Notes: generated by a model from the letters alone, not told the origin. 64,000 bases of DNA from Chlorokybus atmophyticus (GCA_009103225.1 RHPI01000890.1:80544-144543); one strand, 5' to 3'; counted from the first letter of the stretch, positions 1 through 64,000 are shown. Program-made: numbers and translations.

Positions 1-94
1 TGGCATCATCACAAAGGCATATCAGTGCTACTGCTTTGGTACCCACAAGTGTTGAACCAATAAGTCATGTCTGTTCAATGTTTGAGCCACTTAC

Positions 95-2902
95 CTGCGA
101 TGGGATCATAACGGAAGAATGGGCGTTCTACAGTGGTGTGCGTTTTCAGGCACTCGATAGAGCCCTCTAAATCACAGGTGATGTCCGCAACACCAAACAA
201 GCGTGTGCGCGATTGGTGGGCATCTGCCTCATCCCTCGGCTGGTGCAACAAAGTCAGTGCCACATGGCTGCTACCATCTCTTGAGGCATTGGCGTATGTG
301 AATAACGCTACCACTCACCTGGGTGTGCCTTGACTCTAATTGCTTCAACTGCTCGTTTGACAACAGTTTCGGGAAGCGATATTCCCAATACATGCAGTTG
401 ATAACTGCAGATATGTATGGCGCCACTCGCTCATGAAACACGGGCCGATAGCGCTCAGGAAACTCTGCACAAGGGTGAATACCATAAGATAACAAGCTTG
501 CACATGTAACATGGGCATATGTCACACACCGTAGTACTCTGCTTTATCGAACGTTGCCGACGGGTCCACTGGGGCCACCATGTGCTCGGCGGTGATGATG
601 GTGCCATACAGCACATTCTCGCCGTACAGATTTCGTCTGGTGGCGATGTTAGGCAGCTCCTCTGTCGACACCATCTTGTGCGGGAGCAGTTTGAATAACT
701 CAATTGCTCCGGAAGACACTACAGGACCAAAACTGCAACAGCATCAGCACCAGACTGCAATTACATTGATCATTGATTATTGATTGAGTGCATGGATACC
801 AACTACAAACACATGTGCACACGCACACACAGCCACTGAGATGGTTTATCAACTTCCGTAACATTACCTCGCCCGGTGCCGGTGAAAGCGAAGACGAGGG
901 GGCTCAAAGCAGGCGGCAGGCCTTGCGATGCAATGGCTTCGCCAACGGCTATCACCGCGGCTTTTGCGGCGGACAGCGACGGGTACATGTATGCGGATCC
1001 CATCGCAAGAAACGGTGTGGAGTAGCCCAGCGCCAACAAACCTGAGACAGCTACTTGCTTAGGACGGCACCAGCAGAGCAAAAGGTTCTGTGTCTGTACT
1101 TGTATGTATGTGTGCGCGTGTTTATGTGCCTGTTTCTGAGCCTGGAGCACAGCCATTTACTCATGCACAGTGATTGTGTGCGTGCACCCTGCCTATGTGT
1201 ATGCATGTGCGTGCTTGCATGTGTGCGTCTGATCGCAGAATACATAGCTGTGTGCAATGGGTGCGTGCGGGTGAGAGTATGCATGTGATCATGTGGGGGT
1301 GCATGCGTGTTGGTCCACAGATATGCACGTGCGCACACATGTACATGTAACCATGTGGGGTGCACATGCTTACGTTCTCCCAACCCCCGCAGAAAATCTA
1401 TCATTCCAGCTCGGCCCGCGAATGCTCCAAACGCCACAAGCCTTCGCTTGTTCTTGTCCACGATGCATTCATAGTCGTATAGAGCAACTCGTTTCTGCAG
1501 CACCTGGAGCAACACATCTCGTTTTGCGTGCTGAGCATGGTCGGCAATCGAGACCACGCAACACGACACAGCAAACACTGGTGGTGAGCACGTGTACTTG
1601 CATGCATCCATGAGCATGTGTGCGTGCATGTGTCAGCTTATGTGGCAGCGTTTCATGCGAGCAACATTATGTGGGGGCAGTGCTTCAACAGTCCGCAGAG
1701 GAGGACTGGAAAGTTATTGTTAACACTTGGAGACTGACACAATAGTGGAAACATTTGCCAACGTTGCCACCATTAGCACGCCAAACTTGTTAGCAAGCAC
1801 TTATGTAGTACATACGCAATGTCTACGGGCACCATGCGCATGACATGACGTGCACGCATATGTTCATGTTTGGTACCTCGTCCAGCACAGGAAAGTTTTG
1901 TGGCTGCGCCTTCACAGTGTGGGAGAAAAACATGTACGACCTGCCCGGCAGAAGGCTCCCCACCTGTGCAGTTCATTTATCACAAGAGAGCCTATGGTTA
2001 CACTTACGTAATTGCTTATCGCAGACATGCATGCTGTTGTGAGTGCACGTGTGTATGAGCAAATTATTGAACAATGTGCTTTGCTTGAAACCAGCATGTG
2101 CGCGCAAGTATGCACACTTGCGCGCAAAAGTCGTGCGTGCTGGTGGTCATCGCCTTGCAACAATAGTAACATGTGCACGAGTACACACACAATTACACAC
2201 ATGGGCACAAGTACCAGCGGTTGCTTGACGCCCAGGATGGTGCCGCAAGGCGAGAGATCATCAGACACTTCGCAGCCGGCATCGGCGTACTGAGCATCGG
2301 AGTGGATGCGCTTCGTGCACGGCTGCACGACGATCCGCACTACTGCACCGTCGCGCAGCAGCCGTGCGCAGTGCGACGGCGTCAGCGGCGCCCTCCTCTC
2401 CCACTTCAACCTTGCCTGGGGTGGGGAGTATTCAGTAATGCTACAGTGCTCTCTCAATTCAATGGCTTCCCTATTGGTCAATTGTTACGGACATTGCTGT
2501 TGAATACTACTATACTTGCTGTTTGTCGCATTGCATGACTTCGTCTTAGTTGCTTCAATTGCACATGAATAGTAGAATCAGGGTTTGAGGCGACAAGCAA
2601 GTTTGAGCAAGCTGGAGCCAAGCCATTGCTACTTTAACCCGCGACTATCTTATTGTTTGCCCCATTTGCATGCAACGCTAGCTGCTAATCAACAAGAATG
2701 CACACGATCATCCGCCGCACAGATTGGTGTGACAGATAGTTGAGCTGTCTTCAACATCAGGTGCTAAGTTTTCCGCAACACAGTGCAATGCAATGCCGCT
2801 CTCAGTGGTGGTGACAGCACACAACCGGCTGTAATTGACCAAACCCCTCACCTCGCGAAGAATGCCGAGCACGCCGTTGCCGATCACCACTTCACTGGAC
2901 AT
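95..2902 (-). CDS. LKR/SDH: Bifunctional lysine-ketoglutarate reductase/saccharopine dehydrogenase (alpha-aminoadipic semialdehyde synthase), 5' part; gene continues beyond the left window edge
   Basis: In-phase GT-AG exons give MSSEVVIGNGVLGILRE|ARLKWERRAPLTPSHCARLL...GVKQP|...RSYMFFSHTVKAQ|...LYDYECIVDKNKRRLVAFGAFAGRAGMIDFLRGLGER|...FLAMGSAYMYPSL|...FKLLPH|...INCMYWE..FPKLLS|...GVADITCDLEGSIE..TTVERPFFRYDP, matching the plant LKR N-terminal domain. ATG at 2902-2900. Confidence 0.95.
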
Positions 2903-4213
2903 CGCAGGTGCTACCTGCCCAGCAACGCCTGCCTGAGCCATCATCCTACGCTCCTCACAACGGGCACTGCCCCAAGGCTAGCCCCACGCTACCGCCTGCA
3001 CGCCGAATCAACGCATGGAAGCTCTACCACAAGTGAAAACCCACCGACACCTGCTCACACTCTTGCCCCCGCCCCCGCCGTCGCCGTGCAGATCGTCCTT
3101 CCTGACAACGGCGACGCTGCTGCTGGGGCAGACACTGGCAGGCCCGCCCTTTTCCCCCAACGAGCGTGGTGTCAGCGTGCGTGGCGGGTCGGTAGTTCGG
3201 TTCAGCCCGTGCGTGTGTCGCGGTCAGCATGGCCGCCGCGCTGATGTGGCACTGGGGTGGCAATGCACAGGACACCCTCCTAATAAGGGGTTGGGCATCA
3301 TTTGCATCAAGCTGACCATTGCTGGAATGACATGATTTGATGGTGTGACCATAATTATAGAACGTAACACACCATGTACATAAAACGGTATGCTTGCCTA
3401 CTTCAATTTTGGCTTTCTTGTTAGTACATATTATCACAGCTATAACGATAAACATCATTACAATTATATCATTGTTGATTTAATTTAAATAATGCTATTT
3501 GATGTTTCCAATTATTTCAGATTAATCTACGATGATGACCTTGACGTTGATCTATTACTAGTATATAGACCGCAAATTATTACTTTAATATACTATACGG
3601 GTGAGTATGGTTTACGATGGTACAAGTATTGACGTGGATAAACAATACCATAGTATTAAAGAAAGGGCATTCTCTTATTCATGCCTTCTACGTGAATGTC
3701 ACCATTGTACGACACAAGCATCTCTAGAAGCAAAATCCGTGAACGCCATGTTGCTCTGCATGTACACGAGTGCACGATGGTGTGACAATAATAACATGGC
3801 AATTGGTTGTGAAAAAAGGGTCACAATGTTATCAACATGTCACTTTGTTAGAATAAATAACTACATGTAGTTATTGTCATCGTGATATTTGTATGTGTGT
3901 TGGAAATCTATCTCTACATTACTGGGCAATTGCACATCACATAAATTTATGTGCGCATGACTCTTACATGTACATTTACAACTGTTTCACGTATGCAAGT
4001 GCTTGTTTTTGGAACATCACCATCTGTGGTTTCAACTCTGCATTGCATCTGACTGGTTAGTGCTAAAGGCACAATGTCGTATAAATGGCACGTGGCTCCT
4101 TATATGGCAGCTGCAACGACTTTCGCTGTCATATCATAGTTGACAAGACGCTGGTGTCATACACAATCAACCACAAAGCGGTAAGGGTGGCATAGCAAGT
4201 TGCTGTTAGTTTA

Positions 4214-4258
4214 ATATTATTATTATTATTGTTGTTATTATTACTATTATTATTATTA
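4214..4258. repeat. (TTA/TTG)n microsatellite
   Basis: tattattattatt-gttg-ttattattactattattattatta in an AT-rich intergenic stretch. Confidence 0.85.
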
Positions 4259-4729
4259 CAATTAATAAATTGACTAGCAGCGGTCACGTACTTAACCAGT
4301 GTAGTCAATCGATTCACTTGGTTTGATAATCCGGTTTTAGCAGCTTTGGCGAATACTTGCTGGCCCCACAGCCACAACCATCGCCAACCCCACACAGCCC
4401 TCAGTCCCCAACCCATACATACCATGACAATCAAGTTCAAGGTATGTGATCAGCATCACCATACCAATAAACTTGGCATGACACAAGTCGGGTTGTGTCA
4501 AGAAGTCTCATGACATTTGAAGGTGAAGCACATAATGGACTCGGTGGCCTCCGAGTGAACTGAGTTCATGCCTTGCATCACACATCAACCAGTTGCCATT
4601 AACTCCTTCCGCTTACAATGATTGCAATGTAATCACACTTACATTGCACGACTCCTCAACCATCTACACTACACTACACATAACTACCCATACGCGTGCC
4701 AACCTGCAACTACGTAGCATGGTGCTTTT

Positions 4730-7406
4730 CTACCAGATACGCCGCTTGCGGCAATACTTGAGACTCGCACCCAACACGATTGCCGAGATGACCAACACGG
4801 ACGCGCTCGCTATGGGGAAGGCGTAGGGGTTGTTCTCCATATGGGTAACAAGGTTCATGCCTGTGAGTGCGACAGCTGTCAATGCTATGTGAATCACGCA
4901 TATTCGCACTGCCTTGAGCGAGTGACAATACATTTCATAAGAGAGGAGAACAAACTCACCAAACACGCCAGTGACAACAGCACCGCACGCGACGGCAAAG
5001 GTTGCGATGGTGAAGAAGAGCTCCGTCTTGATGAGCGTATTGCGCGCGCTGCATCAGCGGTGCACACGCAATGACCTTTCCATTCTCGAAAAAATCATCA
5101 ACAACGAAATGTCAATTTTTATCATTGAAGACACAGCTTGTACCTTGCCAGCATCAAGCGGACAGCCTCCTCAGTGGCAGAGACGTTGCGGTGAATCCCG
5201 TGGATCGTGATGGCGGTCTCACTGACTCTTTTGAGCATGGTTTCAAGCAATTCCTCCATCTGCGCGCAGCGCACAAAGGCAACAACATGAGGCTAAACTC
5301 CTCTGCACACAAACACCGCAGCCCTGAATGGTGTATACTTACTTCTTGGTGTTGGTCTGTCCTCCTTTGGTGCCCGGCACTTGTCTTGACTGTAAGGTAC
5401 ATTGCAGCCATGTCCTGAACGCATGTAGCACAACAGTCTATGTCAGCAAGTACTGTCGACCCACATATCCTAGGCCCATCAGAAATACAGATGACCAATG
5501 TGGCAGCACAGCTGACTCAATTAGTCAGAAGTTGTTGGGTGGCATCATCTCACCTCATCGTTTTTGAGCAGCTCATCAAGTGCGGCTTTGAGTTGGTTCA
5601 CTTCATTCTCAAGCTCAGCAAGCCTGCCAGCTTACGCCAGTGGCAGTGAAAGTCAATCAATCTGTCCTATGCGGAATAGTGCACAGTACTGTGTCATGCA
5701 AACAGGCATGCAACACAACATACACACAACACGCACTCTGTCTTGAGTGGCAGCAACTCCTGCGTCCCAATCAGATCCGCCCCCTCTGCATGCTTGGCCA
5801 TCAGCTTTAGAATGGGCCCAACTTGTGCCTCTATAGCCTGCATGCATACGTGTGACAACACATCAGAAGTGCAAAGCATAGCCACGGCGCAGCCTATCAC
5901 TCAGCAATAACAGTGCACGCACATGCACACGTATGCATGCAAACAGCACACGTGTGTGCCAGAGAAAAGCTTGTAGTTACCAAAGCCCCACCTCAGCGCG
6001 CCGTTTGAGTTCTTCACACGCGTAGTCTAGCAGAGCTTCCAAAGCACGAAACTCAAACGGCGCCACCGGTTGCCCTTCCCATCCGACCGAAGCATCAGAC
6101 AGCTTGGACATCAACTGCTCCACTCTGCACAGATAACCATTGCATTGCACATACCAATCACACAAATTACACAAAAAGTAACCACCACATGCATGCATGA
6201 GCGCGACAACTTTCCAGCATGCATGAACACATAGTCACAGACACACATACATCGGGCTTTTCATGTCCAAAGGCTCCAGCAGCAGCATGCGCCTGGCGAA
6301 TATCATCGCCTTGACTGCCAGCAGGTTCACGAGGATGGCTGATTGGCGCACCGTGATAGTGAATATCTGTTGAGTTAGCAGGTCAGTGCCACACAAATGT
6401 ACATATGAAGCAAGAACCAACCCTTGTAAAATTGCCTTCCCACCTCGTCGGGGAAAGTGGGGTCGATGACGCGCAAGTCTCGCCGCTGAAGCCCGCCTTC
6501 CATGCATAGCTCTGGCCTAAGACAGACCAATCTCATTAACACCAGGGATTAACACGAACATGTGATGGTTGCTGCACGTCTCACGTCATGCGTACACGTC
6601 AATGCTAATAGCTATAGAAGTTGTACGATTAGCAGCAGCACTATCAGCAACGCATTGCGTCCAAACTGCTATGTCCCACGATAGCTTACTGTTTGACTAA
6701 GGGTTGATTTGTTCGAGGAGTGTGCTTAGAGTGATCAAAGCTTTTCCATTTCACTTGCGGCAAGCGAAGAAGGTTGTTTTACTTAACCACAACCACAAGC
6801 AACAACAAGCTGAAGCAAGCAACTAGTGGCAGTGTATCTACTGAGAATAAAGCCGAATGGACGACATCACAGAAGCCTAAGCAAGAAGCAAGCCAAGGAG
6901 TCAAACCTGGTGAAGACTGTGAGGTAGGGTCCATGCGGTGGCAGCTCCTGCAGCTGCAAGGCGTGGACCTTTTGGTTGTTGGACGGGCCTGCGGCGAGCA
7001 CCTCGGCTGCCCTGCTGGAGGAGGAGGTGGAGATGGAGGTGAAGGTGGAGGAGGAGGTGCAGGAGGAGCCTTGAAGCTGTCTCACATGCACCAAGCTTGC
7101 AGCTGATAGTGTTGAAGTGGAGAGCTGCTGCCCAGCGCAGGCGGCGAGCGGCCACAAGGAGGAGGAGGAGGAGGAGCTGACGCCTGACGACAATATTAAC
7201 AAGCTTGGTCGACTGTGCAGCACCCGACTGAGCGTGCTGCTGGCCACGGACCAGCTGCAGCCTGGTCCTTGGTGCTGGGCTTGGCGAGCAGCAGTGGTAG
7301 CGACGCCAGTGAATGCCTTCCACAGGGAATGACTGAAACCGCCTCCACAGCCGTGTGAGGCTCTCCCCGCCCTTGCAACAGCTGCCACCACCGCCAAGGC
7401 GGCCAT
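4730..7406 (-). CDS. MRS2: MRS2/CorA-family magnesium transporter with long N-terminal organellar (probably mitochondrial) targeting region
   Basis: Exons encode LQRRDLRVIDP, PFEFRALEALLDYAC, LKAALDELLKNDE|DMAAMYLT, MEELLETML, ARNTLIKTELFFTIATFAVACGAVVTGVF|GMNL (signature GMN motif) and a final TM helix ending RKRRIW* at 4730. The start at MAALAVVAAVARAG (7406) and the exons between 6520 and 6900 are less certain. Confidence 0.9.
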
Positions 7407-8789
7407 GTGCGAGGGCGCAACAACTGCAGCTGGCAGGGGCTGAGAGTCAACTAACAGTTTTGCAGAGCTTGGTGCATACACTGCACACAAGTTGCCTTTA
7501 ACACGGCATGATCACTACCAGGCCATGCACAGCATCCAGGGGCAGGGAATGTGGACCATAATTTTGGTTTTTGCGTACGGCACAATGCATGCTGTACTTG
7601 CTAGCGTTACGGATTATGGTTGTACATAGTAACTTGACAGTGACATGAATTGAACCTCTTAGCAACATACTGATAGTGTTTGCAGTTATGGTCCGTTCTC
7701 GCGCTGACACCAACACATGCGCGCTTCCAACAAACAGCAATACCAACAACTGAGACCGACAACTATGGCCAAAGAAGTGTTTCATGTTGGTGTAAGCATG
7801 AACGCTAACCACACTATGACGGCATGTGCGCACCGTACATAGCAGTGATGGTTCAATGACATATGACAACAACTATAAGCACAACACCAGGAAGGGTATA
7901 TGTACCAATGAATGCAATGCAGGATTATGTCCAATAACACTGCTGGGTACTTTCAGATAACAGTTGCCAGGAACAACTGATGTTTGTAAATGCTGTTGGC
8001 ACAAAGCAAAACAGCCCACTAATGGCTATTCACTCAGCTAGCATGCAGTCAATGGTCTGAATCTAACTGCTAGCGCAGTCGCTTGGCCGAAGCAGCGCCG
8101 TACTTGCAAAAGCAACAGCGGCACAACACCCTCACCGCCGCCCTCGAACTGATGTTCCATCCTGTAACAACATGCGTATCAGTCAAACCACATGTGAGAA
8201 GAAGCCTGACTTGACATGGGGCTACACGTGCAACGAACTGCTCCGCTCAGATTCCAAATTATGCTCACCGCTGCATAGCAGCTCGACAGTCTAACATGTA
8301 CTTGGTGTGTGTAACATCATAGCGGGCTGTTGAAGCAAACAACAGTAAAATAATTATCAGGCCTCAGACGCGAATAGACTGTGCCACAGCGAACAAGGCG
8401 ATCTAACTGGTAGGTTCTCCTGCAAAGCAGGTCCAGCCAACGCCTTTGCTGACACTCTCGAGTAGTTGACATCACCGGCCGACCATGCACGTAGACACAA
8501 TTATAAGATACACAAACAGGTTGTTTACTTGAGTTACCACGCAGGTAGTCTGACCACTGGTCCTGTGCTCAGAAGCCAAGCGTGTGTGTTACATCTAGCC
8601 CAGGCGCCTCACCCCGCGCCTGCTATCAAACACAGTCCTGCATCACGGCACGGCAACACCAGTGGTCAGACTACTTGCTCGTGATGTAAGTTGCACGCAC
8701 TGCAGTAACACATAAACAGCCAGAATGCTGACAAAGGACATAGTGGCTGCTCAGCTGCTTTAGTTATCAATCAAATGGTTCAGCACCGT

Positions 8790-10579
8790 AGTAATAGCAA
8801 GAAGCATCAATGCAGCCACTTGCGGCATCCGAGCCACACATGGTCAATGACTACAAACACCAAAGCATGTGCTAAAGTATTTTGCACACCAACAACTGAC
8901 ATGCTTACCTGACGTGCTTACGGGCCCATGCACCATGTCACCAGGTGTGATGCAACTCTTAATGACTGTCCCACACTGGCGCTGAAAGACCTGCAATGTG
9001 CACAAGCATTGTGAGTGTCCCACATCTTTCGTCTCAGAGAAGCATAGCGCTGAACCAAGATAGCGGGACATGGGTGCTGTGGTGATTGGACAAAGGCTCT
9101 TCAACTCCCGTCCAACCGCAACGCTGTAAGCTTGAGGGAACGGGCCCATAGACATTGACAGCCAGCAGGCCAACTAAGAAGCTTGAAACTACACAAACAG
9201 TATCTACACGGTGCCTCGGCAAGAGAGTTATGGATATGTCATAGGGTTAACCTCCATCACAATAAACATCGTCATCGGCACAGTACCAATAAACAACCAC
9301 TGCCACTACACATCTCGCCATACCTTGTTAGAAGACGGTCTGCGGTGAAGTCAATGCGGTAAGGGTGTTCAGGCTTTGCGCCTTGGCATCATTGCATATC
9401 TACGGGGCAGAAAAGTAAGGACTGTTAGCTTCAGCATGTATGCAACACATGGACACTTGCTGCCGAGCTAGTCTTTATGTCTAGACTGGTGGCACCCTTG
9501 AGCGATCAGAAAACTTTGAAGACTATATGGTTTGATCAACATCCACGCATGTCTGAAGCAAGTATCCTCATCTCGCCAGGGTTGCATACAACAGAATGCT
9601 TGAGCAGCATCATGCAAAGAGCTTCAATGAGAAGCAGCTACCATACTATACCAGCAGTGACTGCAAGAAGCTCAAGCATGTGCATGCAGAGTCGCCAGTC
9701 ATGGATCAGTTACTGGCATTGCCCCAACAGGCATAATAGCATTGCTGGAATCAGCGTCGATCATTTGGGGAAAGTGTCCTCATTTCCATGACAAGCACGA
9801 CAACCAGCTAAACCAACAAAGTGTAATACCTTTGGCATGGATGAGGCGGTCAGAGAAAGCGCCTTGCGCACATGCAAGACACCTCAACAGGACCAGGGCT
9901 AGGGCTGCAGCTTGCTTTGATCACATATCAAGCCTGTGTCTTGCAGCTGTGCCTGTTCAGAGAGCATACCTATTGGTTCAGCGGAGCATGCAAACAAGCC
10001 TATGAACAAAAGTAAGGGTTTGGTTAGTGGGAAATGTTGATCGCATGGTTTGTCCGACAGGGTAAAGGCGGCATAGCCGCTCCCTACGGCAATGGAATAT
10101 GCGACCCCGCCCTAATGGCAGGAGGCTGGAAGCCTACGACTACCGGGCATCACTGTGAAGACGTTTGTGCAGGGATTTACGCCGTGAAAGCCTGCGGAAG
10201 CAAAGCAGGACGCCCCAAACATACACATGGAAGCTGCCGCGGCCAGCAGCAGCAACCCCGTCTATGGTGACACGCTTCACTTACAAGCACGGGGAACAGC
10301 CTTAAGCTGCTCTGCATCACTGCATGCAAAAGCTGACAGTCAGCTTTTGCATGCAGTGATGCAGAGCAGCTTAAGAGGGCCACCAGCAGCATGGGCTCAA
10401 TGCGAAGATCACCAAACATTCTCTCTCTCGCAGCAAAGCCTTGTCTTCAATCAAGCATCCACTGGCAGACTGCAGCAGGGAGAGCTTACCATGAACTGCC
10501 TTACGCCGTTGCGCCAGTCCACCTTGAGGACATCGCTGTTGTAATGTAACGCATATAGGCGTACGACGGACGTCGCCAT
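8790..10579 (-). CDS. Putative multi-exon gene of unknown function
   Basis: Repeated good minus-strand splice sites (ATG|GTAAGC at ~10490, CAG|GTAAGC at ~8910) flank open stretches: MATSVVRLYALHYNSDVLKVDWRNGVRQFM, TGLLLLAAAASMCMFGASCFASAGFHGVNPCTNVFT, GGVAYSIAVGSGYAAF, PEHPYRIDFTADRLLTR, GPFPQAYSVAVGRELKSLCP, VFQRQCGTVIKSCITPGDMVHGP. No family recognised and the model is not fully phased. Confidence 0.35.
10301..10375. repeat. Perfect 37-1-37 inverted repeat bounded by CTTAAG at both ends
   Basis: cttaagctgctctgcatcactgcatgcaaaagctgac-a-gtcagcttttgcatgcagtgatgcagagcagcttaag; arms read as exact reverse complements. Confidence 0.95.
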
Positions 10580-10867
10580 GCTGACAGCGGCAGCGCCGGC
10601 GACGAGGTGCCCGCCAGCGCCGCCACAGCCGCCGGCATGCAACGCAAATGCACACTTCAGAATGGCGGCAGCGAAGGTCTGTTGATGTACCAAGAAGTTG
10701 CCCTGTTGTGAACAAATCAGGACTCCGCAGCGTGCGACACCAGCAGCATGCACCCTGCTTCTAGTACGACGCGGCACTGCTGGCTTACCGCGGCCTACTG
10801 TAAGACAGTAATATGTGCACCGTACCGTTGTTTTAACCACGTGTCAGAACAGTCATGCAGTTTCCCC

Positions 10868-11045
10868 CTAGTTGGCGGTGACAGCGCCGTCAGCGTCGTT
10901 GTTGTTGGCAGGGGATAGAACTAGGGTACTGGGTGAGGACCGTCCAGGCAATGATGTCGGTGCCGTTGCCGAGTTTGGAGCATGCCGTCGCGTCGGCAAT
11001 AAGGTTTGTGGCGCTACAATGCACGCAGCCAGCTGCGATACAGGT

Positions 11046-11087
<42 letters not shown>

Positions 11088-14000
11088 GTGTGTGTGTGTA
11101 GGATATATGACGTGCTGTTGTGCACAAGCATGCCACATCACTCAACCGTACCGCGTTACGCACGTCTAGTATAACCGGGGTCACGCTCATTCGCGTCACC
11201 CGCATCCATGACCGCCGTGGCCGGCGAGAGTAGCGCCGGCACTACCACTTCGCCTGCGGACGCGAGCACTCAAGCATGCGTGTATTAATACTTGCACACC
11301 ATGCGCACGCACCCACACTAACGCCCACACACTCACACACCCAGGAGCGAGCAAGCGTGGTCCACGAGAGCTCTGTCAGCCCGCAGATTGAGCAACTTGT
11401 TCAAGGTATCGTCCAATCACCTGCACATGGATTACTTAAACACACACCCAAGACACATGCGAGGTGTGAGAACTTCACAGTCTAACTGAGGGCAGCTTGC
11501 TGAAGCACTTCAAGTTGGCTGTCTCGAACTGGAGTGAGAGACAGGAACCATGATTGCTTGGTTGTCAGTTGGTCTTCAGCAAGGGGAGCAACTTGCGGCG
11601 GCGGCCTGGATAAAGTCAATGGTGTGCAGCACGGGGACAGTGCTCACTTGAGACTATTCGTACACAAGCGATGTGTTTGTTGACCATCTGAAATATGGCA
11701 GTGTACCAATCATGGAATCACGTAAGCGACTCTGCATATCAAGTATCAAAGCCAGCGTTTAACAAGTTGTCTCATGACTCGTGCATCATACACGTGGAAT
11801 GCGTACTAGAGTAAGCGACAATCGATCTGACAAGCTTGATGGTCGCTTTATGCTGGTCTTTCACCACTGCGCAAGCAACTTGCTCAGTAACAAGCCAATG
11901 CAAAAGTACGACCATATACTGTACTGCAGGGCCGTTGATTGCGGCACAGCGGCCATGCGTGGCTTCGTTAACATACATTGAACCAACCTGTTTAATAAGC
12001 AGTGCTAGTCTTGCACGCAGGGATGATTGCTTTTCCGCAATTGGTGGTAATTGCAGCTACTCCTCGCTGTAGTTGCTCCAGAGCGCTCATCGTCTTTGTT
12101 GAATCCTGCATGCAGTTCGTCAGTTCATCCCTCCATTCCTGGCAATGTCACATGCATAAAGTAGACAATTACTAGAAGACGTCACAAAGACGTCATACTG
12201 CACATGCAGTGAAGGCCCGTATACCTCAGCTGGTGGTTCCATGAGCTCCTCCTCTACACCGGCACGTAGGTCTCTCTCTCTCACTCACAGGCACACGCGC
12301 ATGCGCTTACAGTGCAGACATAACAACAGCATGTATGTATAGAGAGGTGAGGTGGCTCAGCCAGTGGCTGTCGCGTGTCGTAGCGCTGCTCTTTTTGCTG
12401 GTAAGGCTGTGAGTCGATGTGAGCATCTTGACTACCATGGTAGCTGGCATGTAGGGAGAGAGTAGGGGCCTTTCAGCGCAAACAGCCATAGGGGTGCCTT
12501 GAAAACTCCTGGAAAGCAATGCACGCTTTCGCAGCAGCACAAAAGACCACTTAGACTGCTCAATGAGCACAGTGTTGCGCTGAAATCCATCGACAACTTT
12601 GAATGCAGTACATTGCTAGCAGACAGTGGCACTGAGCAACCAGTTTGTCTCTAGCACCCACATTTTCTTAATTGCATGGCATGATTATGTTATTAGTAGA
12701 GCGTTTCCCAAGTAGGTTGTATGGCAAGAGTCAATGGTCGAATGTCGTTCACAGCATGCAGTGATGGTCAACCCTAGTAGCCAAGCAGCTCAGCTTGATG
12801 CATGGTGAATGGGTAGATAAGTATGTCCGTGCATGCGTATGTAAATGTAAGCAACGCATATGCGCTCTACATACATACACCAGACGCTCACATACTTTGC
12901 ATGCCATAGCCGCCAATGTTACGTCGCCAGCACCCCTCCTGGAGTTGCATTGGCTGTCGTATGCAAAATAGCTGAGCGTCCGGTGCATGTATGTAGAGCG
13001 ATGCTACCCTTGCTGGATGTGCACACACTGTGCATACAGTCCGACTGTCGGAGGATCCTCGGTGTCAAGTTGGTTGTTTGGCGTCATTATCCAGTTGGTA
13101 GAGCCTCGGCTTGTGAGATGTTATGTTGTGAGACACAATAGCTTGTATGTCGTACACAGCCTAATTGTCATCGAATAACAAGCATCGAGTAAGCGCAAGG
13201 TTGATGTTACCCCTACCCATACTACTTGTTGTTGCATTGCACGTTGCTCACACATCAACAGGATGTCCTCATGCAGGGCGTTTTGACACAATGCAGTCGA
13301 CTGTGGTCCAGCCCTGTCTAAAGAGATGGCCGAAGCAATTCTGACTCTCTCTCCCAAAGATCAGCACTTGGTTCCGCAAGTACATTGTTTAATGCGTTGA
13401 ACGACATCACTGGCATCACACGCTCATTCTTGAAGGCTTCCTAGTAACCAGCATGGTTTTCTCGCTTTACATGCACATGTCCACGTGGTATGATGACGAT
13501 GGGTGATTGCAGATGCTCAAGTAGTGGGCAACATGCAAAGTAGGTGAAGATGATCTCGCCTTTATACTCGCTTGGGACTACTCCGTCGTCCCCAAGTTCA
13601 TAAATGTCACAAACCGTCTCGCCGACCATCAGCCACCACAACCACATTGGATCTCAACCCTCCCTGGAAGTATAACAGTGGACTCGTTTATTCGCAACGT
13701 CGTGCTTTATCTGGCCCAGGTTGCGGGAATGTGATGGTAGCACCCAACAGTGTTGAGCAGTACTTTGGCGTGGCTATGTGCTTGCGAGACATCAAGCTTT
13801 GTGCAAGCGTGCATGAGCTCGCTCCCGGCAGCTTCGATGCTGGCTCATATGGGGATCATGAAGGATCGGCGCATGGCGCGTGCGACACACCTGTCTGCGT
13901 ACATGCCTCTCACTGATGCCATCAGCGTGTTTAGGTAGTTGAACACTTAGCTATTTGCATCAGTAGTTCTCTGTTTGCGGCCATGTTGGGCAAATATGAC

Positions 14001-14240
14001 GGTGTGCCCAGTGGGATGTTGGCTGGTGTGTTATTGAGGTGAAGTGTTGGAGACCGCACATGCCATGTACAGGTGTACATAAAGTAGTGTTTTCCCGTTC
14101 TTGTCTCTGTGGTGTGTTTATCATGTTGGTTTGTATTTGTGTGGCAGCTTGCATATGGCGCGCATTGTGCACGACCTTGCTTGTTCACCCCGTTGGCTCA
14201 ACCTGGCCCACCATGCTACTGTTAGCTGAAGGTATGTTGC
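10868..14240 (-). CDS. Putative multi-exon gene or pseudogene of unknown function
   Basis: Exon-like segments with canonical sites: EEELMEPPAE|EWRDELTNCMQDSTKTMSALEQLQRG, PPPQVAPLAEDQLTTKQSWF, LDDTLNKLLNLRADRALVDHACSLL|GEVVVPALLSPATAVMDA|APQTLLPTRR...AVTAN* (last three in phase). An in-frame TGA near 11410 and unresolved upstream phases lower confidence. Confidence 0.3.
11050..11083. repeat. (CT)n microsatellite
   Basis: Run of ctctct... followed by (AT)/(GT) repeats, in a putative intron. Confidence 0.9.
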
Positions 14241-14546
14241 ATATTGTGCACATCACACATGCATGCATCTACACGAACACGCGCGCACGAACACTGCATA
14301 CACCACACTGTATGTACACGCACGCACACGCTCAAATACGCATGCAGGCACATGCGCGCGCGTGCGCGAGCGCACAACCACATTAAACGCGCACATCCCC
14401 TATCTTTATTTACTGGCCCTATCAACTGACAAATCAGATGCAAAGGGGTCTTGTGCATGTGCTCGTGCATGCTCGTGTGTGTGCATACACGCGTGTGCGT
14501 CCATGTGTGTGCCCGTGCGCGTGCACGCGTGTGCGTGCATCTGATA

Positions 14547-15065
14547 CCAATAAGCTTCTCTCTTGCGCAGCCCAGTCAGCCAGCTGAGGGCCGCTTACGC
14601 GCCTTCCAGCGTCAGCAGCTCGAACAGCACAACAAACGTGTGTAACACTATCGGTGACACTCACATCTGCACACACAATATAGACCAACATAGTCACCTT
14701 TCGCCATGCGCAGGTCGCTTCCGATCCGAATCAGGACGTCACGTAGTCTAGGCTCATACTACGAGTTGAGAGAATCCCCGGGGGCCCTGCATGCACATTC
14801 TCTCTTCTTCTCAGACAGTGCTTGTCAATACACAAGTGTGCCTAGCACCCACTTTTGCTACCAAACCAGGAGCAGCGTTCCATGCCGTCAACCTGGAAGC
14901 ACAGTGCCGGCGGCTAGTTGTTGATGCGATTGTTGTGGCTGATCTTTTCTCCCAGTTGTATCTTGCTCTTCTCCTGCACGTTTTGGGCGTCGGCTGCTGT
15001 CGCTGCTGTTTGCAGCAGTCTGATTGACCGCGACAGCAGTCCGCAGCATGCGCCTCTGCAAGACT
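14547..15065 (-). pseudogene. Decayed 5' duplicate (copy 1) of the 3-methyladenine DNA glycosylase gene
   Basis: Exon homologues RRMLRTAVA...GTVLPG* and LFELLTLEGA*AALSWLTGLRKREAY, against LFELLTLEGAQAGLSWLTVLRKREAY in the intact copy. In-frame stops; introns also conserved; downstream exons absent. Confidence 0.85.
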
Positions 15066-15333
15066 AGCATACACATCTGACAACAGATTTACCACTGGTG
15101 CAGCTGTCTTGCTTTGCGTGTCTACTCTCTCGGTTTGCATGTCGCTTCGCATTGACTCGGCACCAAGCTGAAGGGACTAGCAGCGCTGCCACAACTAGTC
15201 AGCAGTTGTTGTGGGCGTGCATGCTTCACAGATTTGCATACAGTTCGCACCAACGGGCTGTAACATCCCAAAGCAGCTTACTCTTACTTGATAAACAACC
15301 GTTGCAGCGCACAAGGGGGGGGGGGGGGGGGGG

Positions 15334-15785
15334 NNNNNNNNNNNNNNNNNNNNNNNNNNNNNNNNNNNNNNNNNNNNNNNNNNNNNNNNNNNNNNNNNNN
15401 NNNNNNNNNNNNNNNNNNNNNNNNNNNNNNNNNNNNNNNNNNNNNNNNNNNNNNNNNNNNNNNNNNNNNNNNNNNNNNNNNNNNNNNNNNNNNNNNNNNN
15501 NNNNNNNNNNNNNNNNNNNNNNNNNNNNNNNNNNNNNNNNNNNNNNNNNNNNNNNNNNNNNNNNNNNNNNNNNNNNNNNNNNNNNNNNNNNNNNNNNNNN
15601 NNNNNNNNNNNNNNNNNNNNNNNNNNNNNNNNNNNNNNNNNNNNNNNNNNNNNNNNNNNNNNNNNNNNNNNNNNNNNNNNNNNNNNNNNNNNNNNNNNNN
15701 NNNNNNNNNNNNNNNNNNNNNNNNNNNNNNNNNNNNNNNNNNNNNNNNNNNNNNNNNNNNNNNNNNNNNNNNNNNNNNNNNNNNN
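15334..15785. other. Assembly gap flanked by poly-G on both sides
   Basis: N run. Further gaps at 30164-30598, 34020-34224, 39164-39227 and 62353-62483, each next to G/C homopolymer or (CT)n tracts. Confidence 0.95.
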
Positions 15786-16980
15786 GGGGGGGGGCGCAAC
15801 AAGAGATGCATCAGCCACAGCCGTCACCGCCGCCGCCGCTGCCACCGTGACAACGTCGTGGTGTCCGGCAGCCTCTGCTGGGGGAGAGAGGGCGGGGCAT
15901 AGGAGCTCTGTTCCTCTCTAACGCGCAACCTTAGGCTGTGTGGCGGCGGCCGAGGAAGGAGGGAGAGAGGGGTTCGGAGGTTGACGTGGGTTGGGAGGAG
16001 GACGGGAGAGAGACAAGCGGGCAGGCTCTGCCCCTTCTCCTGAAGAGCGCCGCTGGGCACAGCCACGCGGGCAACCCTGCCAATGGTGTGGTGGGGCGTC
16101 TGATGACGCTGACGCGCAGGGTGAGTGTGCTGCTGGTCTCGAGCACACGCATGCATGCATGCATGCATGCATGCGTGTTTTTGCGCTTTACCGATTGAAC
16201 AGCGCCCTGAAGGAGCCCTTGTTTTTTCGCACATAGCGCGCACACACACACACACACAGCCAAATTCACGCCAAAGGTATTGCGCGATTTTTTGGTCCAA
16301 CTTGACTGTCGCTGTGCTTGTCATGTGACTGAGGGCACTTGCCCCAGATGGTTGACGCTGATTTCAACAATTCTGTTATTGCCTATCCACGGCAAATCCA
16401 ATGACCAAATTATGGTCCTGATGCTGGTGACTGGCATCTCTTCTTGCACGTGCTTACGTGCCCTTTACCGCTGTCAAGTTGATGTAAAAGGTCCTTATTT
16501 TTGATCCATGTTCATCGCGCAACTTGCTGCGTTTATTAAAGTTCCTTGTTCGCTTTAGGTGCCACCACCGTCTAGCAAGAGACGTTTCTTAGCAAGTGTC
16601 CAAGTGTTTTGCACACTGCTGAAAGTAACTAAGTAACTAAGTTCTTTGTTTTGCCAGGTAGGTTTGCGTTGATGCCAAGGCAAAGCTTGCCACTTGAACC
16701 TCAAGGCAAAACATTGTTCTAGAAGGTACAGTGCTCCGAAGCTGTGTTGTTGTTGTTATGGACAAGTTTCGGGTCCACAGCACGATTGAAGTTGCGGCGG
16801 TTCAACTGTGTTTGGGGTGAGTGCACACCCAGTGGGTATGCGGCATGCAGGTAGGTTGCAGTAGCGGTTGGTTGCTGTGTTAGGTATGGTTGCCAGCAAA
16901 GTGTTAGCATAGCAGCGTTGATGGTGACTAAGCTGTAGCTGTGCATGCTCAGATTGAGTGCATGCACAACTAAAACACGT

Positions 16981-17019
16981 AGCTTCAGTATAGCGGTAGC
17001 CTACCGCTATACTGAAGCT
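16981..17019. repeat. Perfect 19-1-19 palindrome
   Basis: agcttcagtatagcggtag-c-ctaccgctatactgaagct. Confidence 0.95.
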
Positions 17020-17208
17020 TGAAGACGGTCTATAGGGCACGGATGGATGTTGTTATTTTCATCGCGATGTAACATTGTCCTACCTCGGTGGAGGAGGTCG
17101 TTGTTAATCAACATCATCACCTCTGATTGTGGTGGGGCAATCTATCCTTGCTCAACGTGAATTTTCACTGTCGATATGCCCTCCCTACATTGGCTTATAC
17201 ACCGGTTG

Positions 17209-17383
17209 CACATGTACAAGTGACTTCTTCACCGCATCTCGAGCTCTCAATCGCCCACGGAAGTTCGTCTCGCATGGGCAAGATTGTTTCGCATGGCCCG
17301 TGCGAGACGGTCGCTTATGTGAGACGATCTTTCGTAGGCGATTGAGAGCTCGAGATGCGCTGGAGAAGTTGCATGTACATGTG
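17209..17383 (+). ncRNA. Long fold-back, pre-miRNA/siRNA-like candidate
   Basis: 67-nt arms 17209-17275 and 17317-17383: 58 Watson-Crick, 5 G-U (on + strand) and 4 mismatched positions, with a perfect 23-bp run at 17233-17255. The inverted repeat is certain; RNA function is inferred. Confidence 0.4.
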
Positions 17384-19400
17384 TATCTGCGGCGGAACCC
17401 GTGGCTCCGCAACTGCACAAAAGCCGTGTTCAATGTTCCACGTGGCGTGTTGTTGCAGGAGTACATGGCTTGCGTGTCCACGCGTTCATATGTGGGTGTG
17501 AACAGCTCCGTCACCAAGAGTGTCACGTAGTACTTTTGCACACCACTACAATGGTGCCATTGCACTTGTCGACCTCGGTGAGGATGTACCGCTGCTGCGG
17601 TTGTCTCAAAGCCGCGGCATCTCTGTCAGTCACCACATCTAAATCCAAATGGCGCTGGTTGTTTGGTACCTCGGCAATGGCGTCAGCACGGTTGCGCACC
17701 AGAGCCAAAGGTGTTGTTGCCCATGCTTGCATTGCCATTGGCTGTCCCCATTGCTCCTCCAGGTGTGCGAAATCGTACACTGCTGCTGTCACCGCTGGTA
17801 CACAAACGCGAATGTCGGCTGATATATATATATAGGGCTGCGAAACTTGGTCCCTCGGCTGAGTATCTTCCGCAGGACCTCCGAAGTCGTGACACTGCTG
17901 TAGTCACAGGTCACGACGTGGCCTTGCTGTGGATGTACTATGGTTGTCCCCGCTAGCTCAGGGCATGTGCAGGGTGCGGGCAGCAGTCGCGCCTGCTGCT
18001 GTGCGGACGACTGCAGCACCTCGCGGGTGCGGTTACACACTGTGCGTCCCACCGTTTTACTACAGCGCCAGACCACTAGCGGCACTCCCATGCGTGTTCT
18101 GGCATGTGGTGGCAGGGCCGCTTGCACTGCGGGTTGCGCCAGCAGTTGTTGCAGTTGTAGTTCGTCTGCCGCTGCGTTGTCGAATGCACAGGTGACGAGT
18201 AGGCGGGGGTTGCGAATCTGAGGCAAGGCGGTTGGATAATTGCTGAGCAGCCTCCTCAGCGTCGCCAGCAGTGCTTCAGCAAGTGCTGCCTGCACATGAA
18301 GGTCTTCCGGCGCTGTGTACTCCAGGATGCGGAGCATCTTGTACAGGTTGGTCAGTTTGAATCGCAGCAAGTCCGTCAACGTAAACCGCGCTTGCTGCAT
18401 GCGCACAGTCAGGTTACGAATACGCCGAAAGAAATCACGATACCCAAACACTCTGCCTGGCTGTGTGGCTGGGTTCGGAGCGTGTTGTGGCTGTGCGTGC
18501 CCGTGTGCACGTCTCCATGCTGGCAGGCAAGGCCGTCCGTATGGCGAGTGCTCCACATTGTAACCTCTTGGGGCTGAGGTACGCAAGCGTTTCACCCACA
18601 ACCATTCTTTGTGCGAGGCGCGTTTCTGCCAAGCTGCCTGCGTCTTATTGGGCCGTAATGGCAGCGATTCCAGCGGTGAATTTCCCCAGGAGGTCACTGG
18701 CGTTATGCGCATGGCGCGCTCCAGCAGCGTGGCTTGGGCGTGGTGAGCAGCTCTGCAGTGTCCTTGGAAGCGTTGGAAAGCGGACTGCACAGTCATGCCA
18801 ACGTAGCATTTGCGGGAGCCAGTCAGTAAGTAAATGGCGTAGATGATGTGGTGCTCAGTCACTGGCGACAGTGGAGTTGTGACGCCCAAAACACGGTGGA
18901 TGTGATGGCGTATGCTTCTGAGTATGGGCAGTTGCCAGTGGCAATGTACATCCAGCAAATGGGCTTGTATGTGCTGCCAGTTTCAAGATGGCTGCCCATT
19001 GTGTTGTACGCGTCTTGTATTGCCCTGCATGGCCACGCTGAGGCAGCAGATGCTACGCACCGGCAGCTACGCGTACTGTACACCGCCTCCACTGCTGTAC
19101 CAGTTGGTGTATTAGGCGTGCAAGCGTCGCACCCCGCAAAGACCGCATGGGGAGCACGATGTGTGGTAGCACAGCTTGCCCATGCCGGAGACGCAGGAAA
19201 CCAACCCCACCACCCAACCCCAACCAGCACCTAACCAGCCCAGCACCCAAACCGAACACAGCACAATCTGTGCGGAGGGCACTGGACCAGGCACTGCTGA
19301 CGTCGGCAGTGCAACGCAACTACGACACAACCCAGCAAACCCTGCTGCGTCGCTAGCAGAGGGCGAGGAAGGAGGCGGAGCCAGGGAGAGAGGGAGGTGG
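17384..19400 (-). mobile_element. Degenerate Penelope-like retroelement, Naiad/Chlamys type (GIY-YIG endonuclease N-terminal to the RT region), truncated before the RT core
   Basis: ORF 17789-18958 has IYAIY..CYVGMT...RF..H...E..W...L.T..P.GYN (GIY-YIG) then HVVTCD....LRKILSRGTKFR. Frameshifted continuation gives YILTEVDKCNGTIVVVCK and KYYVTLLVTELFTPTYE, motifs that precede the RT in this PLE clade. One frameshift is at a (TA)n run, 17822-17834. Confidence 0.75.
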
Positions 19401-19714
19401 AGTCTTGGTCGCCAATGTGCATGCTATTTGCGTGATCGAAAGCGCCAACAACTGACCAACGCCCATGTGGGCAGGTGATTACTCATTGCATATTGACTGC
19501 TGCATGTCTAACGGGGTAGAGGCAGTAGATTAGCGTGCTAGTAGTAGCCCGGTGGTCAACTAATTGTCATTTGTACGACACCTTGCATGTGTTGCTGCGT
19601 GCTGACTGAACTACACGTTATGCATGCGCATGCATGTCCTGCATTTGATGTACACGTACACCACGTATGTTGCCACCGTACCATACCTCTTATATACACA
19701 ATGCAGACAACCAT

Positions 19715-20030
19715 ACTCACATGTCGTCATGCATAGGTTGCCCCAACTTATCATCACGTACTGCATGCTCATAACCTGCTGACAAATGCTCCTTCTTACA
19801 CACTCCTTCCTTAGTAACCGTACCTACTTCCACCATTGCCAGATAACAATGGATTTACTTGCTGCTGCTGCTGCTCTTGTTCCATAGGGAGGACAGAAAA
19901 ACGGCTCGGTTGTGCTTCTTCTCCTCCTTGTTGGCTCTTCTGTTGCATCCTGGGGGGGACAACGGTCGTTGTTTGCACAAGTCAATTAGTCATCCCTTTA
20001 AGAGCACTCCGCAGCATGCGTCTCTGCAGG
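19715..20030 (-). pseudogene. Decayed 5' duplicate (copy 2) of the 3-methyladenine DNA glycosylase gene
   Basis: cag|agacgcATGCTGCGGAGT exon homologue with an early TGA, and a degenerate copy of the DYVKYHDEEWGRPLRDD exon ending at a GTGAGT donor. Intron 1 and the upstream (CCG)n exon are also conserved up to ~20500. Confidence 0.75.
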
Positions 20031-21975
20031 GTTGAGCACACAGACTAATTGCTACTGTGTTGCTTGTCCATTCTGTCGTTTTCGATGTTGCTCGCATCGA
20101 CTCGAAGGGTCGGGGAGGACGGAAAGAAAGCTGAGGACTAGCGGCAATGCCACAACTAGTCCAGAGTTGCTATGGCGTGCATGCTTTGCAGAGTCACAAA
20201 CAGTTTTGCACCAAGTGCCTGTGCATCGCTAGAATGACATAAACAACGCACACTTGCTTTTTGATTACTCGCAGCGTACCACAGGAGGGACGTTCAGGAG
20301 CGGAGCCGCAACGGGAAGTGGGACATCAGCAGTCATAGCTACAACTGATGTTGATGCTGATGCTGATGAGGTTGAGATTGCAGCAGTGTACTACTGAACC
20401 ATTCGCAACTGCTTGCTCTGCTACATCTTTGTCGCTGCCGCCGCCGCCGCCGCCGCCAGCAAGTTCGCGTCAGCAGCTGTACTGCGTACGCCAGCCCACT
20501 TCACCATTTGCACCACCATTTTCGCTCTCGCCCATCCGCAGCAGAGAGGGGTTGAGAGGTTGACGTGCGTCTGGAGGAGAAGGAGAAGGAGGAGGAGGAG
20601 GAGGCACGCCGGCCAGCGCCCTGCGCGTTCTCCCAGAGAATCGGCGCTGGCACAACCACGCGGGCCCTGCGAGCGGTTTGGGGGGTGCCTGACTGCTGGG
20701 TTGGAGACGCAGCAGGGTGAGTGTGCAGCTGCTCCTGGTTCTGAAACAGATACATGCATGCTGCATGTTAGTGGCCCTCTCGTAACAGCGGGCGCCTGAA
20801 GGCGCCATTGCGCAGCTGTGCTTTATGCTTTCTTCTCACACATTGCGCACACACCTCATCTCTGTCGACGGTACTGCGTCAATTTGTTGATCCAGCTGTG
20901 ACTTGACTGTCGTTAGTATGCTTTTCTCATGGAAGAGACACTTTCTCGAACGATTGACGTTGTTCTAGTCGTGCTAACTTGCTGTGTTTGGGGCAAAGCC
21001 GATATGCGCTCCACGACTGGCATCTCTGCCTGCGCATATCCATCAGTCATAAGTAGTATGCTACATGAATCGCTGTTAATAGATGCTCCTTAGTGTTTGT
21101 GTGCAACCTGGCGAGATGCGGATCCTTGCATTAGGTATGCATGGATGATTTACCATAGTGTTCAAGGTTTTGGATCGCTTGAGGCTGCCACCAGTCAAGA
21201 TGTAAACACCGCCTTTCGTAGCAAGGTTGCATGTGTCGTCACGCTGAAGCTAACATTTCTTTGTACTTCTTTGTTTGTACCTTCAGTTGTGCACTGTAGG
21301 TATGTGTTGATGACAAGGCAAAGCTTGCATAAGCTTACCACATTGACCTCATCGTAGGGCATGTTCCGAGAAGGTGCGCTGAGAGTTGTTATCATAACAA
21401 CATGATGGCAGCGTTGGTGTTAATATGCGCCAATGAGGATGTTCATTGCAATGGAGTTAAACTCAGTGACAACTTGTCACTGACAAGTCCAAAACTCCCT
21501 TGCGGAGGCAACATGTGGATTCCGTATCTACCTCTGGTGACTAGAGGGTGTAAGCAAGCTTCTTGATTGGCCTGCTGGCTTTAATGTTTGTGGGTCCGTT
21601 CCCCTAAACTTACAACGTTGCTGATGCTCAGACTTGGATTGGCGACGGTTGCGCAACGGTTGTTATTGCTGTTGTCAAGCAATACCAGACGAATAGGTTG
21701 AGGAGCTTTTGACTGTTGGTTTTGAAAAACAAGCACCTGATATTTAAGGTTTGCTCGTTGCTGCATTGGAACAAATTGTTTGACCGACTGTCTACAATGT
21801 GCAACTTGTCATTCTGAGCGTTTTCCTTCAGTTTGACGGCTGAAGCTGTCGAAGCTTCGGCGACAATGTTGCTGTCATCGGCGTCGACGATGTTGTGGGC
21901 AAGAATCATAATAAGAAAGGAAACCGTCAAGCGCAGTTTTGTAATACTATATGCTAAACATCATGGAGTGTGCGG

Positions 21976-22511
<536 letters not shown>

Positions 22512-22703
22512 NCATGATGAGAGGTGCTTGTTAATGCCATTAGCGATATGACGGACGAGCCTTGTCCTAAGGGCTACCTCTAGGCAGTCTAGTGGTGACA
22601 CTCAAGGTAAGAACCTAGTATAGTGATTGCTTATGCAATACGTACTACTAGCAGCATAGTATGCTGGCTGCATGCAGCCACATGACATGACCCGTTGTTT
22701 ACA

Positions 22704-23187
22704 GATGAAGAGGGTTGCCTTGATGTCTCGAATTGATCAGCTCAGCCACCTGCCAGGGTGCATCATGTTAAGGTCTGACGCGGCGGATGAGGCCAATGTC
22801 ATCATTGACGAAAGCACCACCATCGGCATTAACGGGCGACGCAGCCTTATTGACATTGCTTCCCCCACCAGGCGTACGGCCGCCCTATCTATGATGTACA
22901 TCGGCATGGCGCTTCAGCTTGAAGACATGTCAAGCTTTAAACTGCGCGACACGAGTGAGGCATGTGGAGGCCTTGCAGGATGTCGTGGTCGTGGTGGTCA
23001 CGAAGGTGTTCTATGGCGTAATTTCGTCTCTGGCGAGACGTGTATATCGGGTCACCCTTTCTCATATGCACGTCTTGTCATGAAGCTCCTGCTTGCCGAG
23101 CATGACCCCAATGTCCTCCAGGCTCTCCACATGCCTCGCCAAGGAGAGGCGATCCAAAGCTTGTCTTGCCCGGATGTGTCGTGCTGA
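22704..23187 (+). mobile_element. Possible PIF1-like (Helitron-type) SF1 helicase relic
   Basis: VIIDESTTIG (Walker B-like), MYIGMALQL (degenerate GDxxQL), LWRNF and GHPFSYARLVMKLLLAEHDPNVLQAL occur in the order and spacing of PIF1 motifs II-IV. No Walker A seen. Confidence 0.35.
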
Positions 23188-23482
23188 TATATGTCGGAAA
23201 GTGGGCGGGCCATAGGCTCCGCGGGAATATGTCTTTTGATAAGCATTATAGTGTGATACGAGCCTCATGAGCCCTAAGCACTGATTGATATGAGGTATTG
23301 TATAGGTGTTGTTGCAAGTGCATGTGCAATGGAATGCTTGCATCGAGTTGCTGGTTATGTGTTTGATAATGCACACGGAAGCTCAATACCATGAAGATGT
23401 GCATTTGCATGCGTGATACACTTCCTGCTGCGTACAAGCTTGGTTTTATGTACAATGCAACTGTGCGCACACTCTGTGCATC

Positions 23483-25254
23483 TCAAGTCCTCAATGAACT
23501 ACAACAATGACACCCTTTCGTATGGTCGTTGACCAGGCCCGCCGCTTGCATAAAGGCATACATGATCGTGGGCCCAACAAACCGAAAGCCTCTTTTCATG
23601 AGGTCCGTGCTCATTGCCACCGACTCCGGTGATTGCGTCACCGGCTCAGACCCGCTGCAAACGATTGGCACGCCATCCACAAACCGCCATATGTACGCAT
23701 CAAACGAGCCAAACTCCTGCACCACCTGCATGAGAGCTTGTGTAAGTTGGACTTGCAGAAATTGTAAGACTGGCAGTCCTACATGTCATGCAAATAAGTC
23801 ACTTGACGTCGACAACCTGGCCTTATGCAGACAGCGCATCAATACCATGTGCACCCATGCAATGCACCCAAGCCGCCGCGCCTTGCAATACTTTACTAAA
23901 GCTGATCATCCACCATCCTACTGCTAGCTGAATGTATGTTGCACATTGTGTGCATCACATGCGCGTGCCTGGTACACGCGCACATGCGTGCACACGCACG
24001 TGCGCACGCACACCCGCCCGCATGCATATCAAACATGAACATTCACACGCCAACCATTGGTGATCCCACTCGAGGACCGCAGAGGAAAAGATGCAAACCT
24101 GCAGGACGCAGCCAGCATTGCTGATGGTGCTTTCGACCTTGCCGCGATGCTTGATGATGCCAGATTCAGCGCTCAGCAGCCACGCAACCCTCTGAGCATC
24201 ATATTGAGCTACCAGCGCAGGATCGAACCCCTCGAACGCCCGGCTAACAACCATTGAGTCAGCTTGACCCTTTGCAGAGCTGCAAAGGGTCAAGTGCATA
24301 TTTACGTGCTCGAGTGTGTGCATTTGTATGCGCGTGCGTGCGTGCGTGAGTGAGTGGGTGCATGGGTGCGTCATGTACCGGTATGCTTCTCTCTTGCGCA
24401 GCACAGTCAGCCAGCTGAGACCCGCTTGCGCTCCCTCCAGCGTCAACAGCTCAAACAGCAACCTGCAGTGATGTACTTGACTTCATACATAGCAACAGAG
24501 CACTAGTGCTCGCGTTTCCACACACAATGCAGACAAACATACTCACCTGTCGTCACGCAAAGGTCGCCCCCACTCCTCATCATGGTACTTCACGTAGTCT
24601 AGGCTCATAACACCTGCTGAAAAGTTCTCTTTCTTAGAAACTGCTTGTCAATATCAACCGTACCCACTCCCACCTTTGCTAACAAGCCAGGAGCAGCGTG
24701 TCTTGCCGTCAAACCCTGGAAGCACAGTGCCGTTTGATGCTTGTGGAGTTGCTTGTTGTTGTTGTTGTTGTTGCTGTTGTTGTTGTTGCTGTGGCTGTTC
24801 TTCTCCGTTTTGTCTCTTCCGTGTCTTCCGCACGCTTTGGGCGTCGGTTGCAATCGCTGTCTGCAGCAGTCTCTTATTCCCCGCAACTGTACTTCGCAGC
24901 ATGCGTCTCTGCAGAATAGAGTTCACACAGGCGAATGGCTGCAGTTATGATGGTCTATGGGTGACTCTCAATGTGCATGTCTCATTCGCATTGAATTAGT
25001 CAGCTGAGGACTAAGGTTAGCAATGCTACAACTCGTCAGCATCGCTGTGGCGTGTGTGCTGACTGTAACAGTCTATGAAGTAGGTTAAGGAGTTGCAAGC
25101 AGTTCAAATTAGCGGGCTGCACTGCCACAACAGAATGCACACGTACTCTTGCGTACTGTCAAAAAACAGTCCAGCGTACCTGAGAAGGGGGGTTAGATTT
25201 GCCCATCATTAACCGCGCCCCCGGCGACACCGCCGCCGCCGCCGCCGCCAGCAT
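23483..25254 (-). CDS. TAG: DNA-3-methyladenine glycosylase I (TagA family)
   Basis: In-phase exons: ...polyQ...GFDGKTRCSWLVSK|GVMSLDYVKYHDEEWGRPLRDD|R.LFELLTLEGAQAGLSWLTVLRKREAYR|RAFEGFDP...GIIKHRGKVESTISNA..VLQ|VVQEFGSFDAYIWRFV...DLMKRGFRFVGPTIMYAFMQAAGLVNDHTKGCHC. Zn-binding C/H/H/C motifs present. The start could instead be ATG 24902. Confidence 0.95.
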
Positions 25255-25494
25255 GTCCTTGCCAGCAGCTGTGCTGAGTACTGTACGCAATTGTACCGTA
25301 CGACGTGCACAGTTGTACCACCCTCGGTTCTGTTGGAACAACCCCTTCGGAGTCTGCGTTCATGTTCAACTTGAACAGTTCGAGTACACGCTGTGTCATG
25401 TTGAGTCACAGCATGCACTCATAAGTTATGAAAAGGTGCAACTGCGCCTTGAACTTGAGGTCCTAAACTGTCACATGCACCTTAGCTTAGGCAC

Positions 25495-25622
25495 ACCGGT
25501 CTGGTGTGTGAGTCACATACCAGACCGGTTATTGTCACATAATGTGACATGAATTAGCTGTGCCTCAGGACTCCTGAGGCACATCTGTCATGACTCACTC
25601 CTGAGTCATGAGTCATGACTCA
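25495..25622. promoter_or_regulatory. Cluster of consecutive short palindromes in the divergent TAG/MATE intergenic region
   Basis: 25495-25529 (17-1-17, one G-T), 25533-25549 (8-1-8), 25559-25583 (12-1-12), 25588-25611 (10-4-10), 25609-25622 (TGAGTCATGACTCA). A regulatory role is inferred from position only. Confidence 0.5.
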
Positions 25623-26097
25623 TTGCCCTTACCGGGTCTATGCCGGTTGTGTTTGCACTATGCTTACAGCCGAGGTGAGTCTGTGCAGCCTACACGTGGA
25701 GCAGAATTTGTTGCGCTGCTGCTCAGGCCACAGAATTGGGCTTGGCGGTGGTGGTGGTGGTGGCGGTGGCAACGGCGTTGTCGGCAGCACCCTCATCCTC
25801 GGCATCGGACGCGAGAGAAGTGCGTTGACGGAGTGATTGACGGAGAGGTTGACAGTACTGGCCGGGGTGGCCATTTGACCAAAAGAAGAGTGGCAAATTG
25901 CAGCTACTGGACGTAAGCGGCAGCAGCAAGGAGGAGGAGGCAGAGGAGAAGTAGTGGTAGTAGTAGATCTAGCTAGATTTATTCATACGGGGGCATTGTG
26001 GTGTGGTGCGGGCTGGGCTAAAGAAGAATTCAAGTGCACGTTGTAGCGTTGCTGCCGCCTGGCCTGGGCACATTCCTGGCAAGGCAGGCAGGCAGGG

Positions 26098-29000
26098 ATG
26101 TCCCTGCAGGCGTGCAGCTTGCTGCGGGCAACAAGCTGTAGCAGCAGCTTGCAACCCTTCCCCCCTTCAACTTCAGGCGCAATCTCAGCTTGCCGCAGCA
26201 GTTGTAGGACCAAGGTTACCAGTGGCAAGCTTAGCAGCAAGCTTTGCAGCAGCAACCTTAGTAGCAGTAGTAATCTCAGAGCCAAGCTTATCCGCAGAAC
26301 ATGTGCGCCAGCTTGCAGGCCTCCCACCACCACAGCTTGCGCTTTCAGGGACAATGACAGCCGCTCCGCCAGCTCCCCTGAGCCTTATGTTGCTCCTGCG
26401 AAGGTTGACTACCAGCAGCCGGCAGCGACCGACAACAATGCCGCTGCTGCAGCAACAGTAGCTGCGACAGTTGCTTACGGTTCGTCCCTCTCTCTGTGTG
26501 GTTCGTTGTGTTGCATGTAAGAAGTCGTCACCCACACAATGGTGTCCGTCCATGCTTTTTGCACTCTGCCCGTGTCTATATATGTACTATGTACAAGTCT
26601 ACTTGTCGTTGCCTATTGTCCGTTGTTGGCCATGGCCGCATTGGTAGTGTCCGGGACTGATGATGTAACACAACAAGCAGGGACGCGAGGGGAGGGGGAA
26701 GGGAGTTAAGGGGGGGGCTCGGGGGTAGGGGCGGAAGGCAGCTGTGCTTAACAACCGCAGACGTGATTGGTTATGGGCAACTGCTCGATGTGCGAGGTTG
26801 TTCAGTTTGCACACGCAACATTCGCAATGCCTGCTGTATGCTCTGCCAAGTGCTCGCACATGCACATACACCATCATAGGCACACATACCGTGTACTGTG
26901 ATAGTGCAGTCCACTTAACGACCATAGGTACATTCATGCTGTGCTGCAGTCATTATTGTGTCAGTCAGTGGCTCTATGCTGTGCGAGCTAAGCATTGTTC
27001 ACCGTCACATGACAAATCTCATCACCGTGTTGCAGTTGATGATGGTGAGTCACGAACGGTGGTGACAGAGCGTGCTCCCACGCCCATGTCTGCAGAGGAT
27101 GAGCACCCGCGCAAGGTGCTGCAGGACATAACTGCCCTTGCAGTCCCTGCTCTTGGCGCTGTGTAAGAAAGGGTTGTGAGGGTTGTTATTTGCTTCCCAA
27201 CTGCATTGCACACATCAGAGCATAAGTCACTTCTGTGTCACTGCTGAGAGCATGAGTTGAGACGACGTGTGCTAGTCATTGAGCTAAGGCAAGAAGGCTT
27301 GTATGTTGACAAAACTTATGTGCAGGCTTGCAGACCCTTTAATGAGCCTTGTGGACACAGCGTGCGTTGGGCAGATTGGTGCAATAGAATTAGCCAGCCT
27401 CGGTCCAAACACAGCCATCTTTGCATTTGTTTTCTCGGTGAGTGCATTCACTGCTGTAAGAGTGATGATGCATAACTAACAGGACTTACAGATCACTTGT
27501 GCTGGCACACAATGAGCTCAACATGTATGCTTGTGCTTCTGTTGCAGCTTTTCAGCTTTGTTGGCACAGCCACATGCGCTCGCATTGCCAAGTCCTCAGC
27601 GGCCACTTCAGACCTACAGCGGCTGCAACAACGTGAAACTGAGGTATGCTGTCATTGCTAGGCACTTTGTCTACTACCTGTATGAATGTTGCTCTCCATC
27701 TTGTTAATTTCAGCTCAGTAGCTGTGCCGTACATTGAACTGATGGTACAGACAGTCACCTCATGGTTGTGGTTGTTAGCAACACGTTTCCGTGTTGCAGG
27801 CTGCCAAAGCACTATGCCATGGCCTTACAATTGCAGCCATGGCGGGTGTTGTTGTCATGCTGGTATTGGAAGCGCTCGCACCTCAACTTCTGCGTTGGAT
27901 GGGTGCTGGCGACTCGCTCATGAAGCCGGGATTGGAGTACTTGCGAGTGCGAGCCTTGTCAGGTTAGCAAGTGCCACGCACCTCTAAAGGCTGTCGTTGC
28001 GGCTCAGACAACGTGGTTTGCAAATATCGCAATGGGTAGTTACATTAACAGCTGCGCAGAGCCTATTGTCACCGCATGAGTAAGCGTCATACCCATCTCC
28101 TGCAGTACTTGCATTTAGTCCTATTGTGCGATTTGACGTCTGCTTCTCATCTTCACACAGCACCGGCGGTGATGGCACTCGTTGTTGGTCAGGGCGCATC
28201 CCTTGGTGAGCAGAACATGAGAGCACCTCTGGTCTTCTTGTGGGCGTCCGGGCTGCTGAATCTTGCAGGAGATTACTTCCTCACAGTGCGAGGCGGATGG
28301 TAGGCACCTTGCATCACAGTTTATACGCTTTGTTCTCAATTGTGTTGTTGCGGACTTAATCTATGGTATCGTACCGTACATCAGAGATATGTCTGCAGCT
28401 CGTGCATGTGGCAGGTATCAAGCGTTTCATTGAGTGAGCTTTGCTTTGCAGGGGTGTCGGAGGAACTGCTTGGGCAACAGTAGTTTCTCAATATCTGGGC
28501 GCCGCTTTGTTCTTGTGGTGGTTTGCCCGGCGCAGTACCGACAATAAGATGCAGACAGTCATGGTGAATGGCCAGTTGAAGTACAAACCGGTCGTCCGGC
28601 TTCAGTGGCACGGGCTGCCGGATGCAAAAGCCATACGCCACCTCTTGAAGATGAGCTCAGCATTGTTCTTGCGCACAATCTGCGCTATGACCACCTATAG
28701 TCTCATGACCTTCTACTCAACCAAAATAAGCGTTCTTGCTACCGCAGCACACCAGGTACATACATACTGTGCGTGCAACGTACTCGACAAGCTCACACTA
28801 TTGTTTAAGCATTGGAATTCATGTTCTCTTAGAAGTTGTGCGCTGACGCTGACATTGGCTGCATTGTCAGGTGGCTCTTCAGATGTTTTGGTTTTTCACG
28901 TATTTTCCCGAGCCGCTTTCAGTGACAGCTCAGTCGTTGATAGCTCGAGACTTGAGCATGAGTCGCACGCGGGTCCGGCGCATGGGGTGGCTTCTGCTCG

Positions 29001-29536
29001 CGTGGGGTGCCGGGTTGGGCGTCGTGCTGGGCACGGCTCTGCTGACCGCGTCGCTGTGGGGACAGAAGCTATTCAGTCCGGATGCTGCCGTGGGCGCGGC
29101 TGTGGCATCCGTTGGATGGCTGGCGGCACTGTCGGCGGCCATCTGCTCCGTCGTGATGGTGTTTGACGGCATCTCTGTCGGCATTGGTAAGCTCAAATGC
29201 CATGTGCGCGCACGCGTGTGTGCGTTGGTGTGTTCTGTGCATCTTTGCGCCTGCGGGCGTGCATCTGCGTGTGCATTTGTGTATTTGTCAGCAACTTGAC
29301 GTCACTTGACTTGCCAATGTCACGCAGGCGCATATGGACACTTGGGCCGCATGCAATTGGTGTGTATGATGGTGGTTGGCAGCTTCCTTGCGCTCTTCTC
29401 CCAACGCCTCGGATTTGTCGGGGTGTGGTGCGGCATGCTCATGTTCTTCGTTCTGCGCTTCTCACAGCACGTGCTTTTTGTTGCGAGGCGCTGGGATACA
29501 CATATCCTCGGCACTTCCAGCGCCAGTGCTGCGTAA
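26098..29536 (+). CDS. Chloroplast-targeted MATE/DTX (DinF-like) efflux transporter
   Basis: Ser/Arg-rich transit peptide (MSLQACSLLRATSCSSS...), then ALAVPALGAV|LADPLMSLVDTACVGQIGAIELASLGPNTAIF, EYLRVRALS|APAV, GVGGTAWATVVSQY, ATAAHQ|VALQMFWFFTYFPEPLSVTAQSL, VMVFDGI, GFVGVWCGM..F..LRF; stop at 29536. Confidence 0.93.
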
Positions 29537-30782
29537 GACTGTAACAACATAGGCAGTAGGCCACATTTGTGTATAGCAGGTCATTCTTTAACCGGCAGCG
29601 CATTGGTCTCTGCTGCCGCATTGATTGTCTGAGTAATAAGTAGGGGTTGTGTAACTGTGGAGACATACGTGATATTCACACGCAGAGATACTCACGCGGC
29701 ACTGTAGCAGTGACGGATTGCACATGTACATCAGCATCCCAGTAAAGCCACATGCAAGTTATGGTATGTTGAGAGAGAGAAGACGCCCGCAGAATGTTAG
29801 CGTTCTGCTTTGTTTGCAATATTGAAGCTCCATGTTTGCAGACTCTGATGCGATTGTCTGCGTGCCGCGTGGTTTCAATTTGGTGATGTCGGGCTTCTTG
29901 TGTACTCCTTGAACTGTGAGTGGCTTGCGCGCCACAGCATGCACTGAGTTTGGCGGTGTTGGAGAGCGGCTGTCGCTACACATTGTTGGCAGTGTCTGAG
30001 AAACATACCTCAGTGATGTCAAAACTTTGTGGGTCGCTGCAATCGCTGGCAACCATAATAAATGCTTGCTTTTGGTTGAAGTGCTGCGTTCTCGGTTGCT
30101 ACGGTGTTGGCCCACAGCTTTGGGCCAACGGGAGTGGAGACTACGCCCGCGCCCCCCCCCCCCNNNNNNNNNNNNNNNNNNNNNNNNNNNNNNNNNNNNN
30201 NNNNNNNNNNNNNNNNNNNNNNNNNNNNNNNNNNNNNNNNNNNNNNNNNNNNNNNNNNNNNNNNNNNNNNNNNNNNNNNNNNNNNNNNNNNNNNNNNNNN
30301 NNNNNNNNNNNNNNNNNNNNNNNNNNNNNNNNNNNNNNNNNNNNNNNNNNNNNNNNNNNNNNNNNNNNNNNNNNNNNNNNNNNNNNNNNNNNNNNNNNNN
30401 NNNNNNNNNNNNNNNNNNNNNNNNNNNNNNNNNNNNNNNNNNNNNNNNNNNNNNNNNNNNNNNNNNNNNNNNNNNNNNNNNNNNNNNNNNNNNNNNNNNN
30501 NNNNNNNNNNNNNNNNNNNNNNNNNNNNNNNNNNNNNNNNNNNNNNNNNNNNNNNNNNNNNNNNNNNNNNNNNNNNNNNNNNNNNNNNNNNNNNNNNNTG
30601 AAAGAGAGAAAGAGAGTGAGAGGCTTGATGGTTTTATTTTGACAATTCATCCATATCAGGCTGCATGCATGCACGCCCAAACACATACATGTGCGTACAT
30701 TGACAATGAACTGCACGCCAAGTATTGCAAAATTCTGCTGCTGAATCCCCCCACCCAAAGATATGATTCATCCAACACTCTG

Positions 30783-33150
<2,368 letters not shown>

Positions 33151-34352
33151 GTGGCGACCCCGGCCGAGAGTTTCTCTTTTTTCCGATAAGGTTTGGCCGA
33201 TAGTTTCCGAACACGATCAGCAACGACTATTTGTTTCTCAGATCCGTCGATCCAGGTCTCAGGTCTCTCTGAAATTAGTGTGCGTTTTGGCCTGGCCTGG
33301 CCTGGTCTGGCCTGGCCTGGCCCAGGCTGAGAAGGGCGTTGTGGGAGGCCAATGTGTAAATGTGATTTGTAATTAGATCATCAAAAACCAAGGACAGGGA
33401 GAGAAACGGAGCGGAGGTTGAGTGCTGGTGGTGGTCATGAGAGCAGATGGGATCTGGCGCCTCCAAGTAAATCATCACACATTGTTTGTTTGGAGTTTTA
33501 TGGAGTGTGTGTGGGTATGGGCGTCTGTGTGTGTCTGTGCGTGTGCGTATAGTAATATTTCTATGTATATCTGTCACACACGAGTGGCACCTACAGTTCT
33601 TAAACAACTTGAGTGTCTCATACACCTACCAGTAGTAGTTTTACTTACAAGAGTCCTTGTCAATCAGCCTGAGACAGGGTCTGAGACAGGGTTCTCAGAT
33701 AGTCTAATAGTTTGTCATGTTGAATTTATAAAGTGTTGACGTGGAGTGATGAGGTTGCGTGACGCACTAGATGCAACATGCTGAGAACTGCGTGTGTGTG
33801 CGGATTGAAGCAGTCATAAGTTGGTGAGACTAGTTTTTCCCCCAATCTACCTTGGCAGGCAAAACTCATGCGTTCAGTCGTCACTGCTTCACTGCAACGC
33901 TACTTCACGCCATGCACGCCACACTTACATGTTCGCACGCACGCGCGCATGCACACGTATACACGCACACCTTCGCCCGCCTCTACCCATCAACACCACG
34001 CACCCACCCGCTCCCCCCCNNNNNNNNNNNNNNNNNNNNNNNNNNNNNNNNNNNNNNNNNNNNNNNNNNNNNNNNNNNNNNNNNNNNNNNNNNNNNNNNN
34101 NNNNNNNNNNNNNNNNNNNNNNNNNNNNNNNNNNNNNNNNNNNNNNNNNNNNNNNNNNNNNNNNNNNNNNNNNNNNNNNNNNNNNNNNNNNNNNNNNNNN
34201 NNNNNNNNNNNNNNNNNNNNNNNNCACACCACCACCACCCCACCCGCACGCACGCACGCACGCACACAGAGCAAGCACACTGGCAAACCCACCCCAGCTC
34301 CCACTGTCGCACATGTGTCCATGTGCCTCTCTCTCTCTCTCTCGCTCCTCAG

Positions 34353-35428
34353 ATCCTCTGCCGTTCATCCCCCTCCCCCTCCTGACGACCCCCTCCTCTC
34401 CCCCGCCCTCGTCCCCACCGACCTCTTCTTCGACGACAGCAGCGTCGGCACGCCCGTGCGACGGCGACACCGCAACAACAGCGCAGAGGAGGAAGCCGGA
34501 GCTAGTGGTAGCGGTGCGGAAGCGGAAGCGGAAGCGGAAGCGAGGAGGAGGGAGGAGGAGACGGCCGCGGCGGTGCAGGCGAACAAGGGAGGGAAGGAGG
34601 TGAGGAGAGCGGGAGTGGGTGGGTGGGTGCGTGCGTGCGCGTGTGTGTGCGAGTTCTTATGTCAAGTTTGTCTCAGAGCACACGCCCGTGTGCGTGTCTG
34701 CATCCGTGTGCATGCAGGGACGACGCATGCGCCAGTGGGGGTACACGCGTGTATATCGGTGGTTGTGTGTCCACAACACCCATGGCAGACGCTGATCACA
34801 CATGCCATGGTTTTCTCATCTTCGTTTTTCTTTGTGTATTAGGGTGCCAGTGGCGGTGGGTCGATATTGCAGAAGCTGGGATTGAGGAAAAGGTCGGCCG
34901 ACGCGGAGGTCACCGAGTACATCGCGCGCAAGAAACAACTCAAGACCGTCCCCGCAGAGGTGTGCAACAGACACACATGCATGATGATCAGATGCTGGTT
35001 ATCATCCTTTGACAAACGCGACCACCAACACCACAACAATATCAATGACAACAGGTGTGGCACTATGGGAACATTGAGACGCTGGATCTATCGTGGAACA
35101 ACCTGCAGGTGTGCCAAGCGGACACGTGTCTGTTTGCCTGTAATTATGCGTGCTTGTGACTCACTTAAGTACGCGTGTGTACCGTATATGTGGCAGGCTG
35201 TGCCTGCGGGTCTTTTCCCGCGCGTTGCCAAGAACCTCCGCACGCTCAACCTCTCGTACAACGAGCTCGTCAAACTACCACGCGACCTGGCCTCACTCAC
35301 ATCCCTATGCACACTGGACGTCCAGGTGAGTAGTCACTTCCACACAAGTGCATACACGCACTCGCACACACGTGCATGCACACCCACCACCCACAGTCAC
35401 ACGCGTGCACGCGTACTCACGCATGTGC

Positions 35429-35460
<32 letters not shown>

Positions 35461-38400
35461 GCACATACCCACCGTCACACGTGCACACACGCATATACAC
35501 ATACATGCATACACACGCATAAATGCACGTGTACGCGCGCGCGCGCGCACGCAATCACATTCCGCACGCGCACACACAGACACACGAGCATGCGGACGCA
35601 GAACACACAACGATACGAACTACTGTTGAGACCTCAATAACAACAACAACAACAACAACACCCTCCCCTCCCCTCCAGGCCAACTCCCTCTACTTCCTCC
35701 CCGACTCCCTCCCCTCCCTCTCCTCCCTCCTCTCCCTCCGCGCCGCCCACAACCGCCTGACGTCCGTCCCCCACGAGCTCCGCAACTTCGCCCTCCTCAA
35801 GACGCTCGACCTCAGCCACAACAACATCAACAGGTTGGGACGGACCGTCGGGACGCTGGAGGGGGTGGAGGAGATACGGATGGGGGGGAATAAGGTGCCG
35901 GCGATGCCGAGGGATATAGGGAAGTTGAGGAAGGTGAGGGTGGGGTGGGGTGGGGTGGGTGGGTGGGAGGGGGTGGTGTTGGTTGGGTACTGATGTGGTG
36001 TGTGTGTGCGTGTGGTAGTTGCGAGTGCTTGAGCTGGCTAATAATCGGCTGACGGCCCTGCCCTCGGACATCGGCCTCTGCACTGCCTTGGAGTGAGTGC
36101 AGTGAACAACATGTCATGGAGCACACACCAACCACACACACTCACCCACCCACTTACCCACCCACCCCCACCCACCGCAGGCACTTGGACCTCTCCCACA
36201 ACAGCCTCGGCGCCATCCCCAAGGAGCTCTCCCACTGCCTCCACCTCCGCCTCCTCCTCCTGTCCGGCAACAAGCTCAAGCTCCTCCCCCCTGACTTGGG
36301 CTACCTCACTTCTCTCCAAGTCCTCGACGCCTCGCACAACGCGCTCGTGGCACTCGTGATGACAGTCACAGCGGGGAAAGGGGGTAAACACACACATGCA
36401 CATCATCAGCAGTGGAGGGAGCTGAGGAGACTGGATGTGGGGTACAATAACCTGGAGATGCTGCCGGCGGCCATAGGGAGGCTGCCGAAGTTGGAGGAAT
36501 TGAATGTGGAGGGTAACACGCAACTGAGGGTGCCGCCGCAGGTTGGGGGGAGTGTACGTGTGCGTGCGTGCGTGTGTGTGAACTAGCTGATGACGTTGTT
36601 ACCTTCGTCTGCCAGGTGACTGTGAGGGGGACTGCCGCCATCATGTGTTACCTCAACACGGTCGGTGAGCAGATGCGGGCTGTGGATGACTACCTCGAGA
36701 GGTTCACGTACTCCAACGTGGAGCAGAACGAGGCCCTACTCGACAGCGTCACCACACAGCAGAAGCAGGAGGTAGGTGTTGATGCCTCCTTTTCTTTCTT
36801 CCGGCGAATATGTGTCTCGACCCAAACATCCGTGTAATTGCTGATGTCGTGTCTATGTGTGTGCATGTATCTCGCAGACGCAGGCCCTCGCACAGCTGTC
36901 CATGGAGTTGGCTGTCTCACGCACGAGCACACCATCAGTGATATCGGTATGCGCATGATGATCCCAATCCGATAGTAGTAACCCAATATCAACGACAACA
37001 ATATGTTGCGTGTTAGCCCGAGAGGCGCGAGGAGCTCGCCCGCAGCGTGGCCGCCACCCGCAAGCGCCTCGAGGACGACCCGCGCCTCGCCCGCATAGCC
37101 CTCCCAACCCTCGCAGACAAGTAAGCCTCTCATCTGAGGGCTTTACACCCCACCCCAACACCAATAACACTCCCACCCCAACAGGCAGCGCGAGTTCCGC
37201 GACGAGCTCCACCAGACCCGTCGCCTCCTCGCCGGCAGCGGCGGTGGTGGTGGCGGCGGCGGTAGTGGGAGTGGTGGTGGGGCGCTGGGGAGCGTGGCGG
37301 TCAGGCAGGCGGAACGGGCGAGAAGGACGGGGATGATGAATATGAGGGGGTGCGACCTGCAGGCCGTGCCGCCGGAGGTAGGGGGTTGTAGGCCACACTC
37401 GAGTGGGCATTGGTGTGCGTGCGTGCGTGCGTGCGCAAGCTCTGTTTCTAATCACCACAACTGTATTCGTGCATGCGCGCATGCACGCACGCATGCATAT
37501 ATACACACGTGCGTGCATGTGATATCAACATTCGCTTTACATAGGTTGCCACTATGGAGGATGTGCGTGTTGCGGACCTGCGGGACAACAGGCTGGAGCA
37601 CCTGGGGGAGCCGCTGCTGCACATGCAGGCGCTTCAGGTGAGTGCGGTGTCATCAACAACAGCAACGACGACCATGACAACGACACCGACAACAACAGCA
37701 ACAGCAGCAATGACCATCAGGTATTGGCGGCCGGTCACAATCGGCTTGCGGGGTTGAACGAGGCGTCGATCGACCTCCCGGTGCTGCGCCTGCTGGGCCT
37801 GTCGTACAACTTCCTGAGGGAGATGCCTCCTTTGCTCGCTCGCTGCTCACAACTACAAGTAAGCGATCGTACACGTATGATGAGACACAACGAGCAGGAA
37901 CATGTGTGTGTGTGTGTGTGTGCGCGCGTTTGCATGTGCGTTTGCGTGTGCCTATGCGTGCGCGTGCGTGCACGCGTGTGTGTGTGCGTGCGTGCATGCG
38001 TGCGTGCGTGCGTGCGTGCGTGTGTGCGTGTGCGTGTGCGTGTGCGTGTGCGTGTGCGTGTGCGTGTGCGTGTGCGTGTGCGTGTGCGTGTGCGTGTGCG
38101 TGTGCGTGTGCGTGTGCGTGTGCGTGTGCGTGTGCGTGTGCGTGTGCGTGTGCGTGTGCATGCGTGCGTGTGTGCGTGTTTGTGCGCGTGCGTGCATGTG
38201 TGTGTGTGCATGCGTGCACGTGTGTGCGCTCATGCCTGAGTGCGTGATGGCGCGCACACACGCACTTGGCATGCTTGTTCGTGTTGATATATGTATTCGC
38301 ACACGTGCGCGTATGTATGCGCATGTGTGAGTGTGTATGTGCGAGGGTGGGTTTGCACGTGTGCATCAACGGGCATGTGTGCGTGTGGATGTATGTCAAC

Positions 38401-39119
38401 CTCAATCAACTCCTTATATTAGTGTGCATGTGTTTGTGTATGCGCCTCCGTACGTGTGCGTGCGCGCCCTTGGTGTGGGTGTGGGTGTGGGCGTTTGGGC
38501 GTGTGGGCGCGCGCATATGCAAGATAACCACTCTTTCCCCGCAGTTGCTGTGCGTGGCCAACAACATGCTTACCGACCTCCCCCCCTCCTACTCCCGTCT
38601 CTCCTCCCTCTCGGAGCTCTACCTCTCCGACAACAGCTTCTCCTCGATCCCACTCTGCATCTACACCCCCACCCCAAACATGTCCCCCACCCTATCCACC
38701 TCCCTCACTCGTCTCTCCCTCGCCTGCAACGCCATCCGCCTCATCCCGCCCGAGCTGTGTTCATCCCTGATCAAACTCAAGTCACTCGACCTCAGCTTCA
38801 ATCAGATACTGAGAGTGCCCAAGGAGCTCGAGAGACTGGTGGAGCTGGAGGAGCTGAATCTGAGCTTCAACCCGTTGGCGGAGTTTCCGGGGGCGGTGAC
38901 GAGGTTGGGGAAGGTGAAGGAACTGAACCTGAACTATACGGGGGTGAGTGGGTGGGGGTGCGGGTGTGCGTGAGTGTGCGTGTTGCGTGCGTGCGTGCGT
39001 GCGCGTGAATATGTGTGCGCGCCCGTGTGTGTGAGCATGTGTGTCCTCGCGATACGACAGCTGACTCAACAGCACTAACCAGTCCACGCACTGCACCAAA
39101 CTACTCACTACTACTCACT

Positions 39120-39163
<44 letters not shown>

Positions 39164-39227
39164 NNNNNNNNNNNNNNNNNNNNNNNNNNNNNNNNNNNNN
39201 NNNNNNNNNNNNNNNNNNNNNNNNNNN

Positions 39228-39276
<49 letters not shown>

Positions 39277-42200
39277 AGCTCTCTGTGATCCCCCCTTCCA
39301 TCGGTCTCTTCCCCTCCCTCTCTTTCCTCCACCTCACCGGCAACCCCCTCTCCTACCCTTCCTCCCACCTCTACTCCCCCTCCCACCCTCTCCTCATCTA
39401 CCACTTCTACCACCCCCACACCACCACACTCAACCTCTCCAACTGCGGCCTAACAGAGCTCCCTGAAACAATCGGGGAGTTGAAAGAGTTGGAGGAGTTG
39501 GATCTGAGTGGGAATGAGTTGGAGGGTTTGCCAGTGGCTTTGGGGGAGTTGAGAGGGAGGCTGAGGAGGTTGATGTTGGAAGGGAATGAGAGGTTGGAGT
39601 GGCCGTGGGATAGAGTGAGGAGACTGCCGGAGGGAGATATGGCGGTGGTAAGTTGTGTGTTGTGGGTGTGTGGGTGTGCGTGTGGTTGAGCGGAGTTTTG
39701 GTGTGTGCGTGCTTCTAGGCTGAATGGTCAGTTTTGCTGGTGCAGGTGGCATTTTTGGATCCGTTGGTGGGAGAGTTGGATCTGTCGGGGATTGATTTGG
39801 GGCGCGTACCGCCCCAACTGCTGAGACACGAGGGCAACTTGCTGCGACTCAACCTCGCCCGCAACGGACTCGCCGTAAGAGCATATGCATGCCCGCACGT
39901 GTGTGCACATGTGCACCAAGGTGTCTCCGCACTCGCGTGTCCGTCTGCACGCGCACGTGCATGTGGCCTGCGAGAGCGCGCGTGTGTGGCATGCTCAGCA
40001 CACGTGCACGTGCATGTTGGTATGCGCGCACGTGCCCATGTGCTGAGCATACCCGCGTGTGAGTGTATGCATCAACCACACCTCCCCCACCCCCCAGTCC
40101 CTCCCCCCCTCCTTCGACCGCCTCTCCTCCCTGACCATCCTCGTCCTCGACGACAACCCCTTCTCCCCTCCCGCCCTCCCCTCCCCCGTCCTCCGCCTCC
40201 CCCGCCTGCAGGTCCTCGAGGCCTCGCGGTGCGGACTGGAAGAGGTGGCGGGGGAGATCGGGGAGATGAGGGAACTGAGACAACTGGTACTGGCATCCAA
40301 CCAGCTCACAGCACTGCCAGAAGCTGTCTCAAGACTCACAAAGCTACAGACACTCGCCATACCCGACAACAAGTAAGTTGGTGTGTGGGTGTGTGGGTGT
40401 GTGCACTCTCGCGCGCTAGCGCGAGCGCGCGTGCATGTGTCTGTGTGTTGTGGGTTGGTGTGTGATGTGGGTGGTGTTGTTGTCTAGGTTGAGGGAGTTG
40501 CCGGAGGGTTTGTGTGAGTTGAAGGGTTTGGAGGTGCTCGACGTGCGATCGAATGATCTGGCGGCTTTGCCGCGGGACCTGGGCGGGTGCTGCGCCCTGA
40601 GATGGCTGGACGCACGCATCAACGACTTGCAGGAGGTGAGTTGCACGCATGCATGCGCAGCTGTGCACGCTTGCATGAACATGCGCACACGCGTACACGC
40701 ACACTCACATGGTGACGGAGTTCATGTCTGACTTGAACGGTTCTCACAGTTGCCTGAGAGCCTCGGTGACCTCTACTCCCTGGAGCACTTGTGCGTGTCG
40801 AACAACGCACTCTCTTCCCTCCCGCGCTCCATCCGCAAGCTCGGGGCCCTCGCCTCCCTGGACCTCGCCGCCAACCACCTCCGCACCATCCCAGTAGAAG
40901 TGAGTACGCTCGCACATACGTGTTTAACTATAACACATCTCTCTGGCCCGCTCTGCAGTTGTGTCTGCTCCCCGGGTTAAGGGAGCTCTCCCTCTTCGGC
41001 AATGCGGCGCTGCCGTCGGGTGACAGCGGGGTGGCCAAGGGCGGGGACCCGGGAGCCGTCCGCGCGCTACTGAAACGCGTGGCCACGGAGCTGCAGAGGA
41101 GGGGAGAGTGGACGGCGGCCATGTCGTCCGTGGCGTTCAGGTGGGTGGGTGGGTGGGTAGGGGTGGGGGTGGGGGTGGGGGTCTTTGTGCACACGTTTGT
41201 GCGCGGGTGTTTGCGTGCATGTGACTGCGTGCGTGTGTGGGTGTCTGTACGTGTGTGCACGTGCGTATGTGTGTTGGCGTTGGGGTCTCTGAGTGTGCGT
41301 GTGCCTGTGTAAGCATGTCGGTGTGTGCTTGCAGCCCCTGCAGACCATAGCAATGCATGTGAGCTTTCACACGTTGGACACACAGTCCTCTGTGTACAGG
41401 CCGCCGCCCAAGCCGTTGGCAAGAAAGACCATCACATTCAAGCTGCCGGCTGAACAAGCGGAAACAGCAGACGATGCACAAGGCCAATACAAACAACCTG
41501 AGCAACAACCAGGAGTGGAACAACTAACCACAGTTGCCGAGAGAGCGAAGCGCCCTTTGCTCATGGCACGCAAGGTGAGGACCCATCCACACCACTTAGC
41601 TCGCATTCAACTGGTTGCATTATCAGAACTTGTATGTGTGTGCCTCTTACAGGTCAGTTGGGGCAAAGACAGCTTCCATTGGGGTGCCACATCAGGAATG
41701 GACCAAGAAAAAGAGGGATCACCCTCTGTCAATGACGAGCGTGTTGAATGTGCCAAAAGTGGCTCTGTTACGCCACCTGCGCAGGCAGACTTGCCAAAAA
41801 CTCATGACACGCAAGATGCCGACGAGGACAGGCACGATGAGGATGAGGGTATTCATAATGCGCAGGAGGAGGAGATTGAGCATCAGGACACAGAGGAGAG
41901 GTGAGAGTGTTGCAGTGGCTTACTACTCACATTGTCTACACTTTGTGTTGTCTGTGTGATCTAGGCATCATTATGATAACTGATGTTGTTTTCGCTGCGC
42001 GCAGTGCACAAGCGGAGAGCGCACACAGCACCCGTACGAGTACTGAGGCGGATGAGAAGGGCGAGGAGGAGGAGGAACAGGACGACAAGTTGGAGACAGT
42101 GGAGAAGATGGAGAAGGTGGAGAAGGTGGACAGTAAGGAGGCAGAGGAGGAGGAGGAGGGTGAAGAGGAGGGGGTCTTGAAAATCCCACCTGCACCTACT

Positions 42201-43169
42201 AGCTCACGCCTGCCAGAACTTTCAACGGCAACAACAGAAGAAACAGTGTTGGAAGTCCCACTTGCACCCAGTATTTCACTGCCAGAGCCGTCATCAGTAA
42301 CAACTGAAGAACCGATAGCGTCAACCTCTACTCAGTCGTCCCCTCAAGCAGAATCCCACACCCGTCACACGCACTCACCGACGGGAGTGTCCGAGAGCTC
42401 ACCTTCAATGCAACACCAAGGCCAAACGGTAGCTGCGCCAGCAGCGGCACTCATGCCCGCAACTGCATCATCAATACCAGCAGCGCCCATACCGGCAATG
42501 CGCATGGTGCCATTGCAGGTGCCAGTTCCTGGCAGACCAGCCATGGCCATGCCAGTTCGATTGCCAATGCCGGCACTGTCACAGGCACCGGCACCGGTGT
42601 CACACACTGCGGGAAGGCTGCAGATGCCAGTGCCGGTACCAATGACCATCCCTGGAGCCTTCCCGAGGCCAGCAGGACTGCCCATGCCAGTTTCATCTGG
42701 ACAACTGGTCAGGCCAGCTGTCATTGCACCCAGGCCAGCACAGATGCCGGCACCCGTACCCGTAGTATCCGTACCAGTTTTCCGGCCAGTGCTGCTACCC
42801 GGGCAAGGTTCGCAGCCAAGACCAGTTACCCTGCTACCTGGTGCTGCTCCCAGGCCAGTTCAGCTTCTTCCTCCTGGTATGGTACCGGCACAGCACCCAC
42901 CTCGGCCTCCCCTCATGCCAGGAGTACATGTCATGCCTTCACCGGGAATGCCAGCTGCACTGCCAGCGCGACCTCCATTAGCCATGCCAGGGATGCCAAG
43001 AATGCCAATACCAGGAATGATGGTTAGACCACTGCAGCCAGCAGTGATGATGCCAGGTGCTCCCGTTCAGGTGAGGCCCATGCCAGTGCCGGGAGCTAGC
43101 GGGATGGTGAAGCAACAGCATGGGGGTATGCTGTCAGTGCCAGTAGCCGAGAAGCAAACTAACAGGTAG
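34353..43169 (+). CDS. Large multi-exon leucine-rich repeat protein (about 30-35 LRRs by eye) with acidic and Pro/Met-rich C-terminal tail; true start unresolved (upstream gap)
   Basis: About 20 in-phase exons with LxxLxLxxNxLxxLP units ([56 protein letters not shown]), internal cap motifs such as [22 protein letters not shown], and a terminal exon ending EKQTNR* at 43169. Confidence 0.85.
38022..38160. repeat. (GTGTGC)n hexamer array inside an LRR-gene intron
   Basis: Tandem gtgtgc units within a ~680-bp GT/GC-rich intron. Confidence 0.9.
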
Positions 43170-45823
43170 TATCTATTGATTGGGTAGTACTGATTGTAAC
43201 CAGCTCAGCGGTAGAACTATTGCGCGCACTTATTGTGGAGAGATATCTATGCTAGTGCTTGCCATGCACTGGCATCATCTCCTCACACTAGTGCTCTTAT
43301 CATCTCCAAGGCATGTACAGTCTCCCGCTTACTGATATGAATTTACAAAACAGCTCATTGTCATTGTCGACACCTATTATGATACCATCCACTCATGCAT
43401 ATGTGTTTTTGCACTGTTGCAAGTGCTTATGTGAAAGCAAGCATAGCTCAGCTGCTTGCATGTCTTGCAATGGATAATTATGCAAGGTGATTGCATGCAT
43501 GCGCACAACTTCCAAGTACGATAACATGGCAGTCACTCATTGAAAGCCCGCAGGCGTCCCCCCGCCCACAACTGGTTTCCACAGCACACACCAATACACC
43601 ATTATTGTGTTATCCCTAGCAATTATCGCATTTTGGATAGTAAATTTGCATAGCGCCGCCGTGGTCGGTGTCAGAGGCCATCTTTTAACCCACGCCGTCG
43701 AGGGCCTTTAAGCACGTCATGTTAAGGACCTCAATGACATGAACTCAATAATGGCCTCCAACACCGACCGCGACGGCGCAACGTGGATCTACTATCTAAC
43801 ATACTTAATTTGCCAAGAATTACATTGTACTGGGAAAAAGAGGGCAAACAAGGTCTAGTCGATCATGAGCGCGCCTGACGTGATGGCTGCATTGATAGCA
43901 CGCATTGCCTCTTAAACGCAATCAGAGTTGCCATGGTGATCGCGGGAATGCCGCACACACGATTGCGGGGCTGAGTGGTTTAACTTAGTATAAGTGGGTC
44001 ATCATCTTTGTAGTTGCGGCCTTACTCACCCCTAACGACGACCCGCTCTTCTTAGTGAATGTAAGTGTCGCACCGCTCTGTGTTGGCACAGCGCCATCGG
44101 GCCCCTCTTAACCCAACATGAGGCGTGTTGTCAATAAAAAGGGGCACTACCTTTACATGCACTAAATTGAGTGGGTCATCGTCATAGATTCACAAAGCGG
44201 ACAACCCACTTGTACAAAGTTGAACCAGTCAGCCTTGCAGTCCCGTGTTCGGCACTTCCGCAATGAGCATGGCAACCCTAACAGCGTTGCGGAGGCAATG
44301 CGCGATGTCGATGCGACCATTATGTCAGGTGCTCATGGCCAACGACGCCTCGTTCGTCCGCCTCTTTCCAACCCAATGGGGAGGCGCGTTGCCAACAAAG
44401 TGTAATGCGTCACATACATGTATTAACAGAAGCGGGTCGTTGCGAGGGGGTGTAGCCATGAGTAGTCAGTTCAGCAAGGCCGTCCAGAAGCACCTGGCAA
44501 GAATTGCAACGTTTACATACACATGCGTGTTTGAAACAACCGTAAATGTATGCGTGAAGTAACAAAAATACACAAAAGAGGGATGTTGAATGTGTTGTTG
44601 GTTGACACAACTAGTTGCATGCCTTCAATACAACGTACCACATGCGCTTTGTACTACACGCAAGCAAAAGCATGAGGTATCTCCAAAGCTGTAACTGTGC
44701 AGCAGGCAGGCTCTACTGCACCGTCTGCTCGTGGCCTCTGTTGCTGCGCAGCTAGCAGTTGGCAGCTTGTTGAGCAAGCATGGGAAGTGGGAGAATGGGA
44801 AAAGGAGTACCAGGGGGGCGGGGGGGGGGGGGAGGCGCGCGCCTGTACCTGAGCCGCCGCCGTCAGTGCTGGGGCCGGGTTGTGTCCCTGCGCCGGCGCC
44901 TCCCTATCGACAAATAGGCAACGGCCGTTGGCGGCGAGGCTCAACCAAGCTGACGCCTAAGCCTACCGGCGATGGCGGCGACAACGACACCCACGCTACG
45001 CCCATTGACCATCCTTGTAACACGCTATGCACCGCCTGCACCGCCGCACACAGTGTGCCTCACACTGTGTAAGGTACACTGGGTGACTCACACACATCAA
45101 CAGCCATCACCTTCATCAACGTAAGAGGCTGAGAGTTGTCAACAGTTGCTAGTTACTTTATGTCTTGCGTACCTGCTATATTGACTTTAGACTAGCTCAT
45201 TGACCGATGAGTTTTGTATCATGTCTGTGTTGAACACCAAGGCATGATGAAAGCAATCAAGTTGAATTGGTAGTGTTGTCTAAGAAGAAACAACGAGGCT
45301 AGCCTGCTTGTCTTGAATTGTTGACAATGCAAGGGTTGCCACCAGCAGTCCACAAACCACACATTCATGAAAGGTGCAGCAGTTGCCCCATGCTGCAACA
45401 GAGCCATGGGCTTGAATTGCCAATCTCTTTGCTGTCACTATGAACGTGGGCTATGCTGATGACGTGGTTGCTACATACAATTGCGAATGCATCGCAGGAA
45501 AAAGTAATGTACGGATGCTGAACCACAGTGGTCATCATAACCAGAAAGTCATACAAGTTCCTATGGGAGCATGTGAGGATGCAATACAACCAACTTATCA
45601 TTGTTCCACGTCGCGACATGGCTGCGCCATTGTATGCTGTACACACATAGACTGTGCACCACACTACAATACATTAATCGGCTTGTGTTGCCTCTGAACA
45701 AGCCCACACCAAGATCGACTCCTAAATGGGCTGCTGTAGGCATAGCTATACAGCAATCCTTTATTCAAAGTATAAGGGCTTGCACCTGCCCGCCCTGCAC
45801 AGGCCACTGTGTCGCCGGTTACT

Positions 45824-48036
45824 CTAGTCAAGTATCTCACCTAGAAGAAGCCCTCCAATGCCAGCCGCTAAGAGGCTGCCAGCACCAAATCCGCCTTTGC
45901 TCTTATGCTTATACTTGTGCTTGTCCTTGTGCTTGTCCCCACCGTGGGAAGACGAAGCATGCCCAGCTGGTACAACCACCGTAGGCCCTGCACGCAAAGG
46001 GGGTGTACTCAAACAATGGACCCAGCTCTTGTAAACTACTACATGTGGCTCATTGTATGTTTTCGCCCCTATTTTGTATGTTGCAAGAAGAGAAAGGGCG
46101 GGGGACATGCAATGTGGCCATCATGCACTCACCATAGCCTCCGGCAGGGTACCCTGCAGGTGGAGGATAACCCGCGGGTGTGCCATACCCTGGTTGTCCA
46201 TAAGCAGGAGCTCCGTAGCCTGATCAACATGCGAAGGGGAGATGTAAGCATGCATACGACAATGAGGCGACCACTGTAGACAATGAAAGCTATTTTTACC
46301 TGCAGGCGCATAACCAGGTGCAGGCGGGTACCCTTGGGGATAGCTATAGCCGGGAGCCCCATAGGCCTGCGGGGAAGGGGCACCGTATCCCTGGGAAGGT
46401 GCGCCATAGCCCGGAGGTGGTGCACCATACCCTGGAGCCGGAGGGTACCCCTGCACAGGATATCCTCCTTGTGCCGTTCCGTGGCTGGCCTTATCAGCCT
46501 TAACTTTGCCATCTTGGGCGGGTGCCTGAGGAGGATACGCGGGGTTCGGGGGATAGCTGCCAGCACCTGGCGGAGGCTGAGCATAAGTCCCGGGGCCGGG
46601 CATGGAAGGATATCCCTGTTGTTGTTGCTGTCCTGCTGCAGGTGCACCATATTGAGGTCCTTGAGGAGGGTACGGAGCAGGGTAGCCATAACCACCCTGA
46701 GGCTGTGGCGGGTAGGGTGAAGCAGCAGCAGCTGCTGCTGGCATACCCGATGATCCAGCGGAGTCTTTTGATGGCTTTACAGCGCCTGTGGGCAAGGAGG
46801 CTGGCTGTGGAGGGTAAAGCGGCGCCGGTGCACCTGGACCCTGCTGTGGAGGATACGGCGACGCAGCAGCACCAGCGGCCGCAGGTGGAGCAGGTGGAAA
46901 GCCTGCGGGGGCTTGTGGGTTTGGAGGGAGGGGAGGGTAGCCTGGGTAAGCCTGCTGAGGCGGTTGTGTGTAGCCCTGCGCTGGAAAGCCCTGAGGGGTT
47001 GTGTTGTTGGTTGGGTACGGTGTTGACTGACCCGCAGGTGCTGGTATTCCACTGGTCTGTTGCAACACAACAGCATGCAAGCGTTAGCAAACGGCAGCAA
47101 AGGTTGAGCAGATGCACTTAAATTACTAGCAACTGCGAGCAAAAAAACAGTCTGCTGTGTACCTGAGCTCTGAATTGCATTGTGACGCTCAGCTCGCCAG
47201 CACCCTTGTTCTTGCGATACACAGGCACTTGTAAGGTGTCTTGGCCGGCTGCAAAGGTTCTGGACAATGGTATGCTGCGAACACAAGCATGTATGAGATT
47301 CGTGCACGCCAAGACCCAGGACAAAATTTGTGCATTATTTTACAGAAGCCATCTGGGGTGATTGGTTGATGCTGTCAAAGTTCCTAGGGACATGCTATGC
47401 ACTGCAAGTACCAAAGCATGCTGATTTCACTCACAGACCTGCTTGTGCCGAGGCTATCGTCCGCAAGCACATTGGCATTGAATATCTCCACATACACTTC
47501 GTGGAATCCTTCCAACACTTTAAAGCTGAACTTCTCATTCCAAACAGGCCTCGTTCCCATATCTACCCAAGGAGGTAAAGAACAGTCATCAGAGGCCAGC
47601 TCCACACAAAAGAAACGAAAGACTCTGACACTCACAACACACTGCACAACTTACCTGTTGCCGTGCGTGTGCGAAATGTAGTCCTGTCCAGGCGCAGAAT
47701 TGCATACGGGTCCATGCGACCTGCAATCGGCATGGTATTGGTAGGGGGCACTGTGCTTGCTAGGTAGGAGGTACTGTACCACACAGCAATGTGAACATTA
47801 CTCGCAAACGCAACGCTGCCTTGCACTTACCGAAGGTTTCCGTGTTCTTCAGCCCATTGGCTGACAGAACTGCGTAACAACAGGAAACAGGCACAGCAGA
47901 GCGGACCGTCAGCGAGCTCGTATGACATGGCATGGCAGCCAAACGACGCTTACGACTATAGCTTAGCACTGGGATAGGAAGAGGGTAGAAGAAGATTTGC
48001 AGTCGTACCTGTCACATCAAGTGTACCGGTCGGCAT
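45824..48036 (-). CDS. SRC2-like protein: N-terminal C2 domain, long Pro/Gly/Tyr/Gln-rich region, C-terminal His/Lys-rich segment and glycine-rich hydrophobic tail
   Basis: In-phase exons MPTGTLDVT|VLSANGLKNTETF|GRMDPYAILRL..FRTRTAT|DMGTRPVWNEKFSF....VEIFNANVLADDSLGTS|..GELSVTMQF, then GYPP/YPPQ repeats and GPTVVVPAGH...KHKYKHKSKGGFGAGSLLAAGIGGLLLGEILD*. Confidence 0.85.
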
Positions 48037-50497
48037 TTTGCCAAAATCCGCACGCGCGGCAAGCTACCACACGAGGTTTAGGCTCAAAGCTCAACCTGCA
48101 TGCACACAAATAGGTGACCAAGCAGTCAGATGTAACAAGCAAGCTTGCAGTTGTCGCAGCAGAAAGACAAACCGCAGCGGCTGTGCGGCAGTTAAAGCAG
48201 CGACACAAGAATTTCAGTCCAAGCCGAGGCTGCCAACCATAACTAAGTTGTTTGTGCATTCAGCCTACAATGCTGCAAGCCCCGGCCTGAAACCCAAACC
48301 CTAGCCTTGCAAAGCACTGAAGCAGGCATTCACCAGCTATGCTACACAGCTCCAGCTGACACACCCACAGCCGTGCCACTGCCGACGTCAAACAACAGCA
48401 GCAGAACCAACGCACCTCGCGTCCAGCACATGACGCTCCGCAACAGCGCCCTCGCCTCCGCCTTTCCAGCCAAGCCCCCGCCGGGAGCGCCGCCGCCGCC
48501 GAGGGTCAAGTCGCCACGTGGCAGCCTATGTCACGCGCGAAACGTTCATGCAATTCTTCTCTGTACTCGTGCGTGTGAACCGTTCTGTACGAAAGCGTTC
48601 TTCGAAGCATTCTTGCCCATCGGACGGCCGGCTTCGCCTCGACGATGCGCCCATTGCTGTCAATCCACGGCGTTCCGTATTCGTTAGAAGATTCCTCGGA
48701 GGCCAGTGCTGCGCTACACAGGAAAGGCTTGCTCAGAAATTCTCGTAAATTATGAGTCATAATACAGTCTACCCTTGACATAAGAGCCACGTTCGAAAGC
48801 GCCTAATGCTCTTATACCAAGGGGCTCTTTCCCTTAAGATTTAAAAGCATCCATCCCGTTTTGCCCTTACATAGAGGGTCAAGCCAACATGGCCAACTGT
48901 CGGCAGATTGTCTTAGCAAATGTTTTAAGCCGACTGTCAGTGCCCTTGTCGCAAGATTGGTAGTTGCAGCATGTGCTCTTAACAGAAGAAAATCTGTTAA
49001 CCAGAGGAAAATCTGCCCCATGCACGTCCAGTTGATGAGAGTTACTCTCGTTGCAGGGAATAGATACACTCGAGGGCCCTTATAGCGAGGGCAGTTTCCA
49101 ATACACTCATGGTTAACGGCGTTAACTTCACGCTCACTGCTTTGTGCGAACTGCGACATAGTGACGCGTAGCTACCAACGACCATTGAACTTGGACACTA
49201 CCAGTGCCGTTAGATGGCTGCATACATGCCTAACGGCGCCATGCCGCCAAGAAGTTAAAGGCAGTTCTCAAGCGGGTACAATGAGCCTCTCACTCACGCC
49301 AAAAGTTGCCTTGACTAACCAGAAAACGTCAAAGGCGACACGCAGTCTGCCACACCCATGTTGTCCGCTGTGCGCAAATGCTTTGGACGGGCACGATTGT
49401 CTACTAGCATCCGCGCCAACGGCCTGGGATATCTCATACAACACATACGACCAAGACGCGACTGGCCTGTATGCTACTATGAGCTTGGAGCAGCCGTCAA
49501 AAATGCATGGGCACAAACGATTGCATAGGGCCAGGAAAACGGTCCCAGGGATTGTTTGCTGATTAGCTGACGCCGGACAGGTTTTCTAGTTTCACTGCGC
49601 TGCGTTCAGTGATCATGCAGTTGCCTTTGTTTTGTTGCTGTTTTTTGCGGCTCTGAGTTGCTTGACGATGACCTGGTCCAAAGACCATACCAATACATAC
49701 ATGGCCCATAAAGTTGCCTTTTGTTCACTTCGTGGAATAATGGCGGCGGAGGCTTGGAGAAGCGGCGGCGCAGCGCTAAAACACTGTTCGTGTGCTAAGG
49801 GATGGTCGTGCAGTTGTCAAAGAGTCTTTATAGCACAGGCGTTCCAGTGCCTTCCCATCAAGTATATAATCGCATTGCCGCTTCGCTCAACAACTTTCGC
49901 AACAACAACAACTTACGATTCTTTCCATACTCTTCCACAATCACAACATAGTAAAACAAATCAGATCTGGGAGTGCATGTTGTTGCTCGGCAGTCAAGAT
50001 TTGGAGCTGGCTGTGGTAATCTATCTATTCGTCACACACCCATCAACCGCTTCTTTGAGCCCCGACCTGGTCACTCAGCTGCCCGCTTCCTCCATTGGCT
50101 TGTGGAGAGTCTGAGACCACTGGAGACTCGCTCTTGGAGTGATGCATGGGGATTGTTTTCTTGCATACACGCACTCACAATTATATATGGCCAGTACTCG
50201 CATGGCTCAAGCCATTGCATTAGGCCCGCAGGGGCTCTTATCACTTCCTTGTAATCTGTCTGCGTATGTACAACATAGCTATGCTCATTGTGGAACAGAA
50301 TGTCTATTCTTAGCATGTTATCAACCCATACCACGCACTGTACACCAAGTCTCACTGTTCAGCAAAGACAGCGCATACCGCTACCACGCAGCGAACACTG
50401 TACAAATTGCTGCTAAGCTCACAATACTTTATGATGTGAACTTAACATTTGTACACGAGTATGTCCTATATGATACATATGCGACAAATCTACATAT

Positions 50498-52402
50498 TCA
50501 CAAACAGTCCTCATCAAAGTATTTGTCCTCTGCATCGCGATCCGCATCTTTGAGCCAGTCGTCATCGAGCGTGGCATCATCGTCTATGTGCCTGTAGTTG
50601 AGGAACTCCATGTCGTCCCCAGCCAGGAACTTCTGCTTCATCAAACTGGTAAAGTCTTCTGCCTGCGTACACATAAACAACAGTATTTGCGAAAAACAGC
50701 ACGATGGTGGAACGCGCAACATGCGCAACATCTTAAACAATGCACACATCACGCATGGTATATGTGATACCATGGAGAGACGCTCCTCAGCTGATACGGT
50801 TGGCAATGTACTGTCCGTTGCAGGCTGATCCTGCATAGATTCCTCTTAACTTGACAAGAGTACACGCAAACCATTTGTAACAACAGTATTATTGGTTTGC
50901 CTCACTGAGCCGTACCGTTGCTGTGCTTGCCTCTTGGTGTGAGGGGCTCGCTTCAGCCTCCTCATCAGAGTCAGACTCGAACTCCTGCCATGCCATTCAA
51001 AATGCATTCACAATGAGCACCGTTACAAAGCACAGTATAACCGTGCTGCAAGCGTCAACCTCTCACCTCTGTGGCTTGATCCATCCTTTGTTGTTCCTCA
51101 CGCATGCGAGCATTGATCTGCGCTTCATGCTGTTGCCTAAGGATGAAATCTGACAGCCTGCCACCAATGGCACGCGTTGCCACACGCTGTCGCTCCTGCT
51201 TGTTGATATGTGGTCTCACAAAGTGGCCTTATAGTGATAGAGCATGCAGCATAGCAGTACATTGCACAAGCTTGTACCGCTGGCGTCTGGTATTGACCGA
51301 TGTATTGCTCGTACAGCGCCGGCCTTCGCTCCCGCATGGCCTCCTCAGCAAAATACGTCCCACTTGCTTCCAACCGACGCAGATACGCTGGCCAATCCCA
51401 GTACGCAATCCATAAAGTCAACTGCTGGCGCTACAACGCAGCAAGGCCAGGCTACCACTTTGCATGCATGTACATGGAGTGCAGTCAGCACACACGCACG
51501 CACACAGCCTGCATTGCGTGCACTACAGCTGGCATAGTGTAGGTGCACAGCGCTATAAGTACATTTCGCATGACAGAAATATGACTACACACATACACCT
51601 ACATACCTAGGCGGCGGTTTTTTACTTCAGTCCGGCGAGCCCTCGAGTCAGCAGGCGCTAAGTGGCGCAAGTGCCACGACACTTCATAGTTGTCTTCCAG
51701 CTCAGTAAAAGCGCGCAGCTCTTGCGGTAGCAGCAGTCTCCCGTACCGCTCTGAACACTCAAGTGAACTACTATGATCAAGAAACAGTGACTGCAAAACG
51801 ATGTGTCTGGCTTGAGTCGACAACTTTTGGCATTCGCGCAAGTACGTTCAGCAGTTCAGTTCAAGCTGGTCACGCCATAAACGATAAAGCTCAGGTGGGT
51901 TGATGCAACTTCTTTGTATGGTTTGCATGGAAGTACTGGAACTGAGCGCACACACGTGTATGATGTAGAATGCACTTGGGCATTGCATGCAGTTGTGGTG
52001 ACATCCCACCTGCATGCGGCTGGTGAGCTTAAGCAACACCGCGTCCAGTTTGCAATACTACCATACATGCTTCATCGTATACATCTGCTCTTGCAACACC
52101 GTTGCAGTGAGCGCAAAGAGCCTGAGATAAATCGTGCGCTAGCTCTCACCTAAGAAGACAGCTGGGTCCCTGCCAACCAGCTCCACCAGGTACTTCTCCT
52201 TGCCGGCGGCGGCGGTGGCGTCGTCCGCCGTCCGCTCCGCCTCCTCCTGGTCAAAATGCAGGCCTCCTTTGCCCGGGCCGCTCCACACAGCCACCTCCTC
52301 AGTCATGGCCAGCCGCTTGGCAATGTCCTTGGCGACCTCCGGGCTCAGCTGCTTTGAGGTCGAACCCTGCGCAGGCGACCCCATAGGTAGCTCCAGCCCC
52401 AT
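50498..52402 (-). CDS. CCDC97: CCDC97 / DUF2052 coiled-coil domain protein
   Basis: In-phase exons: GRDPAVFL|ERYGRLL...YEVSWHL...VKNRRL|AYLRRLEASGTYFAEEAMRERRPALYEQYIG ... F.SLMKQKFLAGDD.EF.NY..IDDDATLDDD...DRDAEDKYFDED. Confidence 0.88.
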
Positions 52403-52699
52403 GACGACAACGACCTAGACGACAAGGACAACAATCACGAGGATGACGATGATGGCAACGTCCAGCACGCGGCTGCAGCCGCCGCCGCTGCGACAACCAA
52501 AGCAGCAACTCCGTGACTTGATGTGTTGCGTTTTTACCCAAACGCCTTGACAACTGATCTTGCTTGCTTGGTTGCATGGCAAATTGGTTTCATGTACATG
52601 CTGGCCGCGGCGGCGGCGGTGACAGATGGTCAGGGCCACAACGCTGTGCTCGTCGGCAGTCCCGTCGTTGTAGTCGTTGTCATCGGCTCCGGAGGCTGT

Positions 52700-54400
52700 A
52701 TGGCGAGGGTTGTGGACAACCGCGACGAGGTAAATGAATAGGCCTTGAAGCGTCAGGTAACAGGGGGCAGCGAGTGCCCAGCAACAGCATCCAACGAACG
52801 CAATGCTAAAACTACTGCTCGCCTGCTTGTTGATCGCTGGTTGCAAGCAAGGTGCAAAGCACAATAAGAGCTCAGTCCCTTGCACTTTGCGTGCACAGCA
52901 CAACAGTTAATGAACACTAATACCCACTAGATACTGTAGCAATCAAAGCCGAAGCATTTATGGCATCAATACTTTATACATGGAGCCAATGCTTTGTCAA
53001 AGGCTTCAGCATGCTGTTATGTGTACCACAACGTGAAGCTTGTTTGTGTGTCCCGTTGTTTTGGAGTACGATAGTTGGTTGCCTGTCTGCTTTTTGTCAT
53101 GAGGTCTATTCGGCTTGTTGTCTGCTGGTACATACACGTGTTGTAGCGAGCTGCGGCTGCGGCTGCGGCGCGCCAGCGCCAGTGAGTGTGTCACTTTGCA
53201 ATTGTGTCCACATATGCGCGCGCCTGCGCGTGTTTGCATGCGTATCCACGTTTGTGTGTACGATGCGTGAGTATGCATGTACAGGCGCACATACCAGTGC
53301 ACAATGCGTGCCCCTGCACATGTGCATGTTTACACATATGCGTGTTCGTGTTTGTGTATGCGCATGCGCATGCGCATGCGTGTATGAGCGAGTATCTTAA
53401 AGCACGTGTGCTTGGTTGCTTCGTGCACATGCATTTGAGCAAAGCGACACATGCGTGCGTGCGCTTACAACGTACTTATGGGATATGCATGGCATGAACT
53501 GCATGACTGCAGCTGTCATCAACTAACTTTCGCACCTGTTCATGCTTCACATGTCAAGCTGTTCTTCGCTGACGGACACTTGCTGCAGAGCTTCTTAACC
53601 AGCATGCAAAGTTTTCAAAAAGCAATAGCAACAGTTACAATGACAATAACAGCAACAGCAGCAGCAGCGCCGTCACACAGCGATGGCGGATGCGCCCAGT
53701 GCAGGGATCAGCCTCAGGCTCTTGAGTAGTGCCATGAGGCATGACTTGTGCTGTTTTGCTTCTACTTACTACTTTCGCATGGCTGTGCACCGTGGTTAGT
53801 CCATTACTGCTGAAGGGGCTGATGGGGCTGGCGCTGAAGCGTGCTGCCAAGGCAGAGGAGGCCGGCAAGCCCAACACAGCATTGGAGCTCTATGAGCAAG
53901 TGCCGAACCTGTTCCATTGCCAGCTTCCAGGTGACTCTCCAAGTAAGTACTGTCACGCTTCAAGGTGTGTGTGGGTGCATGTGTCCGTCGTTGTTGTGTC
54001 CTGTGCGCGTGTGTTCTGCTGCATGGTGCAGTCGTTGCTGCTGTCGTTGGTACAGTGTGCACAATTGTATATAAGGGGTATGGTACGGTGTGTTCCGTCT
54101 TGGTTATTCGTTGCTTCAGTGCCAACTTTACAGGGAGTAAAGACAGGCAGCAGGCAGAAGTGGCGATGCAAGTGGTTCGCCATGCGCCTAGCAGGCGCGA
54201 CATACTCGTATACGAGGAGTAAGAAGGCGCAAGTTTTGCGGCAGTCATTACAACAATAGTAGAATGCATTTGACGCTTGGAAAGGCGCGGGGCTTTGCTA
54301 GCACCGCACCCTGTGAAGCTTGTTGTGAGCGGAGGCAACCAGTTTGATCTCAGCAGCCCCATCTGTGGGTATTCGGTGCAGAGGTCCGCTTCACATCATT
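52700..54400 (+). pseudogene. Pseudogenised tandem duplicate of the MIT-like gene at 55601-57572
   Basis: Exon 1 homologue has TAG at 52739-52741. Exon 2 is unrecognisable, the exon 3 and 4 acceptors are lost, exon 5 reads GLMGLALKRAAKAEEAGKPNTALELYEQ, and exon 6 has a premature stop. Introns are also homologous. Confidence 0.85.
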
Positions 54401-55600
54401 TGTACAGCTTGTTGTTGTTGGACTGCCACCCACATGCAAGCGCGCGGTTGCAGCAGTTGCTAGGCTTGCTACTTTTGCTGAGTTTGTGCGCATGTCTTGC
54501 AGCGTTTAACCTACGATCTTTGTGTTGTGCACAATTGTTGGTCGCCTTGTGTATGCAGTGGTATGTCTCTTGCATACAATGATGCGCAGCTGGCATCTAT
54601 GCCTGCACCCATCAGGCATGATAAGTGAAAGAAATAAGCTATAATATTGCATGCTCACTATGCCTATCATGTATGACACGCATGTGAGTCCATTAGCGGC
54701 CATGGACATGCCAAACACGCCACATCAGAACTTTCAAAACCTAGCAGGCCGAACCATATCAGACCATGTAACTTGTTGGTTGAATGGCCACTAAAGACAA
54801 TCACAATTGACAACACGCATGGCCACAGAGTGCTTACCTTGAGGTTCTCGCAAGAAGTTGAACAACTTCACGCACAGCTATCCTTACCTCTTAACATTAC
54901 TATCATGAGGTAAGGAGCACATCAGCGTTTCTCCCATTGTGCGACTGGAGCTATATTGTATTGCTATGTCCCAAGGTCTTGTCAAGCACACCTGCACCAC
55001 GAGTGCACGCAGAGCAGTGGAAAATTGCTCTACAAAACGCATCTAGCAAACATGTGTCATGTTGTCAGCGTGCAGTCCATAGCATGCAAATGCACTAATT
55101 TCGCTAGGCAACCCCGGCCTTGGCTGCTTGTTAGCTGTTAACTCTAGCCTCTTTCAACTGGCCTACCTTGCCAGTCGCTGTCGCGTTTGATGGCGAATGA
55201 GGCCTTTCAGTTCTTCAATTGAAGCTATAAAACTTTTCCTCCAGCTTTGCCCTTTTTTTCTGCCAGCTTGTCCATGCTTTTCGCTAAGTTGCGCATGCCG
55301 TTGCGCACACTGAATGCCTGATGATGGACTTTGGTCAGATAGACTGCAACAACACGACCTATGCAAGCACTTACCATGCACACGGAGGTCAAGCCCGCCG
55401 AATATACGCCTACAACAACTCTGTTGATTGATGTGTTGCGTTTGGTCCAAACCAAAGCTTTGACAACTTGTTTGCCTGCGTGGCAATCTGCTGCTTGCTT
55501 GCGGCGGCGACGGTGGTGGCGACAGCTGGCGAAGGCTTTACCTGTCTAGCTCGTCTGCAGCCTTGTCGTTGTCGTTGTTGTCATCGTCGGCGTTGTCGGT

Positions 55601-57572
55601 ATGGCGATGGTTGTGGACAACAGCGGCGAGGAGGATGGAATGGCCTTCAAGCGTCAGGTAAGAGGGGTGCCCAGCTTAAGCAGTATCAAATACACATATA
55701 CTGCAAACTACTGGCTCGCCTGCTTGTTGCTGCTGTATTGCACGCTACTTTGAGCACTAACACCGCTCAGAACTCACTTGCATTTTCGCGTGCGCAACAG
55801 ACCTGTCTTGTCAGTGTAAGCCTCTGGCAGTTAACACACGCTGATTGTCTGCTTTGCCCTTTGCGTATTGCGTGCATGCGCCCGTGTATCGAGTGCAGAG
55901 CTTGGAGACTGTTGCAGCGGAGTTTGAGAAGCGTGCTATGCAGTCTGTTGTGAAGGGCGACCACGCCAGAGCGCTGCTGCAGTAAGTAGCACTTACACCA
56001 CAAGACAGTGCAGCAGCCTGATAGTAGCGCGTATGACATTGTTTGTTACGTGGTCCGATGCTTGAGCATGCTTGTTTGCACAACTGTGGCGCTTGCAAGC
56101 TTGCTTGTGTGTGCCATCGTCTCTGAGAAAGTGTAGTATATAGCTGGTTGCTTGTCTGTCTTTTGTGACGCCTAGGTGTGCTCATCATCTCTGCTGCAGG
56201 TACATACAGGCTTCCGAAGCTTACAGCGAGCTGCTGCGGATGCGGCTTGACAATGCCAGTGAGTGTGTCACTTTGCAGCCAGGCATGCACATGCGCGCGC
56301 CTGGGTGCGCGCTTGTATTCGCGTGCGTGGTTGTGTACACGCTGGTGTGCGCATGTGTGTCTGTGTGCATGGTATGGGCGTGCTTACGTAAGCATGTGTG
56401 CTTGCTTACTCCAGTCAAAAACATGCATCCTAGACATCCTAGACAAGCACTGCGCGTGTACACACATACACAACTCACAACTGCCTTTGTTTGGCATGCA
56501 CTGCAGGACTGCATCTGTCATCAATTTCTCATATGGAATGTGCATGCCTCACAGGTCAAGCTGTGCTTCGCCAACGGTTCCGTGATGCGCTCGATGCCGC
56601 AGAGCTTGTAAAGCAACAAGCAGAGTCATTGAAGCATCAGCAACAGCAACAAGTACGACTACAACAGCAGCATCAACTACAGCAGCAGCAGCAGCAGCAG
56701 CGCCAACACACAGCAACGGTGGAAGCTCCCGGTGCGGGGCCATCGACATCTGGCTCTAGAGAGGTAGCATATTGCCTACCTTGCAGTGATCCGCAGTCAG
56801 AACCTTGTTGAAATGCGTGTTGATACGCTTCTAACTAACTAACTTGGCTTATGCACTGTGCCTGTTCAGCCCACAAGTGCTGAAGGGATGATGGGTCTGG
56901 CACTAAAGCACGCCGCCAAGGCAGAGGAGGCAGAGGCGGCCGGCAAGCCCAACACAGCGTTGGAGCTTTACGAGCAAGCACTAAATCTGTTCCGCTACCA
57001 CTTTCAGGGTGACACCGCAAGTAAGCATTCTCGCTGGCGGATGCATGCGTGTGTGGTGTGCGTGTGTGCGCCTGCATGTCTGCAGCTGTGCTCTGCGCGC
57101 GTACACATGCATACAGCACAGGTGCATTGTGCTTGATGGCGCCACATGTGGTGTGCGCATGTGTGTGCGTGAGTGTGCCTATCTGCTGCAACTAGCCACT
57201 GGGGCTAGCACTGTTGTATGGCAACGAAACTCATGCCATTGTGCAAAAATGTCTTCGCTGTCGCTTAATTCAAGTGTCATCTTGGCAGGGAGTCAAGACA
57301 GGCAGCAGGCGAAAGTGACAATGCAAGTGTTTCGTCACGCGCTCAACAGGCGAGACATACTCTCGCACGAGTTGAGTCAGAAGGCGCAAGCTGCGCCGCA
57401 GTCATTACAAAAACAGCAGAGTCATTTCGACCTGTTCAAAGGCGTGAGGGCTTTGCTAGCACCGGACCCTTCAGAGCGGTCACCTGTGAGAGGTGCCAAT
57501 CACTCTGGTTCCAGCAGTCCCATCTTTGGGTACTCTGTGCAGAGGTCTGCTTCACATGACTCATCTGATTAG
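55601..57572 (+). CDS. Six-exon protein with two MIT-like three-helix domains linked by poly-Gln
   Basis: All five introns are GT-AG and phase-consistent (0,2,1,0,1). Domain 1: AAEFEKRAMQSVVKGDHARALLQYIQASEAYSELL...LRQRFRDALDAAELVK. Domain 2: ALKHAAKAEEAEAAGKPNTALELYEQALNLF...VFRHALNRRDIL. The MIT assignment rests on motif pattern only. Confidence 0.75.
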
Positions 57573-57804
57573 TCTCAGATCGATCTAGTCTAATTTAGGG
57601 TTATTACATGGAGTTGGCATGCTTGCTGCCGTCCTGTGCAACTTGATTGTTGTCGAGTTGCAACACTCCAGTGGCTGAAGTTCAACACTATTGGCATCAA
57701 CAAAAACGCGGGCACAATGTACACCATGTCCGAACCTAGCCACAAACTACATGCACAGCAGCAAGCACAGCAGCCAGCACAGCAACCAGGCTACTAACGG
57801 GCCA

Positions 57805-58720
57805 CTAACGGGTGCCAGCAGTCGTTCCAGCTAGTGCAACGTCCGCCTCCTCCGTGGGGCGAGTCACCTGCAGTGGCTGCCAGCCCGGAGCCGCCGCCAC
57901 CGCCGCCGCCCCCCTCTCTAGCAGGGCCATGGCCTGGGCCCGCTGCAGCGCGCAGGCCACGCGTTGCCTGGACAGCGCCACGTACCCACCCAGTCTAGCC
58001 AGCGGGAGGCCACGCCCGTGCACCGCCTGGCGAGCACACCTGTTGAGGACGTCGCTGAAGGCGACGCCTGACGTCCCGTGGGTCTCAGCGGCCAACACAA
58101 AGAACTCGTCCGCTGGAGGATGATCGCGATACTTCCGCCGCTTGCTCTGCTCCACCTCACGTGCAGCCACTCCTGCACGTGGTCCATAGGCAAAGACCGT
58201 CACGTCCAGCAGCCACCGGTGGTCTCGCCCCGGCTCCGACGCCACTAGGTCGACCCTCCTGCCACGCGTCTCACCCTCACGCATCAGCATGAAGCCTTCA
58301 TGATGGCTGAGCCCGTCTGCTCCCTACTGACCACATAGCCTGCCTCGCGCAGTATCACAAACGTCTCGTCACGAAAGGCGTCATGCGTGGCAGTGCGCCC
58401 TGTCCCCATCGAGCAGCAGGTGTGCACCGTCCGACACCACAGGGGCAGCACGTGACGCCCGCTAGCATGGGATGCGGCAACCCCAGGCGGGTGCGGAGAG
58501 CCATCCCAAAAAGGTCGGCGGAGATGCGGAGCGCCGGCAAAAAGGGGAGCGCCGACAGCCACGCGCCTGCACCGACCCCGGACGCCGACAGCCGACGGGC
58601 CTTGTCGTCGACAGTCGCCCCTTGCTCATACGCCGCAACGACTGCGTCGTTCACCTTCGTGCTGAGGGATTCATAAAGCGTGTAAGTCACCATGCGCGCC
58701 ATGGCTAAAGCCTTATGGCT
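57805..58720 (-). mobile_element. 5'-truncated non-LTR retrotransposon fragment with restriction-like endonuclease (R2/NeSL/CRE-type C-terminus)
   Basis: GAGAWLSALP..L.IS...F..ALRTRLG.P, CPCG...HTCC zinc knuckle, THDAFRD, RVDLV...LLDVTV, AAREVEQSKRRKY, FFVLAAETHG, RQRVACALQRAQA; frameshifted. Confidence 0.85.
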
Positions 58721-59328
58721 GGTTTCATTTTTCTCGCTGAGCTTGTGCACAGGTTCAACATGGTTATAAGCCTGCAAGCCTTAACGCACCTTGCACGATG
58801 CAGTGTCACGGCAATAGAAGCATTCCATACTTTTTTAGATTGTAATGTGCTATGAAGGCAGGTACTCGTGTGACTTGTAAGTAAGGGTAAGGTGGATCAC
58901 GACTGTCTTTTCCACAAGTGGTCCCATACATGAATTTGTTCATTGACAATATATTTTATTGACATCTTACACAAATGTGCCACTCCTGTACGTCCGCACC
59001 AACAGGTTAACAGATGAATGTGCATACAAATTGATCATACATCCTGTACACCGAGCATCCGCGCACAATGTTGCATCACAATTCTTTATGCACACTATCC
59101 GCCGACGACACCTGTTACTTTGGTTGATGTGATGGCTGTTTATGCTGACAACCAGCTGACGCTATGGGCGCAGCGCCGGCAGCAACAATACATTGCAACT
59201 GCAGTAGCGGTTGCTATAATAAATGACGGGATACATTATAGCAGTTGCTATAATGAATGAATACATTACACGAGTGCCAACTGGCGGTTGTGGTGTGTAG
59301 TGTCCAATGCTACCCTACTCAAACACAA

Positions 59329-59950
59329 TCATACAGTAGGCTGTACACGAGCAACGTCCTCAAGCGCTACATGATGTCTATTGTGTACACGCAAGGAGGG
59401 AGCTGCGTGCACTGCAGTTGCAGCTAGAGCCGTAATGGCTGTGGCCTGCGCGCTGTGGAACGTAGTAAATATGCGCTGGCGGAAGGCAGTCACAAAGCGT
59501 GATAGATACCGCGTTTTCAACTCACGAGCATCCAACACTCGGCGCGCAAAAGTGGCCAACAACTCTATTAATGGGCGACCCATTCAACCATGCGATTCGA
59601 TCGCCAACGGAATCAGCGTGTCTGTTTGAAAAGGGTCCGAGTAGTCGGAGCGCTTCTCGCGCTCCGCACTCTATGCAACTGATCCCGCTACGTAGTGGCT
59701 GCCGGTGATGGTGATGACGAGCAGCATGCGCGAGCTGCCACGCCGCTCCAAAGCAACAATGAGCATACGACGTCCCTAACGCTCACGCTATAATGGCTGC
59801 TGGTGGTAACAAAGAGTTGGGGAGCGGCGGCGGGGAGAGTCTGCTTGTTGTTGTCTTTTTCATAATCAGGCGATGCTGTGGCAGGTATTGTGACTTTGCC
59901 AGCTGCTAGGGGCCTTTGCATGTGAGGGTAGGGAAGGTGCGGCACATAGC
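59329..59950 (-). mobile_element. Second, more degenerate RLE-type LINE 3' fragment
   Basis: VRDVVCSLL, LLVITIT, A*SAEREKRSDY, LIPLAIESHG*MGRPLIELL, FRQRIFTTFHSAQATAI, with in-frame stops. Confidence 0.65.
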
Positions 59951-62226
59951 CTGACGGTGGTGAATGTAAGGTAAGAGTGGTTGTGTATCATGGCATTATG
60001 CATGTCTGGGTGTATGCATGTCATGTTGGGGCATGCATACTACAGGCACGACTCATTGGATATGTGCATGCTCGTAAAGTGTATGCACAGCTTCTCAGAT
60101 AATGCGTCTCACCATTCTAGCAAATTGCTCGACTTGAAGTTTGACTTGTGATTTGACATACAGCCACCCAACCCTCTTTTAGTTTATCAACCAAGCAATC
60201 AATTGTGAACTCACTCAACCAACCGTTGGTTTCAACTCATTTGCACAAACTCGATGCTTACTGGCAAGGTGGGCGTTGCCATCGCGGCAGTGGCGGTTTT
60301 CTCAGCAGGTGGCTAGCATGGAACGCTATGCCTGGGGGGCCAAACGTATTTGAACCCCATGCACGCTCAGGAGACGATTAGCAGGCAACGGACGGCGCCA
60401 GAACAAGGTAATTTCGCATGAAGTCCTGTGCCCTGCACCACTTTTCGTCTCACTTGCAAATTGCAACGTGCTAGCTGGGCTTGCTTTCTTTGCTTGCGAC
60501 AAACAATCGGGGCCTCAGTAGGCCTCCCTTGCCGTGAGTTTTCTCACCCTCTTGCGAAGCTGAGACAATGCCTGTGCTGCTTTTCTTCAGCGCTCCAGTG
60601 TGGGGCTGCGGGACCCCAGCATGTCATGCCTGGCTGCTTGGCTGCTTGCATACTCGCTCACGTGCCTCCAAATCACCTGAGGAAGAAAGCAAAACGAAAA
60701 AGTGCTGTTTTTAAGCGCTGTTTCTGACGCTGCTGCTGCAGTGCACTGCACCGCATTGCGTTTGTACATGAGACGCCACAGTATACACAATGGTGCTCTG
60801 TTGCATGCAGTGTAACAAAACAGTGGGGCAAGAACCCCATTTATATTGTCGCACACTCTCTGCAAGAGGCCACTATAATATCTTGACTTTTATTGCATTC
60901 AAGCATTCGTAACTTAATAATGCGCAGATTGTTGCTTGCACCTTCGTAGCTACATAGTACCCAGGTGTTGTGCCTGCGGAAGGTTGCCCAACCGCACATA
61001 AAGTGACCCACTTTTTGCATGAGCTGAAGGCATGCATGCACCGGAGTGCATGCATGCATGTCAGTTGCGACAGACACAGACAGCGTGGTTCAGCAGCATC
61101 CCTCGTTTTGCACATTGTCTACAATGGCACGCGTTGCATGTCTTAAACTTCCATTTGCTCTAACAGGTGAGATTAATGTATAATGGATAGACAACTCGCG
61201 GAGAGGAAGGCAGTAGGGTTGTGTACGGGTCTGTTCTCGTACACGTAAGCGCCGGGCTTCTGCATCACCTGCGCAGATGTGCGCGAAATGATACACGAGA
61301 AATGAGCTGCTGGGCTTCCCATTTTAGGCACTTGATTGTTGTGTGTGCTTGACATTGGTGTTTCAGTAATATGTCTTTGTGTCACACCCGAAGCCTTGTA
61401 GTTCATCATGCCTTGAGAGCTGTCGCGAAGAGTGCGTAGGAGCACAAAGGTTATGTCACGGGCATGCAGGTGACTATTTGCAGGATGTAGATAGATATTT
61501 GCCAGGTTGGTTTTTTGTTGCAGCATGTTTGTTGTTGTGTGTGGCATGCAGTACATCATAGCAACACCTGTGTGGGTGGCTGCTTGCGTGCATGCAATTG
61601 CATGCATCTTACAATGCTCCCTCAAGCAAGACACGCAGGTGTTGGATGGAATTGCTGAGCACTAGGTCTAGTGTACATTTAAGTGGCCCTCCTTGGCACG
61701 GCCTTCTTAGCTGGTGGTGATGTGACAATGCAACATGTGACATATCGTTGGATAGCTCTCGGCGTGACGTGTCGAGGAAAAGTAACCGTGTCGCAATTGG
61801 CGCAGTAGTTTGAAAGATATGCACTCTGATGTCTGATACTGCGATTGGGGTTTGCTGATCGGACACGTCGAAGGTCCCGTCGGGTTCACTCAGATAGGAA
61901 TGACTTCTTATAGAAAAGGAATCTTGTGACAAGTTACCAATAAAATTTGTTCTACTCGACGAGAGCTATCCAACGAGCTCATAAATGCCGCGGGACTCCC
62001 ACAAATGCAGCCGTAAGAACACTTTGAAGGCCCTTGCATAACTGTACATAAAAGTGTACAGTGATTTTTGCAATTGTGGTCGCTTACCAAGCTGTAACTT
62101 GTAACACAAGTGGCCAATCAAGCTAAAAATTTGCACACGAGTTGCTTACAATGTTAGCAATGTGTATAAATCATTTCAGCTTAAAATGTGAGGGTTTGCA
62201 ATTGTTTTGGCAATGCCCAGCATATG

Positions 62227-62258
62227 AGATAAATGTACACTTAAGTGTACATTTATCT
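62227..62258. repeat. Perfect 32-bp palindrome centred on TTAA
   Basis: agataaatgtacacttaagtgtacatttatct equals its own reverse complement. Confidence 0.95.
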
Positions 62259-62695
62259 ACATCCCTAGTGTTAAGGGGTATAAACGAGGTCTTGACACGG
62301 TTGCGCTGACCAGGGTTCTGTGACGCATAACACCAGCAGTTTCCTCGCCCCCNNNNNNNNNNNNNNNNNNNNNNNNNNNNNNNNNNNNNNNNNNNNNNNN
62401 NNNNNNNNNNNNNNNNNNNNNNNNNNNNNNNNNNNNNNNNNNNNNNNNNNNNNNNNNNNNNNNNNNNNNNNNNNNNNNNNNNNCCCCCCCCCCCCCCCCC
62501 CCCCCCCCCCTCACACACACCCTGACAAATGTAAGCAAATACAATTAATGCACGAAATTCGGTATTAATGTTGGAGATATTACTATAGCAATTGTCTTAC
62601 TGCCGTTAATGAGCTCAAATGTGTTGATTCACTTAAAGTTCTTTGTGATGATGCACCATGTTGCTTACAAAGACGGCGTGCTGCGACCCCAAGCA

Positions 62696-62842
62696 AGCTT
62701 TTAGGTTGCAAATGCGGGCGTTTAGCTTGTTGATAAAGCCGCCAATCTTGTTCATCCGATTAGCAAGCAGCTTGCTGGTCGGATGGACAAGCTCGACGAA
62801 CGTTTTGATAAGCTTAATGCCCGCATTGGCAGCTTGGACGCT
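62696..62842 (+). ncRNA. Long fold-back with G-U-rich stem, pre-miRNA-like candidate
   Basis: Centred on 62769. Over 73 in-register positions with no indels: 51 Watson-Crick, 11 G-U (+ strand) and 11 mismatches, 8 of them in one internal loop. RNA function is inferred. Confidence 0.5.
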
Positions 62843-64000
62843 CAGCTGAAATGGCAGCAGGAAAGCAACATGGAGCAACAATTTCCGCTGTGAACACACA
62901 CAAAGTTAAAACAATTTGACCTACTTTGCGACCTCAGCACTTGAGCCACATAAAAGGTGAAATGACGGCCGCCGAAAACAAGAATTGACATTTGAGTTTG
63001 TGCGTATTTGTTGATATTTACGTTTTGCTATTATTCAAAGTTGGGGGGGGGGGGGGGGGGGGNTCATCAACAATAATGATGAAAAAAGGCTTGGCAATCA
63101 GATGCTTGTTGTAGTGGGCGTTCTTGCGGTTTGATTGGTTGACATTGCCACAGCTGCCGTGCTGCAGGTAACCACTGCATGTGCAGAGCTTGTAAGGTGG
63201 GGTAGATAGTAGTAGACGTATTGGTGAGTTGTAGTTAGCTACGCCCGCTGGTGCTGGTTGAATAAAGGTGTGTGTTGAGGAATCCTGCCGGCTGGGTGCT
63301 ATTGGGCATGTTCAACGTATATGCTGCACTTATTGCATGTTAATAGTTTTGGAGATTTATGTACACCGTTATATGTTGACTTAAAAGAAACAAGACATAC
63401 ATTTGTAAAATTACGGCACGAAGCAACGAAATCGCAGGGTTACAAACTTAGCAAGCTCATAAAAATGTCAGAAACAAATGGTCAGGCCCAAGCCCTTTGT
63501 TAAAGTTGAAGCAAATGCAATATCATCACTACCACTCTGAGAGATAATATGTATAACATAGCCTTTGCGGTGTTGTACAGCATGCAATTATTAGTGCACG
63601 CGTATGTGAGTATGTGCAATTGATGCGCAGCCGAATGTGTATATTTGTATAAAGGCTTGTGATATATACACAATTTAATATTCCATGCTAGCAAACATGA
63701 TTGCATGCATATATGCGTATATTATAATAAAGCATACGCGTGCTTATAATGCTTTATAATGGCTATACAATAGTACAACAACAATTTATATACAGTGTTA
63801 TATCTGATACATACGCATGTATGTCAACAAGTACAATATCCCGGTTTTAGCTAATTTGACAGCTTGAATACACGCGTGGTACCGTGTTGCAATGCACTTG
63901 CATCCAAACTAACATGTAATTATAAATACGGCATCTACCTGATCAGTGCTTCATATTTTACACAATGCCCCTTTCTATTTTAAGGGGGGCTATTTTATTC

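What the first reader, a model, noticed from the sequence alone, without database searches (positions are those of the whole stretch)
33900..41320. C-rich/G-rich oscillation through the LRR gene that flips mid-exon and dictates codon choice
The sense strand alternates strongly between C(T/A)-rich and G(A/T)-rich blocks of a few hundred bp. C-to-G switches fall inside exons (~35830, ~37230, ~38815, ~39465, ~40215). G-to-C switches tend to fall in introns or short exons. Equivalent LRR residues use CTC/TCC/CCC codons in the first half of an exon and TTG/GAG/GGG codons in the second, and flanking introns continue the skew as (GGGT/GT)n versus (CCCA/CA)n. The neighbouring MATE, peptidase and CCDC97 genes lack this pattern. 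It suggests a pre-mRNA architecture in which complementary blocks pair to bring splice sites together (as described for AC/GT intron repeats in fish), or a locus-specific G4/R-loop/chromatin code strong enough to override codon bias. Best candidate for an undescribed system in this window.
Basis: partly seen in the sequence, partly recalled or inferred. Interest (0 to 1): 0.75.

Follow-up and report, generated by a model that had tools for sequence, protein, structure and literature searches.

The report
Exon-centred C-to-G strand-skew wave
Within one leucine-rich-repeat gene the coding strand flips abruptly from cytosine-rich to guanine-rich in the middle of every long exon, strongly enough to rewrite codon and amino-acid choice. 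The pattern is real and unusual, its cause is unsettled, and the proposed intron-bridging RNA pairing does not fit.

Summary
A 20-exon LRR gene on the + strand (exons 34353-41140, all GT-AG, phases chain) carries eight abrupt C-to-G skew jumps. All eight lie in exons, and each of the six exons longer than 240 nt has exactly one near its centre (circular-shift p about 0.004). Third-position skew goes from -0.92 to +1.00 in one exon. Leu is CTC 73/92 in C-blocks and 1/51 in G-blocks. The rest of the 64 kb and 80 unrelated LRR loci lack the pattern.

Both assembly gaps lie outside coding sequence. One is inside a (CT)n intron array; the other is upstream of exon A.

- The polarity is opposite to the zebrafish class.
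- Adjacent blocks match only in composition.
- Predicted pairing runs across exons, not introns.
- G4 motifs are not enriched beyond composition.

Two-fold C/T codons follow the wave (T from 0-4% to 79%), but G/A codons do not. Introns are mirror-symmetric (GT-rich versus CA-rich), and the locus is CpG-island-like.

My best reading, at low confidence, is a transcription-linked, R-loop-like strand-asymmetric mutation process acting with G/C-ending codon preference.

This scan has flagged the same pattern on at least eight other pieces of this genome. One was followed up, and its cause was also left open.

The parts
34353..41140 (+). LRR gene, exons A-T. A 34353-34599, B 34843-34959, C 35055-35108, D 35197-35325, E 35679-35933, F 36019-36092, G 36181-36541, H 36616-36771, I 36878-36946, J 37017-37120, K 37185-37377, L 37545-37637, M 37721-37858, N 38545-38943, O 39279-39647, P 39746-39874, Q 40098-40372, R 40488-40635, S 40750-40899, T 40959-41140. 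The 5' and 3' ends are not resolved.
   Evidence: All exons are flanked by AG/GT and their phases chain without a stop. Pfam LRR_8/LRR_4 hits in E, G, N, O and Q span the flips.
34353..34599 (+). Exon A with a C>G jump at 34479 (relative position 0.51)
   Evidence: Third-position skew -0.82 then +0.64
35679..35933 (+). Exon E with a C>G jump at 35831 (0.60)
   Evidence: Third-position skew -0.80 then +0.86; jump score 1.43
36181..36541 (+). Exon G with a C>G jump at 36346 (0.46)
   Evidence: Third-position skew -0.62 then +0.70
37185..37377 (+). Exon K with a C>G jump at 37233 (0.25)
38545..38943 (+). Exon N with a C>G jump at 38803 (0.65)
   Evidence: Third-position skew -0.65 then +0.65
39279..39647 (+). 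Exon O with a C>G jump at 39473 (0.53); the strongest case
   Evidence: Third-position skew -0.92 then +1.00; jump score 1.65; no AG in the first 177 nt
40098..40372 (+). Exon Q with a C>G jump at 40217 (0.44)
   Evidence: Third-position skew -0.85 then +0.21
40959..41140 (+). Exon T with a weak C>G turn at 40966-40973, at its 5' edge
35934..36018 (+). Intron E/F, G/T-rich throughout, with (GGGGT)n-like repeats
   Evidence: Skew +1.00/+0.83; TRF
36093..36180 (+). Intron F/G, with (CCCA)n-like repeats in its 3' half. Together with intron E/F it flanks the 74-nt exon F.
   Evidence: Skew -0.09/-0.87; inverted match I14, 81% over 31 nt
35326..35678 (+). Intron D/E, C/A-rich throughout.
37859..38544 (+). 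Intron M/N, G/T-rich, with a (GTGTGC)51 array at 37904-38209. The G>C turn is at 38507, just before the acceptor.
38944..39278 (+). Intron N/O, which turns G>C at 39043. Its (CT)n array holds the assembly gap 39164-39227.
34020..34224 (.). Assembly gap in C-rich low complexity upstream of exon A
33056..33255 (+). Tentative first exon (ATG 33056; phase-compatible donors at 33151 and 33256), with a weaker C>G turn near its 3' end
   Evidence: an inference, with no transcript evidence

Best explanation
The locus is a chain of about eight strand-skew dyads. Each dyad is a C-rich block of roughly 150-400 bp followed, without a spacer, by a G-rich block of similar size. The dyads are separated by variable neutral stretches. 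They lie in a CpG-island-like gene (GC 0.60, within-block CpG o/e about 1).

I think the wave is made mainly at the DNA level, by a strand-asymmetric loss of cytosine (and, in introns, of adenine) from whichever strand is locally G-rich. That is the result expected if the G-rich strand is the one left single-stranded, for example as the displaced strand of R-loops. Skew favours R-loops and R-loops deepen skew, so the process would reinforce itself and produce sharp two-state blocks.

A strong preference for G/C-ending codons (about 0.85-0.87 G+C at four-fold sites in the strongest blocks, against 0.54-0.62 in introns of the same blocks) then turns a cytosine bias into near-total C-ending or G-ending usage.

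The exon phasing is real. On this view it is secondary: introns are missing around dyad centres, so those exons are long.

Shown: the anatomy, the phasing, the codon response, the mirror composition of the introns and the CpG richness. Inferred: single-strand exposure, R-loops, antisense transcription, the feedback, and the reason introns avoid dyad centres.
For: The wave ignores exon and intron identity. Whole introns take the state of their flanks, and 13 of 14 short exons show no internal C>G polarity. It is therefore a domain structure, not a per-exon signal.

Intron composition is keto versus amino and mirror-symmetric: G 48, T 32, C 14, A 6 against C 44, A 26, T 19, G 10. k-mer use is mirrored, with composition-corrected r = 0.72 in introns.

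Two-fold Y-ending codons go from 0-4% T in C-blocks to 79% T in strong G-blocks (p = 3e-13). Four-fold sites swap C for G while A and T stay near 10%. That fits cytosine loss combined with G/C-ending preference.

Within-block CpG o/e is 0.96-0.99 and GC is 0.60, against 0.74-0.77 and 0.51 in the flanks.

The exon blocks are not simple repeats. LRR coding itself does not cause the pattern: 80 control loci lack it.

No sequence-specific complementarity exists that would point to selected RNA helices.
Against: C-blocks would require the antisense strand to be the exposed one, hence antisense transcription, for which I have no evidence.

Two-fold R-ending codons do not respond (r = 0.03), so the exonic pattern is not the mirror image a symmetric process predicts.

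The switch of Arg from CGN to AGR needs a transversion, which looks more like general avoidance of C than deamination.

The implied difference in C/T equilibrium between blocks, my rough arithmetic from the fractions, is of the order of 100-fold. That is very large for a nuclear gene.

A mutational cause does not by itself explain why 8 of 8 jumps are exonic.

G runs are fewer than composition predicts.
Confidence: 0.33

Rival explanations
1. Selection at the RNA level for compositional complementarity. Each C-block pairs with the G-block that follows it, folding long exons into exon-centred hairpins that bring the exon's own 3' and 5' splice sites together, or that mask cryptic sites. This would be a structural aid to defining exons longer than about 240 nt.
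For: Every exon over 240 nt has one central flip. Predicted folds pair C-blocks mostly with the following G-block (250 vs 100 and 341 vs 72). Block-to-block duplex energies are large, -63 to -156 kcal/mol for 150 x 150 nt. The wave seems confined to one gene. The codon response follows sense-strand C only.
Against: There is no complementarity beyond composition. Only 3 of 6 long exons fold better than whole-exon shuffles. Burying splice sites in helices usually hinders splicing (general knowledge). The same helices would persist in the mRNA. The 1.27-kb open frame downstream (41901-43169) shows no such wave.
Confidence: 0.2
2. A splicing-signal composition code. C-rich sequence around 3' splice sites and G-rich sequence around 5' splice sites, bound by C- and G-specific RNA-binding proteins, spreads from intron ends into exons.
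For: The last 50 nt of the intron have negative skew in 12 of 19 introns, and 9 of 19 start G-rich. Long exons begin C-rich and end G-rich.
Against: Ten of 19 introns start C-rich or neutral, and 6 end G-rich. EF, OP and QR are G/T-rich right up to the acceptor. Thirteen of 14 short exons lack the polarity and exon P is reversed. The skew is strongest within about 150 nt either side of the mid-exon flips, not at the splice sites. C and G runs are under-represented. The mirrored k-mer use is not expected for two unrelated protein-binding motifs.
Confidence: 0.1
3. A footprint of stable meiotic recombination hotspots: GC-biased gene conversion plus strand-asymmetric damage or repair around recurrent breaks.
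For: GC is raised (0.60 vs 0.51) and CpG is not depleted. The dyads are symmetric. From memory, not checked here: mouse hotspots were reported to carry a nucleotide skew that changes polarity at their centres (Smagulova et al. 2011).
Against: Deamination of the 3' overhangs predicts G-rich on the left and C-rich on the right of a break, the reverse of the sharp jumps (my derivation). If breaks lay at the G>C turns, the skew should peak there, but it peaks next to the C>G jumps. Introns in the same blocks are much less GC-rich than four-fold sites, which argues against regional gene conversion. GC content does not track the flip score significantly.
Confidence: 0.1
4. Neutral domain formation by simple-sequence dynamics. 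Slippage-prone skewed microsatellites of one orientation expand and seed more of their kind, and coding sequence drifts along.
For: Introns are full of (GT)n, (GGGT)n, (GCGT)n and their complements. Two volvocine green algae (Chlamydomonas reinhardtii, Volvox carteri) have their highest tandem-repeat densities in introns and coding sequence (PMC3887541).
Against: Exon blocks are no more repetitive than composition predicts; most z values lie within about 1.8 of zero, with two exceptions (A_G, O_G). The shift is site-by-site codon choice across whole blocks. Random orientation would not place 8 of 8 jumps in exons.
Confidence: 0.1
5. A translation-speed code. C-ending (fast) then G/T-ending (slow) codons pace co-translational folding of the LRR solenoid.
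For: Only codon choices that involve C respond.
Against: Introns carry the same skew. First and second codon positions and amino-acid composition shift as well.
Confidence: 0.03

Closest known systems
Zebrafish (AC)m-(GT)n structured introns (Lin et al. 2016, PMC4691745)
   Same: Complementary simple repeats lie near splice sites, and pre-mRNA pairing is the proposed role.
   Different: In fish, AC follows the 5' splice site, GT precedes the 3' splice site, and the two co-occur across introns but not exons. Here the polarity is reversed and complementary blocks face each other across exon centres. No intron has the fish layout. Coding sequence takes part in the wave.
GC-skewed, R-loop-forming unmethylated CpG-island promoters of vertebrates (Ginno et al. 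2012, 2013; from memory)
   Same: GC-rich DNA that is not depleted in CpG. The skew turns from C-rich to G-rich at a point, and the G-rich strand runs 5' to 3' away from that point on both strands.
   Different: Those are single promoter elements at transcription starts and, as I recall, with much weaker skew. Here there are eight dyads 0.5-1.6 kb apart inside one gene, centred in coding exons, with third-position skew up to 0.9-1.0.
Replication-origin skew jumps (bacterial oriC; mammalian N-domains; from memory)
   Same: An abrupt upward jump with the same polarity, and a G+T versus C+A signature.
   Different: The scale is about 1 kb here against 100 kb to Mb, and the wave is confined to one gene.
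Codon bias near exon ends attributed to splicing enhancers (for example Willie and Majewski 2004; Parmley and Hurst 2007; from memory)
   Same: Synonymous choice depends on position within the exon.
   Different: Those are effects of a few percent within tens of nt of splice sites. Here usage is nearly all-or-none, changes at the exon centre, and is shared by the introns.

Membership tests
Fish-type (AC)m-(GT)n intron-bridging introns | Complementary repeats at opposite ends of the same intron | tested here: not met
   Only introns NO, AB and KL turn from G-rich to C-rich, and none has AC at the 5' end with GT at the 3' end. Most introns are uniform.
Fish-type (AC)m-(GT)n intron-bridging introns | AC downstream of the 5' splice site and GT upstream of the 3' splice site; co-occurrence across introns, not exons | tested here: not met
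   GTGT 50 vs ACAC 17 after 5' splice sites. C-type then G-type blocks face each other across exons.
Fish-type (AC)m-(GT)n intron-bridging introns | A bridging helix more stable than expected | tested here: not met
   Duplexes across G>C turns have z from -2.2 to +3.1, mean about +0.5. Predicted folds favour pairing across exons.
Fish-type (AC)m-(GT)n intron-bridging introns | Splicing independent of U2AF2 | not testable with these tools
   Needs experiments.
R-loop-forming GC-skew CpG islands | High GC with undepleted CpG | tested here: met
   GC 0.60; within-block CpG o/e 0.96-0.99 against 0.74-0.77 in the flanks.
R-loop-forming GC-skew CpG islands | Skew turns positive downstream of a transcription start | not testable with these tools
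   The polarity matches, but there are no transcript-start data.
R-loop-forming GC-skew CpG islands | R-loops detected; DNA unmethylated | not testable with these tools
   Needs DRIP and bisulfite data.
G-quadruplex motif clusters | G-run and G4 motifs more frequent than composition gives | tested here: not met
   G runs of 3 or more: 115 against 175 +/- 9. G4 motifs: 6 against 11.6 +/- 2.5 in tile shuffles.
True palindrome / inverted duplication | The left arm aligns to the reverse complement of the right arm | tested here: not met
   z below 1.3 for all seven exons.
Leucine-rich repeat proteins (Pfam LRR_8, LRR_4) | Profile match above the curated cut-off | tested here: met
   LRR_8 at 34.7-64.5 bits (cut-off 27) in exons E, G, N, O and Q.

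The most novel reading that the evidence does not exclude
The skew dyads are a selected, functional nucleic-acid code carried by a subset of genes in this alga. Cytosine density on the transcript, or guanine density on the template, would be set block by block across exons and introns. The purpose might be to fold long exons, or to place R-loops, nucleosomes or unmethylated islands inside genes. The code would be strong enough to dictate codon and amino-acid choice in conserved proteins.
Probability: 0.25. Interest if true: 0.9.

Novelty: new variant of a known kind. Interest (0 to 1): 0.72.

Why it matters
Codon and even amino-acid choice in this gene is set by position along a roughly 0.5-1.5 kb nucleotide wave, not by the usual gene-wide codon bias.

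If the cause is mutational, this is an unusually strong, fine-grained strand asymmetry in a nuclear genome. It would serve as a natural read-out of which strand is exposed at each point along a gene.

If the cause is selection, it is a new layer of information in coding sequence, bearing on splicing, chromatin or RNA folding.

Either way it matters for gene finding, codon-usage models, transgene design and substitution models in this lineage. The pattern recurs in a subset of genes, so it can be tested genome-wide.

Tried and rejected
Tested and rejected as explanations:
- True palindromes: no alignment beyond composition.
- Recent tandem duplication of a C|G module: best inter-exon score 54, no long identity.
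- Selected RNA helices.
- A G4 code.
- Cryptic simplicity in exons.
- A link between GC peaks and flips, or a weak version of the wave in the rest of the window: rho about 0.02-0.05.
- LRR coding as the cause.

Tried without useful result:
Those places were sent to no search tool afterwards.
- Orthologues: the representative search returned only generic LRR proteins at 31-44% identity. The word search found nothing above 48%. The metagenome scan with non-LRR exon H found nothing, and with exon N only distant LRR loci. An exact look-up of an ORF product found nothing. The wave's conservation and the direction of substitutions could therefore not be tested.
- Neighbour genes: two Pfam scans of candidate exons gave no hits, so their names are unverified.
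- Literature: searches found no description of an exon-centred skew wave. The Smagulova 2011 paper could not be fetched.
Full report
**Observation**

A sliding GC-skew profile shows strong alternation between about 33.8 and 41.4 kb. In 200-bp bins, mean |skew| is 0.27-0.30 at 32-44 kb and 0.07-0.13 in every other 4-kb stretch of the window. With a left/right jump score (150 nt each side), the only jumps of 0.7 or more from C-rich to G-rich in the whole 64 kb are seven inside this gene and one at the edge of a 530-bp (CT)n array. Eighty LRR-coding loci fetched from metagenomes show nothing similar. In the GC-matched subset the largest jump is 0.51, against 1.60 here. LRR coding as such is therefore not the cause.

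**Gene model and gaps**

Reading the three + frames gave 20 exons (A-T, 34353-41140), all with AG/GT borders and phases that chain without a stop. Pfam places LRR_8/LRR_4 in exons E, G, N, O and Q, with domain alignments that run across the flips. Both halves of these exons are therefore coding in one frame.

The gap at 39164-39227 lies inside a (CT)n array of intron N/O; the same repeat is on both sides. Exons N and O are both phase 0 and continue one LRR. The gap at 34020-34224 lies upstream of the exon A acceptor in C-rich low complexity. Exon A starts in phase 1, so at least one upstream exon exists. A candidate with ATG 33056 and phase-compatible donors is tentative. The 3' end beyond exon T is also unresolved: my hand check of the two nearest candidate acceptors (41335 and 41344), read, found neither in frame.

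**Anatomy of the wave**

- C>G jumps lie at 34479, 35831, 36346, 37233, 38803, 39473, 40217 and about 40966. All eight are in exons.
- Each of the six exons longer than 240 nt has exactly one jump, at relative position 0.44-0.65, and no opposite turn. Under circular shifts of the wave against the exon map, p is about 0.004 for that pattern and 0.025 for 8/8 in exons.
- The jumps are abrupt: mean skew goes from -0.40 to +0.39 within one 30-nt step, and the blocks hold about 0.5-0.7 for roughly 150-180 nt on each side.
- The G>C turns lie in introns (four) or short exons (three), and are often spread over neutral stretches.
- Whole introns take the state of their flanks. EF, OP and QR are G/T-rich up to the acceptor; DE, FG and JK are C/A-rich from the donor or over most of their length.
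- Thirteen of 14 short exons have no internal C>G polarity, and exon P is reversed.

The unit is therefore a C|G dyad of a few hundred bp whose centre lies in coding sequence. It is not a signal carried by every exon.

**Effect on coding**

Skew is strongest at third positions. Exon O goes from -0.92 to +1.00, and exon E from -0.80 to +0.86. First and second positions also shift.

When each codon is classed by the skew of its 90-nt surroundings, with the codon itself excluded:
- Leu is CTC 73/92 in C-blocks and 1/51 in G-blocks (TTG 27, CTG 21).
- Arg changes from CGC to AGG.
- Ser changes from TCC to AGT/TCG.
- Asp changes from GAC 22/22 to GAT 9/11.
- C-blocks encode L, S, P, T and H. G-blocks encode G, E, R, A and V.

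Two-fold Y-ending codons go from 0-4% T to 79% T along the skew axis (r = 0.49, p = 3e-13). Two-fold R-ending codons do not respond (r = 0.03). Four-fold sites swap C (0.80) for G (0.78) while A and T stay near 0.1. In exons the variable is therefore cytosine on the sense strand, and the pattern is not mirror-symmetric.

In introns it is mirror-symmetric: G 48, T 32, C 14, A 6 against C 44, A 26, T 19, G 10. k-mer use is mirrored too. G+C is about 0.85-0.87 at four-fold sites in the strongest blocks but 0.54-0.62 in introns of the same blocks. A separate preference for G/C-ending codons is therefore at work.

**Test of the RNA-pairing reading**

The zebrafish class has AC repeats after the 5' splice site and GT repeats before the 3' splice site, co-occurring across introns and not exons (PMC4691745). 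Here GT-type repeats dominate after 5' splice sites (50 vs 17). No intron has the AC-then-GT layout, and no intron spans a C>G jump.

Adjacent blocks are complementary only in composition:
- Left halves do not align to the reverse complement of right halves (z below 1.3).
- Duplex energies equal those of within-block shuffles.
- Only three of six long exons fold better than whole-exon shuffles.

In minimum-energy folds of 1.8-2.1 kb of pre-mRNA, inter-block pairs are mostly between a C-block and the following G-block, that is, across the exon centre (250 vs 100 and 341 vs 72). If pairing matters, it folds exons rather than bridging introns.

**Other readings tested**

- G runs of 3 or more and canonical G4 motifs are fewer than local composition predicts (115 vs 175; 6 vs 11.6).
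- Exon blocks are not cryptically simple, apart from the 3' halves of exons A and O.
- There is no sign of recent duplication of a C|G module.
- GC content does not track the flip score significantly.
- Within blocks, CpG o/e is 0.96-0.99, against 0.74-0.77 in the flanks, and GC is 0.60 against 0.51. The gene is CpG-island-like.

**Explanation**

The domain behaviour, the keto/amino mirror composition of the introns, the C-to-T shift at two-fold sites and the CpG-island character fit a DNA-level, strand-asymmetric loss of C (and A) from the locally G-rich strand. That is what is expected for the displaced strand of R-loops, with skew and R-loop formation reinforcing each other. G/C-ending codon preference would then convert the bias into near-exclusive C- or G-ending usage.

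This needs antisense transcription over the C-blocks, for which I have no evidence. It does not by itself explain why every jump is exonic. It is also strained by the unresponsive R-ending codons and by the size of the effect. I give it about one chance in three.

The rivals are RNA-level selection for exon-centred hairpins (0.2), a splice-signal composition code (0.1), a recombination-hotspot footprint (0.1), neutral simple-sequence dynamics (0.1) and a translation-speed code (0.03). The rest of the probability lies with causes I have not thought of.

**Limits**

No orthologue or close paralogue could be found. Conservation, substitution direction, expression and splicing therefore remain untested.

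**Earlier notes**

The scan's notebook lists at least eight other pieces of the same genome with the same kind of wave. They include a conserved WDR35 gene and one followed-up case in which two genes and a dead copy carried it while ordinary neighbours did not; its cause was left open. I did not see those sequences. They suggest a property of a subset of genes in this genome rather than of LRR genes. I did not verify that the organism is a green-lineage alga, as that note says.

**Verdict**

The favoured interpretation is not supported and the cause is open. I found no description of such a wave in the searchable literature.

Noticed in passing
window 21983-22511: A pure (CT)n microsatellite of about 530 bp with a single N at 22512. 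It gives the only strong skew jumps outside the LRR gene.
   Followed up: partly
window 37904-38209: A (GTGTGC)n array of about 51 copies, alternating purine and pyrimidine, inside intron M/N.
   Followed up: no
window 41901-43169 (+): A 422-codon open frame, acidic (E/K-rich) then P/A/M-rich low complexity, with no Pfam hit. It carries one G>C jump at 42183 that follows the amino-acid composition. It is unclear whether it belongs to the LRR gene.
   Followed up: partly
window 34960-35054, 35326-35678, 37638-37720: Several introns end in A/C-rich tracts, such as (CAA)n and CAACAG-type sequence, instead of a classical U-rich polypyrimidine tract. Others (EF, OP, QR) end G/T-rich.
   Followed up: partly
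window 35831 and 40217: At two mid-exon flips the sequence reads CAG|GT, like a proto-splice site. All seven flips have a CAG or YAG within a few nt. This might mark lost introns, but it could not be tested without orthologues.
   Followed up: partly
They lie in the C/A-rich intron D/E and were left out of all later searches.
   Followed up: no
window 37394-37515 and 39988-40053: Local hairpins inside introns K/L (41-nt arms, 71% complementary) and P/Q (26-nt arms, 88%). These are the only introns with an internal inverted repeat.
   Followed up: no
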